From NCBI GenBank assembly GCA_903827265.1, contig CAIKHN010000009.1, positions 151 through 64,150 on the forward strand: a DNA stretch of 64,000 nt, written 5' to 3'. A model generated the notes under the pieces. The model made no database searches, was not told where the DNA came from, and saw only the letters and a list, made by a program, of their open reading frames with translations. Origin of the DNA: Candidatus Uhrbacteria bacterium. GTDB taxonomy: Bacteria; Patescibacteriota; Patescibacteriia; UBA9934. The translations under genes and the position numbers were made by a program. The first letter of the stretch is position 1; every line of letters begins with the position of its first letter. Below, one piece after another: positions 1 to 64,000 of this stretch.

Positions 1-9
1 CTATTTGAT

Positions 10-231
10 TTGGGTCTTAATAAAACAGCCTTTTTAATAACAGCAAATGAAAATATTCTACTGATGTTCGATTTTGCAAATCGTTATCTTGGTTTCTGTA
101 TTAAAACACCGAAAGAAAACTATAACGTATTTGATTTATCAAATACGTGGATCGGTTATCTTGTTTCAAACAAAAAAGACGGTTTCAATTATTTTGACGT
201 GAATGGACGCTGGATAGGATTCATTGTCTAA
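10..231 (+). CDS. Hypothetical protein, C-terminal part (ORF continues off the window edge). It has repeated W-I-G motifs (NTWIGYLV / GRWIGFIV) suggestive of WG-type beta repeats. It lies in a segment of about 30% GC.
   Basis: ORF track. Internal repeat seen by eye. AT-rich composition is unlike the rest of the window. Confidence 0.3.
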   Translation: MGLNKTAFLITANENILLMFDFANRYLGFCIKTPKENYNVFDLSNTWIGYLVSNKKDGFNYFDVNGRWIGFIV

Positions 232-233
232 AA

Positions 234-779
234 CTAGGCGAGTTTAATGGTTCTATCAGACAAAGTCATTTGTGAATTGAGATGTCCTAATAGCTCCCGT
301 TTTTCTTCCTTTGTGCCTTCCTTCAGAATATATTTCGCACAGGCATAAACGTCGATGTCCGGCATAATTTCTGCAACTTTTGCTGTCGCGAGATGACCGC
401 CGAGGCTCGAGATCATTTTTGTGAGACGATCAATTTCCTGTTTGATCCGTTCAACCGCCGCGAGTTCGTTGATGTCGACTTTGTCGATGATTTTGTAGAG
501 CTGGTCTAGCAATTCTTCTTCGCGGATATATGGTTGTTTGCATCCTGTCATCCAACGTTTCATGCACCCATAGTATACGTAGCGTTTTGTTGTTCCGTCC
601 TTGAGCCGTTTCACTTTTTGATCGGCACTGATGCCTGAACTACAAGCTCCACATTTGAAGATTTTCGTGAAGCCGAACAGAGCACTGACGACCGCCTTGA
701 GGGCGTCATAGAACGGATATACCACGTGCCGGTACCGAACGAGAACGATGTCGTAACCGCCAATTTCCGTGTTGTCCAT
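234..779 (-). pseudogene. C-terminal fragment of a large serine recombinase: recombinase zinc-beta-ribbon (…KCGACSSG…YVYYGCMKRW…GCKQPY) plus coiled-coil. No N-terminal resolvase catalytic domain is present.
   Basis: The Cys pattern and YYGC motif are typical of the Zn-ribbon recombinase domain. The ORF is only 181 aa. A hairpin and an adjacent gene immediately upstream leave no room for a catalytic domain. Confidence 0.55.
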
Positions 780-904
780 TTGGCCTCCGGCGCGAAATAT
801 AGCGAAATTTCAATCGAAACACAAGATTTGTATGGTCGCTTTTCAATAAAACGCAGTGAAGGCCGCCCGGTGAGGGGCGGCCTTCGTTCGTCTGTCGTTC
901 GTTC

Positions 905-2158
905 TTACGGAATGCTGACCTCGTCGATGCTACCGTCGCAGTCGTTGTCGAGAGCGTCGCAGATCTCGACCGCGCCCTGGTAGACGTTGGGGTTCGCATC
1001 GTTGCAGTCGTCGTCGGTGGGGGCGACGTTCGAGATCCCGAGGAGCACGTAGACTCCGTACTCGCACATGTCTTCCACGACGAGGCTGACGCCTCCGTTC
1101 ATGTCGCCGTCCATGTCGGCATACCAGGACGACGTGCCCACGACGCCCTCAGGATCTTCGTCGTCGACGTAGCCGTCGCAGTCGTTGTCGCTCCAGTCGC
1201 ACACTTCCTCGGCGCCCGGGTGAACCTGGGCCGAGAGCGGGTCTCCCGGAAAGTCGTAGCAATCCGACCCGTCCTCGACGTAGGTCGCGTCGACGCTGAC
1301 CGGTGCTTCGCACGCCGCTACGGCGGGGAAGAAGTATCCGTTCGGGTCGCCGTACCCGTCGCCGTCGTTGTCCGGGTACCACGTGAGGGCGTCCACCGCG
1401 TTGTTGTCCGCGACGCCGTCGCAGTTCTGGTCCATGCCGTCGCAGATCTCGTCCGTGTTGGGGGACACGGTCGGATCGTTGTCGTCGCAGTCGGCGTGAT
1501 CGGCGTTGGAGTACGCCGGACGCTCGTCCGGGCAGGCCATGACGGGGGTGATGTCCTCGGAGGCCGTGGAGCTTCCGTCGCCGTCCACATCCGGGTACCA
1601 GGCCCACATGTCGACGGCTCCCGCTTCCGGGTCGCCGTCGCAGTTCTGGTCGATGCTCACGTTGTGGAGATCGCAGTGCTCCGGGGCACCCGGGTGCACG
1701 TCGACATCGGCGTCGTCACAGTCGTCGGCGTTCGGGACGTAGCCCTTGATGTGCTCACACACCAGCACGGTGAACGCGGGGTCGCCGTAGCCGTCGCCGT
1801 CACCGTCGAAGGACTGGCCGGTGACGGGGTTGTCGTCCACCGTTCCGTTGCAGTCGTTGTCGAGGCCGTCGCAGAGCTCCGGGGCGTCCTGGTAGACGCT
1901 CGGGTCGCTGTCGACGCAGTCCTTGTGGTTCTTCACTTGGCCCTCGGCCAAGACGCAGGTTTCCACGAGGGTGTTGATGTCGCCGTACCCGTCGCCGTCC
2001 ACGTCGCTGTAGGCCTTGAAGGCCGTGCAGGACGCGGTGTCGATCGCCGAGTCGACCGTGTCGTCGATCGCGAGCGCGGTGTCGATGGACTCGGACGAGT
2101 CGGTGGTGGCGGCGGGGGAGGAGCAGGCCAAGAAGGCCAGAATGAGCATGGAGACCAT
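905..2158 (-). CDS. Secreted or lipoprotein-like Cys/Asp-rich repeat protein. It carries multiple DGDGYGD / CDxxDxDxxPGAxExCDGxDNDCDG units resembling the MopE-type putative metal-binding repeat class. Strongly GC-rich relative to the rest of the window.
   Basis: Internal repeats are visible in the translation. N-terminal hydrophobic segment MVSMLILAFLAC. Multiple long spurious ORFs on both strands (1149..1607, 1318..1590, 1800..2216, 1933..2235, and the 5' part of 1220..3175) are typical of a high-GC insert. Confidence 0.6.
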   Translation of the reverse strand: MVSMLILAFLACSSPAATTDSSESIDTALAIDDTVDSAIDTASCTAFKAYSDVDGDGYGDINTLVETCVLAEGQVKNHKDCVDSDPSVYQDAPELCDGLDNDCNGTVDDNPVTGQSFDGDGDGYGDPAFTVLVCEHIKGYVPNADDCDDADVDVHPGAPEHCDLHNVSIDQNCDGDPEAGAVDMWAWYPDVDGDGSSTASEDITPVMACPDERPAYSNADHADCDDNDPTVSPNTDEICDGMDQNCDGVADNNAVDALTWYPDNDGDGYGDPNGYFFPAVAACEAPVSVDATYVEDGSDCYDFPGDPLSAQVHPGAEEVCDWSDNDCDGYVDDEDPEGVVGTSSWYADMDGDMNGGVSLVVEDMCEYGVYVLLGISNVAPTDDDCNDANPNVYQGAVEICDALDNDCDGSIDEVSIP

Positions 2159-2323
2159 GGAGCACCAGGGGCAGGAGGTTTTGGGTACCCAACATTGGGC
2201 GGCAAGACCATACCAAAAAAACGGCGAATTGTCAACCATTATTGGCTAACATTCGCCATTTCTAATGGTAGCCTCATTAACTGTCTCAGTGAGACCGAGT
2301 CTTTAAAAAGACTTACACGATGC

Positions 2324-3175
2324 ATGACTGGCGTATATTTTTCCAACAAACTTATGAACTCTTTTCAGATAACTCCATACAAAACCTTCGGCGATGTTGA
2401 AACCTCGGCGATTCGTTATATTTCTAATGGACATTGGGTTCATGGATTTTTAGCGATGCCGAAAGGAGAAGCGGGACCGTTGCCGTGTATCATTTTTAAT
2501 CGTGGCGGATCCTTTGATTTTGGCGTGATCGACGATGTCACCCTTGAAAAACGTATTTCGCTTATTGCTTCATGGGGCTACGTCGTTATCGCCTCGCAAT
2601 ATTCGGGTAATGGAGGGAGCGAGGGGCAAGATGAGCTTGGAGGAGCTGATGTTGAGGACGTCGTGCGTCTTAAAGAATACATAAAAGATATTCCGCAAGC
2701 AGACGTATCACGCATCGGTATGATCGGCGGATCACGTGGCGGTCAAATGACATACCAGTCTCTTGCTCGTGTTGACTGGTTAAAGGCAGCAGTCAGTATT
2801 GCGGGATTAGCAGATTTGAACCGGCAGATTGTTTTACGACCAGAGATGATCAAAGTATTCGAGCAAGGATTTGACAATACCGCTGAAGGGAGAAAAGAGC
2901 GTAGCGCGATTGCATTTGCCGACCGACTTTGCAAAACAACGCCATTGCTCATGCTCCATGGCACGGCCGACTGGAGAGTAAGCCCTAAGGATTCATTGGA
3001 GTTATCGGTGAGGCTCCTTGAGGCACGTGTGCCACATCGATTGGTGATGTTTGAAGGTGGGGATCACGGACTTGCTGAGCATCGTAAAGAAGAATGGGAG
3101 ATGATCCGTATTTGGTTTAAGCGATTCGTGAAAGACGGAGAAGTGTTGCCTGATTTAGAGCCGCATGGAGTATAG
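2324..3175 (+). CDS. Alpha/beta hydrolase, prolyl-oligopeptidase / dienelactone-hydrolase-like (S9 family)
   Basis: GxSxG nucleophile elbow (IGGSRGG). Downstream Asp and His (…GGDHGL…). The true start is inside track ORF 1220..3175, whose 5' two-thirds is antisense to the GC-rich gene. Confidence 0.65.
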   Translation: MTGVYFSNKLMNSFQITPYKTFGDVETSAIRYISNGHWVHGFLAMPKGEAGPLPCIIFNRGGSFDFGVIDDVTLEKRISLIASWGYVVIASQYSGNGGSEGQDELGGADVEDVVRLKEYIKDIPQADVSRIGMIGGSRGGQMTYQSLARVDWLKAAVSIAGLADLNRQIVLRPEMIKVFEQGFDNTAEGRKERSAIAFADRLCKTTPLLMLHGTADWRVSPKDSLELSVRLLEARVPHRLVMFEGGDHGLAEHRKEEWEMIRIWFKRFVKDGEVLPDLEPHGV

Positions 3176-3219
3176 GTAAAGGGAGTAGATGGCAGGTTAG
3201 TGGGGCAGTCGGGAAAGAT

Positions 3220-3252
3220 ACAACAAAACCGGCCTTGCGCCGGTTTTGTTGT
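3220..3252. terminator. Bidirectional intrinsic terminator between convergent genes
   Basis: Perfect hairpin acaacaaaaccggc-cttgc-gccggttttgttgt with an A-run on one side and a T-run on the other. Confidence 0.6.
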
Positions 3253-3273
3253 GCTCGATATCTGTGATGATTC

Positions 3274-4674
3274 TTACAGCACGTCGTCGATGTCGTTTAC
3301 TGAGTAGTATGCGTCATCACGGTCGTAGTCACGGACGTTATCGATTTCGGTGCCAATCGTGTAGTTGCTGTAAAGGGCATCAGGAACCTTTGCGAGAACG
3401 TTCGTCCAATTGCTGCCGTAGTCGGATTTGAGAAGGGAAAGTGTGGTGTAGTGATGAAGAGTGTGGTCGGCGCTAATGGCGTATACCTTTGAGGAGCTGT
3501 CGAATTTTACGACGACACTTCCTGGACGATACGTCACATTCTTGCCGATGGTGAGTGATGACATGAAGTCTTGGCTGACGTTCACAACGTCATTAAAGTT
3601 GGAATACCAGGTGTAGAAAACACTTTCATTCGGGAACACGTGGCGCTTGCCGTCGTTGCCGTAGTAGTACACGGCCTTACATGTTTGTGATGTGTTTGCA
3701 TACACGCCGCACGCAATCTTGATGAGCGATCCGCGGTTTGCATTGTTGGATGTATGCGATTGGTTGCTCACGGTAACGGTGCGTGATGTGCCGCGTGTCC
3801 AGTTGCCATTCTCATCTTCACAATATGCGTACACCGTGTAGCTGCCGTCGTTGCTGAACGAGTAATTTTTTGTGAATCGGTTTGATGACGACTCAGTCAT
3901 CGATCCGACAGACGATCCGCTGACGTACAGTTTGCAAGTGACTGCATCGAGTGTGCCGTATGGTGTCACGCTGAAGGTAGTTGATTCGTCCTCCGTTGCG
4001 GTTGAAGGCGTTACTGATGGCACGGTGAATGTTCCAGAAGTGTCTGGGTCTTCTTGATTCACAACGCCTACTGTACGCGATGTTCCGGTGGTGTAATTGC
4101 CATCGCCGTCGGCACAGCGTGCGTGCACCGTGTAGCTGCCGTCGTTCGAGAATGTGTAGGACTTGTTAAATGTTGATCCGCTCTTCGTCATCGATCCGAC
4201 GGAGGATCCGCTGACGTACAAGTCGCAAAACGAAGTTGCGGATTCGCCAGAAGGCGTGACGCTGAAGGTTGTTGATGTGTCTTCAATGGCGGATGATGGC
4301 GAAACGGCTGGAACCGTCGGGCCAATGGTGTCGATTTCAAAAGTGACGGATGTTGATGTGCTTGTTGCATTCGTGCCTTGTGCGCGAACAAACAGCGTGT
4401 GCCAGCCGTCAGCAAGTGACCAAGTGGTATATGAGGTGACGTTTCCAAGGTTCAACCAATCGCCGTCATCGACGAGGACTTGATACCACGTTGCGTTTGC
4501 AGGACGTGTCCACGTTGCAGTCGGAGTGGTGTCGTTGGTGTAAATACCGCCAACAAGACTGAGGTTTGTTGGCGCTGCGAGCGTTGCAGCAAGCAATGAT
4601 TGTGGGAGGATCCCAAGGAACAGTGCGGAAAGCGTTGCAATTCCGAGTGCCTTTCGGAGGGAGAGGTTTGTCAT
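3274..4674 (-). CDS. Secreted surface protein with a signal peptide, two tandem ~95-aa Ig-like repeats (…TTFSVTP…YVSGSSVGSMT…NDGSYTV…C.DG.GN.T.GTSRTV…), Thr/Ser-rich linkers and a C-terminal domain
   Basis: Signal-peptide-like N-terminus (LGIATLSALFLGILPQSLLAA). Internal duplication is visible in the translation. Confidence 0.5.
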   Translation of the reverse strand: MTNLSLRKALGIATLSALFLGILPQSLLAATLAAPTNLSLVGGIYTNDTTPTATWTRPANATWYQVLVDDGDWLNLGNVTSYTTWSLADGWHTLFVRAQGTNATSTSTSVTFEIDTIGPTVPAVSPSSAIEDTSTTFSVTPSGESATSFCDLYVSGSSVGSMTKSGSTFNKSYTFSNDGSYTVHARCADGDGNYTTGTSRTVGVVNQEDPDTSGTFTVPSVTPSTATEDESTTFSVTPYGTLDAVTCKLYVSGSSVGSMTESSSNRFTKNYSFSNDGSYTVYAYCEDENGNWTRGTSRTVTVSNQSHTSNNANRGSLIKIACGVYANTSQTCKAVYYYGNDGKRHVFPNESVFYTWYSNFNDVVNVSQDFMSSLTIGKNVTYRPGSVVVKFDSSSKVYAISADHTLHHYTTLSLLKSDYGSNWTNVLAKVPDALYSNYTIGTEIDNVRDYDRDDAYYSVNDIDDVL

Positions 4675-4758
4675 ATACCACCATTGCATGCTTGTTTGGT
4701 GTGGTTGTCAATGCGAAAAAATGTGGATTGATTTTCCGCAAGCTGATACGATTGTTTT

Positions 4759-5115
4759 ATGCCAAAACCTATTGAACACACACCACAGGAACGGACGCAG
4801 ATGATCATCGCTGCCGTTTTGGAATGCTTGAATGCATTTTCCGATTTTCGGGAAGAATATTCGGCGCAGAATGCGTCTGAGGTTGTTGCGATCCAAAAAT
4901 CGCTCGAACACATTGCGATGACCGTACTTTCTGACGCGACTATCGACGACAAGCCGCAGGTAATCGCGAAACGCATGCTGTCAGACTTGAGTCATCGCGG
5001 TGGAATTCGTCAGGGATTCTTTGATCCGATGGAATCAGAAGATCGCGGTAATTTAGTCCGTGACGTTGCGTTTGTTATTTACCGTGTTTTGCACAGCGGC
5101 AGTGTTTTCCAATGA
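4759..5115 (+). CDS. Hypothetical protein
   Basis: ORF only. The 3' end overlaps the convergent SET-domain gene by about 40 nt. Confidence 0.3.
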   Translation: MPKPIEHTPQERTQMIIAAVLECLNAFSDFREEYSAQNASEVVAIQKSLEHIAMTVLSDATIDDKPQVIAKRMLSDLSHRGGIRQGFFDPMESEDRGNLVRDVAFVIYRVLHSGSVFQ

Positions 5116-5497
5116 AGTAGTTGAAGTAGTCTTTGCCGTAGTTGTACGAAAGTTCTTCGCCGGCGTTGATTGCGCGTTTTGAAAAGACGAGAACTTTTCG
5201 CCCTTTTACTTCTACTTCGCAATTTGGACGGCATGAATGGTTAATGTATCGCGCGATGTTTTTACGCGTGGTTCCGTTGATGGTTTTGCCGTGGCCAAGC
5301 TCGAAAAGATACTTGCCGCCGATGCGGTTCGCTTCATCGTCGGAAACGATATCGCCCCAATACTCAATGATGAACCGACGCTTAGGAATGGCGACATTGG
5401 TAAAAATGCCCAAACCAGCGGCGCTTTTGCGCGGTACAACGTCGAATGCGGTTTTGCGTGGCGTGTAGGCCATAGAAGAAAAATAACCGCGAAGCAT
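5075..5497 (-). CDS. SET-domain protein (putative protein-lysine N-methyltransferase)
   Basis: Canonical SET motifs NHSCRPNC and ELSYNYG, plus a post-SET Cys cluster CRCAKHGK. Confidence 0.7.
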   Translation of the reverse strand: MLRGYFSSMAYTPRKTAFDVVPRKSAAGLGIFTNVAIPKRRFIIEYWGDIVSDDEANRIGGKYLFELGHGKTINGTTRKNIARYINHSCRPNCEVEVKGRKVLVFSKRAINAGEELSYNYGKDYFNYFIGKHCRCAKHGK

Positions 5498-5569
5498 AGC
5501 AGAAATTTGGAAAAAAGTACAGAGCGTTATGACCGGTCTTTGAAATAAAGGATACGAAAAGAATCAGAT

Positions 5570-5986
5570 ATGAAATATTGGCTTCTCAAAACCGAACCGA
5601 GTACATACTCCTGGGACGATCTTGTTCGCGATGGCGCCACGAGCTGGACAGGAGTTCGTAACTTCCAAGCGCGAAATAATTTGCGAGCGATGCAAGTTGG
5701 TGACGCGTTGTTCGTGTATCATTCAGTGAATGAACGATCGATCCGCGGTATTGCAACGGTTACGCGGTCTGCGTATTCAGATCCAACGGCCACAGATGGA
5801 GATTGGGTCGCGGTTGATGTTTTAGTAGATCATGCCGCAGACGTTCCGCTATCACTTGATGACATCAAAAGAATTCCGTCACTGAAGAACATGGTGCTTG
5901 TGAAGAACTCTCGACTTTCTGTGCAACCGGTTACCGACGCCGAATGGGATGAATGCTTTCAAAAAATGTATCCAAAATTCGGATAA
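5570..5986 (+). CDS. EVE-domain (PUA-like) protein
   Basis: N-terminal MKYWLLKTEP…YSWDDL…W.GVRN.QARN.LR.M..GD..FVYHS is typical of EVE/DUF55. Confidence 0.7.
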   Translation: MKYWLLKTEPSTYSWDDLVRDGATSWTGVRNFQARNNLRAMQVGDALFVYHSVNERSIRGIATVTRSAYSDPTATDGDWVAVDVLVDHAADVPLSLDDIKRIPSLKNMVLVKNSRLSVQPVTDAEWDECFQKMYPKFG

Positions 5987-5988
5987 TA

Positions 5989-6663
5989 CTATTCAACGTA
6001 TTCGTTCGTTTCTTCAGGCGGCAAAGTAAGATCGACATTGAACGATGGCGCGGTCCATGAATGCTCGCCAGTGATGCTCATGTCGCGAGCTGGCGCTCGA
6101 GTTGCTGCTTCAATCGCGCCCCAAACTTCGTTGCGATTGCGCCCAGAGGTAATGGAATGTTCAATGCGACGAACACCAGGATATTTTTCTTCGAGTGTAC
6201 GATGCAGTTTTGCGGCGTCCGATGCTGAAAGTTTATCCATTTTGTTTGTGATAATCACGAACGGAATTCCGTTACTCTGCAACCATGCGGCCATGTCAGC
6301 ATCAAGTTCTGTTGGAGGAATGCGTGCATCGATAATGAGAAGTACAAGACGAAGCTGTGGGGTTTGCAAAAGATATTCGTGAATCATTTCCGCAAACATG
6401 ACTCGCTTTTCCTTTGACGTTTGTGCGTAGCCGTAGCCTGGAAGATCAACAAGAAAAAAACGATGTTCAATATCGTAAAGGTTGATGGTTTGCGTGCGTC
6501 CAGGATCGGCACTGACTCGCGCAAGTTTCTTTTGACCGGTGAGATGATTAATCATCGACGATTTTCCGACGTTGGAACGCCCAACCATAGCGATGTGCGG
6601 TTTTGCATCGATAGGGAGATCAGAGAGCGACGTTGTCGCAGTAAAGAAAGACGCGGAAATCAT
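5989..6663 (-). CDS. engB: Ribosome-biogenesis GTPase EngB/YihA
   Basis: G1 motif GRSNVGKSS, DLPGYG, NKMD. The start is trimmed to an internal Met; the track ORF extends to 6846. Confidence 0.8.
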   Translation of the reverse strand: MISASFFTATTSLSDLPIDAKPHIAMVGRSNVGKSSMINHLTGQKKLARVSADPGRTQTINLYDIEHRFFLVDLPGYGYAQTSKEKRVMFAEMIHEYLLQTPQLRLVLLIIDARIPPTELDADMAAWLQSNGIPFVIITNKMDKLSASDAAKLHRTLEEKYPGVRRIEHSITSGRNRNEVWGAIEAATRAPARDMSITGEHSWTAPSFNVDLTLPPEETNEYVE

Positions 6664-6781
6664 ATGAGGAGTGAGTGTAGCACGTCTGAGGCAGACTGCA
6701 TATGATTGTGCTATTACCCATTGTGGCGCATGGTGAAGGAAAGATCGTCTACGCGGAATCTTGTGCGGTAACTTTTTCCGT

Positions 6782-6931
6782 ATGTTGTGGACTATCGCGG
6801 TCGTGCTCCTTGTTCTTTGGTTCCTCGGACTGGTGACGTCGTACACTATGGGCGGGTTTATTCACATTCTGTTCGTTCTTGCGATCATTGTCGTGTTGAT
6901 TCGTGTCATTCGAGGAGAGAAAGTGATCTGA
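6782..6931 (+). CDS. lmo0937-family small membrane protein (49 aa): MLWTIAVVLLVLWFLGLVTSYTMGGFIHILFVLAIIVVLIRVIRGEKVI. It is absent from the ORF track because it is under 60 aa.
   Basis: Manual translation. The sequence pattern matches the widespread lmo0937 small-protein family. Confidence 0.55.
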   Translation: MLWTIAVVLLVLWFLGLVTSYTMGGFIHILFVLAIIVVLIRVIRGEKVI

Positions 6932-6972
6932 TGTGAAGAAATGGTACGATGTGGTCATGATCATTTTGGATT

Positions 6973-7452
6973 ATGACCAATCGTCCATGGCTTGAGTTCG
7001 GAATTTTTATCGCCATCGCGGAAAGCGCTGGCCTTCTTGGATCGGTGTTCACTTTCTCTGCAATCCCAACGTGGTACGCGACACTTGTGCGGCCGGCGAT
7101 CGCTCCGCCGAGTTGGGTGTTTGGACCGGTGTGGACCACGCTTTTCGCAATGATGGGTATTGCTGCGTGTCTGGTGTGGCAGCAGCGAAAACGTCGGAAA
7201 GATGTTCGGCGTGCACTCTTTCTTTTTGGTCTTCAACTTGTGCTGAACGTGTTGTGGTCAGTGCTGTTCTTTGGAATGCAAAATCTTGGTCTAGCGTTTG
7301 GAGAAATTTTTCTTCTTTGGATTGCGATCGCTACAACCATTGTCGCATTCGGGAGAATTTCCCGATCAGCCGCGTGGCTTATGGTGCCGTATCTGCTTTG
7401 GGTGAGTTTTGCGACGGTACTGAACTACGCGTTTTGGATTGCGAATGCATAG
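6973..7452 (+). CDS. tspO: TspO/MBR family tryptophan-rich sensory protein
   Basis: Motifs P.WVFGPVWT.LY.MMGIA..LVW and multiple Trp-rich TM segments. Confidence 0.8.
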   Translation: MTNRPWLEFGIFIAIAESAGLLGSVFTFSAIPTWYATLVRPAIAPPSWVFGPVWTTLFAMMGIAACLVWQQRKRRKDVRRALFLFGLQLVLNVLWSVLFFGMQNLGLAFGEIFLLWIAIATTIVAFGRISRSAAWLMVPYLLWVSFATVLNYAFWIANA

Positions 7453-7455
7453 CGT

Positions 7456-7977
7456 ATGCCAAGAACGCGGAGTACAACCATTGTCGTGAATGACTCTTTT
7501 CAAAGAGGATATCGGTACGTGCTCACAGAACCGTCTGGCAGAAATTTCGATTCACGATTTTCGCCGGAACTTACACCAAAACAGATGCTCGCGCTTGGCG
7601 TATTCGACGGAAAGTACATGACGGATTGTCGGAAAGAGTTTCCAAAAAGCTGGTTTGCGCGCGCAAAGCTTTCGCCAAAACGACCAGATCCATCAATAAA
7701 TTATTTTGGGTGTCATGCAAGTCAATCGCTGCGAACATGGCAGCGCAACGGATGGATTCGTGCGGCGTTTGATCCTCGCGGTTGGTTTCAATGGTACTGC
7801 AGGTATTACATGGGACGACGTTTGCCTGGTGAGGACGATCGGCAGATTCGCCGTTGGCGAGCAATCGCACGACATGTCGGTGCTGTTCGCAAGCATTGCG
7901 CAAAAGGCGATGCAACTTGTCGACCGCGTCAACGGCAGGCGCTCCTGCACTGGGCGTATGATAGTCGTAATATATAG
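7456..7977 (+). CDS. Conserved hypothetical protein, basic and Trp/Arg-rich (…SINYFG…DPRGWFQWY.RYY.GRR…RQRQALLHWAYD)
   Basis: ORF with low-complexity-free conserved-looking motifs. I could not place the family. Confidence 0.4.
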   Translation: MPRTRSTTIVVNDSFQRGYRYVLTEPSGRNFDSRFSPELTPKQMLALGVFDGKYMTDCRKEFPKSWFARAKLSPKRPDPSINYFGCHASQSLRTWQRNGWIRAAFDPRGWFQWYCRYYMGRRLPGEDDRQIRRWRAIARHVGAVRKHCAKGDATCRPRQRQALLHWAYDSRNI

Positions 7978-7984
7978 TGTGTTT

Positions 7985-8389
7985 ATGCCTACATCTCTTT
8001 CATTGTTCGCGATTGCGTTCTCGACGTTTCTCGCACTCGATCTCACCTGGATTGGATTCGTTGCGCGTGGATTTTACAAAAGTCAGATTGGGTACCTCAT
8101 GACGTCGAACGTAAACTGGATTGCGGCGATTGCGTTTTACGTTCTTTTTATCGTTGGGCTCTTGGTATTCGTTATTGGTCCGGCTTTTCAATCACACTCC
8201 TGGATTCAGGCATTGTTGTACGGCGCGTTCTTCGGTTTGGTGACGTACGCAACGTATGATTTAACCAATCTTGCAACCACAAAAGATTGGCCATTGCTTC
8301 TCACTGTTGTTGATCTGACGTGGGGCACCGTGCTCGCTGCATCAGTTTCGGCACTTACAGTACTGATTGCGAATGCATTAAAGGTGTAA
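7985..8389 (+). CDS. DUF2177-family membrane protein
   Basis: Four predicted TM helices. The sequence pattern resembles DUF2177. The start is trimmed from track ORF 7706..8389. Confidence 0.45.
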   Translation: MPTSLSLFAIAFSTFLALDLTWIGFVARGFYKSQIGYLMTSNVNWIAAIAFYVLFIVGLLVFVIGPAFQSHSWIQALLYGAFFGLVTYATYDLTNLATTKDWPLLLTVVDLTWGTVLAASVSALTVLIANALKV

Positions 8390-8390
8390 T

Positions 8391-9152
8391 ATGTTTGGAT
8401 TTCTTGCGTTTCTCGTGTGGGCGTACATGACGGTGTGGTTTGGTGTCGCAGCACTTCGAAAACGAAATGATCTCGCTGACGTCGCGTGGGGAATTGGATT
8501 CGTTGTCCTTGCTTGGGCGTCGTGGATCGTTGGTACAGGAAGTATTCTTGCCGCCATGGTGAATACGCTTGTGACCGTGTGGGGCACACGACTCGCATGG
8601 CATATTTACCGGCGTCATCGAGGGCGGCCTGAGGATTTTCGTTATGCAGCATGGCGCGTTCAGTGGGGAGCGTGGGTTCTTCCACGGTCATATGCGCAAA
8701 TTTTTCTTTTACAAGGCGCGCTCATGTATGGCGTAGCGCTTCCTGTACTTGCGGTGAACCTCTTTCCATTGACGACGTCACCATTCGTTACTGTGGTGGG
8801 ATTTGCCGTGTGGTGTATCGGCTTTGCGTTTGAGTCTATTGGTGATGCACAGCTCGCGCGCTTCATTGCCGACCCGGCGCAAAAAGGAAAGCTGTTGATG
8901 TCTGGATTGTGGAAGTACACGCGTCATCCGAATTATTTTGGTGAAGTAACACAGTGGTGGGGAATATGGTGCGTGGTTGTTGCAAGTACAGGTGCCTGGT
9001 GGACGGTTATTGGCCCATTGATAATTACGGGGTTGATTTTGTGGGTCTCTGGAATTCCAATGCTCGAGGCGAAAATGAAACTTCATCCAGACTTTGCGGC
9101 GTACGCGAAAAGAACAAACCGATTTTTCCCGATGATTCCACGTCGGTCGTAA
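8391..9152 (+). CDS. DUF1295 / steroid-5-alpha-reductase-like (ICMT/PEMT superfamily) membrane protein
   Basis: Conserved RHPNYFGE motif. Polytopic. Confidence 0.65.
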   Translation: MFGFLAFLVWAYMTVWFGVAALRKRNDLADVAWGIGFVVLAWASWIVGTGSILAAMVNTLVTVWGTRLAWHIYRRHRGRPEDFRYAAWRVQWGAWVLPRSYAQIFLLQGALMYGVALPVLAVNLFPLTTSPFVTVVGFAVWCIGFAFESIGDAQLARFIADPAQKGKLLMSGLWKYTRHPNYFGEVTQWWGIWCVVVASTGAWWTVIGPLIITGLILWVSGIPMLEAKMKLHPDFAAYAKRTNRFFPMIPRRS

Positions 9153-9192
9153 CGCCGTTCGAAGGTGATCGTCATGCTATGATCGTGTACGT

Positions 9193-10254
9193 ATGATTCC
9201 GGGATCGCGACAGGCGCTGCAAACATACAAACGTGTTCGAGCGTTTGCACATCAGTACGAACGTTGGTTTATGCCAGCGATGCTTGTTGGTGGAACGGGT
9301 TTCGATGTGTGGCAATTTCGCGTTCTTGATTTGCGGGAAAAATTTATTGTCATGTGCGTGTACGTTGTAACGGTTATGGGTTCCATGGCTCTTACTGCGT
9401 ACAGACGTTCTGATGATCTTTCACCGTTGCGGTACTTAAAACTCGCTGCGCCGTTTGCGCAGCAATTTGCGATGGGAGGTTTGTTGAGCACTGCGCTGCT
9501 GTTTTATTGGTTCAGCGGAACGCTGTCGGTAACGTGGCCACTTGTCGTACTTGTTGCGCTCCTCATGATTTCAAACGAGACACTCCGGCACATTGTTCTT
9601 CGTCCATTGGTGCAAATTGGTATGTTGTATTTTGCGCTGTTTTCATTATTTGCAATTTGGTTTGCGCATCTTTTCGCATCGTTGAGCTGGCCAGTGTTTC
9701 TTGCAGGGGGCTTTGCAAGCATGGTAGTGATGTCGCTCTTGTTGGCGCTTCTCGTGAACCTTGGAGATTTGTATACCGACCGTATTCGGATGTGGTTGAC
9801 GATTGCTGGCGTGTTTGTGTTCATGAACGTGTGTTACTTCCTCAATATTATTCCGCCAATTCCGCTAGCATTGCGCGACGCAACAATGGCGTACAGCGTG
9901 ACTAACGATTACGTTCTTGTGACACCGGAGGAGTCATGGATCGATCGACTCATTCCTGGAGAGACTATTCTTGTGACGCCGGGCGATCCGTTGTACGCAT
10001 ATACAGCGGTGTATGCGCCAGAAGGGCTCTCAACAACAATTGTGCATCAGTGGCAACGCTACGACGACGAGACGCATCGGTGGGAAACTGAACATACGCT
10101 TTCATTCGCGATTGCCGGCGGACGACCTGACGGGTATCGCGGGTACTCCATGGTGTCGTCGCTCGCGGCAGGAAAGTGGCGGGTAAGTGTCGAAACGACA
10201 ACAGGCCAGGTGCTCGGTCGGATAACCTTCACCGTCGTCACCGGCGCAGAGTGA
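9193..10254 (+). CDS. Membrane protein with a C-terminal extracytoplasmic beta domain (DUF2914-like)
   Basis: N-terminal multi-TM region followed by a soluble C-terminal domain. Confidence 0.4.
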   Translation: MIPGSRQALQTYKRVRAFAHQYERWFMPAMLVGGTGFDVWQFRVLDLREKFIVMCVYVVTVMGSMALTAYRRSDDLSPLRYLKLAAPFAQQFAMGGLLSTALLFYWFSGTLSVTWPLVVLVALLMISNETLRHIVLRPLVQIGMLYFALFSLFAIWFAHLFASLSWPVFLAGGFASMVVMSLLLALLVNLGDLYTDRIRMWLTIAGVFVFMNVCYFLNIIPPIPLALRDATMAYSVTNDYVLVTPEESWIDRLIPGETILVTPGDPLYAYTAVYAPEGLSTTIVHQWQRYDDETHRWETEHTLSFAIAGGRPDGYRGYSMVSSLAAGKWRVSVETTTGQVLGRITFTVVTGAE

Positions 10255-10340
10255 TCGAGCGAATCAACGGGTGGCACCGAGGGACGCGAGCGCCAGTGAC
10301 GACGGTACATGTTTCGCAACGAGCAGCACGGATGCACAGC

Positions 10341-10362
10341 CACGTCGTTCGCGAACGACGTG
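10341..10362. repeat. Perfect 22-bp palindrome cacgtcgttcgcgaacgacgtg. A second copy lies at 38483..38506 inside the 38-kb repeat element.
   Basis: Exact sequence match seen by eye. Confidence 0.7.
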
Positions 10363-10465
10363 GCACGGCCGTAGTCGAGTGAAACGAGGCGTCACGGCGT
10401 AGCGTCCTTGCGCACAGTGAAGAAACATGTACCCGAGTCACCAAGCGAGCGATTAGGAATTGACT

Positions 10466-10493
10466 GGATCCCCGCCTTCGCGGGGATGACTGA
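10466..10493 (-). repeat. Short hairpin repeat family R1 (tcagtcatccccgcg-N4-gcggggatcc), reverse orientation. Other copies are at 20488..20515 and 27857..27884.
   Basis: Three near-identical copies, each an 8-bp-stem hairpin, all intergenic. Confidence 0.7.
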
Positions 10494-10564
10494 GGGAACG
10501 AGGATGACCATGGGAGGTTCGGCTTGCGCAAAACAAATATTTCTGCTAACATTCGCAAAATCCT

Positions 10565-10969
10565 ATGTACAACAAATACCAAAGTCAGCGTTCTGGTGGT
10601 TCAAATAGCGGAAAGCCCAACAATCGTGGCACATGGAACCGTGCTGGTGCAGGCCGTCCAGCTCCTCGCGAGTTGCACGACGCGACATGCAGCGAGTGCC
10701 GCAAGCCATGCCAAGTTCCTTTTTTCCCAAGTGAAGGTCGTCCGGTAAAATGTCGTGATTGTTTCCGTACCGACGGACCAAACTTCGACGATCGCGATGA
10801 CCGTCGTCCATCATTCGACCGCAAGCCATCGTACGCCGATCGTTCTGAACGTCCGGCCTATGCACCACGTGAAGAGCGTTCCTCTGGAAGTGGCGATTCC
10901 GTCCGCCTTGCAGCAATTGAGCGCAAACTTGATCAGATCCTCGAGCTTCTCGACGCAGACGAAATGTAA
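10565..10969 (+). CDS. Zinc-ribbon protein (CSEC-x17-CRDC) with a disordered basic/acidic C-terminal tail
   Basis: CxxC…CxxC spacing. The gene is followed by a strong terminator. Confidence 0.45.
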   Translation: MYNKYQSQRSGGSNSGKPNNRGTWNRAGAGRPAPRELHDATCSECRKPCQVPFFPSEGRPVKCRDCFRTDGPNFDDRDDRRPSFDRKPSYADRSERPAYAPREERSSGSGDSVRLAAIERKLDQILELLDADEM

Positions 10970-10980
10970 ATAAAAGAACC

Positions 10981-11017
10981 GCGGCCGCCTCGCAATGAGG
11001 CGGCCGCGCGTTTTTTT
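10981..11017. terminator. Intrinsic terminator (gcggccgcctc-gcaatg-aggcggccgc plus T7), usable bidirectionally
   Basis: GC-rich perfect hairpin with a T-run. Confidence 0.65.
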
Positions 11018-11786
11018 ACTGCCACTGAACCAGGAATCCGGCGGCGTTGTGCGATTGGGCAATCACGTAGCCATTGTTTGTGCTTCGTTCTCCTCCTTTC
11101 ACGAGCCGAGGCTTTGCCCTCGGGTACGCAGCGCGAATGAAGAACATGTGCTCGCGACTCACCGCAGTGAGGTCGATCACGAATCGGAGAAGTGTTTGTG
11201 GCGTACCGTCGGGCGGCGGTCGAACCTCGCTCGGCAGCGCTCGATCGAGAAGGAACCGTCGATCGTGCCGGTGGATCCGATACGTTTCGTCGCCTTCTGA
11301 AGTGCTGATGACCGCCCAGCGCGGAACAGGCCTCGGACTCTGAATGTGGACTCGATATTTCCGGCTGAGACGCTCCACCGCATTCATGAACGCAATGTTG
11401 CGTTCGCGGTCAGAGCTCGGCAGATGCGGCAGATCTGGAAAGCATGTCGATGCGTATCGTTCAGCGGTTCCGCCAGGCTTCAGTCCGGGATGATGGAGTC
11501 GGTGCACCTCTGACATGGAGAGCGGGACGAGCTCGATGTCATCGCCGATTGCGTAATCGCGAGCGAACGTCTCTCGTTCAAGCGGTCCGCGGATGTCCCA
11601 GACGTTTCCGTCGGGTGCCAGCACACCGGCGTGGTTTCCGTTGCGAAGCCGTACCATTGGCCAACCGGTGATCCGGTGGAGGCCGGCGGCAAATGCGTAG
11701 CAGTCGCCGTGAAGGTATCCGTCTTCGATGCTCCGGCGGAGCGTATCTCGATCGTATGCATCGGGTGTGAGAACCGTGGTCGTCAT
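11016..11786 (-). CDS. Hypothetical protein, GC-rich (about 60% GC)
   Basis: The ORF start is trimmed to the MTTTVLTP Met. Composition is distinct from the neighbours. No motif recognised. Confidence 0.35.
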   Translation of the reverse strand: MTTTVLTPDAYDRDTLRRSIEDGYLHGDCYAFAAGLHRITGWPMVRLRNGNHAGVLAPDGNVWDIRGPLERETFARDYAIGDDIELVPLSMSEVHRLHHPGLKPGGTAERYASTCFPDLPHLPSSDRERNIAFMNAVERLSRKYRVHIQSPRPVPRWAVISTSEGDETYRIHRHDRRFLLDRALPSEVRPPPDGTPQTLLRFVIDLTAVSREHMFFIRAAYPRAKPRLVKGGERSTNNGYVIAQSHNAAGFLVQWQ

Positions 11787-11871
11787 GATGATCACCGGGG
11801 TAGCGCGGTTGTGAAAACGGACGGTGAAGCGTAGCATAATGGTATACTCAAGGCAACATAAACCCTTATCT

Positions 11872-12798
11872 ATGAAGGCTCTTCCACGCTCGACAGCGAA
11901 AGATGTGTTTGCACATTTGTTCGCCATTGTGACGCTTTACGTGTCGGTCGTGTCATTCATTGTTCTTGGATTCCAGTACATCGACGTTTCGTTTCCTGAT
12001 GCGTTGAATTTCTATTACACCGGCGCCTTGGATGCGATCCGTGGAGGCATGGCGAGCCTTATCGTGATGTGGCCAGCGTTCATTGGTATTTCGTGGTTCA
12101 TGCACAAGGACGCAAAAGCAGAACCAGAGAAACGCGAAATCGCTATTCGAAAATGGTTGCTGTACCTCACATTGTTTGTGACGGCAATCACGATTGTTGT
12201 TGATCTCATCACGTTAGTGAACTACTTCTTGAACGGAGAAATCACGACACGATTCATTTTGAAAGTTCTAGTGATGCTTGCAACGGCGGCTGCGGTGTTT
12301 GCGTATTACCTTTGGGACTTGCGGACAGAGTCGATTGCGAAATCGACGACACCAAAAAAGACGGCAATCGCAGCATCGGTCGTGGTCATCGCAACGATCG
12401 TTCTCGGGTTCCTTCTTGTTGGCTCACCAGCACAGCAGCGCAAAGTTCGATTCGACGATCAACGTGTGTCTGAGCTGACATCAATCCAGTATGAAATCGC
12501 GAATTACTACAGTACGAAGCACGTGCTTCCAATCGGATTAGCCGATCTCACAAACGCGCTGAGTGGATTTACAACACCAAAAGATCCTTCAACTGGTGCG
12601 CAGTTCGAATACAGCACGAAGAGCACATTGTCGTTCGAGTTGTGTGCGACGTTTGAGGCAGAATCTGCTGGTGGAGATGTTGTTCAAGCTGTTCCAGTGT
12701 ACGGCGGTTACGGATCACCTGATCAAAACTGGACGCACGGCGTTGGCCGAACATGTTTTACCCGCACGATTGACCCTACAATGTATCCAACAAAGTAG
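11872..12798 (+). CDS. DUF5671-like membrane protein (N-terminal TM bundle plus C-terminal domain)
   Basis: TM topology and family-like pattern. The start is trimmed to MKALPRS. Confidence 0.45.
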   Translation: MKALPRSTAKDVFAHLFAIVTLYVSVVSFIVLGFQYIDVSFPDALNFYYTGALDAIRGGMASLIVMWPAFIGISWFMHKDAKAEPEKREIAIRKWLLYLTLFVTAITIVVDLITLVNYFLNGEITTRFILKVLVMLATAAAVFAYYLWDLRTESIAKSTTPKKTAIAASVVVIATIVLGFLLVGSPAQQRKVRFDDQRVSELTSIQYEIANYYSTKHVLPIGLADLTNALSGFTTPKDPSTGAQFEYSTKSTLSFELCATFEAESAGGDVVQAVPVYGGYGSPDQNWTHGVGRTCFTRTIDPTMYPTK

Positions 12799-12803
12799 AA
12801 ATC

Positions 12804-12846
12804 AAAAAAAAACGCCACCTCGGTCACGACCGAGGTGGCGTTTTTT
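12804..12846. terminator. Bidirectional terminator (A9-cgccacctcgg-tcacga-ccgaggtggcg-T6)
   Basis: Perfect 11-bp stem flanked by an A-run and a T-run, between convergent genes. Confidence 0.7.
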
Positions 12847-12849
12847 GAT

Positions 12850-13647
12850 TTACTTCGCAATCTGGAATGTATCTTTTTGCGTAATGTTGTAATGCTTGGC
12901 TGCACTCGATCCTTGCACGACGAGTTCTAAGAACCGTTTGTGTCCGTAGCCGGAGCTTCCCATGGTTAATCCGGTTTGGTAGTTCGGAACGGTACGAAGT
13001 TGTTTGTAGCATGTCGCCTTGATTGCGAGACCGTTCAAAATGATTTCGCGTTCAGCGCCTTCTTCGAACTGGATGTCTTCTGGAAGAAGTGTCGTCTTGC
13101 AGTTGCCGAACGAGTCAATGCGCCACACATCGAGGGCGGCGTCGGGAATATCGACGAACATCAGTTTTTCTGATGGTACATCTTTTTTGTCCCATACAAT
13201 GCGAGCCAAACGAGGAAGATAATCGAAGCTTCGGAACTGTGATGTTGCAGCGCGATCGATAATTTCTTGGCTGTATCCGCCGAATGCAAGAACCGTACGA
13301 ATGTCTGTCACGTTGACGTGATCCGCGAGTCCAAACTTTTTCAGAAGTGAAAGCACTTCTCCGTCAATCGTGCAGACAACGAGAATTTTTCCGATCCAGA
13401 GATATCCGAATGGTGTGCCGTTTGGCCACTTGCGAGCCGCACCATGGCGAGGAGCGACGTTGACGGCGATGATGCCTTCCTGATCGTCAGATGCATCAAG
13501 GACGTCGATGAGGTTTCCGGCTGCCTCAATATCTGAGAATGCTCCTGCAAAACTTGAAGGCACGCCAGGGAATAGAACGCTGTATCGAGTCTGCTGACGA
13601 ATCTGTGCGTTTCCGTCTTGGCAATCGGTGATGATCGAAATAAACAT
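12850..13647 (-). CDS. SAM hydroxide adenosyltransferase family protein (DUF62; fluorinase/chlorinase-like fold)
   Basis: N-terminal IITDCQDG… pattern and a conserved DSFGN motif. The start is trimmed to MFISIITD. Confidence 0.6.
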   Translation of the reverse strand: MFISIITDCQDGNAQIRQQTRYSVLFPGVPSSFAGAFSDIEAAGNLIDVLDASDDQEGIIAVNVAPRHGAARKWPNGTPFGYLWIGKILVVCTIDGEVLSLLKKFGLADHVNVTDIRTVLAFGGYSQEIIDRAATSQFRSFDYLPRLARIVWDKKDVPSEKLMFVDIPDAALDVWRIDSFGNCKTTLLPEDIQFEEGAEREIILNGLAIKATCYKQLRTVPNYQTGLTMGSSGYGHKRFLELVVQGSSAAKHYNITQKDTFQIAK

Positions 13648-13709
13648 AGGGAAGATATTTACGCTGATTATGACACACCAACGGCCGAATATCAAGCAAG
13701 GACGATATA

Positions 13710-13738
13710 TTGACGAGAATTCGATTAGCTGCTAATCT
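13710..13738 (+). promoter_or_regulatory. Candidate sigma70 promoter for the marR-ABC operon (TTGACG, 17-nt spacer, TAATCT) overlapped by the perfect palindrome ATTAGC-T-GCTAAT at 13724..13736, a likely MarR operator
   Basis: Hexamers and spacing seen directly. The palindrome spans the -10 element. Confidence 0.4.
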
Positions 13739-13761
13739 ATTCAGGTTCTAATGCATTCTCT

Positions 13762-14199
13762 ATGAAGCGTGAAAAAATCCTCGCCGACGTGTTTGACGGC
13801 ATGGGGATGATGCGACGGTTTTTCGCCATGAAAAGCGATCCGCATCAGCACCAGAAAGACATGCCAACGCGGGCACAAATTGCCGTCATGATGTTGCTTC
13901 AACAGACGCCGCAAATGGGTGTGAAGGACATCGCACACGCGTTGTGCATGACGTCTTCTGGTGCCACGCAGACCATCGACAGTTTAGTGACCGAGAAGCT
14001 TCTCACTCGGAAGGCCGATCGCTCTGACCGTCGAAAGATCGCTATTAGCCTTACTGCTCGAGGAAAGCATGTTTTAGCCAAAGCGAAAGCGGCGCACAAG
14101 GGTATGATGTCGGTCATGTTTGCGCCGCTCTCGACAGAGGAATTGCTCCAGCTCAAAAATATTCAAGAAAAGATTATCGCGCATTTGCAAAATGTATGA
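13762..14199 (+). CDS. MarR-family transcriptional regulator
   Basis: Winged-helix pattern with …SDRRKIAISLTARG…. The 4-nt ATGA overlap with the downstream gene indicates an operon. Confidence 0.75.
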   Translation: MKREKILADVFDGMGMMRRFFAMKSDPHQHQKDMPTRAQIAVMMLLQQTPQMGVKDIAHALCMTSSGATQTIDSLVTEKLLTRKADRSDRRKIAISLTARGKHVLAKAKAAHKGMMSVMFAPLSTEELLQLKNIQEKIIAHLQNV

Positions 14200-15929
14200 G
14201 TACAACGTCGCAAAAGAAATCTCCTCCAAGTATTTTCTCGGTGCTCACGCCGTATCGTGGGTTCGTTGCGTTTTTAGTTCTTGTTGCTGTTGCAATGAAC
14301 TCGGTGAGCTTAGTTATTCCAAAGCTTGTCTCACGAGCGATCGATGCATATTTAACGCATCGGTTCGATCCGTCGACAATTACCATTGAGTTCGTTGCTG
14401 TTGCGATTGGTATCGCGATCCTTACATATGTTCAGGGCGTCATGCAGACATATGCATCGGAGCGTGTTGCGCGAGATTTGCGCAATGCATTAACGGCAAA
14501 AATTTCAAATCAGAGTTTTGCGTATATTCAAGAAAAAACACCGTCGCAATTACTCACGAATCTTACATCCGACATTGATGCGGTGAAACTCTTCGTCTCA
14601 CAAGCGGTTGTTTCACTTGTATCCTCGGCAATCATCATTATTGGGTCAGCGATCCTTTTGCTTTCGATTCAATACGAACTTGCGATTGTCGTGTTGTGTG
14701 TGTTGCCGGCAATTGGCTTTGCCTTTGCCATGACACTCGCACGTGTTCGTCCATTGTTTAAAGCATCACAGGAAGTCATCGACTGGTTAAACAAGGTCAT
14801 TAACGAAAGCATTCTCGGCGCTGCATTTATTCGCGTGGTGAATGCGCGAAAAACCGAAGAAGGAAAATTTGCAACAGTGAACGCAAAGGCGAAAGACGTG
14901 AGCATGAACATTCTGTATCTCTTTGCCGGACTTATTCCAATCATCACGTTTGTTGCAAGCTTTGCAACGCTTGTGATTTTGTTCCTCGGTGGACACCTCG
15001 TGATTGGTGGCGGACTTTCCCTTGGTGATTTTGCGGCATTCAATAGTTACGTTGGCCTGATGATCTTCCCGATTCTTATGCTCGGCATGATGAGTAACGT
15101 CGTCGCTCGTGCAACAACGTCGTATGAGCGCATTATTGGTGTGTTGAATGCGCCAGAAACAAAGGATGTTGGTGCGCATGTCGCAGAAATTCATGGTGAT
15201 ATTGATGTACAGAACGTCACGGTAATGTTTGGGGAAAAGTATGCACTGAAAGACGTGTCGCTCTCTATTAAGGCTGGAACAAAAACAGCGATTCTTGGTC
15301 CGACAGCGGCCGGAAAGACGCAGTTGCTGTATGCACTCATCGGACTGATTGATCCGCAGGAAGGATCGGTGTCGTACGATGGTGTTCCCATGAAGGAGTA
15401 CGAGAAAGTGTCGTTCTACCGTCAGATTGGGTTGGTGTTTCAGGAAAGCATCATGTTTAACGTGTCAGTGCGGGAAAATATCGCGTTTGCAGGAACTGCA
15501 ACGGAGGCCGATATCGCAAAGGCGATCGCTACGGCTGAATTGAACGATTTCATTTCGACGTTGCCGCAAGGTTTGGACTCTATTGTCTCAGAGCGCGGAT
15601 CAAGCCTATCTGGCGGACAGAAGCAACGCATTATGCTTGCACGTGCACTCGCCTTGAATCCGAAGATTCTATTCCTCGATGACTTTACTGCACGTGTCGA
15701 CGCAAAAACGGAACAAAAGATTGTCGCGAACATCGCGGCGAATTATCCGAACACAACTATTGTGTCGGTGACCCAAACTATTGCGCCGATTCAAGCGTAT
15801 GACCAAATCGTGCTCGTGATGGAAGGAGAAATTCTTGCAAAGGGCACGCACGCAGAACTCATGCAAACTTCATCAGAGTACGTCCAAATGGTTGAATCAC
15901 AGCAAAGCACCAGCGCATATGAACTATAA
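14196..15929 (+). CDS. ABC exporter permease/ATPase fusion (type I exporter, MsbA-like), subunit 1
   Basis: Six-TM TMD followed by an NBD with Walker A GPTAAGKT, signature LSGGQKQR and Walker B ILFLDD. Confidence 0.8.
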   Translation: MSTTSQKKSPPSIFSVLTPYRGFVAFLVLVAVAMNSVSLVIPKLVSRAIDAYLTHRFDPSTITIEFVAVAIGIAILTYVQGVMQTYASERVARDLRNALTAKISNQSFAYIQEKTPSQLLTNLTSDIDAVKLFVSQAVVSLVSSAIIIIGSAILLLSIQYELAIVVLCVLPAIGFAFAMTLARVRPLFKASQEVIDWLNKVINESILGAAFIRVVNARKTEEGKFATVNAKAKDVSMNILYLFAGLIPIITFVASFATLVILFLGGHLVIGGGLSLGDFAAFNSYVGLMIFPILMLGMMSNVVARATTSYERIIGVLNAPETKDVGAHVAEIHGDIDVQNVTVMFGEKYALKDVSLSIKAGTKTAILGPTAAGKTQLLYALIGLIDPQEGSVSYDGVPMKEYEKVSFYRQIGLVFQESIMFNVSVRENIAFAGTATEADIAKAIATAELNDFISTLPQGLDSIVSERGSSLSGGQKQRIMLARALALNPKILFLDDFTARVDAKTEQKIVANIAANYPNTTIVSVTQTIAPIQAYDQIVLVMEGEILAKGTHAELMQTSSEYVQMVESQQSTSAYEL

Positions 15930-17676
15930 TCTTGCCGAAAACAAAGGGACGTCGTCTAACGCCCTTCTGGCCGTTGCGAAAAAATTCGTTCCGTTTATTC
16001 GAGGAGAAAAGAAAGGGATGATCATCGCACTCATTGCGATTGTTCTGAACTCTGGATTAAACCTCGCTGCGCCAATTATTGTTGGTCACGTTGTCGATAC
16101 ATACATTGTCACGCGTCAGTTTGATGGCGTGGTCACATTCTCTGCTTTGCTTCTCGCGATTTTCGGGCTCGCGGCATTGGCGCAGTACACGCAAACTCGA
16201 GTGATGGGCGCGGTAAGTAATCGTGTCTTGTTCAATTTGCGTAATGTAATCTTCACGAAGCTTCAAACGCTTCCTGTTGCATTCTTTAACCAAAATAAAG
16301 CCGGTGATCTTATTTCGCGTATTAACAACGATACGGATAAGTTGAACCAGTTTTTCTCACAAGCACTCATGCAGTTCGTGGGAAGCGTGTTTATGGTTAT
16401 TGGTGCGGGAATCTCTGTGTTAGTAATTAGCCCTCGTCTCGGCGCCGCGGCGCTTGCTCCTGCGTTGTTCTTGCTTGTCATTACACGGGTACTTTCAGGT
16501 TGGATGAAACGCAAGAATGCAAAGAGCTTGGAAACGATTGGCGACATGAGCGCAAGTATTCAAGAAAGCTTGAACAACTTTAGCGTGATTGTAGCATTCC
16601 ATCGTCAGGACTACTTCCGTGAGCGGTTTACGACGGTGAATGAAAAGAACTTCAAGGCGTCAATTACCGCTGGACTTGCGAATACGATCTTTACACCAAT
16701 CTACGGTTTGTCGAGCAATATTGCGGTTCTGGTGGTTATTGCGTACGGCGCACACCTTATTGGTCTCGGACTCCTGACGATTGGTGTGCTCATTAGTTTC
16801 TTGACGTACGTGACGCGGTTTTATGATCCGTTGCGCCAAATCGCAAGTCTTTGGAGTTCGTTCCAGCTTGCACTTGCGGCGTGGGATCGTATCTCCGACA
16901 TTCTGAGTATGGAATCGGAAATGGTTGAAGGCGATGGCGTAACACATGGCGCAGCAGGCCCTGTGCTCGAATTCAAAAACGTGAAGTTCCATTATCCAAA
17001 CGGGAAGACTGTGCTGCGTGACGTGAATCTTTCGCTTGAAGCAGGGAAGACGTACGCGCTTGTTGGCCCGACCGGTGGAGGAAAAACAACGACAGCATCG
17101 TTGATGGCTCGCTTGTATGATCCGTCAGAAGGATCTGTCTTGTTGCACGGAACAGATATTCGGTCGTACACATCTGCTGATCGCGCAAAGCGCATCGGAT
17201 TCATTTTGCAGGAACCATTCCTGTTTACTGGAACGATTCGGGACAACATCGTCTACGGCAACGACGAACTCGCTTCGGTATCATCGGAACAGCTCGTTGA
17301 AATTATTACGAAGAGCGGACTCTCGTCGTTGTTGCCGCGATTTGCTGAAGGCTTGGATACTCCAGTAACGTCCAATGGAAATTCTATGAGCCTTGGACAG
17401 CGACAGTTAATTGCGTTTATGCGTGCAGTGTTGCGGAAACCGGATGTTCTTATTTTGGACGAGGCTACTGCGAACATCGACACTGTAACGGAACAACTTC
17501 TTGAAGAGATTCTTCGCCAGCTTCCATCAACGACAACACGTGTGATTATTGCGCACCGTTTGAACACCATCGAGGCAGCGGATGAAATTTACTTTGTGAA
17601 CGCGGGAACTGTATCGCCAGCAGGATCACTGGAGCATGCTGTTTCCATGGTGATGCACGGGAAACGGGAATCGTAG
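15919..17676 (+). CDS. ABC exporter permease/ATPase fusion, subunit 2 (heterodimer partner)
   Basis: TMD plus an NBD with GPTGGGKTT and a degenerate signature (SLGQRQL), i.e. the asymmetric heterodimer type. The start overlaps the upstream gene. Confidence 0.8.
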   Translation: MNYNLAENKGTSSNALLAVAKKFVPFIRGEKKGMIIALIAIVLNSGLNLAAPIIVGHVVDTYIVTRQFDGVVTFSALLLAIFGLAALAQYTQTRVMGAVSNRVLFNLRNVIFTKLQTLPVAFFNQNKAGDLISRINNDTDKLNQFFSQALMQFVGSVFMVIGAGISVLVISPRLGAAALAPALFLLVITRVLSGWMKRKNAKSLETIGDMSASIQESLNNFSVIVAFHRQDYFRERFTTVNEKNFKASITAGLANTIFTPIYGLSSNIAVLVVIAYGAHLIGLGLLTIGVLISFLTYVTRFYDPLRQIASLWSSFQLALAAWDRISDILSMESEMVEGDGVTHGAAGPVLEFKNVKFHYPNGKTVLRDVNLSLEAGKTYALVGPTGGGKTTTASLMARLYDPSEGSVLLHGTDIRSYTSADRAKRIGFILQEPFLFTGTIRDNIVYGNDELASVSSEQLVEIITKSGLSSLLPRFAEGLDTPVTSNGNSMSLGQRQLIAFMRAVLRKPDVLILDEATANIDTVTEQLLEEILRQLPSTTTRVIIAHRLNTIEAADEIYFVNAGTVSPAGSLEHAVSMVMHGKRES

Positions 17677-17689
17677 TTCTGAACGAAGA

Positions 17690-18090
17690 CCCTCCCCCTT
17701 TCCGAGGGGGAGTAGGAGGGGGTGGAAGCTATAGAAATCAGACCTGATTCTTTTGAAAAGGTCGTGACGGAAATGGCCGCGTGAAGAAAATGTCGGGAGT
17801 ATGGGTGTTCGATTTTAAAAGGGGTATTTTGTTAACGCAACTCATTCGCATTAAGGAATCGGTGGTTAATTATTGCGTGGACGCATAGGTCGTATTGGAC
17901 CAATACGACCAATATTCAATACTTAATTGAAACTGATTTCGAAATTTTCAGATTTTCGATTCATATCGCAACGTGGTGTGAAGTTTAAAAGGGTCAAAAA
18001 ACGACAGTAGTGTTTCAAAATGAGGATACCGACACGGACGATTCACCTCCCCGACCCCTCTAAAGAATCAGTTTCATCCTGGTCTTTTTC
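17690..18090 (+). repeat. Copy 1 of an intergenic repeat element. It comprises an upstream ~70-bp module X (hairpin ctcccctttccgaggggag, then …aatcagacctgattcttttgaaaag), a ~320-bp interior bounded by inverted repeats ctgattctttt (17744..17754) / aaagaatcag (18062..18071), and the interior palindrome ggtcgtattgg-a-ccaatacgacc. Copy 2 at about 38135..38570 has the interior in the opposite orientation.
   Basis: Direct comparison with 38135..38570: X and the tail are direct repeats; the interior is about 95% identical as a reverse complement. Confidence 0.65.
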
Positions 18091-18118
18091 TCTTTTTTCC
18101 CGTACACTTCTGCCGAAT

Positions 18119-19015
18119 ATGTCCACAGCAACCACGATCATCATCTTCTATAAATACGTCCAGATTTCAGACCCAAAAACATTTGTCGCTCTCCAGCGGG
18201 AGATGTGCGAAAAACTGGGCCTTTTGGGACGAATCCTCATTGCGACTGAAGGGATAAATGGCACCCTTGAAGGAGCAACGGAATCGATTGCGGAGTATGA
18301 GGCTTGGATGCACACGTTGCCGGAATTTGCAGGGCTTTGGTTTAAATCAAGCCCAGGGACGGGAGACGCGTTCAAGAAGCTCGTCGTAAAGCTCCGAACG
18401 GAGATCGTGGCGACAGGACTTTCAAAGGAGCAGGATCTTGATCCAAACGTCACCACCGGGAAACACATCGATCCCGATGAGCTGAAACGATGGATCGAAA
18501 ATGGTGAAGAATTCGAAATTATCGACATGCGCAACGATTACGAGTACGCTGTGGGCCACTTTGCCAATTCCAAAAACAGCACCATGGCGAACTTTCGTGA
18601 CTTACCAAAGATTGCTGCAAAGTTTGAAGGACTGAAAAAGAAAAAGGTGCTCACGGTGTGTACGTATGGCGTGCGATGTGAGAAAGCGTCGGGATTTCTG
18701 AAACAAGAAGGATTCGAGGACGTGTATCAGCTGAACGGTGGAATTGGAACGTACATGAAGCAATTTCCTGGGGAGGACTTTTTAGGATCGCTGTACGTCT
18801 TTGACAGGCGGATGACTGAACAATTTACAGACAAATATATGGTGATTGGTGAATGCACGGCATGCGGTTCAAAGACAGAGCGATTCGGAAATTGCGCATG
18901 GCATGAATGTCACAAGCAGTTGTTGATTTGTTTCAACTGCGCAAAACATGCAAAAGGTATTTGGTGCAACGACGACTGTATGGTTGGTGCAGCGTCAGGC
19001 GTTCCGATTCGATAA
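18119..19015 (+). CDS. trhO: Rhodanese-domain tRNA uridine(34) hydroxylase TrhO (UPF0176/YceA family) with a C-terminal Cys-rich zinc finger
   Basis: N-terminal IIFYKYV.I.DP motif. Rhodanese active-site Cys (CTYGVRCEKA). C-terminal CTACGS…CAWHEC…CFNCAKH. The start is trimmed from track ORF 18020..19015. Confidence 0.7.
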   Translation: MSTATTIIIFYKYVQISDPKTFVALQREMCEKLGLLGRILIATEGINGTLEGATESIAEYEAWMHTLPEFAGLWFKSSPGTGDAFKKLVVKLRTEIVATGLSKEQDLDPNVTTGKHIDPDELKRWIENGEEFEIIDMRNDYEYAVGHFANSKNSTMANFRDLPKIAAKFEGLKKKKVLTVCTYGVRCEKASGFLKQEGFEDVYQLNGGIGTYMKQFPGEDFLGSLYVFDRRMTEQFTDKYMVIGECTACGSKTERFGNCAWHECHKQLLICFNCAKHAKGIWCNDDCMVGAASGVPIR

Positions 19016-19023
19016 TTTCTTCT

Positions 19024-20478
19024 ATGGACCACGGCAATGTCATCGTTCGATTTGAAAACGTCTCATACGCGTATGACGGGGATTACCCGATTCTTGACGA
19101 CGCGAACTTTTCCATTCGTGAGAACAGCAAGATTACGGTGATGGGCCAGAACGGCGCGGGAAAGAGCACAATTTTCAAAATGATTTTGGGGGAGATCAAG
19201 CCTGACGCAGGGCAGATTCACATTCAAAAAGGTGCGTCGATCGCTATTGGCCGACAGGTCATGCATCGCGAGCATCTTACGGAATCCGTGCGCGATTTCT
19301 TTGCACACGCATTTCCAGAAATTACGTACGATCTCGATCGGCGTATTGCTGAGGTTCTTGAGGCGGTAAACCTTGTTGCGCCGCTTGAAAAGATTATTGG
19401 TGAGTTTTCTGGCGGTCAGCAAGCACGATTATTGCTTGCATACGCACTCATTCAAGAGCCGGACATTTTGCTGCTCGACGAGCCAACAAACAATTTGGAC
19501 CGTGACGGAATCGACCATCTCACTGGTTTCTTGATGATGTACCAAAAGACAGTTCTCGTTATTTCGCACGACGCCGATTTCTTGAATGCGTTTACCGAGG
19601 GCGTGTTGCATTTGGATGTGTATCGTCATCAAACCGATATTTACGTGGGAAATTACTCCGACGTTATTGAAGAAATCGCTGCTCGTGTTGAGCGCGATCG
19701 TGCAAAGAACGCGCAGTTGTTGAAAGAGATCCAAGACCGCAAGGACAAGGTGAACTTTTTCGCAAACAAAGGAGGAAAAATGCGTAAGCTCGCGAGTAAG
19801 CTGAAAGATCAAGCAGAAGAAGCAGAAGAGAATATGGTCGAGGTTCGTCGTGATGATCGGACCATTAAGGATTTCACCATTCCAACGCAAGATTTCATTG
19901 AGACGATGGTGACGATGACGTCGGTGAAGGTGATTAAGAACCATGAGCCGCGTGATGCGAAGGTGCACATTAAGCTGCGCCGTCGTCAGAAGTTGTTGGT
20001 ATCTGGAACAAACGGCATTGGGAAAAGCACATTGCTTCGCGCGTTGGCCGGAGGAAAAACGGAAGGCCTCGCGATCGATCCAGGCGTAAAGGTCGGATAT
20101 TACAAACAAGATTTTTCTGGACTCGACTTTGACCAAACCGCGTACGATTCGCTCGCGTCAGTTATGGAACTAAAGTCGAATGAAACGCTTCGTGCAGTCG
20201 CTTCGCAGTTCTTGCTTACGAGCGCTGTCCTTCAGAACACGGTCGGGTCGCTTTCAGAAGGGCAGAAAGGTTTGCTCTGTTTTGCTCGATTCGTCTTGCA
20301 GGCCCCGGGGTTGCTTATTCTCGACGAGCCAACGAACCACATCAACTTCCGCCATCTTCCTGTTATTGCAAAGGCGATCGACGAGTATCAAGGCTGCGTG
20401 ATTATGGTGAGCCACGCACCAGAATTCGTGTCGCAAATTCACTTCACCCAAACGCTCGACATGAGCACGTTGAGTTAG
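19024..20478 (+). CDS. ABC-F family ATPase (two tandem NBDs, no TMD)
   Basis: Two Walker A motifs (GQNGAGKST, GTNGIGKST), two signature motifs (FSGGQQAR, LSEGQKG) and an inter-domain linker. Confidence 0.8.
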   Translation: MDHGNVIVRFENVSYAYDGDYPILDDANFSIRENSKITVMGQNGAGKSTIFKMILGEIKPDAGQIHIQKGASIAIGRQVMHREHLTESVRDFFAHAFPEITYDLDRRIAEVLEAVNLVAPLEKIIGEFSGGQQARLLLAYALIQEPDILLLDEPTNNLDRDGIDHLTGFLMMYQKTVLVISHDADFLNAFTEGVLHLDVYRHQTDIYVGNYSDVIEEIAARVERDRAKNAQLLKEIQDRKDKVNFFANKGGKMRKLASKLKDQAEEAEENMVEVRRDDRTIKDFTIPTQDFIETMVTMTSVKVIKNHEPRDAKVHIKLRRRQKLLVSGTNGIGKSTLLRALAGGKTEGLAIDPGVKVGYYKQDFSGLDFDQTAYDSLASVMELKSNETLRAVASQFLLTSAVLQNTVGSLSEGQKGLLCFARFVLQAPGLLILDEPTNHINFRHLPVIAKAIDEYQGCVIMVSHAPEFVSQIHFTQTLDMSTLS

Positions 20479-20487
20479 CCGTTTGGT

Positions 20488-20515
20488 TCAGTCATCCCCG
20501 CGCAGGCGGGGATCC
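20488..20515 (+). repeat. Hairpin repeat R1 copy (tcagtcatccccgcgcaggcggggatcc), followed by a second hairpin (gaacgggacgagc-gaa-gctcgtcccgtt) serving as the ABC-F terminator
   Basis: Sequence identity with the copies at 10466 and 27857. Confidence 0.7.
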
Positions 20516-20587
20516 ATCAGAAAGCGTGAACGGGACGAGCGAAGCTCGTCCCGTTTCGTTAATCAGCGCGTCGCTGATCCGTTGTAC

Positions 20588-20920
20588 CTATCCGCAGATC
20601 GACCACTCGCGAGCATACGTTCCCGTGGTGCTGAGCAGCCGTTGCAGTCGTTCGGCGGCGCGTTGCCGGCGGGCGACTGATTCGCGGTTGTGAGGGTAGT
20701 CGAATTCCAGATCCTGCTTGCCGCGTGCGTAGAGAAGGAGCGTCGCGATCGACACCTTCTTTCCCTTCACACGAGGGTACGCGATTTGGAAGTCCAGCCA
20801 CGGAAGATGTGCGGTGATTTCCGCAGTCGCCGAGGCGGTCGATTCATGCCCCAGACTCTTGAGAAGTTTTCGGTTCTGTTCTCGACGGGCGGTGGAGTGA
20901 AGGTGATGACGACGCGCCAT
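20588..20920 (-). CDS. Hypothetical ORF in a GC-rich, poorly coding-looking segment (possible gene remnant)
   Basis: Overlapping ORFs on both strands (20483..20680, 20559..20801, 20690..20971) show no clear single reading frame. Confidence 0.2.
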   Translation of the reverse strand: MARRHHLHSTARREQNRKLLKSLGHESTASATAEITAHLPWLDFQIAYPRVKGKKVSIATLLLYARGKQDLEFDYPHNRESVARRQRAAERLQRLLSTTGTYAREWSICG

Positions 20921-20978
20921 GAGGAGATCTCCGCGTTCGGTTTGTGGCCTCAGGCAAGGCCGGGGGAGTGAGTGACGC

Positions 20979-21023
20979 CTGAAGAAAAACGACCTGTCTT
21001 TTGGACAGATCGTTTTTCTTCAG
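20979..21023. promoter_or_regulatory. Large near-perfect palindrome (20-bp arms: ctgaagaaaaacgacctgtc-ttttg-gacagatcgtttttcttcag) upstream of the two-component operon
   Basis: Seen directly. There is one mismatch between arms and no flanking T-run. Confidence 0.4.
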
Positions 21024-21263
21024 TCACGCGCGTTTGCACGTTGCGTTATACAGAATGAATCGATCTGTCGTTGGCACAAGGAAGGACGCGCGTAAAATCG
21101 CAAAGGCCATGGATTGGCATTGCGATCGCGAGCGACTTCTTTGTATACGACTGAGCGTTCATATGGATATATTGAGAATACCATAGATTTTTTGCATTGC
21201 AAGAGAATTGTGGATATTGTGGCTTCACGGTTCCTTCATGTGGCATCTGTATACTTGAAGCGT

Positions 21264-21929
21264 ATGAAAATCCTCGTTGTTGAAGATGAACAAAAATTAA
21301 ATGCCGCGATTACTCAGGGTTTGCGAAGTCGTGGGTATACCGTTGATACGGCGTTTGATGGGAAGGAGGGGGAGCGCATTGCTCGCGAATATTCGTATGA
21401 CTGTATCGTGCTCGATGTGCTGATGCCGGTTATGGACGGACTGACAATGTGCAAAAATCTTCGGGCAGCTGGGGTGCAGACTCCTGTTCTCTTCCTCACG
21501 GCGAAGAGTGACGTTCATGAGAAGATTGCTGGGTTCAATGTTGGTGCTGATGATTACGTCGCAAAGCCGTTTTCGTTCGATGAACTTGTTGCTCGCATTC
21601 GAGCAATCACGCGTCGAGCACCGAATGTTCAGGGCGACGTTCTTACGCTCGACGGATTGCTCCTCGATACGCGGTCGCAAATCGTGACGATTAACGGCAA
21701 GCCGGTCGATCTTACATTGCGTGAGTATGCGCTTTTGGAATATTTTCTCCGCAATCAGAATGCTGTGGTGACGCGTGAGGATATTCTCTCGCATGTGTGG
21801 GACCGATTTTATGACTCGTTCAGTAACGTCGTCGATGTTCATCTGAAAAATCTGCGAAAGAAATTGCCAAAGGATTATGCGAAACGTATTCAAACGGTTT
21901 GGGGGAAGGGATACCGGCTCGTTTCGTGA
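21264..21929 (+). CDS. OmpR-family response regulator (receiver plus winged-helix)
   Basis: MKILVVEDE… with receiver Asp in VLDVLMP and T/K residues. C-terminal …TVWGKGYRL. The start is trimmed to the internal Met at 21264. Confidence 0.85.
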   Translation: MKILVVEDEQKLNAAITQGLRSRGYTVDTAFDGKEGERIAREYSYDCIVLDVLMPVMDGLTMCKNLRAAGVQTPVLFLTAKSDVHEKIAGFNVGADDYVAKPFSFDELVARIRAITRRAPNVQGDVLTLDGLLLDTRSQIVTINGKPVDLTLREYALLEYFLRNQNAVVTREDILSHVWDRFYDSFSNVVDVHLKNLRKKLPKDYAKRIQTVWGKGYRLVS

Positions 21930-22911
21930 CGAATACTTCCGGACGCGTATTGCGTTAACCGCAATTTACACGGGTATTCTTGTGATTCTTTTAGTACTGT
22001 CGAGCGGAATTACTCGAGCGGTATTCTCTGAGCGCTTGAGTCAGCGGTTTGCGTTGGTGATCGATCAAAACGATCGTATTCATCCGGTGGTGTTTCCGGT
22101 GAACGTCGAAAACGTTACCAAAGATCTTTCGGACACACTCATGCTCGTCAATGGCATTTTGGTTTTTGTATCCGTCTTCGTGAGCTATCGACTCGCAACA
22201 CGAACCTTGAAGCCAATTGAGAAAGCGTATGAGCGTCAGCGACAATTTCTGAGTGATGCGTCGCACGAACTCCGTACGCCGCTCGCAATTTTGCAGGCGA
22301 ACCTCGAAAACGAACGCGATTCAGGATCGGTAGAATTACAGCATTCCGCGGAGAGTCATTTGGAAGAAGTGCGTCGGATGAGTACGTTGGTTCATGATGT
22401 GCTTTCGTTATCAAAACTCGAACACACCGGATCAAGTGCTGTTCGTATGCCGATTATTGTGAATGATGTTGTACAGACTGTTGTTGACCGGTTGTCGTCG
22501 ATTGCACAGCAGAACACTGTTTCATTGACGCTTGAAGACGCCTCGGAAACGTTTACGGTTTTTGCGGCTGAAGAACCGTTGATTCGTGTGCTGACGAACG
22601 TTGTTGAAAATGCGATTTTGTACAACAAGCGAGAAGGATCTGTGACGATATCAGCGGCGCGAGAGGGTGAGCATGTACGGATCGATGTTGTTGATAGTGG
22701 CGTTGGGATTTGTGAAAACGACGTTCGGAAAATTTTTGATCGATTCTATCGCGCAGACAAGAGTCGATCTCGCCGAACAGGGGGAAGCGGTTTGGGGCTT
22801 TCTATTGCGCGGTCGATTGTGGAATCATTTGGTGGAACGATCGAAATGAAGAGCGTTGTCGACGTTGGGACAACCGTCAGTATTCGTTTGCCTATCCACA
22901 GTGCTTCATGA
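21877..22911 (+). CDS. Sensor histidine kinase (two TM, HisKA, HATPase_c)
   Basis: H-box SHELRTPL. N, G1 and G2 boxes (…NAILYNK…DSGVGI…GGSGLGLSIA…). 53-nt overlap with the RR gene; the true start may be a downstream non-ATG codon. Confidence 0.8.
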   Translation: MRNVFKRFGGRDTGSFRDEYFRTRIALTAIYTGILVILLVLSSGITRAVFSERLSQRFALVIDQNDRIHPVVFPVNVENVTKDLSDTLMLVNGILVFVSVFVSYRLATRTLKPIEKAYERQRQFLSDASHELRTPLAILQANLENERDSGSVELQHSAESHLEEVRRMSTLVHDVLSLSKLEHTGSSAVRMPIIVNDVVQTVVDRLSSIAQQNTVSLTLEDASETFTVFAAEEPLIRVLTNVVENAILYNKREGSVTISAAREGEHVRIDVVDSGVGICENDVRKIFDRFYRADKSRSRRTGGSGLGLSIARSIVESFGGTIEMKSVVDVGTTVSIRLPIHSAS

Positions 22912-22966
22912 TTGCTTCATTGAGCGTTTTTTATAGTGTCATCGTCACTCTTAAGCACATTGTTCT

Positions 22967-23485
22967 ATGACCATCACAAAAAAGTCTGTGGTAACTGCAG
23001 CGATAGTTGCGACGCTTGGTATGGGTGCATTTGGTGCGACAACGGTGTTCGCCGCATCTGATTCGTCAGTGGGTCATAATCCAATGCAGAAAATCGTGAC
23101 GGCTCTTGCAACAAAATTTCATTTGAACGAAAAAGATGTTCAAGCAGTGTTCGACGAACAGCGCGGTGCCATGCGCGAAAACCATCAAGAAAACGCAAAA
23201 GATCATCTTGCACAGGCGGTGACGGACGGAAAGCTAACCCAGGCGCAGGCTGATGCGATTACGACAAATATGGAATCGCAGAAGACATTCTTTGAAAGTC
23301 TGAAGAACATGTCTGCCGCGGATCGTGATACAGCAATTGCCGAAAACATGAAAACACAAAAGGCATGGGCAGAGGCACAGGGGCTCCCAAAGGCGTTTAT
23401 GCCGTTTGAAAAAGGTGATCGCCCAGGGTTTGCTGGCGGGGTGCATGGGAAACGCGGTATGATGGACCGCGTTGAAAACGACTAA
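22967..23485 (+). CDS. Secreted helical protein, CpxP/Spy-like (LTxxQ motif: KLTQAQADAI)
   Basis: Signal peptide, all-helical low-complexity sequence, LTxxQ motif and a position directly downstream of the two-component system. Confidence 0.4.
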   Translation: MTITKKSVVTAAIVATLGMGAFGATTVFAASDSSVGHNPMQKIVTALATKFHLNEKDVQAVFDEQRGAMRENHQENAKDHLAQAVTDGKLTQAQADAITTNMESQKTFFESLKNMSAADRDTAIAENMKTQKAWAEAQGLPKAFMPFEKGDRPGFAGGVHGKRGMMDRVEND

Positions 23486-24044
23486 CAATCCGTCTCTTAT
23501 GCAGCGTACTGTTCAACGTGTCTCAATCCTAGTTGCCGCACTGCTTCCGGTCGTTGTGCTTGGTTTCTATGTTCTTCAACCGAAAACCCCGCCGCCGGAA
23601 ACCGCTGCATCAGTCGTTGCGGTAACGCAGTCATCATCAACAACGAAGACTGCGACATCAGCCACTACACCAACGACGACACAACAAACGACGAAAACGA
23701 CACCTTCATCAGCATCAACGTCTGCAACGACAACGCCGTCGTATGCGTACAAAGATGGAACGTACAGCGTTACCGCAACGTATCGCGTTCCAGAAGCCTC
23801 GGCGCAGAAGCTTGGGGTTTCGCTTACCATCGTGAACGACGTTATTACTGGTGCGGCGGCGACGAACATGGCAACAGACCAAACGTCCAGCATGTATCAG
23901 AATGCATTCGTAAGCGGGTATAAAACATCGGTTGTTGGAAAGAGCATTGCGAGCCTTCAGCTCGGAAAGGTGTCAGGCTCCTCACTCACGACCGCGGCTT
24001 TCAACGATGCTCTCACTGCAATTCGAAAAGAAGCGGCAATATAA
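23472..24044 (+). CDS. Membrane-anchored FMN-binding domain protein (Thr/Ser-rich linker plus FMN_bind domain; probable ApbE substrate)
   Basis: N-terminal TM helix. 60-aa T/S/P-rich linker. C-terminal YKDGTY…VSGSSLTT…AL is typical of the FMN_bind domain. Confidence 0.55.
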   Translation: MKTTNNPSLMQRTVQRVSILVAALLPVVVLGFYVLQPKTPPPETAASVVAVTQSSSTTKTATSATTPTTTQQTTKTTPSSASTSATTTPSYAYKDGTYSVTATYRVPEASAQKLGVSLTIVNDVITGAAATNMATDQTSSMYQNAFVSGYKTSVVGKSIASLQLGKVSGSSLTTAAFNDALTAIRKEAAI

Positions 24045-24046
24045 TT

Positions 24047-24922
24047 ATGGAACACCGTCAGGAGTTCCATGCGATCGGTACACATTGGTGTATTGATTTC
24101 CCCACAACACTCGACGCATATCGCGTCGAGTTTGTGATGCAGCGCATTCATAGCCGTATCGATGAGTTCGATAAAACGTACTCGCGCTTTCGTCCGGATT
24201 CGATCGTGACGATGATGTCGAAGACGACGGGTCGGTACGAATTGCCGTCGGATGCTGCGCCGATGCTCGCGTTGTATCGGAGACTGTACGATCTGACCGA
24301 TGGCGCTGTTACGCCGTTGATTGGTCAGACACTTTCTGATGCTGGGTATGACGCGGCATATTCACTGAAGACAAAATCGATGTCGTCGCCGAAGCGCTGG
24401 GACGACGTCATGCGTGTTGAAGGATCGGCGATCGATCTTCTTGAGCCTGTGCTTTTAGATTTCGGCGCCGCAGGAAAGGGGTACCTCATCGATATTGTTT
24501 CTGAAATTATCGAGAGCGAGGGAATCGATTCATACTGCGTTGACGCCGGTGGCGATATGCGATATCGGAGTTCGGCGGGGGAGGTTCTGCGTGTCGGCCT
24601 TGAGGATCCGTCGAACGTGTCGCAAGCCATCGGTGTTGCGTCGATCGTCAACAAAAGTATTTGTGGATCTGCGGGGAATCGCAGAACGTGGGGAGCGTTC
24701 ACCCATATTCTCGATCCAAAGTTGTTAACGTCGCCAAGGCATATTCTTGCGGTGTGGGTTATTGCAGACACGACGATGCTCGCTGATGGCCTGACAACCG
24801 CATTAATGTTCGTTGATCCCGAGGTGCTTCGACCGGAATTCGATTTCGAGTTTGCAATAGTGCACGAAGATTTCTCGCTCACACGATCAGCGGGCTTTCC
24901 AGGCGAATTCTTCCAATCATAG
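24047..24922 (+). CDS. apbE: FAD:protein FMN transferase (ApbE family)
   Basis: ApbE pattern with LLDFGAAGKGYLID…. Confidence 0.7.
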   Translation: MEHRQEFHAIGTHWCIDFPTTLDAYRVEFVMQRIHSRIDEFDKTYSRFRPDSIVTMMSKTTGRYELPSDAAPMLALYRRLYDLTDGAVTPLIGQTLSDAGYDAAYSLKTKSMSSPKRWDDVMRVEGSAIDLLEPVLLDFGAAGKGYLIDIVSEIIESEGIDSYCVDAGGDMRYRSSAGEVLRVGLEDPSNVSQAIGVASIVNKSICGSAGNRRTWGAFTHILDPKLLTSPRHILAVWVIADTTMLADGLTTALMFVDPEVLRPEFDFEFAIVHEDFSLTRSAGFPGEFFQS

Positions 24923-24965
24923 CGATTCCCGTGTACGCTGTGGGCAAGAATCATTAACTATCGCT

Positions 24966-25325
24966 ATGGAAACTGTGTTTCTTCTTGGGAAGATTGTACT
25001 TGGTGCGTATTTCATTTTTGCAGGTATTCCTCATTTTACTAAAGCAAAGGGCCTCATTGAGTACTCGAAGTACAAAAAGGTTCCAATGCCAGAAGTTGGC
25101 GTGTACGTCAGTGGAATCATTTTGGTTCTTGGCGGACTCGGCATTCTCTTCCAGATGAACCTTGTGTGGTCGTACGGACTGCTTGCAGCGCTCCTCGTGG
25201 CGTTTGCGGTAATGGTTCACAATTTCTGGACCGTCACTGACGAGAAGCAGAAGATGACCGACATGATTATGTTCCAAAAGAACATCGCGATCGCTGCCGC
25301 TCTCCTCATGCTCCTTGCGAAGTAA
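24966..25325 (+). CDS. DoxX-family membrane protein
   Basis: Four-TM DoxX pattern. Confidence 0.65.
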   Translation: METVFLLGKIVLGAYFIFAGIPHFTKAKGLIEYSKYKKVPMPEVGVYVSGIILVLGGLGILFQMNLVWSYGLLAALLVAFAVMVHNFWTVTDEKQKMTDMIMFQKNIAIAAALLMLLAK

Positions 25326-25330
25326 GCGGA

Positions 25331-25369
25331 AACAAAAAAAACACCCGGCCAATCGGTCGGGTGTTTTTA
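25331..25369. terminator. Bidirectional terminator (A8-acacccggcc-aatc-ggtcgggtgt-T5) between doxX and greA
   Basis: Hairpin with flanking A-run and T-run. Confidence 0.65.
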
Positions 25370-25882
25370 TTATGCGATCGCGATGACGGTGTAGTGCGTT
25401 GTTCGATCGTCGACTCTTACCTCGACCACATCGCCGACAATTGCACCGAGGAGTGCTTTGCCAATGGGAGAATGATGGGAGATTTTTCCTTTCATTGGGT
25501 TGCTCTCTTGTGAACCGAGAATCTCGTAGGTGTAGGTCGATGATCCCGGATCGAGCTTTACGGTCACGATCGATCCAATGCGAACTTTCGTCGATCCGGC
25601 TTCATGAATGATGGGAATTGCGTGCGCAATTTTTTCGGTGAGTGAAAGAATTCGACCGTTGATGCGCCGAAGATTTTGTTTTGCCCATTGGTAGCCTGCG
25701 TTTTCTGAAAAATCGCCCATTTCGCCGGTGCGAACAACTTCTGCCGCAGCAACGCCGCGTTCAACATCAATAAGCCGCTGAAGCTCGCGTTTCATCGCCT
25801 CAATCTTTTCCGGTGTGAAATGCAAATCAGGTTCTTCGGTTTGCTGACGTTCGAGTTCTTTCTTTCTGGTAGGAAGTCTCAT
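25370..25882 (-). CDS. greA: Transcription elongation factor GreA (paralog 1)
   Basis: GreA N-terminal coiled-coil plus C-terminal FKBP-like domain (…GDFSENAGY…). Confidence 0.8.
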   Translation of the reverse strand: MRLPTRKKELERQQTEEPDLHFTPEKIEAMKRELQRLIDVERGVAAAEVVRTGEMGDFSENAGYQWAKQNLRRINGRILSLTEKIAHAIPIIHEAGSTKVRIGSIVTVKLDPGSSTYTYEILGSQESNPMKGKISHHSPIGKALLGAIVGDVVEVRVDDRTTHYTVIAIA

Positions 25883-25891
25883 GAAATGTAT

Positions 25892-25979
25892 TCGTCATTG
25901 CGAGGAGGGTAATCCCGACGCGGCAATCCAGGTGAACCTAGATTGCCGCGTCGAACGATTACGTCCTCCTCGCAATGAC
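25892..25979. promoter_or_regulatory. Nested perfect inverted repeats in the greA / ABC-F divergent intergenic region. Outer 16-bp arms are cgtcattgcgaggagg / cctcctcgcaatgacg. Inner 12-bp arms are gacgcggcaatc / gattgccgcgtc.
   Basis: Seen directly. The 88-bp two-stem structure lies between divergent starts. Confidence 0.45.
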
Positions 25980-26027
25980 GGAGGAGATATTTAACGCTTC
26001 TTATAGGTTTAGTGTACCCTTCCTGCC

Positions 26028-27812
26028 ATGTCTCGACCACTCCTCGACGTGAAAAACCTCCGAAAGTCGTACGGCAAGCAAGTTGTCTGCGACGATATTT
26101 CGTTTGTGGTAGGCGAAGGGGAACATATTGCGCTCATCGGCCGTAACGGCGCAGGAAAGTCGACGCTTCTCAATATGCTCATGGGAATTGAGGAGCCTGA
26201 TGCAGGAACAGTACAGCTCATGCCGTGGACAAAACTTGGTATGGTCGCGCAGCACGACATTCTGCCAGGCGATGTGACCACGGAGGAATACTGTTCTGCG
26301 ATCTCGGGCAAGCCAACATGGGACGTCCGCAAGCTCGCCGCAAAGTTCGGGTTACACGGAACCGATCTTGAAAAGCCACCAACGGCGCTTTCTGGCGGTT
26401 ATCAAATGCGTGTGAAAATTGTTGCGATGTTGTTGTGCGATCCGAATCTGCTTCTCCTCGATGAACCGGTGAACTACCTTGATCTTCCAACGCTGTTGTT
26501 GCTCGAGCGATTTCTCGCGGATTACGAAGGAAGCTTTATCATGACGGCGCACGATCGGGAATTTCTTCAAAACACCTGTACGTCAACCTTTGAGATCGAA
26601 CGAGCGCTCCTGACGCAATATCCTGGCACGGTCGAAGAGTACTTTGTGTGGAAAGAAGAGCAGCTTGAATTTCTTCGTCGAAATAACAAGCGCGTTTCCC
26701 GAGAAATGGCGCATCATCAAGAGTTTGTGAATCGCTTCCAGTACAAGGCGAGTCAGGCATCACGTGCGCAGAGTAAAATAAAACACATCGAGAAGCTTCG
26801 TCGGAGCATTGTTGCGATTAAGAAAGATTTGTCGACGACGCGCATTGTTATTCCTACGCCGGTTATTGTGCCGGGCATTGCGGTTCGTGTAGAAAAGTTG
26901 TCGATCGGGTATGGCGATAAAGTCATCGGATCGAACATTTCGTTTACGTTCAATCGCGGGGAGAAGGTGGTGATTGCCGGAGAGAATGGAAAGGGGAAAT
27001 CGACGCTCTTGAAAACGCTTGCCGGAATCCTCGAGCCGATCGAAGGCTCGGTGAAATGGTGGCATCGGGCAGATATTGGGTATTACGATCAGAAGACTGA
27101 TGCGACGTTGATTCCATCGGAAACCGTTCTGCAGTATCTCACCCGTCTTTCTCCGCCAATGGCGTCGGGGGAGCGCATTCTCATGATGGCGGGCAACTTC
27201 TTGTTCCGTGGTGACGATCTGGAGAAGACGACGAGCGTGCTTTCCGGGGGAGAGCGTGCGCGATTATGTTTGGCGGGAATGTTGCTCCACGAACATAGCG
27301 TGTTAATCCTCGACGAGCCAACAAACCACTTAGACGTCGAGACCGCCGAATCCTTGGCATCGGCGCTGAAGGAATACGGAGGTACTGTGCTCTTCGTTTC
27401 GCACGCTCGAACATTCGTGAATGCGCTTGCTGAACGAATCTACGAAATTCGTGGCGGAACCGTTCGTCACTACGTCGGCACGTACGAGGACTACGTACGA
27501 GATCTCGAATCGATCATGGATACAGACGACGTTGCGGTGCTACCAAAGGAATTGTCCGATGATGCCGAAGCACGATCGCTTCGCCGACAGGTGCTCAAAG
27601 AGAAACAGCGACTCGCCGAACGGATGCAGCTGCAAATCGAAAAGCACGACAAAGAAAAGAGCGCGATCCTCGCGTACTTTTTTGAGAACCCCACCGACTA
27701 CTCGCCAGAAAAGAATCGCCGGTTATCTGAACTCGACGACGAACTTGGTCGATTCGAGCATCAATGGTTGGTGTTGTGTGAGGAGATTGAGATGTTGAAG
27801 GCGGTGAAATAA
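26028..27812 (+). CDS. ABC-F family ATPase, paralog 2 (two NBDs plus C-terminal coiled-coil)
   Basis: Walker A GRNGAGKST / GENGKGKST. Signatures LSGGYQMR / LSGGERAR. C-terminal charged helix. Confidence 0.8.
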   Translation: MSRPLLDVKNLRKSYGKQVVCDDISFVVGEGEHIALIGRNGAGKSTLLNMLMGIEEPDAGTVQLMPWTKLGMVAQHDILPGDVTTEEYCSAISGKPTWDVRKLAAKFGLHGTDLEKPPTALSGGYQMRVKIVAMLLCDPNLLLLDEPVNYLDLPTLLLLERFLADYEGSFIMTAHDREFLQNTCTSTFEIERALLTQYPGTVEEYFVWKEEQLEFLRRNNKRVSREMAHHQEFVNRFQYKASQASRAQSKIKHIEKLRRSIVAIKKDLSTTRIVIPTPVIVPGIAVRVEKLSIGYGDKVIGSNISFTFNRGEKVVIAGENGKGKSTLLKTLAGILEPIEGSVKWWHRADIGYYDQKTDATLIPSETVLQYLTRLSPPMASGERILMMAGNFLFRGDDLEKTTSVLSGGERARLCLAGMLLHEHSVLILDEPTNHLDVETAESLASALKEYGGTVLFVSHARTFVNALAERIYEIRGGTVRHYVGTYEDYVRDLESIMDTDDVAVLPKELSDDAEARSLRRQVLKEKQRLAERMQLQIEKHDKEKSAILAYFFENPTDYSPEKNRRLSELDDELGRFEHQWLVLCEEIEMLKAVK

Positions 27813-27856
27813 TAAAACTCAGTCATCCCGCAGCCCTCAGTCGTCCCCTTACTTTT

Positions 27857-27884
27857 TCAGTCATCCTCGCGTATGCGGGGATCC
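27857..27884 (+). repeat. Hairpin repeat R1 copy (tcagtcatcctcgcgtatgcggggatcc), preceded by two degenerate tcagtcatcc half-copies at about 27822 and 27830
   Basis: Sequence identity with the other R1 copies. Confidence 0.65.
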
Positions 27885-28044
27885 AGTAATCATCGGCTTC
27901 CCTCACTCATCAACGGGTCCTGTCACCTCGGACCCCGTTACGGTGCTCACCGCGCACGAGGCGTTTGCGGTAATCGGAATCGACATCTGTGCTCGTTGCG
28001 CTCCGTACGGGGGCCTCCCTCGGTGCCACCCGTTGATTCGTTCG

Positions 28045-28428
28045 CTACGCTTTCGCCTTAAAATCCAACGACAACGAATTCACGCAATATCGCATTCCCG
28101 TCGGTGCTGGTCCATCGGGGAACACGTGGCCAAGGTGGGCGCGGCAGTTGGCGCAAAGAATTTCTGTTCGTGCCATGCCGAGCTTTCGATCGGGTTCTGT
28201 TGCAACATTTGCGGAGTTTGCGGTATCCCAAAAACTCGGCCAACCGGTTCCGGAATCAAACTTCGTATCCGAACTAAACAATTCGTGTCCACAATTTGCG
28301 CAAACATACATTCCGGCGTCGGTTGTTTTGTAATACTTCCCGCTAAACGGCGGTTCGGTGCCTTTCAGAAAACAGACATTTTCCTGTTCTGGTGTGAGAT
28401 TCGGGTTCCGGATGCGTTCGTGTTCCAT
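28045..28428 (-). CDS. msrB: Peptide-methionine (R)-S-oxide reductase MsrB
   Basis: CANC…CRAHLGHVF.DGP, the GWPSF motif and zinc-binding CxxC pairs. Confidence 0.85.
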   Translation of the reverse strand: MEHERIRNPNLTPEQENVCFLKGTEPPFSGKYYKTTDAGMYVCANCGHELFSSDTKFDSGTGWPSFWDTANSANVATEPDRKLGMARTEILCANCRAHLGHVFPDGPAPTGMRYCVNSLSLDFKAKA

Positions 28429-28429
28429 A

Positions 28430-29460
28430 CGCGAGAAAGTGTATCAAACATTGACCGCAACTGATGATTCTGCTAGTATCTTTTCGGGACATGTGGGTGG
28501 TGCATACGTATTGACGCCGACAGGACGTCTGCCAACGCGTATGGGGCTGTCGCCCAGGAAATGGTGGTAGAGACCGACAATCGTGCTGCCGCGAAGGGCA
28601 GAGGCTGAAAAGTCTCTGAAAGCGCGCGAGTCTGCCAACCAATCTCCGCTGGGAGCATCTGTTAAAGGCCAGGCCTCTGATGCTCGAAATCCCGGAGGGG
28701 AATCCATCACGAGTGGACATCGTGAAAACTGTCGCGGCTGGAACGCTGCGAAAGTGGAAAGCGCACACGGAGCGCCTGCTCTCTCGGTGTTGTCATGACG
28801 CCGAATAACGAGAGACCACGTTGGGAAATGAGGGGCCCGCTAATGCAGATTGAAAACCTGCGTTAGCGGAGCCCCTCGCCCAATCATCATTCATCTTCAC
28901 GTCGTCAGACCGGACAGTGCTGCATCATCGAACTGCGCGTTTCTTCCCTCTGCGCATTCGATCCGCGAGCCATTCTGCTGACACACTCCGGCGCCCCCCT
29001 ACGTGGTGGGCGTCGGTTTCATTTTTATTGAAAACAAAGGCTTTTTTCATGTATTCCCGCCATTTCCTCTTTTGCCTTAGCACTAGCAACGCGGGGCAGA
29101 ATAAAGTGTCGGCTTTAGGGCTTACACAGTGGGAGTGCAAACGGAGCACCATTACCTTCGATCGCCATTCGAGGGTGGACCACTCAGGAGCGGTCGGTCG
29201 TCTGGTGGGGCTCACACCTCGCCAGCGACCGGCCGGAGCCTGAAGTGCCGGCAAGTCTTCGGGAGAAATCCTGGAGTCATCCATAAGCGGAAATGCCGCA
29301 ATGGAGTCTGATAGCGAAAGCCTCAAAAACTTTCGATTCGCTGTCCGAAGGGATGGTGTGAGTAACGGATCAGACGTTGCGCCAACTCCTACGCTCGTAG
29401 CCCCTCAGAAGGTTACCCTCACTGGCCATCAGTCCTCGCGGATTGGTGGCCAGGTTGCTT
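28430..29460. other. About 1 kb of GC-rich sequence with no convincing ORF. It holds strong hairpins (e.g. 28833..28880 ggggcccgctaatgcag-attgaaaa-cctgcgttagcggagcccc) and is a candidate structured RNA or leader region upstream of proS.
   Basis: The only ORFs are short, overlapping and on both strands. Long perfect stems are present. I could not match RNase P, tmRNA or SRP consensus by eye. Confidence 0.3.
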
Positions 29461-29518
29461 TTTGCGACGTTTTTCGTTTTCCGGTACCATCGGTGCATTC
29501 GCAGGACTAAGTTTTCTT

Positions 29519-30766
29519 ATGCGCTATTCGACAATTTTTTCAAAAACAACAAAATCGGTTTCCGCCGATAGCGAGTCAATCAATGCTCGCCTTCTTGTTC
29601 AGGCGGGATTCGTCGATCAAGAAATGGCTGGCGTGTACACGTGGCTTCCGCTTGGTTTGGCGGTTCTTCGTAATATCGAACAGATCGTTCGCGAGGAAAT
29701 GAATACTCTTGGCGCGAGCGAGATTTTTATGCCATCGCTTCAGCCAAAGGAGTATTGGGACACCACCAACCGTTGGGAAGGCGTGGACGTGTTGTTTAAA
29801 CTCAAGTCGCAAACCGGAAAGGACTACGCACTTGGCTGTACACACGAGGAGGTTGTAACGCCACTCGTCAAGAAGTTCGTACAGTCGTATAAAGACCTTC
29901 CGCTCGTGACGTATCAAATCAACACAAAGTTCCGCGATGAACTACGCGCGAAATCTGGCGTACTTCGTGGCCGCGAGTTCCGCATGAAGGACATGTATAG
30001 CTTTCATACCACGCAAGAAGATCTTTCCGCGTTTTATCAAAAAGCACTCAAGGCATACGTTCGAGCCTACAACCGTTGCGGCCTCCAGGTAAAAGTAGTT
30101 CAGGCAAGCGGCGGCGTGTTTACGCAAAACCTTTCGCACGAATTTCAGGCGCTGACTGATGCCGGTGAAGACGTCCTTATCGCGTGCGATCACTGCGAAT
30201 TCGGTGAGAACTCAGAAATTGCGACGCACAAGGCTGGTGATCCTTGCCCAATGTGCAAATCAACCCTCGTTTCAACGAAAGGAATTGAGGTGGGAAACAT
30301 TTTCGATCTCGGTACAAAGTATTCTGACGCGTTCGAACTCGACTTTACGAATGAAGAAGGTAGGCGCCAACGTGTACTGATGGGCTGCTACGGCATTGGT
30401 ACCAGCCGTTTGGTTGGCGCGATCGTTGAGGCATCACATGACGATAAGGGAATGATTTGGCCAAAGAGCATTGCGCCGGCTCTTGTACACCTTGTCCGCA
30501 TCGGTGAAGACGCGGAATCGGTTGCAGCGGCAGACGCGCTGTACGACGAGCTCCGCGGCGCAGGATTTTCCGTGTTCTATGACGACCGCGATGCATCGGC
30601 CGGCTCAAAATTTGCAGATGCCGATTTGATGGGACTGCCGATTCGTCTCACCGTCAGCAAGCGCATGCTCGCCGAGAACGTTGTCGAGTGGAAAGAGCGC
30701 ACGTCAGATGAGCTCAAAAAGATTCCTCGATCAGAAGTACTTGCAACGGTCCGATCAAATGCCTAA
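29519..30766 (+). CDS. proS: Prolyl-tRNA synthetase, short bacterial form without an INS editing domain
   Basis: Class II motifs (FRDELRAKSGVLRGREFRMKDMYSFH; GCYGIGTSRLVGAIVE) and a C-terminal anticodon-binding domain. Confidence 0.85.
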   Translation: MRYSTIFSKTTKSVSADSESINARLLVQAGFVDQEMAGVYTWLPLGLAVLRNIEQIVREEMNTLGASEIFMPSLQPKEYWDTTNRWEGVDVLFKLKSQTGKDYALGCTHEEVVTPLVKKFVQSYKDLPLVTYQINTKFRDELRAKSGVLRGREFRMKDMYSFHTTQEDLSAFYQKALKAYVRAYNRCGLQVKVVQASGGVFTQNLSHEFQALTDAGEDVLIACDHCEFGENSEIATHKAGDPCPMCKSTLVSTKGIEVGNIFDLGTKYSDAFELDFTNEEGRRQRVLMGCYGIGTSRLVGAIVEASHDDKGMIWPKSIAPALVHLVRIGEDAESVAAADALYDELRGAGFSVFYDDRDASAGSKFADADLMGLPIRLTVSKRMLAENVVEWKERTSDELKKIPRSEVLATVRSNA

Positions 30767-30770
30767 ACCA

Positions 30771-30803
30771 ACAAAAACCCTCCGATTGCTCGGAGGGTTT
30801 TTT
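30771..30803. terminator. Bidirectional terminator (ccctccga-ttgc-tcggaggg-T6)
   Basis: Hairpin with flanking A-rich and T-rich runs, between convergent genes. Confidence 0.7.
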
Positions 30804-30808
30804 GTAGC

Positions 30809-30955
30809 TTACTTTGCGGACTTTGCTGCGGCCTTAGCCTCCAGCTTTCGCATGCGGATGGCCTTGGACTTGCGGTGGGTGGCAAAAGCTTTCTCGCGCT
30901 TAATGGCGAAAAGGGCGTTTTGGGACTTTCGTGAGAGGTGATGGCGTGATGGCAT
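30809..30955 (-). CDS. Small, highly basic 48-aa protein (MPSRHHLSRKSQNALFAIKREKAFATHRKSKAIRMRKLEAKAAAKSAK), possibly ribosomal-protein-like
   Basis: The ORF is Lys/Arg-rich. I could not assign a specific r-protein family. Confidence 0.3.
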   Translation of the reverse strand: MPSRHHLSRKSQNALFAIKREKAFATHRKSKAIRMRKLEAKAAAKSAK

Positions 30956-31030
30956 AGTCGAAACGTGAATCAATGATGGTGTAAAGTATGCCTTATCTTC
31001 CAATAATCGTCAAACAAATCGCCCACAAAT

Positions 31031-31321
31031 ATGCATGAGATTAGCCAAAAACTGTATAAAGCGGTGGTTCTGGTGTGTGAAAATCGACGGGATGATGGCA
31101 GGAAGTCCTGTGGGGTTACCGAGCCAGGATTAAGGATAGCGATCAAAGAAGCGATGAAATCCGCCGGTTTGTCAGTTCGAGTCCTCTCAACTTCGTGTAT
31201 GGACCACTGCAAGGACGGACCAACCGTCTCCTTCATGCCAATGGACGTGATGTTTGGGGATGTTCATATTGACGATGTACCTGAGCTTGTGACTAAGATG
31301 AATGTGTATTTGAGTTCTTAA
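31031..31321 (+). CDS. Thioredoxin-like [2Fe-2S] ferredoxin domain protein
   Basis: Four Cys in the C-x10-C … C-x3-C arrangement (VCENRR…SCG…STSCMDHCKDGP). Confidence 0.55.
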   Translation: MHEISQKLYKAVVLVCENRRDDGRKSCGVTEPGLRIAIKEAMKSAGLSVRVLSTSCMDHCKDGPTVSFMPMDVMFGDVHIDDVPELVTKMNVYLSS

Positions 31322-31331
31322 TCGGAGGATT

Positions 31332-32837
31332 ATGAATGCTATGAACATCCTTGGAGAAAAGATGGATCTGTTTGCTGCGAAAGCCGAGGTGCTCGTGCTT
31401 CCCGTGTTTAGTGGGGAAGGATTCTCCGCAGAGTCGATTGTGGCACGAATGCCGGAGTCTGTTCGAAAGAGCGTCACGCGATCAATGAAGACGGCGGAAT
31501 TTTCTGGGAAAGCGGGCGAGGTTATTTCTGTTGACGTTCATGACGCGGCGCATCATCACATTCTCCTCATTGGTCTTGGATCGATGAAGGATGCAACCCT
31601 CGAATCTGCTCGTGAAATGATTGGGACGGCAATCGCATGTACTCGTCGATTCGGCGCAAAGACATTAGCGGTGGAGATTCCTGTTTCAGAAGAAGGTGAC
31701 GTTTCCGATGTTGCAGAAGCGATGGTGGTTGCGGCGCAGCTTGCAGACTACGCGTTTGATAATTACAAGGAGAAGAACGGTGCAAAGCGCATGAAAGAGT
31801 TGACGCTGGTGATTCATGACGGCCGCGATGTACTTCGTGTACGAAAAGCTGTGGAACGCGGTTGCGCGATTGGTGGGGGAGTCGCGGTGGCGCGTGATCT
31901 CGTCAACATGCCGGCGCAGGTGATGACGCCTTCTGCACTCGCTGAGGCTGCAGAGCGCATTGTGAAGGAAGGAGGAAAGAACTTCTCTCTGAAGGTGCTC
32001 GAGCGTGAGGAGTGCGAAGCGTTGGGGATGGGATCGTACTTAGCTGTTGGTCTTGGATCTGATCAGCCAGTGAAGTTCTTGCACCTCATTTACACGCCAG
32101 AGCGATCGAGTCGAAAGCGACTTGCGGTGATTGGAAAAGGTGTGACGTTCGATTCCGGCGGATTATCGCTGAAGCCTGGTGACAGCATGATGACCATGAA
32201 ATGCGACATGGCGGGCGCTGCGGCAGTGCTTGGTTTCTTTACCGTACTTGGTCAGCTTCAGCCACGATGCGAAGTGCACGGCATCGTTGCTGCGGTTGAA
32301 AACATGCCTTCCGGTAAAGCGATTCGCCCAGGCGATGTGGTAAAGGCAAGTAACGGAAAGACGATCGAAATTCTGAATACCGATGCCGAAGGTCGTCTGA
32401 CGCTCGCTGATGCTCTCACGTACGCAAAGAAGCTCGAACCAACCGCGATGGTGGATCTTGCGACATTAACCGGTGCGTGTGTCGTTGCGCTTGGTGAAGA
32501 AATTACTGGACTCATGAGTAATAACGATGAACTCGCGCAGTCGGTTCTCGATTCTGCGGAAGATGCGGGGGAGAAGATGTGGCGCATGCCGCTCGAAAAG
32601 CGTTACAAATCGCTGATTGAATCCGACATTGCGGACTTGCGAAATATCCCAACGTCGCGCTACGGCGGATCACTAACTGCTGGGTTGTTCCTTGAGGAAT
32701 TCGTTGATGGACTGCCATGGGTGCATTTGGACATTGCCGGACCAGCGTTCGCCGAAAAGCCGATGGGAAGTTATCTTGGTAAAGGTGGAACTGGTCATGG
32801 TGTTCGAACATTGGTGGAATTGGTTGAGCGAATGTAG
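31332..32837 (+). CDS. pepA: Leucyl aminopeptidase (M17, PepA)
   Basis: NTDAEGRLTLADAL signature. Lys and Asp metal ligands. Confidence 0.85.
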   Translation: MNAMNILGEKMDLFAAKAEVLVLPVFSGEGFSAESIVARMPESVRKSVTRSMKTAEFSGKAGEVISVDVHDAAHHHILLIGLGSMKDATLESAREMIGTAIACTRRFGAKTLAVEIPVSEEGDVSDVAEAMVVAAQLADYAFDNYKEKNGAKRMKELTLVIHDGRDVLRVRKAVERGCAIGGGVAVARDLVNMPAQVMTPSALAEAAERIVKEGGKNFSLKVLEREECEALGMGSYLAVGLGSDQPVKFLHLIYTPERSSRKRLAVIGKGVTFDSGGLSLKPGDSMMTMKCDMAGAAAVLGFFTVLGQLQPRCEVHGIVAAVENMPSGKAIRPGDVVKASNGKTIEILNTDAEGRLTLADALTYAKKLEPTAMVDLATLTGACVVALGEEITGLMSNNDELAQSVLDSAEDAGEKMWRMPLEKRYKSLIESDIADLRNIPTSRYGGSLTAGLFLEEFVDGLPWVHLDIAGPAFAEKPMGSYLGKGGTGHGVRTLVELVERM

Positions 32838-32903
32838 GAAGGCAATGCACACCTGGCCACCTGGCTGGGTGTGTTTTTGTTATACTGCACCCAACACAGA
32901 CGT

Positions 32904-33203
32904 ATGGCGAACCAAACACTTGAGGAGTATGTTGACGATTTGCTTGATGAGCGTGGACTATCCCTCGTCGACGAAGCGGTGCTTGTCGAACTGCGGGCCG
33001 ATCTTCTGTCGCGTATTCAAGAGCGTTTACATGCAGAAATGGTTGCGCTGCTGAACGACGACGCCCGCGAAGAGCTTGAGGATCTGCTCGACATCGGCAC
33101 GGCGCCACACGCTATTCGTGACTGGCTCGCCCAACACGTATCGAATTTTAGCGACGTATATGTGCAAACACTCGCTGATTTTCGGACATCGTATTTGAAA
33201 TAA
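32904..33203 (+). CDS. Small acidic hypothetical protein
   Basis: ORF, with the start trimmed to MANQTLEEY. Confidence 0.3.
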   Translation: MANQTLEEYVDDLLDERGLSLVDEAVLVELRADLLSRIQERLHAEMVALLNDDAREELEDLLDIGTAPHAIRDWLAQHVSNFSDVYVQTLADFRTSYLK

Positions 33204-33206
33204 CTT

Positions 33207-33743
33207 ATGGTCTTTTTTGCCAATCGCGAACAGACGTTTTCTCATGGCAACGATGTTTCGGGGGAGACTTCGTTTTCGCGACTCGAACAGTATGCGAAAT
33301 CGCGTCGTGGTGCCGACACTGACGACGCTGCACGCGCTGCTCAAGCGATGTATAAACGTCGACACAATGAAATGCTGCATCTCGTCGGTGAGGATTGGCG
33401 TATTGCCGGAACGGTTCCGGGTGACGACGGGCATTCGGTGATTCTCGAGTCAGGGGCAACGTATAAGACGCTGCCAGCTCTTGATGTTATGCGTATGGAA
33501 TCTGCGGCATCGGCGCTTTCCGGCGGTGAACATTTGCCGAATGATCCTGAGGTTGTTTCGCTTGGCGTAAAGCGCAAACACCGCGTGCCACTGGATGGGC
33601 ACGCGGTGTCGCGAAGTGTTGAGCGGATTGATCGTGGATACGATCGTCGGATTGAAGGGCTGATGGACGGCGAGTCGACTGAACGCGGAAGATTTCGTGT
33701 CGAGCATTTGCTCGCAAAACTCAATGCGCTGCGGATTTTTTAG
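33207..33743 (+). CDS. Hypothetical protein
   Basis: ORF only. Confidence 0.3.
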   Translation: MVFFANREQTFSHGNDVSGETSFSRLEQYAKSRRGADTDDAARAAQAMYKRRHNEMLHLVGEDWRIAGTVPGDDGHSVILESGATYKTLPALDVMRMESAASALSGGEHLPNDPEVVSLGVKRKHRVPLDGHAVSRSVERIDRGYDRRIEGLMDGESTERGRFRVEHLLAKLNALRIF

Positions 33744-33745
33744 TG

Positions 33746-34270
33746 TTAGGCTTTTCCGAGTGTCTTTTCGCCTGGTTCCCATTCAACAGGGCAGAGCTCG
33801 CCAGATTGCAATGCAGTAAGCACGCGAATAACTTCTTTCACTGAACGACCGACTGATCCTGCAGAAACGAGCGCGAATTTCACTACTCCTTCCGGATCAA
33901 TAATAAAGAGGCCACGATCAGATGATCCGTCGTCTTCATTCAACACGCCGTAGTTGCGTGAAACGTTTTGTGTGGTGTCGGCAAGAATAGGGTAGGCAAC
34001 TTCAGGAAGATCGCGTTCAAACCATGCTTTGTGGCTCCATTCGCTGTCGGTGGAAGCGCCGATGACTTTTGCGTTGAGCGCAGCAAAGTCTGCCTCATGT
34101 TTTTGGAATCCTTTAATTTCGGTAGGACAGATGAATGTGAAGTCGCGAGGATAAAAGAACAGCACCACCCATCCGCCTTTATATGAACTCAAACTGGTTT
34201 TGGTGAACTCGCCCTTGGTGTACGACGTGATGTTTTCAAAGCTTGGTGCCGGTTTGTTGATGGCGATCAT
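33746..34270 (-). CDS. Peroxiredoxin (AhpC/TSA family)
   Basis: FTFICPTE peroxidatic Cys motif and a resolving Cys near the C-terminus. Confidence 0.85.
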   Translation of the reverse strand: MIAINKPAPSFENITSYTKGEFTKTSLSSYKGGWVVLFFYPRDFTFICPTEIKGFQKHEADFAALNAKVIGASTDSEWSHKAWFERDLPEVAYPILADTTQNVSRNYGVLNEDDGSSDRGLFIIDPEGVVKFALVSAGSVGRSVKEVIRVLTALQSGELCPVEWEPGEKTLGKA

Positions 34271-34300
34271 AGTTTTACGACACTTGAAGGAAATTTTTTA

Positions 34301-35563
34301 GTGTTTCGTTTCCTGAACCAGAGGCAAAGATACCGTGATTCGCTTTTACAATCAACCGGTTATCCGCTACACTTCACGCCATCTATGACTCAAGGACAAA
34401 AGCAAAATCTTGCACTGTTTGTGGGCGCGATTGTGGTGATTGGCGGTTTCACATGGGGGTACAACGCGTACCAATCATATAAAGCGAATGCGTCAGCATG
34501 GCCAATGCTCGACGGTGGTGTGTACGCATCAGCAGTGACTCGCGACGGTGTTACGTCCCTCATTCCAGGGGATCAGCTCTACGACAGCGGGGTGGTGGAG
34601 GGTGGCATTCCTGCGCTCACGAACCCAAAATACGATTCTGTTCTCGCGTCCGACGCCGTGATTGCCGACGATCTTCTTGGTATCGATCTTGATCTCGGGG
34701 GAACGCGCCGGTTCTATCCAGTGCAAATCATGAACTGGCACGAAGTCGTGAACGATACAATTGATGGCAAGAATATTGCCATCACATACTGCCCACTTTG
34801 TGGAACAGGTGTTGTGTACGATCGCGATATCGACTTGAGTTTTGATAATTTTCCTTCCGTCGGAACACATACATTTGAAGCGACCGGAAAGGTATACAAC
34901 AACAACACCGTTCTCAAGGATGCCGAAACAGGATCATTGTGGCTGCAGGCCACAGGGCAGTCGATTCAGGGTGCGGCGATCGGACGAACGCTTTCCGTTA
35001 TTCCTTCGCAAATGATGAAGTGGAGCACGTGGAAAGATTTATATCCATCCGGCTTGGTGCTTTCGACGAACACCGGCGTAACGCGCGACTACACTCGTCA
35101 TCCGTACGGAAACTACGACACGAGCAAAGGATTGTATTTCCCAATCAACCACACGAGCGCTGACTTCACGTCGAAATGGGTGACGTACGGTATGGGAAGC
35201 GATGTTGATGGTGCAGCATTCGCGGTGCCTGCATTGAGCGGCTTAGGAATGATGATGGCTGCAGTTGGCGGGGAAGCTGTTATGGCGGTTTATGACTTTG
35301 ATACTGATACTGTTCGAGTATTCTCTCCAACGGATGTTCAAAATAATGCGATGACGTTCACGTACGATTTTGCGAAGAAGCGCCTGACGGATACCGCGAC
35401 GAATAGTGTGTGGAATGCACAGGGCTTGGCGATTTCTGGAAGTATGAAGGGCTCACAACTTCAAGAAATTCCAACAACTCGGAGTTTCTGGTTCTGTATG
35501 GCAGCGATGCATCCAACATGGAGAGCGATAACAACGAACGTGAATACTGAATCAGGAGAATAG
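34301..35563 (+). CDS. DUF3179-domain protein (membrane-anchored)
   Basis: …YP..I…HEVVND…ITYCPLCGTG..Y.R…SG.LY.NN…D..TGSLW.Q…G core. The true start is possibly at 34385. Confidence 0.55.
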   Translation: MFRFLNQRQRYRDSLLQSTGYPLHFTPSMTQGQKQNLALFVGAIVVIGGFTWGYNAYQSYKANASAWPMLDGGVYASAVTRDGVTSLIPGDQLYDSGVVEGGIPALTNPKYDSVLASDAVIADDLLGIDLDLGGTRRFYPVQIMNWHEVVNDTIDGKNIAITYCPLCGTGVVYDRDIDLSFDNFPSVGTHTFEATGKVYNNNTVLKDAETGSLWLQATGQSIQGAAIGRTLSVIPSQMMKWSTWKDLYPSGLVLSTNTGVTRDYTRHPYGNYDTSKGLYFPINHTSADFTSKWVTYGMGSDVDGAAFAVPALSGLGMMMAAVGGEAVMAVYDFDTDTVRVFSPTDVQNNAMTFTYDFAKKRLTDTATNSVWNAQGLAISGSMKGSQLQEIPTTRSFWFCMAAMHPTWRAITTNVNTESGE

Positions 35564-35565
35564 GT

Positions 35566-36216
35566 ATGCTCTACGTCGTCGCAACACCAATCGGGAATCT
35601 CGGCGATGTCACCGAACGAGCAAAGGAGGTTTTTGCGAGTGTTGACATTGTGCTCTGCGAAGACACGCGGGTGACAAGCAAGCTCATGTCGCATCTGCAA
35701 GTACGGCCGACGTTGATGGCGTTTCATGAGCATACGGATCAGCTCGCACGAAAAAAGATTGTCGATCAGTTAGTTTCCGGAATCGACATGGCCATTGTGA
35801 CGGATGCCGGCACGCCATGTATTTCTGATCCTGGCGGTTTTCTTGTGGCTGACGCGGTTGCAGCCGGAGTAAAGGTTTCTCCGATTCCTGGAGCAAGTGC
35901 GGCAATTGCAGCATTGTCGATTGCGGGCATCGCGCTCGATCGTTTCACGTTCGTCGGATTTCCGCCAAACAAAAAAGGACGCGAGAAGTTCTTCCGCGAG
36001 ATTGGCGAAATCAATCATGCCGTCGTGATGTACGAATCGACGCACCGCATCGAGAAAACACTCGAGGCGATGAAGGGACTGAATCGCAAATTGATTGTTT
36101 GTCGAGAACTGACAAAGATTCATGAGACAATATATCGCGGTACCGCAGAATCGATTCTCGCTGATCTTGAAAAAACGAGCACAAGAGGAGAATTTGTCAT
36201 TGTTGTTGATCGATAA
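35566..36216 (+). CDS. rsmI: 16S rRNA (cytidine1402-2'-O)-methyltransferase RsmI
   Basis: MLYVVATPIGNLGD… tetrapyrrole-methylase fold signature. Confidence 0.85.
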   Translation: MLYVVATPIGNLGDVTERAKEVFASVDIVLCEDTRVTSKLMSHLQVRPTLMAFHEHTDQLARKKIVDQLVSGIDMAIVTDAGTPCISDPGGFLVADAVAAGVKVSPIPGASAAIAALSIAGIALDRFTFVGFPPNKKGREKFFREIGEINHAVVMYESTHRIEKTLEAMKGLNRKLIVCRELTKIHETIYRGTAESILADLEKTSTRGEFVIVVDR

Positions 36217-36222
36217 TTTTCT

Positions 36223-37653
36223 ATGAAGACATACTCGATTACCACCACGCTGCCATACGTGAACGCTGATCCACACATTGGATTTGCGCTCGAGATTGTG
36301 CAGGCCGACATGTTGGCGCGATACCATCGTTCGAAGGGCGATGACGTTGTGTTTAACACGGGAACTGATGAGCACGGCCAGAAGATTTATCAGAAGGCGA
36401 TTGAGGCCGGGCTTGATCCGAAGACGTATTGTGATGAATACGCTGCGAAGTTCGATGGTTTGAAGTCAGCATTGAATTTGAGCTACACGCATTTTGTTCG
36501 CACTACCGACGAACATCACATTGCGGCAGCACAAGAATTCTGGAAGCGATGTGATGCAAACGGCGACATTTATAAGAAACAGTATTCGATTAAGTATTGC
36601 GTTGGCTGCGAACTCGAGAAGACTGATTCCGAGCTTGTGGAAGGCCGTTGCCCAATTCATCCGAATCGCGATCTTGATCTTATTGAGGAAGAGAACTATT
36701 TCTTCGCATTCTCGAAGTATCAGCAGAAACTTCTTGATCTCTATCGTGAGCGTCCAGATTTTGTGATGCCACAAGCACGCATGAACGAGATTCGAACGTT
36801 TGTTGAAGGAGGTTTGAATGATTTCAGTATCTCGCGCTTGAAATCGAAAATGCCGTGGGGTGTTTCTGTTCCCGGCGATGACGATCAAGTGATGTACGTG
36901 TGGTTCGATGCGTTGGTAAATTATATTTCAACACTCGGTTGGCCAACGGAAGGATCATTGTTTGATTCGGCCTGGCCAAGCGTGCAGGTGGCGGGGAAGG
37001 ACAACCTTCGCCAGCAAACCGCAATGTGGCAGGCGATGTTGATGTCGGTCGGAATTGAACCGTCAAAGCAAGTGTTCATTCACGGCTACGTGACGGCTGA
37101 CGGTCAGAAGATGAGTAAGTCCATCGGGAACGTGATCAACCCGTATGATCTCGTGAATGAATACGGAACCGATGCAACACGTCTCTACTTGCTTGGCGGC
37201 ATGCCATCGTGGCAAGACGGAGATTATTCCAAGGAGCAATTCGAAATCCTTTTCGCGACGAAACTCGCGAACGGGCTCGGTAACCTCGTCAGCCGTGTTG
37301 CAGCAATGTGCGCAAAGAGTTTTCCGGAAGGGATTGATCGGGTTGTATATGAAGGAAATACTGCAGCGCTCGCAGAAGCTATTAGCGAATATGATTTCCG
37401 AAAGTATGTGGACCTCGTTTGGGATGTTGTTGATAAGGCGAACGTAAAGATTGGAACCGAAGAACCGTTTAAACTTGTGAAAGTCGATGTTGCGGCTGCG
37501 AAGAAGTCGTTGTCAGAACTCGCGGGAATGATTCGATGGATTGGTGTTGCTCTTGAGCCAGTTATTCCTACAACGGCCGCGGAAATTCTGCGACGATACG
37601 AAAGTGATATTCTTGTTGCTGGGGAACCGTTGTTCCCACGAAGAGATCGCTAA
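36223..37653 (+). CDS. metG: Methionyl-tRNA synthetase (short form)
   Basis: HIGH-class motifs (PYVNADPHIGF; KMSKSIGN) and Cys knuckles. Confidence 0.9.
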   Translation: MKTYSITTTLPYVNADPHIGFALEIVQADMLARYHRSKGDDVVFNTGTDEHGQKIYQKAIEAGLDPKTYCDEYAAKFDGLKSALNLSYTHFVRTTDEHHIAAAQEFWKRCDANGDIYKKQYSIKYCVGCELEKTDSELVEGRCPIHPNRDLDLIEEENYFFAFSKYQQKLLDLYRERPDFVMPQARMNEIRTFVEGGLNDFSISRLKSKMPWGVSVPGDDDQVMYVWFDALVNYISTLGWPTEGSLFDSAWPSVQVAGKDNLRQQTAMWQAMLMSVGIEPSKQVFIHGYVTADGQKMSKSIGNVINPYDLVNEYGTDATRLYLLGGMPSWQDGDYSKEQFEILFATKLANGLGNLVSRVAAMCAKSFPEGIDRVVYEGNTAALAEAISEYDFRKYVDLVWDVVDKANVKIGTEEPFKLVKVDVAAAKKSLSELAGMIRWIGVALEPVIPTTAAEILRRYESDILVAGEPLFPRRDR

Positions 37654-37654
37654 T

Positions 37655-38134
37655 ATGAACATGGGTATTGTCGATATTTGCATTACAGTGTTTGCGCTCG
37701 TGTTAGCGCTTGCCGGTTGGCGAAGCGGATTTGTTCGTTCCGTCGGAGGTTTGCTTGCGCTTATCGCGAGCATTGTCGCGTCATTTTATGGTATGAGTTG
37801 GTTGCACGAGACGTACGGATTGTCGTTCGTGGAACATCCGTGGCTTACGATTCTTGCATTTCTTCTGTTGACGTTTGTTGTGGGTAAAATCGCGCAATAT
37901 ATCGTTGAGACACTGGATTTGGTTCGGAGAATCCTCTCGATTATTCCATTTGTGAATTTGTTGAATAACCTTTTAGGTGCAGCATTTGGCGTCGCGCAAG
38001 CTGCGGCAGCTGTTGCGGTGCTGGCGTATGTAACCGTCACGCTTATTCCTCTTGGAGATTTGCGAACATCGCTTCTCTCGTCCGTCGCCGTTGGCCGTGC
38101 AGTCGATATCGAAAGTAATGCGGGGCTCCTCTAG
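37655..38134 (+). CDS. CvpA-family membrane protein
   Basis: Four-TM colicin-V-production-protein-like sequence. The start is trimmed from track ORF 37541..38134. Confidence 0.6.
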   Translation: MNMGIVDICITVFALVLALAGWRSGFVRSVGGLLALIASIVASFYGMSWLHETYGLSFVEHPWLTILAFLLLTFVVGKIAQYIVETLDLVRRILSIIPFVNLLNNLLGAAFGVAQAAAAVAVLAYVTVTLIPLGDLRTSLLSSVAVGRAVDIESNAGLL

Positions 38135-38570
38135 GACTAAGACTCTCCCCTTTCCAAGGGGAGTAGGAGGGGTTGGAGCTACAGGACTTGAATCTGATTC
38201 TTTGAAAAGTTGGGTCGGGAATCGGAAACTGATTCATCCGGGTTGGCTATCCTCATTTTGTGGAGCACATGTCGTTTTTTGACCCTTTTAAACTTCACAC
38301 CACGTTGCGATATGAATCGAAAATCTGAAAATTTCGAAATCAGTTTCAATTAAGTATTGAATATTGGTCGTATTGGTCCAACACGACCTGTGCGTCCACG
38401 CAATAATTAACCACCGTTTCCTTAATGCAAATGAGTTGCGTTAACGAAACACACAGTTTCAAATCGAACACCCCTACTCCCGACACGTCGTTCGCGAACG
38501 ACGTGTCCCGACAAGAGTTTTCCGTTCCCCCCAAAACTATCAAAGAATCAGTTTCATTCTCAGTTCATAT
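38135..38570 (+). repeat. Copy 2 of the intergenic repeat element. Module X (38146..38210) and the tail are direct relative to copy 1. The interior between ctgattctttg (38194..38204) and caaagaatcag (38541..38551) is reverse-complemented relative to copy 1. It also contains the R2 palindrome at 38483..38506.
   Basis: Direct sequence comparison with 17690..18090. Confidence 0.65.
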
Positions 38571-38573
38571 CCT

Positions 38574-39434
38574 ATGGAATTCATCGACTCCCACGCGCAT
38601 CTCCATTTTCCTGCATTTAGCGCCGATGGTGCCGAGGTTTTGCAACGAGCTCGCGATAACGGTATCTCGCTGATCACTGTCGGGACGAAATTCGCGACGA
38701 GCGCATCGGGAATTGATTTCGCAGAAAAGTACGACGGTGTGTGGTGCACGATTGGCCTACATCCAGGGCACGTACATGATCACAATTTCGTGGACGAAAA
38801 CGAGGAAACGCACGACAGGCCGACGCCTGAGAGGGAATTCGATGAAGCGCGGTACGAAACACTCGTGAGCCATCCGAAGGTCGTCGCGATCGGCGAATTC
38901 GGTCTCGATTACTCCCGCATTCCGGAGGGCATAGACGTTGAAGAATTCAAGAACGATCAACGGAATGTTGCGCGTCAACAACTGCGGTTCGCAACGAAGC
39001 ACAACAAACCTGTCGTTATCCATTGCCGTGGCGGCGCGACGGCCGATGTTACCGGCGCTCATGATGACATGCGTTCCCTCATCGCTGAGGAGATCAGCAA
39101 AGGAGGAATCGAACGTAGGGGAGTGATTCATTGTTTTACCGGTACGATCGACGACGCGGCGAAATACGCTGAGCTCGGATTCTTGATTTCGATTACCGGA
39201 ATCGTGACTTTTGGAAAGTCCGTTGCATCTGCCGTGAAAGAGATCCCGTTGGCGCAGATGATGATCGAAACCGACTGTCCGTACCTTTCTCCTGTTCCGT
39301 TCCGAGGCAAACGGAACGAGCCGGCAAATGTCGCCCTCGTCGCGCAAACTATCGCAGACCTGAAGGGCGTGAGTTTGGAAGAGGTGGCGAGAGTCACTTC
39401 TGCGAACGCTATAACACTTTTCCGCTTATCTTAG
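38574..39434 (+). CDS. TatD-family metal-dependent hydrolase/DNase
   Basis: MEFIDSHAHLHF… His and Glu metal ligands throughout. Confidence 0.85.
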   Translation: MEFIDSHAHLHFPAFSADGAEVLQRARDNGISLITVGTKFATSASGIDFAEKYDGVWCTIGLHPGHVHDHNFVDENEETHDRPTPEREFDEARYETLVSHPKVVAIGEFGLDYSRIPEGIDVEEFKNDQRNVARQQLRFATKHNKPVVIHCRGGATADVTGAHDDMRSLIAEEISKGGIERRGVIHCFTGTIDDAAKYAELGFLISITGIVTFGKSVASAVKEIPLAQMMIETDCPYLSPVPFRGKRNEPANVALVAQTIADLKGVSLEEVARVTSANAITLFRLS

Positions 39435-39504
39435 CCATTCATACGCGCTTCCCCAGCGCAGTGCTTTTAATCTTTATTCGTGTGGGGTATACTCATGCCG
39501 CTTT

Positions 39505-39744
39505 ATGGACGATTTTCGGTCATCAATGCGATTCGCATTGCGCGCGATGGCGGATATCACAGGAACAACCCTTGTCCCAGCATTCGTTGCGGCAATCGTC
39601 GGGAAGTTCCTTGATGCACGCTATGGTACGGGCCGAATTCTGTTCGCGGTGCTGCTTTCGCTGACATTCCTTGGCACCGCGTTCATTCTTGTGAAAAAAG
39701 TTCGGGAGTATGCAAAAGAGTATCAAAAACTCATCGCCCATTAA
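39505..39744 (+). CDS. AtpZ/AtpI-like small membrane protein preceding atpB
   Basis: Two-TM small protein at the head of the atp operon. Confidence 0.4.
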   Translation: MDDFRSSMRFALRAMADITGTTLVPAFVAAIVGKFLDARYGTGRILFAVLLSLTFLGTAFILVKKVREYAKEYQKLIAH

Positions 39745-40552
39745 CCTCGCGCTTGTTCCGCTTGCTGCGGAACCTATCGCGCACCTTGGCGCATTCCCAA
39801 TCACCAATACCATGGTGAACGCGTGGATTGTGACGGCATTTTTTGTGCTGGTCGCATTCATTGCTACGCGCCGTAAAACCGGCGTACCCCGCGGCATTCA
39901 TAATGCTCTCGAGGCGATTATTGATGTGCTTTCGTCGGAGATTGAAAAGATTGCCGGGAGCCGCAAGCTCGCGCGTCAGTTTTTCCCTTTGATTGCGACA
40001 ATTTTCTTTGTTGTTCTTGCAAACAACTGGCTTGGATTGATTCCTGGCACCGGAACTGTTGGTGTTTATGGAATAATGCACGGTGAAACGGAACTCATTC
40101 CACTCCTTCGTTCTGCGGGAAGCGATTTAAACTTTACGCTTGCGATTGCGGTTGTCGCAGTGGTGTTTTCACACTTTGCGGGCGTTCGTGCGGTTGGCGT
40201 TGTTGATTACTTCAGTAAGTTCGTGAACATTAAAGGAATCTTCAAGGCTATCAAGCACGGCCCGATGGCCATCGTTACTGCGATTATTGAGTTTGGCGTT
40301 GGGCTTATCGAAATTATTGGTGAAGTTGCAAAAACACTCTCCCTGTCACTTCGTTTGTTCGGAAACGTTTTCGCGGGTGAAATTTTGATGACAGTTATGC
40401 TTGGGTTGGCATCGTACGTTGTACCGATTCCATTCATGTTCTTGGAAATTCTCGTTGGCGTTGTGCAAGCAACGGTGTTTGCCATGCTCACATTGGTGTA
40501 TCTCGTCATCGCAACAACGCCTCACGGCGGACATGATGATCATCATGCATAA
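39710..40552 (+). CDS. atpB: F0F1 ATP synthase subunit a
   Basis: Conserved Arg in the …LSLSLRLFGNVFAGE… helix. Confidence 0.85.
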   Translation: MQKSIKNSSPINLALVPLAAEPIAHLGAFPITNTMVNAWIVTAFFVLVAFIATRRKTGVPRGIHNALEAIIDVLSSEIEKIAGSRKLARQFFPLIATIFFVVLANNWLGLIPGTGTVGVYGIMHGETELIPLLRSAGSDLNFTLAIAVVAVVFSHFAGVRAVGVVDYFSKFVNIKGIFKAIKHGPMAIVTAIIEFGVGLIEIIGEVAKTLSLSLRLFGNVFAGEILMTVMLGLASYVVPIPFMFLEILVGVVQATVFAMLTLVYLVIATTPHGGHDDHHA

Positions 40553-40620
40553 TTTCGGCATCGTGAGCGAAGGCGATGCGGCGAGGCTCTCGTCGGATCA
40601 CTCTCATTCATGATTCATAA

Positions 40621-40848
<228 letters not shown>

Positions 40849-40923
40849 GTGATGTCGTTACACGCTAGGGGATTCGAGTCTATCGAACCTCTGCGCGTTA
40901 TGAGATCGATTTGATGAACTTCT

Positions 40924-41475
40924 ATGCCAGCAGAAAACGAAACAACAACAGCAACAACATCCGAACAGGCTGAAGTGCCAACCGGTATTCTTGGAACCTT
41001 CGGTATCCGTGGTGATTTGTTTGCAGCACAACTCGTGAACTTTTTGTTGGTACTCGTGGTGTTGTGGCGTTTCGTCTACAAGCCAATTCTTGCAATGCTC
41101 GACAAACGTGAGGCTGCGATTGCACAAAGTGTCAAAGATGTTGAGGAGATTTCTGCACGCATGAAGGTGACGGAAGCAGAGCGTCAAGCAACACTCGCGT
41201 CCGTTACAAAGGAAGCGCAGTCTATTATTGAAAGCGCGATGCGTGAAACCGATGCGCGAAAAAACGAAATGCTCGAAGCGGCAAAGCGTGAAGTTGAGCG
41301 CGTGATTGCGAAAGGAAAAGAACAGCTCGCCGCAGAACGTGAAGCATCACTGATGGCGCTTCGAAAAGATGTCGTCGATATCGCGGTTCGTGCCGCAGCT
41401 AAAATTGTTACCGAAGGTTTGACGGAGAAGAAATCACAGTCGCTTGCTGAAGAGGTTGTGCGAAAGATGACGTAA
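40924..41475 (+). CDS. atpF: F0F1 ATP synthase subunit b
   Basis: Single TM plus long charged helix. Confidence 0.8.
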   Translation: MPAENETTTATTSEQAEVPTGILGTFGIRGDLFAAQLVNFLLVLVVLWRFVYKPILAMLDKREAAIAQSVKDVEEISARMKVTEAERQATLASVTKEAQSIIESAMRETDARKNEMLEAAKREVERVIAKGKEQLAAEREASLMALRKDVVDIAVRAAAKIVTEGLTEKKSQSLAEEVVRKMT

Positions 41476-41476
41476 T

Positions 41477-41872
41477 ATGCCAAAACTTACTCCACGCCAT
41501 CTTGCCACCGTGCTCGTCGACGAATGTGTCGACGTCACGCGCGCAGAGCTGGTGAAAATTATCGATGCCTTCGTGGGCGAACTCGCCGCACGAGGCATGA
41601 TGCACAAATGGCGCGACGTCGAACGAGAAATTCACGGAGCCTGGAAGCGAAAGTTTGGCGCCGCGAACGTCACCGTCGTTTCTGCACATCCCCTGACCGT
41701 GGCGATGAGAAAAGCGATCGAGGCAAATGCGCCAGGCGCTGACATTACGGAGCGCATCGACGAACGGTTAATGGGTGGGGCAGTGATCCGTATCGACGAC
41801 CGACGCATCGACGCAAGTGTGGCAGGGATCCTTCAACGTTTGAAACAGTCTCTTGATAGCGCAGCATCTTGA
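41477..41872 (+). CDS. atpH: F0F1 ATP synthase subunit delta (short, 131 aa)
   Basis: Operon position. OSCP-like C-terminus (GGAVIRIDDRRIDASV). Confidence 0.65.
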   Translation: MPKLTPRHLATVLVDECVDVTRAELVKIIDAFVGELAARGMMHKWRDVEREIHGAWKRKFGAANVTVVSAHPLTVAMRKAIEANAPGADITERIDERLMGGAVIRIDDRRIDASVAGILQRLKQSLDSAAS

Positions 41873-41882
41873 ACCCAAATCT

Positions 41883-43391
41883 ATGGCAACCAAAAAAGCA
41901 GACATCATTGCAGTCCTCCGCGAACGCATCGACGAGTTTAAAGTTGAAGCACACGAAGAGCGTGTTGGTACCGTCATGAGCGTATCCGACGGCGTCGCTC
42001 GCTTGTCTGGCCTCGGCAACGCAATGAGCCAGGAAATGATCGACTTCGGCAATGGCGTCTTTGGCGTGGCGTTGAACCTTGAAGAGGAAACCATCGGTGT
42101 CATTATTCTTGGCGATGCAACTGGCGTGAAGGCTGGTGACACTGCGCGAAGCACTGGTCGAATTCTCTCTATTCCTGTTGGTGAAGAAACTGTTGGTCGT
42201 ATTCTCGATCCACTCGGGAACGCTCTCGATGGTAAAGGCGCGCTTTCCACAAAAACACTTGCTCCGGTTGAGAAAGTGGCACCAGGTGTCATGACACGCA
42301 AATCAGTTTCCGTTCCAATGCACACCGGAATTAAAGCAATCGATGCGCTTATTCCTGTTGGCCGTGGTCAGCGCGAGCTTATTATTGGCGATCGTCAAAC
42401 CGGAAAGACTGCCATCGCTATCGACACAATTCTTAACCAGAAAGGCGAGAACGTAAAATGTATTTACGTTGCGATTGGACAGAAGGAATCGAAGGTTGCG
42501 CAAATCATGGCGCGCTTTGAGGCTGCCGGAGCAATGGAATACACAACGATTGTTCTTGCTGGCGCATCTGATCCTGCCGCAATGCAGTACCTCGCGCCAT
42601 ACGCAGGATGCGCGATTGCCGAATACTTCATGGCAAAGGGTGAGGATGTACTTATCGTGTACGATGATTTGAGTAAGCACGCTTGGGCATACCGCGAAAT
42701 TTCCTTGTTGCTCCGCCGTCCACCAGGACGCGAGGCATACCCTGGTGACGTCTTCTATTTGCACTCCCGTTTGCTCGAGCGTTCTGCTCGTTTGAACGAG
42801 GAACACGGTGGAGGAAGCATCACTGCACTTCCAATTATTGAAACGCAGGGAGGCGACGTGTCTGCATATATCCCAACAAACGTTATTTCCATTACCGATG
42901 GACAAATTTACCTCGAATCTGATTTGTTCTACCGCGGTCAGCGCCCAGCACTCAACGTCGGTCTGTCGGTTTCGCGCGTGGGATCATCTGCTCAAACAAA
43001 GGCAATGAAGAACGTCGCAAAGACACTGAAAGTGGACCTTGCGCAGTTCCGTGAGCTCGAAGCATTCGCGCAGTTCGCTTCTGATCTTGACGAAGCAACC
43101 AAGAAGCAGATTGAACGCGGTCGTCGCGCAATGGAACTCATGAAGCAGAAACAATACTCGCCGCTGTCGTTTGCAAAGCAAGCGATCGTCATTTTTGCGC
43201 TGAACAACGGCATGCTCGACGCATTGCCAGTAACGGCGATGCAAAAGTTTGAGGAAGAATGTTTGCGATACTTTGAATCGAGTGGCGCGTCAGTGCTCAA
43301 GGCGATTCTTGAGGCTCGCGATGTCTCTGGTGACGTCAAGGCAAACCTCGAATCTGAACTGAAGAAATTCCTTTCAACGTTCACCGCTTAA
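41883..43391 (+). CDS. atpA: F0F1 ATP synthase subunit alpha
   Basis: GDRQTGKT P-loop; very high conservation. Confidence 0.95.
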   Translation: MATKKADIIAVLRERIDEFKVEAHEERVGTVMSVSDGVARLSGLGNAMSQEMIDFGNGVFGVALNLEEETIGVIILGDATGVKAGDTARSTGRILSIPVGEETVGRILDPLGNALDGKGALSTKTLAPVEKVAPGVMTRKSVSVPMHTGIKAIDALIPVGRGQRELIIGDRQTGKTAIAIDTILNQKGENVKCIYVAIGQKESKVAQIMARFEAAGAMEYTTIVLAGASDPAAMQYLAPYAGCAIAEYFMAKGEDVLIVYDDLSKHAWAYREISLLLRRPPGREAYPGDVFYLHSRLLERSARLNEEHGGGSITALPIIETQGGDVSAYIPTNVISITDGQIYLESDLFYRGQRPALNVGLSVSRVGSSAQTKAMKNVAKTLKVDLAQFRELEAFAQFASDLDEATKKQIERGRRAMELMKQKQYSPLSFAKQAIVIFALNNGMLDALPVTAMQKFEEECLRYFESSGASVLKAILEARDVSGDVKANLESELKKFLSTFTA

Positions 43392-43392
43392 T

Positions 43393-45652
<2,260 letters not shown>

Positions 45653-45822
45653 CGAACGAATCAAAGGGTCTCGTATCGCTCGCTGGTGACTCGGGTACAT
45701 GTTTCTTCACTCGCCGCAACGATCGTCACGCCACGACGTCTCGCTCTGCTCGACTGTGGCTGGACGACTGTGCGGTTCGTTGCGAAACATATACCCTCGT
45801 CACTGGCGCTCGCGCCATCCCT

Positions 45823-46263
45823 ATGCTTAAACTCAAATACCAAATCGTTACTCCAGAACGCGTCGTCCAAGAAGGCGAGGCGGATTCGATTTCGGTCATG
45901 ACTAGTCAGGGAGAAATCACCGTCCTTCCGCATCACGTGCCGCTGTTAGCGCTCATGAAGGCTGGTGAGATGCGTGTTATGAACGGCGGACAAGAATTAT
46001 TGTTCGCGACGTCGACCGGGCTTTTCGAAGTTCGAGATGGATCGTCGGTTGTTGTGCTGGCGGATACCGCGGAACGGAGTGAGGAACTCGAGCTTGCCGC
46101 GATCGAAACCGCGAAAAAGCAGGCTGAGGAGAATCTCAAAAACATACGGAACTCGAACGATGTTGGTTTCGTCGACGCCGCAGCTCACCTCGAGCGCGAG
46201 CTTGCTCGGTACCGTGTAGCTCTAAAGAAAGGGAAGGCGAAATATCACCGAACCGAAGCATAA
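45823..46263 (+). CDS. atpC: F0F1 ATP synthase subunit epsilon
   Basis: Beta-sandwich plus C-terminal helices. The gene is separated from atpD by an unusual 170-nt GC-rich spacer. Confidence 0.85.
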   Translation: MLKLKYQIVTPERVVQEGEADSISVMTSQGEITVLPHHVPLLALMKAGEMRVMNGGQELLFATSTGLFEVRDGSSVVVLADTAERSEELELAAIETAKKQAEENLKNIRNSNDVGFVDAAAHLERELARYRVALKKGKAKYHRTEA

Positions 46264-46292
46264 CGGGGTCAGGTCTTTACCTTTTACTTTTT
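46263..46292 (+). repeat. 30-bp repeat R3, copy a (acggggtcaggtctttaccttttacttttt), starting on the last base of the atpC stop codon
   Basis: Identical to copy c. Reverse-complement copies are at 48021 and 55306. Confidence 0.8.
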
Positions 46293-46331
46293 ACACAAAA
46301 CATCTGCGTGATTGCAGATGTTTTGTGTTTA
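46293..46331 (+). terminator. atpC terminator (acacaaaacatctgc-gtgatt-gcagatgttttgtgt-ttat)
   Basis: Perfect 15-bp stem followed by a T-rich tract. Confidence 0.7.
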
Positions 46332-46372
46332 TCGTTGATATTTGCTACATTCCTCGAGCTCAAGGGGTTCCC

Positions 46373-46708
46373 ATGTCTTCGTATACGCTTCGTCTGATCC
46401 TCGTCACGTTGTCCGCCCAGAACGAAAAGGAGGAGGTTTACTTCGCGAGGTATCTCAAAGAAGGATTCCTTATCGCCGCTGAAACCAAAGAGGCCGTGTC
46501 GGCGCTGCTCGTCATTCCACGTGAGGCGTTCGAGGCGCGTCTGAAGGATGCGGTCAGTGAAGAACGCGCGTTCACGGAATCCGAGGACCGGGTTCGCGAA
46601 GTCTGGCGGGCGGTGGACAGGCTCTATTCGCCGAAGGATGGGGTCAAGATCGTCCGGTTCGAAATTGTTCAGTTCAGTATGGCAGAGACGACGGAACTTC
46701 CGCTCTGA
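46373..46708 (+). CDS. Orphan hypothetical protein (cassette gene 1). It is followed by its own terminator hairpin at 46708..46768.
   Basis: ORF. GC-rich. Downstream hairpin ccgcactc…gagtgcgg plus a T-rich tract. Confidence 0.4.
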   Translation: MSSYTLRLILVTLSAQNEKEEVYFARYLKEGFLIAAETKEAVSALLVIPREAFEARLKDAVSEERAFTESEDRVREVWRAVDRLYSPKDGVKIVRFEIVQFSMAETTELPL

Positions 46709-46849
46709 CCGCACTCTGCACCGTCCTGACGAAGGACCGCGTGCGAGTGCGGTCCTTTCGTTTTGCGACACTTGTAGAAAGGGTTTTTACGTCGCCTCAT
46801 TCTTGAACTTCCTGTAACTTCGTGGTGAAATTGTGCGCGGAGACTGACC

Positions 46850-47383
46850 ATGGAAATCAGTGGGTACCTCGGCCCCGAGGTGAAAAAAGGGGGTTTGTTG
46901 GTAACGATGGAAAAGTGCATGCTCGACATCAGCAGGATTCACCTGAATGTTCAGGCGTGTGTTCGGGAGGTGGAGTCCACGTTGGGACGCTACTGTCGAG
47001 GGGCGTCAGGACTGGCACAATACGTCGTCAATGCGCCTGTGTTCGTCGTCCGTCTCGGTGACGGCCATTCGCCGGAGCTCTTGGAACGCCTTCGACTCGT
47101 GTACGCCACCGGCAAACGGCCTTGGCCGTTCGTGGGCGTCTGGGCATCGAACGGACATGCAGTCATCGTGCTCCTTGGAGAGGGAGCCGAATCTGGTGCC
47201 TCGACCTTGACGGCGATTCGGCGGATGATGCATCTCTTCGGACGGAACGAACGTGCTTCATTCTTCACATCGCGCTCCATCGATCCAAAACTTCACGAAA
47301 CGCTCGGAATCGTGAAAGACGAAATCCAGGGGAATCGAGAAGGCGGACTTCCGGCGTTCTGGTATCAACTCATTCCGGTGTGA
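46850..47383 (+). CDS. Orphan hypothetical protein (cassette gene 2)
   Basis: ORF. GC-rich. It is followed by the 45-nt terminator repeat at 47394..47438. Confidence 0.4.
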   Translation: MEISGYLGPEVKKGGLLVTMEKCMLDISRIHLNVQACVREVESTLGRYCRGASGLAQYVVNAPVFVVRLGDGHSPELLERLRLVYATGKRPWPFVGVWASNGHAVIVLLGEGAESGASTLTAIRRMMHLFGRNERASFFTSRSIDPKLHETLGIVKDEIQGNREGGLPAFWYQLIPV

Positions 47384-47393
47384 CATCGACGAC

Positions 47394-47438
47394 AAACGGG
47401 GAGGGCTTGCGCGGCGAGCCCTCCTTTCGGTTTGCGAA
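47394..47438 (+). terminator. Terminator repeat R5 (aaacggggagggcttgcgcggcgagccctcctttcggtttgcgaa). An identical copy lies at 47967..48011.
   Basis: Two identical 45-nt copies, each following an orphan gene. GC hairpin plus T-rich tract. Confidence 0.65.
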
Positions 47439-47481
47439 GGGAAGAATCCCTGGTACTCTTTTGGTGTTCACAGAGGAATGC

Positions 47482-47961
47482 ATGACACGAGATCAAGCGA
47501 TTCGGCTCGTCATCGATGGAACTGTCGCGCTCGAAGAAGGGGCCTCAAAAATCGACATTACGCTGATTCGAAAACCGGACCATCCGGAAAAACTCGAACG
47601 CGATTACCGACAGCGCGGATGGATGGTCGCGAGGTGGAGGGAGTGTCAGATGGACGACGGTGCAGGACTGTTTCATCTTCGCCGCAAGAGTGGAGAGGAG
47701 ACTGAGGCGGAGGCGCTGTTCAATCTGTTCGAACGCGACGAGTGGTTCGACGGAAGAAAGAGGTGGGAAAACCGCGAGCTCCTTGCCGGCGGGGTCGGCG
47801 CGAATCCCGGCGAACTCACGAGTCAGCTGGATGTACTGTTCGCTTCGGTTCCCTCAGACGCTGTGAAGGGTCGGAGGGGATGGAAGGTTACGGAAATCGC
47901 AGAAACGAAGGAACACGGAACGGTGCTCGTCAAAATTCAGAGAACCGATCCAACGAAATGA
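47482..47961 (+). CDS. Orphan hypothetical protein (cassette gene 3)
   Basis: ORF trimmed from track 47122..47961. It is followed by terminator repeat R5 copy 2. Confidence 0.4.
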   Translation: MTRDQAIRLVIDGTVALEEGASKIDITLIRKPDHPEKLERDYRQRGWMVARWRECQMDDGAGLFHLRRKSGEETEAEALFNLFERDEWFDGRKRWENRELLAGGVGANPGELTSQLDVLFASVPSDAVKGRRGWKVTEIAETKEHGTVLVKIQRTDPTK

Positions 47962-48020
47962 CGGAGAAACGGGGAGGGCTTGCGCGGCGAGCCCTCCTTT
48001 CGGTTTGCGAAAAAGTAAAA

Positions 48021-48050
48021 AGTAAAGACCTGGCCCCGTCGTGTGACGGG
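48021..48050 (-). repeat. 30-bp repeat R3, copy b (reverse orientation, 28/30 identical), closing the 1.75-kb GC-rich cassette
   Basis: Reverse complement of copy a with two mismatches. Confidence 0.8.
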
Positions 48051-48132
48051 TGGACAACCGGCTTGATGAACTTGGCGCTAAACCATACACTTCGCCTGAT
48101 GTATTCGTGATTATTTTGTAATTTCGCGTCTT

Positions 48133-49851
48133 ATGACACCGCTCGAGAATTCACTGTACGTTGCCAGCGTGGCTCCGGTGCTTGCAATTGTTGTATCGAC
48201 GGTCCTTCGTCCGGCGGTTTCCGCACGATGGAACGCTATTCTCCTTGCGCTTTCTGGCATTGGAGGCGTTGTGGCTGGCGCGTACGGAGCGGTCGCGGAA
48301 ACGCCATTTACCATGGCTGTGCCGATGTTTTACGGGATGACGATCGCGTTGGATCGCTTCAGTGCGATCTTTTTTCTTGGCATTTCTCTCGCTATTGCTG
48401 TCGCTGGATTGTGCGCGCTGTCGCAGATCGGAAAACATCATGACGCGGGCAACGTTCGAATGCTGGGTATTCTCGGTGGTTTGCTCGTTGTAAGTCTTCA
48501 ATGGACGCTTCTTGCTGGGAATATTATTGGTTTCGTGACTGCGTGGGCAACCATGATGCTTGCTGCATTTTTGTTGCAGCGTATTGTCCGCAATACTGCG
48601 GAGACGACAGGACTTCAATTCCTTGCAATCGCGCAAGTGAGCACTATTGCAATTGCGTCGGGATTGTTTGTTCTTTCATCTGGTGCACTCTTTAGCGACT
48701 TTGGGACGTTGGCATATGTCGCTGGTCAGTTGAGTGTCACCAATCTCATTGTTGCGTACGGTTTACTGTTTCTGGGCTTTGCGGCGGCAATGGGAGCGTT
48801 CCCGTTCCATCGAGGATTCATTTCTGCGGTAACACATGTTCCCGCACACATTGCAGTCCTTTTTCGTGGTGGGCTCTCTGGTGTTGCATTGTACGGATTT
48901 ATTCGGTGCATCTTGTTTATCCTCCCCCCACTTTCCATTTGGTACTCGCTTCCTGTTGCGGTGATTGGAGCGCTCACAATGCTCTGTGGAGCGTTCTGCG
49001 CATTGAATGAGAAGAGTGTACAACGTATCGTCGCGTATCTCAGCGTGTCGAGTATTGGATTGACGGCATTGATGGTTGCTGGCGCGATGGCATTTCAGGC
49101 ATTGGCAATTTATGACGCCATGAATGTCATGCTCTTTGCAGCATTCATTCAACTCACTATTAACGTCATTGCGACGTCAGGGCTTTTCCTTGTGGCTGAT
49201 GTTATTGGATCTGATCTTCATACGAGCGGAGGCCTTGCAAAGACGTTGCCAAAATTTACCATCACGACGTTCGTACTTCTGTTTGGAACGGTTGGTTTTC
49301 CACCGTCTGCAGCGTTCACAAGCATCTGGATGGCTGGTAGCACATTCCAAGCAATGTTCTCGAGTGCTCCTGTTGCTGCCATTGCGCTCCTTGTCGTTGG
49401 GATTCTCTCAATATTCCTCATGATTGCCGCAATTCTTCGCGTCATTATCGGCGTGTTCTTCGGAGAGTCGCGTGGCGGCGTGGATGCGCGTGTCTCCGAG
49501 CCATCTGACGCGCAACTTGCTCCAATCGTTCTTCTTGCGCTTCTTACATTCGTGAGTGGCTTTGCACTCCCACAGCTTCTGGTGTCCATCGGCGCAGATC
49601 CACTCACAGACTCCGCAGGAACATTTAACGGGGGAATCGTGACTGCATTCGGGACATTGCGTATGGGAACAATTGGGCTGCTCGTGCTCGGTATTGGGGG
49701 CGTAAAATGGTATTTCCGCGACAGCATTTTGGAGCGATTGCCGTCGTTCGAGACCATCGAGAAATGGCGACTGTCCTGCATGAATCGCATGTCCTTCGGA
49801 AGCAAATTCACGAAACTTTGGAACGGTGCGCTTGAAAAATTACGTCGCTAA
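48133..49851 (+). CDS. Large polytopic membrane protein, possibly of the proton-conducting antiporter / complex-I NuoL/M/N-like superfamily
   Basis: About 14 predicted TM helices. Weak resemblance to antiporter-like subunit core helices. Not confirmed. Confidence 0.4.
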   Translation: MTPLENSLYVASVAPVLAIVVSTVLRPAVSARWNAILLALSGIGGVVAGAYGAVAETPFTMAVPMFYGMTIALDRFSAIFFLGISLAIAVAGLCALSQIGKHHDAGNVRMLGILGGLLVVSLQWTLLAGNIIGFVTAWATMMLAAFLLQRIVRNTAETTGLQFLAIAQVSTIAIASGLFVLSSGALFSDFGTLAYVAGQLSVTNLIVAYGLLFLGFAAAMGAFPFHRGFISAVTHVPAHIAVLFRGGLSGVALYGFIRCILFILPPLSIWYSLPVAVIGALTMLCGAFCALNEKSVQRIVAYLSVSSIGLTALMVAGAMAFQALAIYDAMNVMLFAAFIQLTINVIATSGLFLVADVIGSDLHTSGGLAKTLPKFTITTFVLLFGTVGFPPSAAFTSIWMAGSTFQAMFSSAPVAAIALLVVGILSIFLMIAAILRVIIGVFFGESRGGVDARVSEPSDAQLAPIVLLALLTFVSGFALPQLLVSIGADPLTDSAGTFNGGIVTAFGTLRMGTIGLLVLGIGGVKWYFRDSILERLPSFETIEKWRLSCMNRMSFGSKFTKLWNGALEKLRR

Positions 49852-49860
49852 TTTTTTCCT

Positions 49861-51063
49861 ATGCTGAGTATTCTGCTCTCACTCGGTCATATTGATACGT
49901 TGATGTGGTGCGAATTTGGAATTATCGGAATTCTCGCGCTCGGAACGCTTGCCCTTCACATTGGCGGAACACGAGCACATCGCTCTGAACTTTCAGTGAC
50001 GATTATGGGACTTATTGCGATTGTTGCAGCGGTCATGACCGACAATCTTGCTGTGCTTTCGCTGGCGTTTGCGTTGGCGCTTATTGCTGCGTCATGTTTG
50101 GCACTTCATGCGGAGCGTGCGGCAAATGCAAAGGCGAGACTCACCATAATGGTGGTATGCGGCTTCGCGGCAGTGCTTTACGTTATTGGGGCATACCTTT
50201 TCATGAAGCTTCAGACAGACGTTGGTATTGGCTCGTGGCAGGCATTGTCGTTTAGTGGAGTCATCAGCGTTGAGCGTATGAGCGGCGTTCTTGCGCAATA
50301 TGCGTTGAGCATTGTTGGCATTGCAACGTTGGCGTCGTGCTGGTTATGGATCCGTAAATCACGCTTCTCAAGTTTTGTTGCCGGGGCGGCTCCAATGGTG
50401 TTTATCATTGCGTTCCTCCGCTTAAAATTGGTTGTCGACCGTGTGCTTGCGGATAGCGGAGCTTGGACGAACACTATTTTTCTTGTTGCCGGTGTCGTTC
50501 TTGTCGCTGCCGTTGCCGCAAAAATGATGTTCAAAACGCATGCGCATGTCATTAAGTGCTCTGGCGTGGAGCATATTGGTATTGCAGTTTTCATGATCGG
50601 CGCAGGATTTGCCGGAATTATCCCTGCAATTCTTCACCTTGGTGGGCAAGCGGTTGCACAGTCTGGTTTGTGGCACGCCGCGCAAGATACGGAAATTATT
50701 CGTACAAACAAAACGCTCAAAGTGCTGTGCATTGCGCTGTACGCCGCAACGCTCGGTGCGCCGTTCTCCGTTCTCTTTGTGAGCCAACTCATTGGTATTG
50801 GATACGCGTTGCAGTCGCATCTCGTCCTTGGACTCATCGTCTTCGCGCTTGTTGGTGTTCTAAGTATCATTATGGTTCGTGAAGCATTACACTTCAGCTA
50901 TGACGTACAACCGAACGCAGAGCCAATGACGAAGCATCAAAAGGTCCTCACGGTGGTTCTTGCGATGCATGTGTTGCTTCTTTTTGGTGTCGGTGGATAC
51001 ATGCTTACACAACAAGGTATTCAGTTTGCAGTTTCCGTTGCTCAGAATGTCGCAGCGCTGTAA
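49861..51063 (+). CDS. Second polytopic membrane protein (about 12 TM), adjacent to and possibly functionally linked with the upstream gene
   Basis: Hydrophobicity pattern only. Confidence 0.35.
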   Translation: MLSILLSLGHIDTLMWCEFGIIGILALGTLALHIGGTRAHRSELSVTIMGLIAIVAAVMTDNLAVLSLAFALALIAASCLALHAERAANAKARLTIMVVCGFAAVLYVIGAYLFMKLQTDVGIGSWQALSFSGVISVERMSGVLAQYALSIVGIATLASCWLWIRKSRFSSFVAGAAPMVFIIAFLRLKLVVDRVLADSGAWTNTIFLVAGVVLVAAVAAKMMFKTHAHVIKCSGVEHIGIAVFMIGAGFAGIIPAILHLGGQAVAQSGLWHAAQDTEIIRTNKTLKVLCIALYAATLGAPFSVLFVSQLIGIGYALQSHLVLGLIVFALVGVLSIIMVREALHFSYDVQPNAEPMTKHQKVLTVVLAMHVLLLFGVGGYMLTQQGIQFAVSVAQNVAAL

Positions 51064-51066
51064 AAC

Positions 51067-54003
51067 ATGTCGTCGCTTCTCGAGCATTTGAACAGTGAAC
51101 AACAGCAAGCGGTCACGCATGGCGATGGCCCGCTCATGATTATCGCTGGCGCAGGAACAGGAAAAACGACCGTCATCACCAAGCGCATCGCGTGGCTCAT
51201 TGAACAGGGAAAAGCAATGCCGGAGAATATTCTTGCCTTAACATTTACCGACAAGGCTGCGAATGAAATGGAGGAACGCGTCGACGTGTTGCTGCCAATG
51301 GGATACGTCGATTTATCCATTTCGACCTTTCACGCATTCTGCGAGAAGGTTCTTCGTGAACACGGCGTTGATATTGGAATCCCGCAGGACTTCACGGTTG
51401 CTTCCGAGGTCGATGGTTGGCTGTTCATGCGACGGCATCTTGCTGATTTCAATCTCGACTATTACAAGCCTCGAGGAACTCCAACGAAATTCTTTAAGTT
51501 GCTGCTTTCCCATTTCTCGAGAGCAAAGGACGAAGGAATTACGCCGGATCAATACATTGCGAATGTTGAGAACCAAATTGCATCGATGACTTCGGGATCA
51601 GAAGAGGCATTTGATGCGCTACCGGAAGAAGAGCGACTCGAATGGATTAAGCATCGAGAAGTCGCTCGAGCGTACAAAACGTATCAGGATATTTTGATCG
51701 CAGAAGATGCGCTCGACTTTGGCGATTTGCTCGCATACACCGTTGAACTCTTTAAGACTCGGCCGAATATTCTCGCGGAGTATCGAAAGCGGTTTACGTA
51801 CATCGTCGTCGATGAGTTTCAAGACACGAATAGTGTCCAGTACGAACTCGTGAAACTTTTGGCAGCGCCGAAAAACAACCTCACGATTGTTGGAGACGAT
51901 GATCAAGCCATTTACAAATTCCGTGGAGCAGCACTCGCGAACATTCTCACGTTCCGATCGGATTTTCCTGATACGAAAAAGATCGTGCTCGTTCACAATT
52001 ATCGTAGTGGCAGAGGGATTCTCGTTGTGGCGTATTCGTCCATCACCAAGAACAATCCGCATCGGCTCGAAATCTCCGAAGGGTTATCAAAGCAACTGAT
52101 CTCGAATATCGAGCACACAGGAAATGTCCACCACATCCACGCGGCAACGCTCGAGGACGAAGTTGCGACCGTCGTCGAAACCATCACATCGCTCCACGAC
52201 GAAACTGGTGCGAACTGGAAAGACTTCGCGATTTTGGCGCGAGGCAACGACCACGTCGATCCGTTTTTGGAAGCGCTCGAACGTGCCGGTATTCCGTACC
52301 GATTCATGGCGTTGTCTGGCTTGTACACGATGCCGATCATTCTTGATGCGCTTTGCTATCTTCGTGTCATCAACGCACCGCACGATTCACCGTCGCTCTA
52401 CCGAATCCTCTCTCATCCACGATTAGGATTGTCGCAAGAAGATCTGACGGCACTCATGTTCTATGCTCGACGAAAAGGAATGTCGTTGTTTGATTTATTA
52501 ACGTACGCCGATGCTGCACGTATTTCGATGCAGGGGCGAAATACCATCATCGATCTTCAGCAGAAACTCGGTGAACTTCGAAACAAAGCAAAGCGACTGC
52601 CAATCACCGAGCTCTTCGTGACAATGATGAAAGAAACCGGATTACTCGGTGACTGCCAGCGCGCCTCAGAAATGGAACAGCAGGAGCTCTACAGGTTCCT
52701 CGAGCGGTTCTTTAATCGGCTGAAGCGATTCGTTGCAATGAACGACGATGCAACGTTGCCACGATTCATCGAGGAGTTCGATGCCGAACGTGCGGCAGGG
52801 GAGGACGGCTCCGTTGCACAGGATCCTGAGGAAGGCCCGGACGTTGTGTCGGTCATGACTGTGCACGGATCAAAAGGTTTGGAGTTCCGATACGTATTTG
52901 TCATCAATCTTGTTGAGCAACGTTTTCCATCGGTGAGCCGATCGCAAGCAATCGACTTTCCGCCGGGATTAATGAAAGATGAGGTTGATGGGAACGATCA
53001 CGTTGCAGAAGAGCGTCGACTGTTTTATGTTGCGATGACGCGAGCAAAAGAGGGTTTGTATTTGATGAGTGCCGAAGATTACGGAGGATCGCGAAAGCGC
53101 AAAATTTCCCGGTTCCTCGATGAGCTCGGTTATACCAATACGATCAGCGTGGCTCGTCCTGAGAATATTGCGGACACTCTCGCGCTTGAAGTTGGTAAAA
53201 AACCAACAGGCGATGCGAACATTCATATTCCGGACAAGATTAGCTTCTCGCAGATTGCAGCATTCAGTACATGTCCATTGCAATACAAATGCGCACACAT
53301 CATTGGTGTTCCGTCGTACGGTAAGCATCAGATGAGTTTCGGAAAGTCGATGCACAATGCGTTGCAAGCATTCATGGAGCGCATTATTGCCGCAAAGGCT
53401 GCGCATCAGGCAACGTTGTTCGGTGGCGTCACCGAATCCATCGCGCTCCCAACGATGAAAGATCTGCTCGATATGTACGATCGATCGTGGATCGATGAAT
53501 GGTATCCGGACGATGCAACCCGCGATGACTACCGTGCTCGAGGTGCAGAAATCATGAAGGAATACTATCGCGTCGTCTCGGAAAATCCACCGTCGCCGAA
53601 ATACATCGAGAAAGGATTTACGTTGAAAATTGATGGCATCCTCGTGAAGGGGCGTATCGACAGAATCGACGACGTCGAAGGCGGCATTGAAATTATCGAC
53701 TACAAGACCGGTACACCGAAAACAAAACTCGAGTGGGACGATCGGCGACAGTTGGTGCTGTACGCGCTTGCTGCAGAGGAGAGCTTTGTTCCACCGCTCG
53801 TCGTCAAAAAGCTGACGTATTATTATTTGGAATCAAATACGGCGGTCAGCTTCGAGCCAACCGACAAAGACAAAGAAAAACTGAAGATGCAAATTCGCGA
53901 GAGCATGGAAAAAATTCGGACAAGTACGTTTCAGGCAACGCCGGGGCAACACTGTCAGTATTGTGACTTTAAAGATATCTGCCCGTATGCAAGACCAGCC
54001 TAA
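51067..54003 (+). CDS. UvrD/PcrA-family SF1 DNA helicase fused to a C-terminal PD-(D/E)xK (RecB/Cas4-like) nuclease domain with a Cys cluster (AddA-like helicase-nuclease)
   Basis: Helicase motifs (GAGTGKT, DEFQDTN, VGDDDQAIYKFRGA, …TVHGSKGLEF, VAMTRAK). C-terminal IIDYKT…QLVLY…CQYCDFKDICP. Confidence 0.8.
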   Translation: MSSLLEHLNSEQQQAVTHGDGPLMIIAGAGTGKTTVITKRIAWLIEQGKAMPENILALTFTDKAANEMEERVDVLLPMGYVDLSISTFHAFCEKVLREHGVDIGIPQDFTVASEVDGWLFMRRHLADFNLDYYKPRGTPTKFFKLLLSHFSRAKDEGITPDQYIANVENQIASMTSGSEEAFDALPEEERLEWIKHREVARAYKTYQDILIAEDALDFGDLLAYTVELFKTRPNILAEYRKRFTYIVVDEFQDTNSVQYELVKLLAAPKNNLTIVGDDDQAIYKFRGAALANILTFRSDFPDTKKIVLVHNYRSGRGILVVAYSSITKNNPHRLEISEGLSKQLISNIEHTGNVHHIHAATLEDEVATVVETITSLHDETGANWKDFAILARGNDHVDPFLEALERAGIPYRFMALSGLYTMPIILDALCYLRVINAPHDSPSLYRILSHPRLGLSQEDLTALMFYARRKGMSLFDLLTYADAARISMQGRNTIIDLQQKLGELRNKAKRLPITELFVTMMKETGLLGDCQRASEMEQQELYRFLERFFNRLKRFVAMNDDATLPRFIEEFDAERAAGEDGSVAQDPEEGPDVVSVMTVHGSKGLEFRYVFVINLVEQRFPSVSRSQAIDFPPGLMKDEVDGNDHVAEERRLFYVAMTRAKEGLYLMSAEDYGGSRKRKISRFLDELGYTNTISVARPENIADTLALEVGKKPTGDANIHIPDKISFSQIAAFSTCPLQYKCAHIIGVPSYGKHQMSFGKSMHNALQAFMERIIAAKAAHQATLFGGVTESIALPTMKDLLDMYDRSWIDEWYPDDATRDDYRARGAEIMKEYYRVVSENPPSPKYIEKGFTLKIDGILVKGRIDRIDDVEGGIEIIDYKTGTPKTKLEWDDRRQLVLYALAAEESFVPPLVVKKLTYYYLESNTAVSFEPTDKDKEKLKMQIRESMEKIRTSTFQATPGQHCQYCDFKDICPYARPA

Positions 54004-54037
54004 ACGCAAACGGAGTTCGCTGACGCAGATTAGCAAA

Positions 54038-54334
54038 ATGCTCGAAGGCACGCTGAAACGTCACGGCATTACAAAACAAGTGACCGCAGCAATCATCGTC
54101 GACCGCGCAAAGGAGATTCTTGCGGAAATGCTCGAAGGCTCGCCGCTTGCTGATGACGTTCGTGTTTCGAGTTACGCTGCTGGTATTCTCGTTCTTGGAT
54201 GCGACAACGCACCAGCGACGTTTGATATTAGTGGAATGATCCCAACAATTCTGGCGCGAATTCAATCCGAAATCCCCGAAGCTGATATCACGAAAATTAT
54301 TGCCAGAGTCCAGAAGGAGAAGGGGAATTTCTGA
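54038..54334 (+). CDS. Small protein, DUF721/DciA-like (tentative)
   Basis: Size, position after the helicase and the pattern …IVDRAKEIL…GILVLGCDN…; the start is uncertain, with 53987 as an alternative. Confidence 0.3.
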   Translation: MLEGTLKRHGITKQVTAAIIVDRAKEILAEMLEGSPLADDVRVSSYAAGILVLGCDNAPATFDISGMIPTILARIQSEIPEADITKIIARVQKEKGNF

Positions 54335-54344
54335 CAGGGTCTGA

Positions 54345-54374
54345 ACGGGGTCAGGTCTTTACCTTTTACTTTTT
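54345..54374 (+). repeat. 30-bp repeat R3, copy c (30/30 identical to copy a), ending 4 nt before the ATG of the next gene
   Basis: Exact match. Confidence 0.8.
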
Positions 54375-54378
54375 TACT

Positions 54379-55185
54379 ATGCGCGATGTATTTGAAACGG
54401 GTAACAAGGACAGCGATGTTCAAGAAAGGCAAATTGGCCACGGAGAGTTCGGCGATATTCGGGTAAGGCGAATGAGCAGAAACGGCGTTGAATCGCTTTG
54501 CGCTGAAAAAGATTACCGAGGCGATGTTGAACGTGGGCAACACGCATACAGTGTTTGGTTTGCGTTGCACAGCGCCGGTGTTCCAACTTTTACCTGGTAT
54601 GAGAGGAGTAGCGATCGCGATGACGTTATATCCATGCCATTTGTTGGAAGTCCGTCACGCGAAAACGGAAAGCACGTTCCTGGCGATATCCTTTGCGCGA
54701 CTCCGTTGCAGCGAAGCGAAGGGATGAATATTTTGGAAAAAGAAGGACTCGCAATTGACGAGGAAAATATTGATGCTCTTTGTATAAATGTCCTCGAAAT
54801 TATTCGTGGAGCTGATGCTATTAACGCCGAACTCACCCACGATTCCGTGCTTTTTCGTGCGACATATCACGAGAACACGTGGAAATTGTCGGAAATTTTT
54901 ATCGGCGACTTTGACGCGGTATCTGTTCACGGTGAAGAGGCCGGATACATTAGCCCAAGAGAACTCCATGAAAATAATCTCATGGCCGTTGTTGGTACAA
55001 CACGGCATTTCGTCGAGGAGTTCTGCAAGAAGAGCTCGTCAATGACGGCGGAAGGGATCGGTGACCTTTTAAAGGAATCTGTACGGATCGGCAGGACGCT
55101 CTCTGAGGAAGAAAAGAAGAGAATTCTTGAGGAATCGACAGTTCCTTTAGTCGCCATGAATGTTACATCTTGGGACGATTTGTAA
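54379..55185 (+). CDS. Orphan protein with a kinase-like signature (…LTHDSVLF… / …IGDFDAV…), tentatively an atypical kinase-fold protein
   Basis: HxD-like and DF[GD]-like motifs. The gene is flanked by R3 copies. Confidence 0.35.
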   Translation: MRDVFETGNKDSDVQERQIGHGEFGDIRVRRMSRNGVESLCAEKDYRGDVERGQHAYSVWFALHSAGVPTFTWYERSSDRDDVISMPFVGSPSRENGKHVPGDILCATPLQRSEGMNILEKEGLAIDEENIDALCINVLEIIRGADAINAELTHDSVLFRATYHENTWKLSEIFIGDFDAVSVHGEEAGYISPRELHENNLMAVVGTTRHFVEEFCKKSSSMTAEGIGDLLKESVRIGRTLSEEEKKRILEESTVPLVAMNVTSWDDL

Positions 55186-55192
55186 AATTTAG

Positions 55193-55221
55193 AGGGAGTC
55201 GGGTCTTTACCTTTTTCTTTT
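55193..55221 (+). repeat. R3 variant copy d (gggagtcgggtctttacctttttctttt)
   Basis: About 23/30 match to R3. Confidence 0.55.
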
Positions 55222-55305
55222 GCGATTTACGAGAAGTTTTCGGAATGATCTGTATGAAGCTCGCAGTGAGTAGAAAAGGATCGATTACGGGGGTGATATG
55301 ATACC

Positions 55306-55335
55306 AAGAGTAAAAGGTAAAGACCCGGCCCCCGT
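55306..55335 (-). repeat. R3 variant copy e (reverse orientation; aagagtaaaaggtaaagacccggcccccgt), abutting the ATG at 55336
   Basis: About 25/30 match to the R3 reverse complement. Confidence 0.65.
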
Positions 55336-55716
55336 ATGTCCCTCCGACAATATCTTATTGCCCTCGCGATCGGCACTGCTATTAGCATTTCTGCGTGGTG
55401 CATTATTGTGATGTCTATTAATCCTGCTACTGCAGGTTGGCTCGCGTTTTCGGTGTTTTATCTTACGCTTGGCGCGGGAATTGCTGGGCTATTTACTATT
55501 GGGGGAACGGTTATTCGCTCACGGAAATACGCGGAAGATCAAATTCATTCAGCGGTTGCCCGATCGTTTCGTCAGGCAATGATGCTCTCCGGATTATTTC
55601 TTTCTTGCTTGTTTTTACTTTCCCGCGATCTGTTTTCACTAGGAACCATGTTGTTATTAGTCGTTCTTGTCGGCCTCGTTGAGCTACTCATGATGAGTAT
55701 TCGCAAGGAGGCATAG
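55336..55716 (+). CDS. Small four-TM membrane protein, hypothetical
   Basis: Hydrophobicity. Confidence 0.45.
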   Translation: MSLRQYLIALAIGTAISISAWCIIVMSINPATAGWLAFSVFYLTLGAGIAGLFTIGGTVIRSRKYAEDQIHSAVARSFRQAMMLSGLFLSCLFLLSRDLFSLGTMLLLVVLVGLVELLMMSIRKEA

Positions 55717-55771
55717 TGAAAGGTGTGGATAGAGCCATTTCGGAGATTCCGAATCCCTGGCAACATCATGG

Positions 55772-56830
55772 TTGCCTATGTTTAATCGTTTTTTTGGAAA
55801 GTTCTCCGAGGACATCGGCATCGACCTTGGAACATCGAATACCCGTGTTTTCGTGAAAGAGAAGGGGATCGTGATGAACGAGCCTTCGATTGTTGCAATT
55901 AACACGCGAACGAATCACATTCTGGCCGTTGGAAAAATTGCGAAGGACATGGTGGGAAAAACTCCCCCGCATATTCAAATTACTCGTCCACTCACCAAAG
56001 GCGTCATTTCCGACTTCGAAGTCACCGAAAAGATGTTGAAATACTTTATCGACAAAGTTCATGACGATGCGTTTACACTGGTTCCTCGACCGCGAATCGT
56101 AATGTCGGTGCCAATGGAAATTACGGAAGTTGAGCGCAAGGCCGTCGAGGACGCCGCACTCGCTGCAGGAGCTCGTCAGGCGCTTCTTGTGGAGGCCCCA
56201 ATCGTTGCAGCAATTGGTGCAGGGCTTCCTATTGAAGAATCGCTCGGAAGCATGATCGTCGACATCGGTGGAGGCACAACGGAAATTGCCGTTATTTCAC
56301 TTTCCGGAATTGTCACATGGAAGTCGCTTACTGTTGCAGGCGATGAAATGACGAAACATATTTTGCAGTACGCGCGTGATGTGTTTAACCTCTTACTTGG
56401 TGAACGCGTCGCAGAAGACGTAAAGTGTCATATTGGTAGCAGTCTTGATACTGGCGAAGGATTGCGAATGACCATGCGTGGCCGCGACCTTATTACCGGT
56501 CTCCCAAAGGAAGTCACGGTGAATGACGGTCAGATTCGCGAGGCTCTCAACAAGTCTGTCCGAACAATCATCGATAACATCAAAGCAACTATTGAACTTA
56601 CTCCTCCTGAACTCGTTGCAGATATTTATGAACGAGGAATAGTTCTTGTTGGCGGAGGGAGCCTTCTTCGCGGACTTGAGCGATCGATCTCAAAGGAAAC
56701 AGATATTCCAGTGCGTCTTGCCGAAAATCCTGACGCGGCCGTTGTTCGCGGTTGCGGCGTGTTGCTGGGTGACGATCGTTTGCTGCAGGAAATCGCGCTT
56801 CCGACAACCGGTGTCGATCGTCGACGATAA
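55772..56830 (+). CDS. mreB: Rod-shape-determining protein MreB
   Basis: Actin-fold motifs (IGIDLGTSNT, …DIGGGTTE…). Confidence 0.9.
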   Translation: MPMFNRFFGKFSEDIGIDLGTSNTRVFVKEKGIVMNEPSIVAINTRTNHILAVGKIAKDMVGKTPPHIQITRPLTKGVISDFEVTEKMLKYFIDKVHDDAFTLVPRPRIVMSVPMEITEVERKAVEDAALAAGARQALLVEAPIVAAIGAGLPIEESLGSMIVDIGGGTTEIAVISLSGIVTWKSLTVAGDEMTKHILQYARDVFNLLLGERVAEDVKCHIGSSLDTGEGLRMTMRGRDLITGLPKEVTVNDGQIREALNKSVRTIIDNIKATIELTPPELVADIYERGIVLVGGGSLLRGLERSISKETDIPVRLAENPDAAVVRGCGVLLGDDRLLQEIALPTTGVDRRR

Positions 56831-56841
56831 CCGTCCTTTCT

Positions 56842-57660
56842 ATGCCAAGGGCTTGGTATAACAGCGATCGCACGCGTGCCGCAGCCAAACACATGGCGAC
56901 TTTTTTCGGCGTCTGTGCGCTCTTGTGGGTTGCGTCGTTTATCCCTGCAGTTTCAGCGGTGTTCCATACGGTTGAAGGCGGCGTGTACCAGGCAGGATCA
57001 CTGTTTGGACGAGCGGCGTCCCGACTTTTTGCAAACGAAGACTCGCTTTCTGCGCAATTGAACGTCTGCACGAATCGACTTGGTGCTTCGACGGTTCTTG
57101 CGGCAAATGCCGAGGCGAATCAACGCGAAGTTGAGGAGTGGCGTGCATTGTTTGGCTACGAGTCTCGAGTGTCCGTACAGGGGATTGCTGCACGCGTGAT
57201 TGCTCGCGACACTCCGGAAGATTCCGTTGTTACGATCGATCGTGGCACAAATGACGGCATTCAGGTTGAGTCCGCGGTGATTATTGGTGATGGTGCGCTC
57301 TTTGGCGTGATCGATACCACATCACCAACGTCAGCAACGGTTCGTTTAACGGAAGACCCGAAGAGCGCCATTCCCGGCGCGATTCTCGGAAAACAAAAAA
57401 CGATCGGCTTAATATCAGGGCAAGAAGGCGCATTGCTTGCGATGGATTACATTCCACAGGACACGCTTATTACCGCTGGCGACATTGTTGTTACGAGCGG
57501 ACTTGGTGGGCACATCGCACAAGGAATCGTTATTGGAACGGTAATAGACGTTCTTGCGACGCCGAGCGCTCCGTTCATTCACGCAACGATTCGTCCGGTT
57601 CATGATCCACGCGAATGGACGTCCGTTCTTGTATTGCCGTATCCGTCGACGTCGCTATGA
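56842..57660 (+). CDS. mreC: Rod-shape-determining protein MreC
   Basis: N-terminal TM helix, coiled-coil and beta domains. Operon position. Confidence 0.75.
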   Translation: MPRAWYNSDRTRAAAKHMATFFGVCALLWVASFIPAVSAVFHTVEGGVYQAGSLFGRAASRLFANEDSLSAQLNVCTNRLGASTVLAANAEANQREVEEWRALFGYESRVSVQGIAARVIARDTPEDSVVTIDRGTNDGIQVESAVIIGDGALFGVIDTTSPTSATVRLTEDPKSAIPGAILGKQKTIGLISGQEGALLAMDYIPQDTLITAGDIVVTSGLGGHIAQGIVIGTVIDVLATPSAPFIHATIRPVHDPREWTSVLVLPYPSTSL

Positions 57661-58151
57661 GAACCGCAATCCTTCTTTCATTGCTTTTCGGAGGCTTCGT
57701 TCTTACCGAAATTTCCTTCCTTCATGCGTTTGCAGGATTCATTGCAGAAATTCCGCTCTTGTATATTGCTGGAATGATTATTATGCAGCGCGTCGGCATC
57801 GAAGAGGGGATTGCATGGTTCCTTGCGCTTGCGGTCTTTCGCGCCGATCCTGTTGCACTGATCATTGCGTGCATTGGACCGGTGAGCATTCTTCAAATTT
57901 TCACAACACGTTCGGTGTACGCACTTCTTGGATTTGGTGCGGTTGTGTACTCCGTGGCGATTGGGGCAGAACTTGTTGTTGGCGGACTTATTGATGTTCT
58001 TTTTCACACGTCGCTCCTTCCGCCGCATGCAATGCTTCATGCGGTACGCATTTTTGCGCTACTCCTTCCCGGACTGTTCTTTGGCGTGCTTCTTGTGCGG
58101 AGCATTGAGCAACGAGTGCGTATGCCATTTTTTCTTCGCTCAAACTCATGA
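57657..58151 (+). CDS. mreD: Rod-shape-determining protein MreD
   Basis: Polytopic small membrane protein in the mre operon. ATGA overlap with mreC. Confidence 0.6.
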   Translation: MRTAILLSLLFGGFVLTEISFLHAFAGFIAEIPLLYIAGMIIMQRVGIEEGIAWFLALAVFRADPVALIIACIGPVSILQIFTTRSVYALLGFGAVVYSVAIGAELVVGGLIDVLFHTSLLPPHAMLHAVRIFALLLPGLFFGVLLVRSIEQRVRMPFFLRSNS

Positions 58152-60064
58152 TCTTTCGGAAACCCTCACATAACCCAAGAGTATTCGCGCTCCTCGATGA
58201 CGACACCATTGGGCATCTTTCTGATTCTGATGCCGACGCAACATTTGATGATTCGCTCTCCGGTCGGTCGACTGCTGAGCTTGCATTAGGAACGTACGTT
58301 GGGAATTTTGCCGCAAAACGGGTGCGACGAATTGGTATCGCAGTTCTCTTGTGTACGTTCGGCGTTTTTCTTTTCCGCATTGGATCTTGGCAAGTTGTGC
58401 ACGGCGAGGAATATCGTGCGATCGCTGATAACAATCGGACACGAACAAAAACAGTACTCCCAAACCGCGGCGTCATGACTGATCGCAACGGTGTGGTATT
58501 AGCCTGGAATACCCCAGCATTTCATCTTGTCGCCAATCGTGCGGATATCCCCGAGAATCCTGACGCACGTCGAGAACGATTTACGCAAATCGCCGCAGAG
58601 CTCGACGTGAGCGCAGATGACTTTGAGGAAAAATATCTTGAGGCAAACGGCGATCAAACCGTGTTGCTCTCCGATGCTGTTCCGTATACTGCGGGCTTGA
58701 AGTTCCTTTCTCGTCCGAACATGTTTATTGGGATGACCGTCGAACTTGCTTCAACCCGAACGTATCTTACTGATGCTATACCAACGCTATCGCACGTTCT
58801 TGGGTTTACGGGAACAATTGATACCGAAACGTATGATGCAATGAAGTCGCTCGGATACAGACGATTCGACAGCATTGGAAAACAAGGACTCGAAGAAACG
58901 CACGAAAAAGAATTACGCGGAACGCCGGGTGTTGAGGTGACTGAGGTGAACGCACAAGGCCAAACCATTCGAACGCTCGAAAAGACTGATGCCATCGACG
59001 GCGAAAATTTAACGCTTTCAATTGACGCGCGGCTCACGGCGGCAATTGAATATATTTTGGAAAAACACTTAGCGGCAGCGCCGGTAAAACGCGCTGCGGT
59101 TGTGGTGTCGAATCCAAAAAATGGCGAAGTGCTGTCATTGGTTTCGTATCCGGCGTTTGATGCAAATTTGTTTGCGCGTGGCATTACGCAAGAGGAATAC
59201 TCAGCATTACGCGACGACCCAAATGCACCGCTCTTTCCTCGTGCGACGCAAGGCGAGTACCCATCCGGATCAACAATCAAACCTGTATATGCCGCTGCAG
59301 CGCTCATGGAGCACGTCATTACTCCAGCAACAAGCTTTCTCTCGACAGGTGGGTTATGGCTTGGTACGCGGTTCTTTCCGGACTGGCGAAAAGGCGGGCA
59401 CGGCGTCACAAACGTCTATCACGCAATCGCAGACTCGGTGAATACTTTTTTTTACACCATCGGCGGAGGAACGGACGCATTCCAAGGACTCGGACTTGAG
59501 CGACTCATGCAATATGCGGCGTTATTTGGTTTTGGATCACCGACAGGAATTGATCTCGCGAACGAGGCTGACGGATTTCTTCCGACGAAAGCATGGAAAG
59601 AATCAGTAAAAGGCGAGCCGTGGTACATCGGAGATACCTATAACGTATCAATCGGCCAAGGAGATTTTCTCGCTACTCCACTGCAGATCAATCGATCGAC
59701 TGCGACGTTCGCAAACGGCGGAACACTCATGACGCCGCATTTGTTAAAAGACGCAGAGCCTGTTGGAGTAAAGATTGTGCCTGATGACGTCGATACCGTT
59801 ATCCGTGACGCAATGCGACAAACCGTCGTGAATGGCAGCGCAACGTCGATGCAAGACTTACCTGAGGCAGTCGCTGGGAAAACAGGAACGGCACAGTGGG
59901 CAACCGGAAGGGCCGAACACACGTGGTTTACCGGATTTGGACCTTTTGACGACCCAACAATTGCAGTAACCGTCATTGTAGAAGAGGGCGGAAATGGGTA
60001 TTATTCCACGCCAATTGCAAAGGATATTTTTGCCTGGTATTTCGGGAATCGGTCCAGGGAATAA
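58148..60064 (+). CDS. mrdA: Penicillin-binding protein 2 (elongasome transpeptidase)
   Basis: SxxK (SGSTIKP), SxN (SVN) and KTGT (KTGTAQ) motifs. N-terminal TM. 4-nt overlap with mreD. Confidence 0.85.
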   Translation: MIFRKPSHNPRVFALLDDDTIGHLSDSDADATFDDSLSGRSTAELALGTYVGNFAAKRVRRIGIAVLLCTFGVFLFRIGSWQVVHGEEYRAIADNNRTRTKTVLPNRGVMTDRNGVVLAWNTPAFHLVANRADIPENPDARRERFTQIAAELDVSADDFEEKYLEANGDQTVLLSDAVPYTAGLKFLSRPNMFIGMTVELASTRTYLTDAIPTLSHVLGFTGTIDTETYDAMKSLGYRRFDSIGKQGLEETHEKELRGTPGVEVTEVNAQGQTIRTLEKTDAIDGENLTLSIDARLTAAIEYILEKHLAAAPVKRAAVVVSNPKNGEVLSLVSYPAFDANLFARGITQEEYSALRDDPNAPLFPRATQGEYPSGSTIKPVYAAAALMEHVITPATSFLSTGGLWLGTRFFPDWRKGGHGVTNVYHAIADSVNTFFYTIGGGTDAFQGLGLERLMQYAALFGFGSPTGIDLANEADGFLPTKAWKESVKGEPWYIGDTYNVSIGQGDFLATPLQINRSTATFANGGTLMTPHLLKDAEPVGVKIVPDDVDTVIRDAMRQTVVNGSATSMQDLPEAVAGKTGTAQWATGRAEHTWFTGFGPFDDPTIAVTVIVEEGGNGYYSTPIAKDIFAWYFGNRSRE

Positions 60065-60154
60065 TCAACTTGACCCTCATTTCTGGCCGTGGGATACTCG
60101 TTTTAGACACCGCCGAATTCGGCGGAATTGTTTTTCCAGGTAAGATCTTCAATT

Positions 60155-60613
60155 ATGGACACCAATACCTACATCTCTGCCGCTGGCCTTCAGGGGCTGA
60201 AAGACGAATTAGTGAACCGTATTAAGGTTTTACGTCCGGAAATTGCGCAAAAAATCAGTGAAGCAAAGGAAATGGGTGATTTAAGCGAGAATTTTGCGTA
60301 TCACGAGGCAAAAGAGCAGCAAGCACAAAACGAAATGCGTATTGTTGATATTCAGGAAATGATCGTAAACGCCGTTGTCGTCGAGGAGAGAGTCGGTGGC
60401 GCGATTGGATTAGGATCCACGTTCGTCGTCGACGTGAATGGCGGGAAAAAGACTTACGAAATCGTTGGTGAGAACGAGGCAGATCCTATTGCCGGAAAAA
60501 TCAGTAACGTTTCTCCGCTTGGAAGCGCATTTATGGGTAAGAAAGTGGGCGAAACCGTGCACGCGGAAGTCCCTTCAGGTACCATTGAGTACAAAATTGC
60601 TGAAGTGAAATAG
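60155..60613 (+). CDS. greA: Transcription elongation factor GreA (paralog 2), immediately upstream of lysS
   Basis: GreA coiled-coil plus FKBP-like domain (…GDLSENFAYHEAKE…). Confidence 0.8.
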   Translation: MDTNTYISAAGLQGLKDELVNRIKVLRPEIAQKISEAKEMGDLSENFAYHEAKEQQAQNEMRIVDIQEMIVNAVVVEERVGGAIGLGSTFVVDVNGGKKTYEIVGENEADPIAGKISNVSPLGSAFMGKKVGETVHAEVPSGTIEYKIAEVK

Positions 60614-60617
60614 CCAT

Positions 60618-62090
60618 ATGACCAACGAAGAAGTAGTGCGACGCGAGCGGCTTACTTCCATTCTGGCACAGGGAATTGATGCGTATCCCGCAGGAAGCAA
60701 TCGGACACACACAACGAGCGATGCGCTCGGGGCATTCGACGATCTTCTCGCTTCACAACGCGCGGTAACCATTTCTGGTCGCATTATTGCAATGCGCCAT
60801 ATTGGTGCGCTTTCGTTCCTACGTGTTCTTGACGGCACCGGCGCGATGCAGGTTGTTCTTCGAAAGGACGATCTTGGCGAGGCGTATACATTTCTTGTCG
60901 ACCATCTCGATGTTGGTGACATCATAGAAGTTTCAGGCGTTGCGTACGTTACAAAGACCGGAGAAAAATCCATTCTTGCGCAGTCGGCGACAATGCTTGC
61001 AAAAGCGCTGCAGCCACTTCCGGAAAAATGGAACGGACTGCAGGATATTGAAATCCGATACCGTCATCGCGAACTGGATCTTATTTCCAATCCTGAGGTT
61101 CGCGACAGACTCGTCATGCGCTCAAAGTTCATTGCGTCGATGCGCCGTTTCCTTGACGATTCCGGATATCTTGAAGTCGAAACACCAATTCTTCAATCTA
61201 TTCCTGGTGGCGCAAGCGCGCGCCCGTTCACCACGCATCACAACGCACTTGATGCTGATTTTTATCTTCGTATCGCGACAGAGCTCTCGTTGAAGCGGCT
61301 TGTGGTTGGCGGTATGGAAAAAGTGTACGAAATTGGCCGCTGTTTCCGCAATGAAGGAATCGATTATTCGCACAACCCAGAGTTCACAATGCTTGAGCTG
61401 TATTGTGCGTATGCAAAAAAAGAAGAATTTATTTCGTTCAACGAAGAAATTCTTCGTCATGCACTTCGTGGTGCAACGGGGTCAACCGTCGCAACGATCG
61501 ACGGCACAATGGTCGACTTCGGAACATCGTTCCCACGCATCACGTTCCGTGAATCAATCATGAATGCATGCGGAATTGATATCGACACCCTTAAAACCGA
61601 AAAAGACATCGAGTCTGCCGCGAAAGCACAAAAGCTCGCGATCGACTTTACTGGCTGTATTGGCGTGGGTGAATATCTTGACGCGCTGTACAAAAAAACC
61701 GGACGCGCAGCAATCAGTACTCCAACATGGGTATTCGATTACCCGGTTGAATTAAAGCCTCTCGCGCGTCAAAACCCAGAAGACCCTTCAAAGAGTGCAT
61801 GCGCACAGCTTGTTATTCTTGGTGCGGAAATTGTGAACATGTATTATTTCGAACTCAACAATCCTGTTGATCAGCGATCACGCTTCGAGGCGCAAGAAGC
61901 ACTGCGAGAGCAGGGGAGTGAAGAAGCGCAATATCTTGACGAAGATTTCCTTTCTGCGCTCGAGCACGGTATGCCGCCAACAAGCGGCGTCGGAATCGGT
62001 ATTGATCGTCTTATCGCATTCTTAACTGGCGCACCAAACCTCAAGGAAGTTATTGCGTTCCCAACGCTCAAGCCAGAGCGTCACGAATAA
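60618..62090 (+). CDS. lysS: Lysyl-tRNA synthetase, class II
   Basis: OB-fold N-domain plus class II motifs 1-3 (…FRNEGIDYSHNPEFTMLE…GVGIGIDRL…). Confidence 0.9.
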   Translation: MTNEEVVRRERLTSILAQGIDAYPAGSNRTHTTSDALGAFDDLLASQRAVTISGRIIAMRHIGALSFLRVLDGTGAMQVVLRKDDLGEAYTFLVDHLDVGDIIEVSGVAYVTKTGEKSILAQSATMLAKALQPLPEKWNGLQDIEIRYRHRELDLISNPEVRDRLVMRSKFIASMRRFLDDSGYLEVETPILQSIPGGASARPFTTHHNALDADFYLRIATELSLKRLVVGGMEKVYEIGRCFRNEGIDYSHNPEFTMLELYCAYAKKEEFISFNEEILRHALRGATGSTVATIDGTMVDFGTSFPRITFRESIMNACGIDIDTLKTEKDIESAAKAQKLAIDFTGCIGVGEYLDALYKKTGRAAISTPTWVFDYPVELKPLARQNPEDPSKSACAQLVILGAEIVNMYYFELNNPVDQRSRFEAQEALREQGSEEAQYLDEDFLSALEHGMPPTSGVGIGIDRLIAFLTGAPNLKEVIAFPTLKPERHE

Positions 62091-62091
62091 T

Positions 62092-62499
62092 ATGAGTACC
62101 GGACTGCTTTTTGGCGCATTCGATGGCTTGCATGAAGGACATCGGGCAATGCTAAAGGAGGCGCGCACACATGCCGAGCACCTTATTGTCGCGCTTCCAC
62201 CAGATACCGTCATTTACGAACTAAAAGGCAAGGCTGCACGATTTTCTTGGAAGGAGCGTGCAAAAGCGCTGTGGGAATCTGAGCTCGTCGACGAAGTAAT
62301 TCGTGGCGATGAATCCCTCGGAATGTACAGCGCGATTGATACAAAGCACCCGGATATCATTTTCGTCGGCTACGATCAACACCATCTCGCAAATGATTTG
62401 GCGTCGTATCTTGCAAACGATGGGAAAACAATCCCGATCATTACACTTTCACCATATAAGCCTGATCGATATAAATCATCCCTGATCAATGCCGTATGA
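62092..62499 (+). CDS. Stand-alone nucleotidyltransferase of the RibF N-terminal (FMN adenylyltransferase) type, with no riboflavin-kinase domain
   Basis: FGAFDGLHEGH matches the FAD-synthetase N-domain GxFDGxHxGH motif. The protein is only 135 aa. Confidence 0.5.
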   Translation: MSTGLLFGAFDGLHEGHRAMLKEARTHAEHLIVALPPDTVIYELKGKAARFSWKERAKALWESELVDEVIRGDESLGMYSAIDTKHPDIIFVGYDQHHLANDLASYLANDGKTIPIITLSPYKPDRYKSSLINAV

Positions 62500-63758
62500 T
62501 CGACATGAAATTGCTCCGTGAACAACCAGAAAAAATTCGCAACGCTGCAAAAGCGAAGGGCGTTACGATCGACACTGATCGCATCATTGAACTCGATCGC
62601 AAAGCTCGTGCGCTTTTAAGTGAAATCGAAGCAACAAAGGCAAAGAAAAACGTTGCCTCTGATGCAATTGCAAAAGCAAGCCCCGAACAGCGAAAGGCGC
62701 TTATTGAAGAAATGCGCGCTGTCGATCAGTCGTCAGGTGGAATCGACGCTGAATTCTTAACCGTAAATACCGAACTTCAAGAGTTACTTTTGCGTATTCC
62801 AAACCCAGCACTCGACGACGTTATTGTCGGCGCATCGGACGAAGAAAATACTGTATTACGCACAGTGGGCGAGCAGCCAAAGTTTGACTTTGAACCAAAA
62901 GATCACCAAACGATCGGTGAGAACCTTGGCATTATCGACATGAAGCGTGCGGCGAAAGTGAGTGGCGCACGATTCGTCTACTACGTTGGCGACGGTGCAA
63001 TGTTGGAACTCGCACTGGTGGATTTTGGTATGCGTATCGCTATGAAACACGGCTTCGTTCCAGTAACGGTTCCGCATCTCGTGAATTCACGATCAATGGC
63101 AGCCATGGGCTATCTTGAACACGGCGGACAGGACGAAATTTACTATCTGCAAAAGGATGATCTGTACCTTATCGGTACATCCGAGCAGGCGATCGGACCA
63201 ATGCACATGGACGAAATTATCGACCCTGCAAAGCTCCCGCTCCGCTACGTTGGCGTATCGCCATGCTATCGCCGAGAATCTGGAAGCGCCGGAAAAGACA
63301 CCAAGGGTACTATTCGCGTCCACCAGTTTACGAAAGTGGAAATGTTCGGATTCTGTAAAGCAGAAGATTCTGTTGCGGAACACGAAGCGATTCTCGCAAT
63401 TGAAGAAGAGCTCCTCACGGCACTCGGATTGCCGTACCATGTGCTCAATATTTGTACTGGCGACTTAGGACTTCCAGCGGCAAAAAAGTGGGACACTGAA
63501 GTATGGTTCCCAGCTCAGAACCGCTATCGTGAAGTGACATCAACAAGCAATTGCACAGACTTCCAGGGCCGTCGCTTGAACACACGGTATCGAACAGAAG
63601 AGGGAACAGAAGTCGTTCATACGGTAAATGGCACCGCATTTTCTGGCCGCCCAATCGCCGCGATTCTTGAAAACTTCCAGAATGCAGACGGAAGCGTGAC
63701 GATCCCTGAAGTTCTTCGCCCATTCATGAATGGCAAAGAACGCATTGCAGCAAAGTAA
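62496..63758 (+). CDS. serS: Seryl-tRNA synthetase
   Basis: N-terminal coiled-coil arm plus class II core motifs. Confidence 0.9.
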   Translation: MIDMKLLREQPEKIRNAAKAKGVTIDTDRIIELDRKARALLSEIEATKAKKNVASDAIAKASPEQRKALIEEMRAVDQSSGGIDAEFLTVNTELQELLLRIPNPALDDVIVGASDEENTVLRTVGEQPKFDFEPKDHQTIGENLGIIDMKRAAKVSGARFVYYVGDGAMLELALVDFGMRIAMKHGFVPVTVPHLVNSRSMAAMGYLEHGGQDEIYYLQKDDLYLIGTSEQAIGPMHMDEIIDPAKLPLRYVGVSPCYRRESGSAGKDTKGTIRVHQFTKVEMFGFCKAEDSVAEHEAILAIEEELLTALGLPYHVLNICTGDLGLPAAKKWDTEVWFPAQNRYREVTSTSNCTDFQGRRLNTRYRTEEGTEVVHTVNGTAFSGRPIAAILENFQNADGSVTIPEVLRPFMNGKERIAAK

Positions 63759-63759
63759 C

Positions 63760-64000
63760 ATGTTGCTTCGTGGAGCAAAGACGTGGGTCGAGGTTTCACG
63801 TTCGGCGATGGAACAAAACATCGCCGCGCTTCGGACGTTCCTGAATCCAGAGTCAATCTTTTGCGCGGTTGTGAAAGCAAACGCATACGGTGCAGGGCTT
63901 CGAGAGGCAATTACTATTGCCGCTGAATGCAATATCGACACGTTCGCCGTCGATAGTATCGACGAAGCTCTCATCGTTCGCGAACTCGCCGCAGACGCAA
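63760..64000 (+). CDS. alr: Alanine racemase, N-terminal fragment (continues off the window)
   Basis: The PLP-lysine motif AVVKANAYG is present. Confidence 0.7.
   Translation, partial: MLLRGAKTWVEVSRSAMEQNIAALRTFLNPESIFCAVVKANAYGAGLREAITIAAECNIDTFAVDSIDEALIVRELAADA

Follow-up and report, generated by a model that had tools for sequence, protein, structure and literature searches.

R3, a 30-nt repeat present in five copies in the window (the whole 64-kb stretch of Uhrbacteria DNA analyzed here), is the terminal inverted repeat (TIR) of the little-known TIRYT family of transposases. We estimate a probability of roughly 80% that R3 marks the ends of a TIRtron and that the window genome kept a kinase-like passenger gene while the TIRYT gene was deleted from the same site. 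TIRYTs are RAYT-related HUH/Y1 tyrosine transposases flanked by TIRs that start with GGGGWSAS (PMC3733652), and they correspond to TnpA-Y1 subclass 2.1 (PMC6006769) and RAYT Group 1 (PMC5581495). Quentin et al. described subclass 2.1 as being without REP-like repeats (PMC6006769), and TIRs have been reported only by Di Nocera et al. (PMC3733652). A TIRtron consists of a TIRYT gene, encoding an HUH/Y1 single-strand-DNA transposase with a C-terminal helix-turn-helix (HTH) tail, and of inverted TIRs with the GGGGWSAS start. R3 begins with GGGGTCAG, which fits this signature.

Copy a (46263-46292, + strand) is an intact solo TIR that overlaps the final base of the stop codon of atpC and is followed by a 16-bp hairpin. 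Copy b (48010-48039, - strand), also solo, has two mismatches. Copy c (54345-54374, + strand) is intact and starts 10 nt past the stop codon of dciA. Copies d (55193-55222, + strand) and e (55306-55335, - strand) are diverged, with identities to intact R3 of 25/29 and about 26/30, respectively; they are 86% complementary over 29 nt and lie 82 nt apart. The initial annotation had described five copies within 9 kb, and recomputation bears out its description: copies a and c are identical at 30 of 30 positions, the gene starting with the ATG at 54379 lies 4 nt past copy c (the gap is TACT), d is direct and e inverted 3' of this gene, and e ends at 55335, immediately before the start of the next ORF at 55336. 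Its remark that R3 is always at gene boundaries is also true, though in a genome this compact, with very short spacers between genes, such a position is in part unavoidable. The 30-mer had no matches in 100 shuffles, versus copies a, b, and c in the window. The 14-nt core GGTCTTTACCTTTT, with up to two mismatches, is found at exactly five sites in the window (in copy d at 55202-55215, + strand, and in copy e at 55312-55325, - strand) and at 0.31 sites in shuffles.

The best single-strand fold of R3 is a 4-bp mini-hairpin (-1.9 kcal/mol, z -1.8) and the repeat is not a palindrome; at this energy, R3 alone was ruled out as a hairpin or terminator. A terminator-like stem is present only at copy c, where it is made by a flank specific to the window. 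Rfam yielded nothing relevant, either in a gathering-threshold scan of the whole window or in an E-value scan of 54200-55500. An origin as a tRNA-derived attachment site was ruled out, as no tRNA or tmRNA is present in the window. A full-text literature search for the core sequence returned only unrelated primer sequences.

R3 is not confined to this locus. Several Patescibacteria/Uhrbacteria genomes carry an identical 23-mer, and slightly altered forms are present in Planctomycetota, Nitrospirota, Campylobacterota, and Gammaproteobacteria. There are eight exact-pattern copies in the sister MAG and 16 copies of a 15-nt core in Uhrbacteria UBA12070. In other genomes, TIR copies also occur as MITE-like units and perfect palindromes, and L002 has a palindrome of 59 nt. 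The initial annotation had named recombination sites as an example of what R3 might be; rather than a generic site of this kind, R3 is identified as the TIR of a RAYT-like HUH transposase family. In the close relative H41-bin182_1 (L021), R3 copies in inverted orientation flank a gene for a 281-aa protein that matches NCBIfam REP_Tyr_transpos (83.1 bits; cut-off of 80) and Pfam Y1_Tnp (7e-11), has the motifs NHYH and YIVLNP, and has a weak C-terminal HTH match (HTH_38). Its placement in subclass 2.1 is by motifs only (NHYH, FQ, YIVLNP, and the HTH tail). In an alignment of 33 TIRYT sequences, N59, H60, and H62 are invariant or nearly so and YxVLNP is conserved. Inverted copies flank a Y1/HUH gene, with the downstream copy at or over the end of the gene, in L021, L114, L115, L003, and L006, and no tnpB-like ORF lies beside the TIRYT gene in L021, L114, or L115.

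The same arrangement holds across the protein family. We examined 80 metagenome loci with TIRYT homologs for GGGTCAGGTCTT, allowing up to one mismatch, within 150 nt of the gene. The sequence is present in forward orientation upstream of the homolog in 58 of 75 loci (3 in the inverted control), in inverted orientation downstream in 43 of 70 (2 in the forward control), and on both sides in 36 of 65. In a Planctomycetota MAG, TIRYT homologs with 37-40% identity adjoin a variant of the repeat, GGTGTCAGGTCTTTACTTTTTACT, whose relative orientation is the same. A closed plasmid of Legionella adelaidensis (NCTC12735 plasmid 24, locus 352182-353045) has the same arrangement of TIRs and TIRYT gene, which is therefore not an artifact of MAGs. 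The outer 12-13 nt of the TIR (GGGGTCAGGTCTT) are nearly invariant across the TIRYT family and the inner 12-15 nt are lineage specific, with R3 being the Patescibacteria/Uhrbacteria variant. In total, R3-type TIRs are associated with TIRYTs in five phylum-level groups. Our search alone recovered over 7,000 clusters of TIRYT/Group-1 RAYT proteins at E <= 1e-10, and we found no biochemical work on any TIRYT in the literature.

These associations bear on an alternative in which R3 copies mark the termini of a conventional DDE-type insertion sequence or MITE, or result from chance or misassembly. Inverted pairs spaced 1-1.8 kb apart do resemble the layout of an insertion sequence. However, no DDE transposase is in or near any copy, the associated gene consistently encodes a Y1/HUH protein, and no target duplication was seen. 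The repeat is found in independent assemblies and on the closed plasmid of a cultured strain, and its chance expectation is 0. An origin as an artifact or adapter was ruled out by diverging copies, closed genomes, and empty-site alleles. We regard this family of explanations as having a negligible chance of being correct.

Copies c to e lie at a site that carries a TIRYT gene in relatives. The left flank of the site is a conserved dciA-like gene (53987..54334, + strand; Pfam DciA, gene call in L001) and the right flank is a conserved gene for a predicted 126-aa membrane protein (55336..55716, + strand; from its translation) upstream of mreB. Neighbors of the site are AddA-like, DciA, MreB, and MreC genes, with no integrase among them. 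Relative to the window, amino acid identities in L021 are 95.5% for AddA, 95.7% for DciA, 95.7% for MreB, and 79.5% for the 126-aa membrane protein. A database look-up of the exact DciA and membrane-protein sequences gave no record. Four related Patescibacteria genomes have a TIRYT gene here, surrounded by R3 copies, with dciA on one side and the membrane-protein gene on the other. The full layout in relatives is dciA, forward R3, a passenger gene, forward R3, the TIRYT gene on the reverse strand, two reverse R3 copies, and the membrane-protein gene. The passenger slot has three allelic states: it is empty in L021, holds a 268-aa gene (o268; 54379..55185, + strand) in the window and L107, and holds an unrelated 354-aa gene (p354) in L114 and L115. 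The order in L107 is dciA, R3, the o268 ortholog, R3, and the 3' terminus of a TIRYT gene on the reverse strand; L114 and L115 have the same type of layout with p354 as the passenger.

Copies d and e resemble TIRtron ends that are decaying after deletion of the element, and by alignment the window probably holds the remnant of a TIRtron rather than an intact one. In relatives, copy d has as its equivalent the TIR lying over the 3' end of the TIRYT gene. With the R3 immediately beside the stop codon of TIRYT in L021, it aligns at 25/29. Orthologs of copy e abut the ATG of the same membrane-protein gene in L021, L114, and L115. The spacer between d and e (55223..55305) occupies the position at which relatives carry the TIRYT gene, of about 850 nt, plus another R3. 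In a global alignment to L021, the only solid blocks are copy d and 55292-55345 (31/32 and 19/21), and within the spacer only the last 14 nt (GGTGATATGATACC) are still alignable. Scattered blocks of 4-13 nt in the spacer were judged not credible as a remnant of the TIRYT gene, and a tblastn search of the 64-kb window with the L021 TIRYT found nothing at an E-value below 0.27. The R3-bracketed unit proposed around o268, running from c to an inverted e, does not survive this comparison: o268 lies between c and d, which are direct copies, whereas d and e belong to what appears to be the remnant of the neighboring transposase element.

We propose that the site flanked by dciA and by the membrane-protein gene preceding mreB holds a TIRtron in this lineage. 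In the window genome, the TIRYT gene and one R3 would have been deleted, leaving d and e 82 nt apart and decaying, with o268 retained as a passenger between direct copies c and d. Copy e would represent the outermost of the 5' TIRs of the former TIRtron, and copies a and b would be solo TIRs inserted into intergenic spacers elsewhere, in the manner of REP-like repeats. By analogy with TnpA of IS200/IS605 and TnpA-REP of Escherichia coli, TIRYT is predicted to bind and cut the TIR and so to copy or move single TIRs as well as TIR-bounded segments. Recombination at R3 may account for the gain or loss of a passenger unit of one R3 and one ORF, and a forward TIR may help express the gene that follows.

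The variation in the slot supports one part of an earlier suggestion, that R3 marks cassette or module junctions. At the dciA/membrane-gene site, the slot is empty or holds o268 or p354 among relatives, so R3 bounds variable content there; the suggestion fails at copies a and b. A stronger version, in which R3 is an integron-like cassette site and R3 plus a promoterless ORF is captured or excised at a fixed platform beside an HUH recombinase, is unlikely. Consistent with it, the slot by the 3' TIR of the TIRYT gene is always bounded by direct R3, with the ATG 4 nt past the forward copy, and extra TIR-bounded, unrelated genes lie beside TIRYT genes elsewhere (HNH-like in L028, 308 aa in L064, and ParA-like in L032). 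Like attC cassettes of integrons, the unit is a promoterless ORF with one repeat in direct orientation beside a recombinase gene and its content varies. Unlike them, there is no IntI tyrosine recombinase, no attC-type imperfect palindrome, and a single slot with three states only, with neither a cassette array nor circular intermediates. Further, the genes between copies a and b are resident ones and not cassettes, and in relatives R3 also brackets or precedes the housekeeping genes mnmA, hpf, and atpC. Differences in the slot could also be the products of direct-repeat deletion or of ordinary homologous recombination between strains, in which alleles are replaced via the conserved flanks, without a transposase.

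Copies a and b demonstrate the behavior of R3 outside of this site. They had been interpreted as bounding a cassette, but the three enclosed ORFs are resident genes, with orthologs at the same place in the close relative L109, in which neither end of the ORFs has a recognizable R3. The site of copy a in L109 is occupied by unalignable sequence of equal length. Copy b, in contrast to the empty site in L109, is a discrete insertion of ~42 nt whose flanks align almost base for base, and is hence polymorphic between insertion and empty site. It sits behind the terminator-like hairpin of o159, 93 nt from the next ATG, and no target-site duplication or defined cleavage site is readable at its junction. 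The insertion suggests that a lone TIR can be moved or copied. A relationship of o177 and o159 as paralogs was ruled out (E-value of 0.8). A look-up of atpC returned just the same strain, whose contig is broken 205 nt past the gene.

Conservation of R3 far exceeds what is expected of neutral sequence. Copies orthologous to copy c are identical at 30/30 positions in L021 and L114 and at 29/30 in L107, despite saturation of synonymous sites in o268 (pS of 0.72), and both R3 copies in L107 share a private C-to-G change; each observation implies constraint or homogenization. The alignments thus indicate that constraint on the TIR is probably far stronger than at synonymous sites. One function that would explain this is a host expression or regulatory signal, with R3 as a portable promoter or leader, or as an operator for the HTH of a domesticated TIRYT, kept for the sake of adjacent genes. 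Across the family, the TIR seems to include the -35 element of a promoter for a leaderless transposase transcript: TTG is at +10 in 22 of 33 loci, TAnnnT is at +31 to +35 (mode of +33) in 27 of 33 versus 18% in shuffles, and the ATG of TIRYT genes is at +43 to +48 (mode of +45) in the wider family. This spacing implies a leaderless TIRYT mRNA. A forward R3 lies 0-14 nt before the ATG of o268, p354, TIRYT, hpf, mnmA, and atpC, and likewise at genes for a pyrophosphatase and a DHH-like protein. A hand count in the R3 lineage gives seven independent forward cases versus one inverted. Nevertheless, copies a, b, d, and e are downstream of genes and/or inverted, and copy b inserted recently and lies 93 nt from the ATG that follows. 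Start codons in the R3 lineage are at +26 to +40, which does not fit the family -35/-10 geometry, and a sigma-70 scan of R3 found no promoter. The putative regulator is also gone from this locus in the window genome. As the primary explanation for R3, a host signal is decidedly unlikely.

Both functions could be combined in a gene-capture platform of CPR genomes, an integron-like system built on an HUH enzyme. R3-plus-ORF units would be inserted and removed beside the 3' TIR of the TIRYT gene by HUH-catalyzed single-strand transfer, and the forward TIR would supply an expression signal to the captured gene and, when dispersed, to housekeeping genes. We consider this quite improbable.

Several points weigh against the favored reading of a TIRtron with a deleted TIRYT gene. 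There is no TIRYT gene in the 64-kb window. Copies a and c are perfectly identical, whereas d and e have decayed, which is odd without an enzyme or other constraint. Characterized HUH/Y1 enzymes recognize hairpins but R3 is not palindromic. The lack of a readable target duplication or cleavage site at copy b, the routes to slot variation that need no transposase, and the absence of REP-like repeats for subclass 2.1 in the study of Quentin et al. also count against it.

Compared with known systems, R3 is most similar to TIRtrons (PMC3733652). Shared features are a Y1/HUH gene with a C-terminal HTH, inverted repeats starting with GGGGWSAS, a downstream TIR that overlaps the end of the gene, TIRs also scattered at moderate copy number as singles, dimers, and clusters, and a taxonomic spread that is wide and patchy. 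Differences are the host, as we found no earlier report from Patescibacteria (CPR) in the literature, the presence in the window of TIR copies without the gene, and a passenger slot with alternative genes beside the TIRYT gene. The published TIR motif is 8 nt, well short of the conserved stretch seen here, which is about 13 nt long between phyla and about 25 nt among members of the R3 lineage. REP/REPIN-RAYT systems (Nunvar 2010; Bertels and Rainey 2011; Ton-Hoang 2012) likewise have short intergenic repeats as singles or inverted doublets, a cognate single-copy HUH/Y1 gene itself flanked by inverted copies, vertical inheritance at a fixed chromosomal locus among relatives, and insertion/empty-site polymorphism of individual repeats. 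Unlike these, R3 has no 5' GT[AG]G foot, is not an imperfect palindrome, and has a sequence common to several phyla rather than specific to a species. Canonical REP/REPIN number tens to hundreds of copies per genome; with five copies in the 64 kb of the window and eight exact copies in the sister genome, R3 may be less abundant. Elements of the IS200/IS605 family (IS608 and ISDra2) have a homologous catalytic domain (Pfam Y1_Tnp), and their single-strand "peel and paste" without target duplication is a possible model for movement of TIR units. Their subterminal hairpins without TIRs, frequent tnpB, and multiple identical copies are not seen here. Correia elements of Neisseria are promoter-bearing MITEs, i.e., short TIR-bearing intergenic repeats that can supply expression signals, but they are complete units of 100-150 bp with a TA target duplication and, to our knowledge, are linked to no HUH enzyme.

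TIRYT/Group-1 RAYT genes are the largest RAYT group, and these findings add Patescibacteria to the range of the family and, for annotation, account for a repeat that stands out at the starts of genes in CPR genomes. TIR-bounded segments beside the TIRYT gene differ between relatives. The locus represents a natural allelic series of an empty slot, two passengers, an apparent TIRYT deletion, and a solo-TIR insertion with its empty site, in closely related genomes and with all junctions readable at the level of single bases. The action of TIRYT on TIRs is thereby directly testable with defined substrates.

The passenger o268 is a real gene whose product is predicted to have a protein-kinase-like fold, albeit divergent. 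Between o268 and its L107 ortholog, differences at the three codon positions number 54, 55, and 144, and dN/dS is about 0.09. The label of orphan given to it in the initial annotation is nearly right: one ortholog and four remote homologs were found among 1.84 billion representative proteins. No TIR is near the remote homolog P0244, so the protein family is not generally linked to TIRs. Neither Pfam nor NCBIfam had a match to o268, which places it outside curated kinase families (Pkinase, RIO1, and APH), and sequence matches in PDB to CK1 reached E-values of 0.1-0.6 only. A single-sequence AF2 model was unusable (pLDDT of 41.6) and was replaced by one from a six-sequence alignment (pLDDT of 79.8 and pTM of 0.79). 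A Foldseek search with the latter upheld the suggested kinase at the level of fold: the top 50 PDB matches are all protein kinases, including Syk, PKR, Rio1, and CK1 (E-values from 4e-6; TM of 0.36-0.47). Kinase activity is uncertain, since the catalytic-loop Asn is outside its canonical place. The conserved motifs of o268 are GxFGD, K44, H154-D155-S156, and G176-D177-F-D179, in keeping with the Gly-rich loop, beta3 Lys, catalytic-loop Asp, and DFG-type Asp of a bilobal kinase fold.

Five copies of the 30-mer repeat R3 lie in the window. Copies a (46263-46292, + strand; ACGGGGTCAGGTCTTTACCTTTTACTTTTT) and c (54345-54374, +) match at 30/30 positions, copy b (48010-48039, − strand) has 2 mismatches to the 30-mer, and copies d (55193-55222, +) and e (55306-55335, −) match a 14-nt core with at most 2 mismatches. 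The 30-mer had 0 matches in 100 dinucleotide-preserving shuffles of the window, and the core, at ≤2 mismatches, occurs at 5 sites versus 0.31 expected. The ATG at 54379 follows the end of copy c by 4 nt, and the last base of copy e immediately precedes a second ATG, at 55336. The initial annotation, which had reported five sites, the identity of c to a and the position of c and e at start codons, was accurate in its description.

R3 is one lineage's version of the terminal inverted repeat (TIR) associated with TIRYTs, which are RAYT-related HUH/Y1 transposase genes; the outer 12–13 nt are family-wide and the inner 12–15 nt are lineage specific. Searching 185,579 species genomes for GNGNCNGGTCTTTACYTTTTWCT gave 25 stretches; because ∼70 chance hits are expected (a rough estimate from collection size), lone single hits prove little, which does not apply to those that recur. 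The 23-mer is present in 8 copies in the closest genome of the collection, labelled "Patescibacteria group bacterium H41-bin182_1" (hereafter H41), as well as in four Uhrbacteria MAGs, with small changes in Nitrospirota, Campylobacteraceae, and one gammaproteobacterium, and, as a variant with its first bases changed to GGTG, on 4 contigs of a Planctomycetota MAG. Between the dciA stop and the ATG of the membrane gene (126 aa, 55336-55716, 5' of mreB), an intergenic site shared with the window, inverted R3 copies in H41 flank a 281-aa gene. Its product scores 83.1 bits (cut-off 80) against the NCBIfam model "REP-associated tyrosine transposase", matches Pfam Y1_Tnp, and has the motifs NHYH and YIVLNP and an HTH-like tail at the C-terminus. 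RAYT-like genes with flanking TIRs have been named TIRYTs and the units TIRtrons; many TIRs have GGGGWSAS in common, and some TIRs make up repeat families of moderate abundance whose members stand alone, in dimers, or in clusters (Di Nocera et al. 2013). TIRYTs largely correspond to TnpA-Y1 subclass 2.1 (Group 1 in Bertels' scheme; Quentin et al. 2018). The start of R3, GGGGTCAG, is an exact match to GGGGWSAS.

The R3 element is a further member of the TIRYT-associated TIR repeats, a known but barely studied class, which it resembles in motif, in having inverted copies on either side of a Y1/HUH gene in relatives, and in its scattered copies. It differs from canonical REPs in having neither their GT[AG]G foot nor a palindrome, and it is without the defining features of IS200/IS605 elements and of integrons. 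The observations added here are the presence of TIRs in CPR genomes, their conservation across phyla, a putative TIR-embedded promoter, a variable passenger slot, and TIRs before housekeeping genes.

Comparison of the site from dciA to the membrane gene across five related genomes revealed different arrangements. H41 has a forward R3, a reverse-strand TIRYT, and two inverted R3 copies. L107, a 1,077-nt contig, has an orthologue (66% aa) of o268, the 268-aa gene of the window (54379-55185, +), between two forward R3 copies, after which comes a TIRYT 3' end on the reverse strand. In relatives L114 and L115, p354, an ORF of 354 aa that shows no similarity with o268, occupies the slot between two forward R3 copies, and a reverse-strand TIRYT and two inverted copies follow. 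The window has copy c, o268, copy d, 82 nt, and inverted copy e. Copy d aligns at 25/29 positions to the TIR adjoining the 3' end of TIRYT, and the last 14 nt of the d-e spacer and copy e align to the outermost H41 TIR at 31/32 and 19/21 positions. Alignment to H41 left nothing credible of a TIRYT between d and e, and no TIRYT was found anywhere in the window. These layouts, alignments, and the missing TIRYT indicate that o268 is a passenger gene flanked by direct copies c and d, and that it is followed by a d/e stump of a TIRtron minus the transposase gene and one TIR. The c-e region is a TIRtron remnant, not an intact TIRtron; that d and e have diverged is consistent with decay once TIRYT was lost. 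The passenger polymorphism may reflect strand transfer at R3, deletion between two R3 copies in direct orientation, or replacement of the allele by way of the conserved flanks; an HUH-based gene-capture platform made up of TIRYT and its TIRs is unlikely. Directly 3' of dciA, a 10-nt flank (AGGGTCTGA...) that is window-specific and not in H41 pairs with TCAGGTCTT of copy c in a 9-pair terminator-like stem (54336-54359), which the T-rich R3 tail follows.

Copies a and b enclose a segment (46293-48009; GC 0.556 versus about 0.50 around it) with three small ORFs between atpC and a nuoL-like gene, o111 (46373-46708), o177 (46850-47383), and o159 (47482-47961), that have no Pfam hits. The close relative L109 (AtpD 96.6% and AtpC 92% identical) has orthologues of all three (68.5%, 49%, and 63%, respectively) between atpC and a nuoL-like gene, an interval with no R3 within 3 mismatches of a 15-nt core. 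Because L109 keeps all three ORFs without R3, the a/b pair was rejected as a cassette. At the copy b site, the window has ∼42 extra nt including R3 between flanks that align nearly base for base, and L109 represents the empty site; at the copy a site, L109 has same-length, unalignable sequence. More distant relatives L110 and L112 have only part of the a/b ORFs, and in L110 an R3 is instead directly 5' of the atpC ATG. Single TIR copies are thus gained and lost independently, as REP-type repeats are. The ORFs have 49–68% aa identity to L109, versus 92–97% for the flanks, and their number differs among relatives; they are resident and fast-evolving genes. The initial proposal that R3 copies mark cassette junctions thus stands for the c-d slot, where passenger content varies between relatives, and falls for a/b, where the enclosed genes are resident. 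A 48-nt GC-rich terminator-like hairpin (47391-47438 and 47964-48011; 98% identical) follows both orphan genes, o177 and o159, and is kept at the o159 site in L109.

The association of TIR and TIRYT is family-wide. The TIRYT protein has >7,000 relatives at E ≤ 1e-10, and 80 fetched metagenome loci (L027-L106) encode relatives that are 39–58% identical. With ≤1 mismatch, GGGTCAGGTCTT is present in forward orientation ≤150 nt upstream of TIRYT in 58 of 75 loci (3 in the wrong-orientation control) and inverted ≤150 nt downstream in 43 of 70 (2 in the control); both are present in 36 of 65. A binning or assembly artefact was rejected because the layout recurs on a closed plasmid from a cultured Legionella adelaidensis strain. 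At least three TIR cores occur in 17 of the 80 loci, and at some loci TIR cores bound extra genes beside TIRYT. In 33 loci with the motif start 43–48 nt (mode 45) 5' of the start codon, a −35-like TTG is at +10 of the TIR in 22, and 27 have a TAnnnT hexamer at +31 to +35 (mode +33), versus 18% in shuffles, with an extended −10 TG in 17 of these. This spacing suggests that the TIR supplies the −35 box to a promoter with its transcription start at or next to the ATG, which would yield a leaderless mRNA for the transposase. In the R3 lineage the ATG is at +26 to +40, a departure from the family-wide spacing.

Although synonymous substitutions have reached saturation between the window and L107, orthologues of copy c are nearly identical (30/30 in H41 and L114, 29/30 in L107). 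Both R3 copies of L107 (83-112 and 927-957) have a private C-to-G change (TTTTAGTTTTT) absent from orthologous copies elsewhere, which suggests that TIR copies are homogenised within a genome (concerted evolution). In relatives, forward R3 is 0–14 nt 5' of the ATG of hpf, mnmA, atpC, a pyrophosphatase gene, a DHH-like gene, o268, p354, and TIRYT; at mnmA, an inverted pair brackets the gene. By hand count, 7 independent cases are forward and 1 is inverted. Before housekeeping genes (L025 3891-3913, L010 7735-7757, L024 6870-7930, L014 2570-2592, L026 674-696, and L110 4975-4989), R3 occupies the position expected for the Shine-Dalgarno region. Four MITE-like units of ∼285 nt in Uhrbacteria UBA12070 (L007 3844-4128, L013 5715-5979, L015 4326-4590, and L016 2237-2501) have doubled TIRs at each end: a pair of direct TIRs spaced by 40 nt, ∼150 nt of AT-rich sequence in the middle, and a pair of inverted TIRs. 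In Campylobacteraceae and Planctomycetota contigs (L002 6418-6477; L018 6693-6750), two inverted TIRs with 3–11 nt between them make palindromes that are perfect or nearly so (59 nt and −29 kcal/mol in the Campylobacteraceae contig), with no TIRYT within the fetched 8 kb.

Repeat identity, association with the enzyme gene, allelic states, and the solo insertion are shown directly. By analogy with the characterised relatives IS608/ISDra2 TnpA and E. coli TnpA-REP (summarised in PMC6006769), the Y1 enzyme would nick and rejoin single-stranded DNA at its cognate end sequence, which could lead to copying of single TIRs or TIR-bounded segments. Since R3 by itself forms no hairpin, the HTH tail may read the conserved 13-mer as duplex.

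The passenger o268 is a real gene: differences from its L107 orthologue are distributed 54/55/144 over codon positions (pN 0.20, pS 0.72; dN/dS about 0.09). It has no hit in Pfam or NCBIfam, and a search of 1.84 billion representative proteins gave, beyond the orthologue, just four distant relatives. A single-sequence structure model gave no usable fold; an AlphaFold2 model from a 6-sequence alignment reached pLDDT 79.8 and pTM 0.79, and its best 50 Foldseek matches in the PDB are all protein kinases (Syk, PKR, Rio1, Myt1, and CK1; E from 4e-6, TM 0.36–0.47). Conserved residues are consistent with a Gly-rich loop (GxFGD), the beta3 Lys (K44), HDS in the catalytic loop, and GDFD for metal binding; the usual catalytic-loop Asn is out of place. 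The earlier description as kinase-like is borne out at the level of the fold, which makes o268 a putative kinase.

The window belongs to a compact bacterial chromosome, recovered from a metagenome of groundwater type (ENA ERZ18647255), and has an ATP synthase operon, an AddA-like helicase-nuclease, DciA, MreB/MreC, PBP2, GreA, and tRNA synthetases; Rfam and tRNA scans gave no match. Several separate short repeat families share this small genome. A 227-nt non-coding inverted repeat (17780-18006 and 38270-38496; 93% complementarity, 20 kb between arms), also without Rfam or tRNA match, is distinct from R3 and has a 35-nt CCCC/GGGG hairpin repeat beside each arm (17692-17726 and 38143-38177). Another intergenic family (10256-10493, 20487-20516, 27857-28050, and 45647-45814) includes the hairpin TCAGTCATCCCCGCGCAGGCGGGGATCCA. 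Two long minus-strand ORFs have dense internal direct repeats (900-2240 and 3274-4690) with units of 70–94 nt, spaced 240–480 nt and about 290 nt, and probably encode repeat-domain surface proteins.
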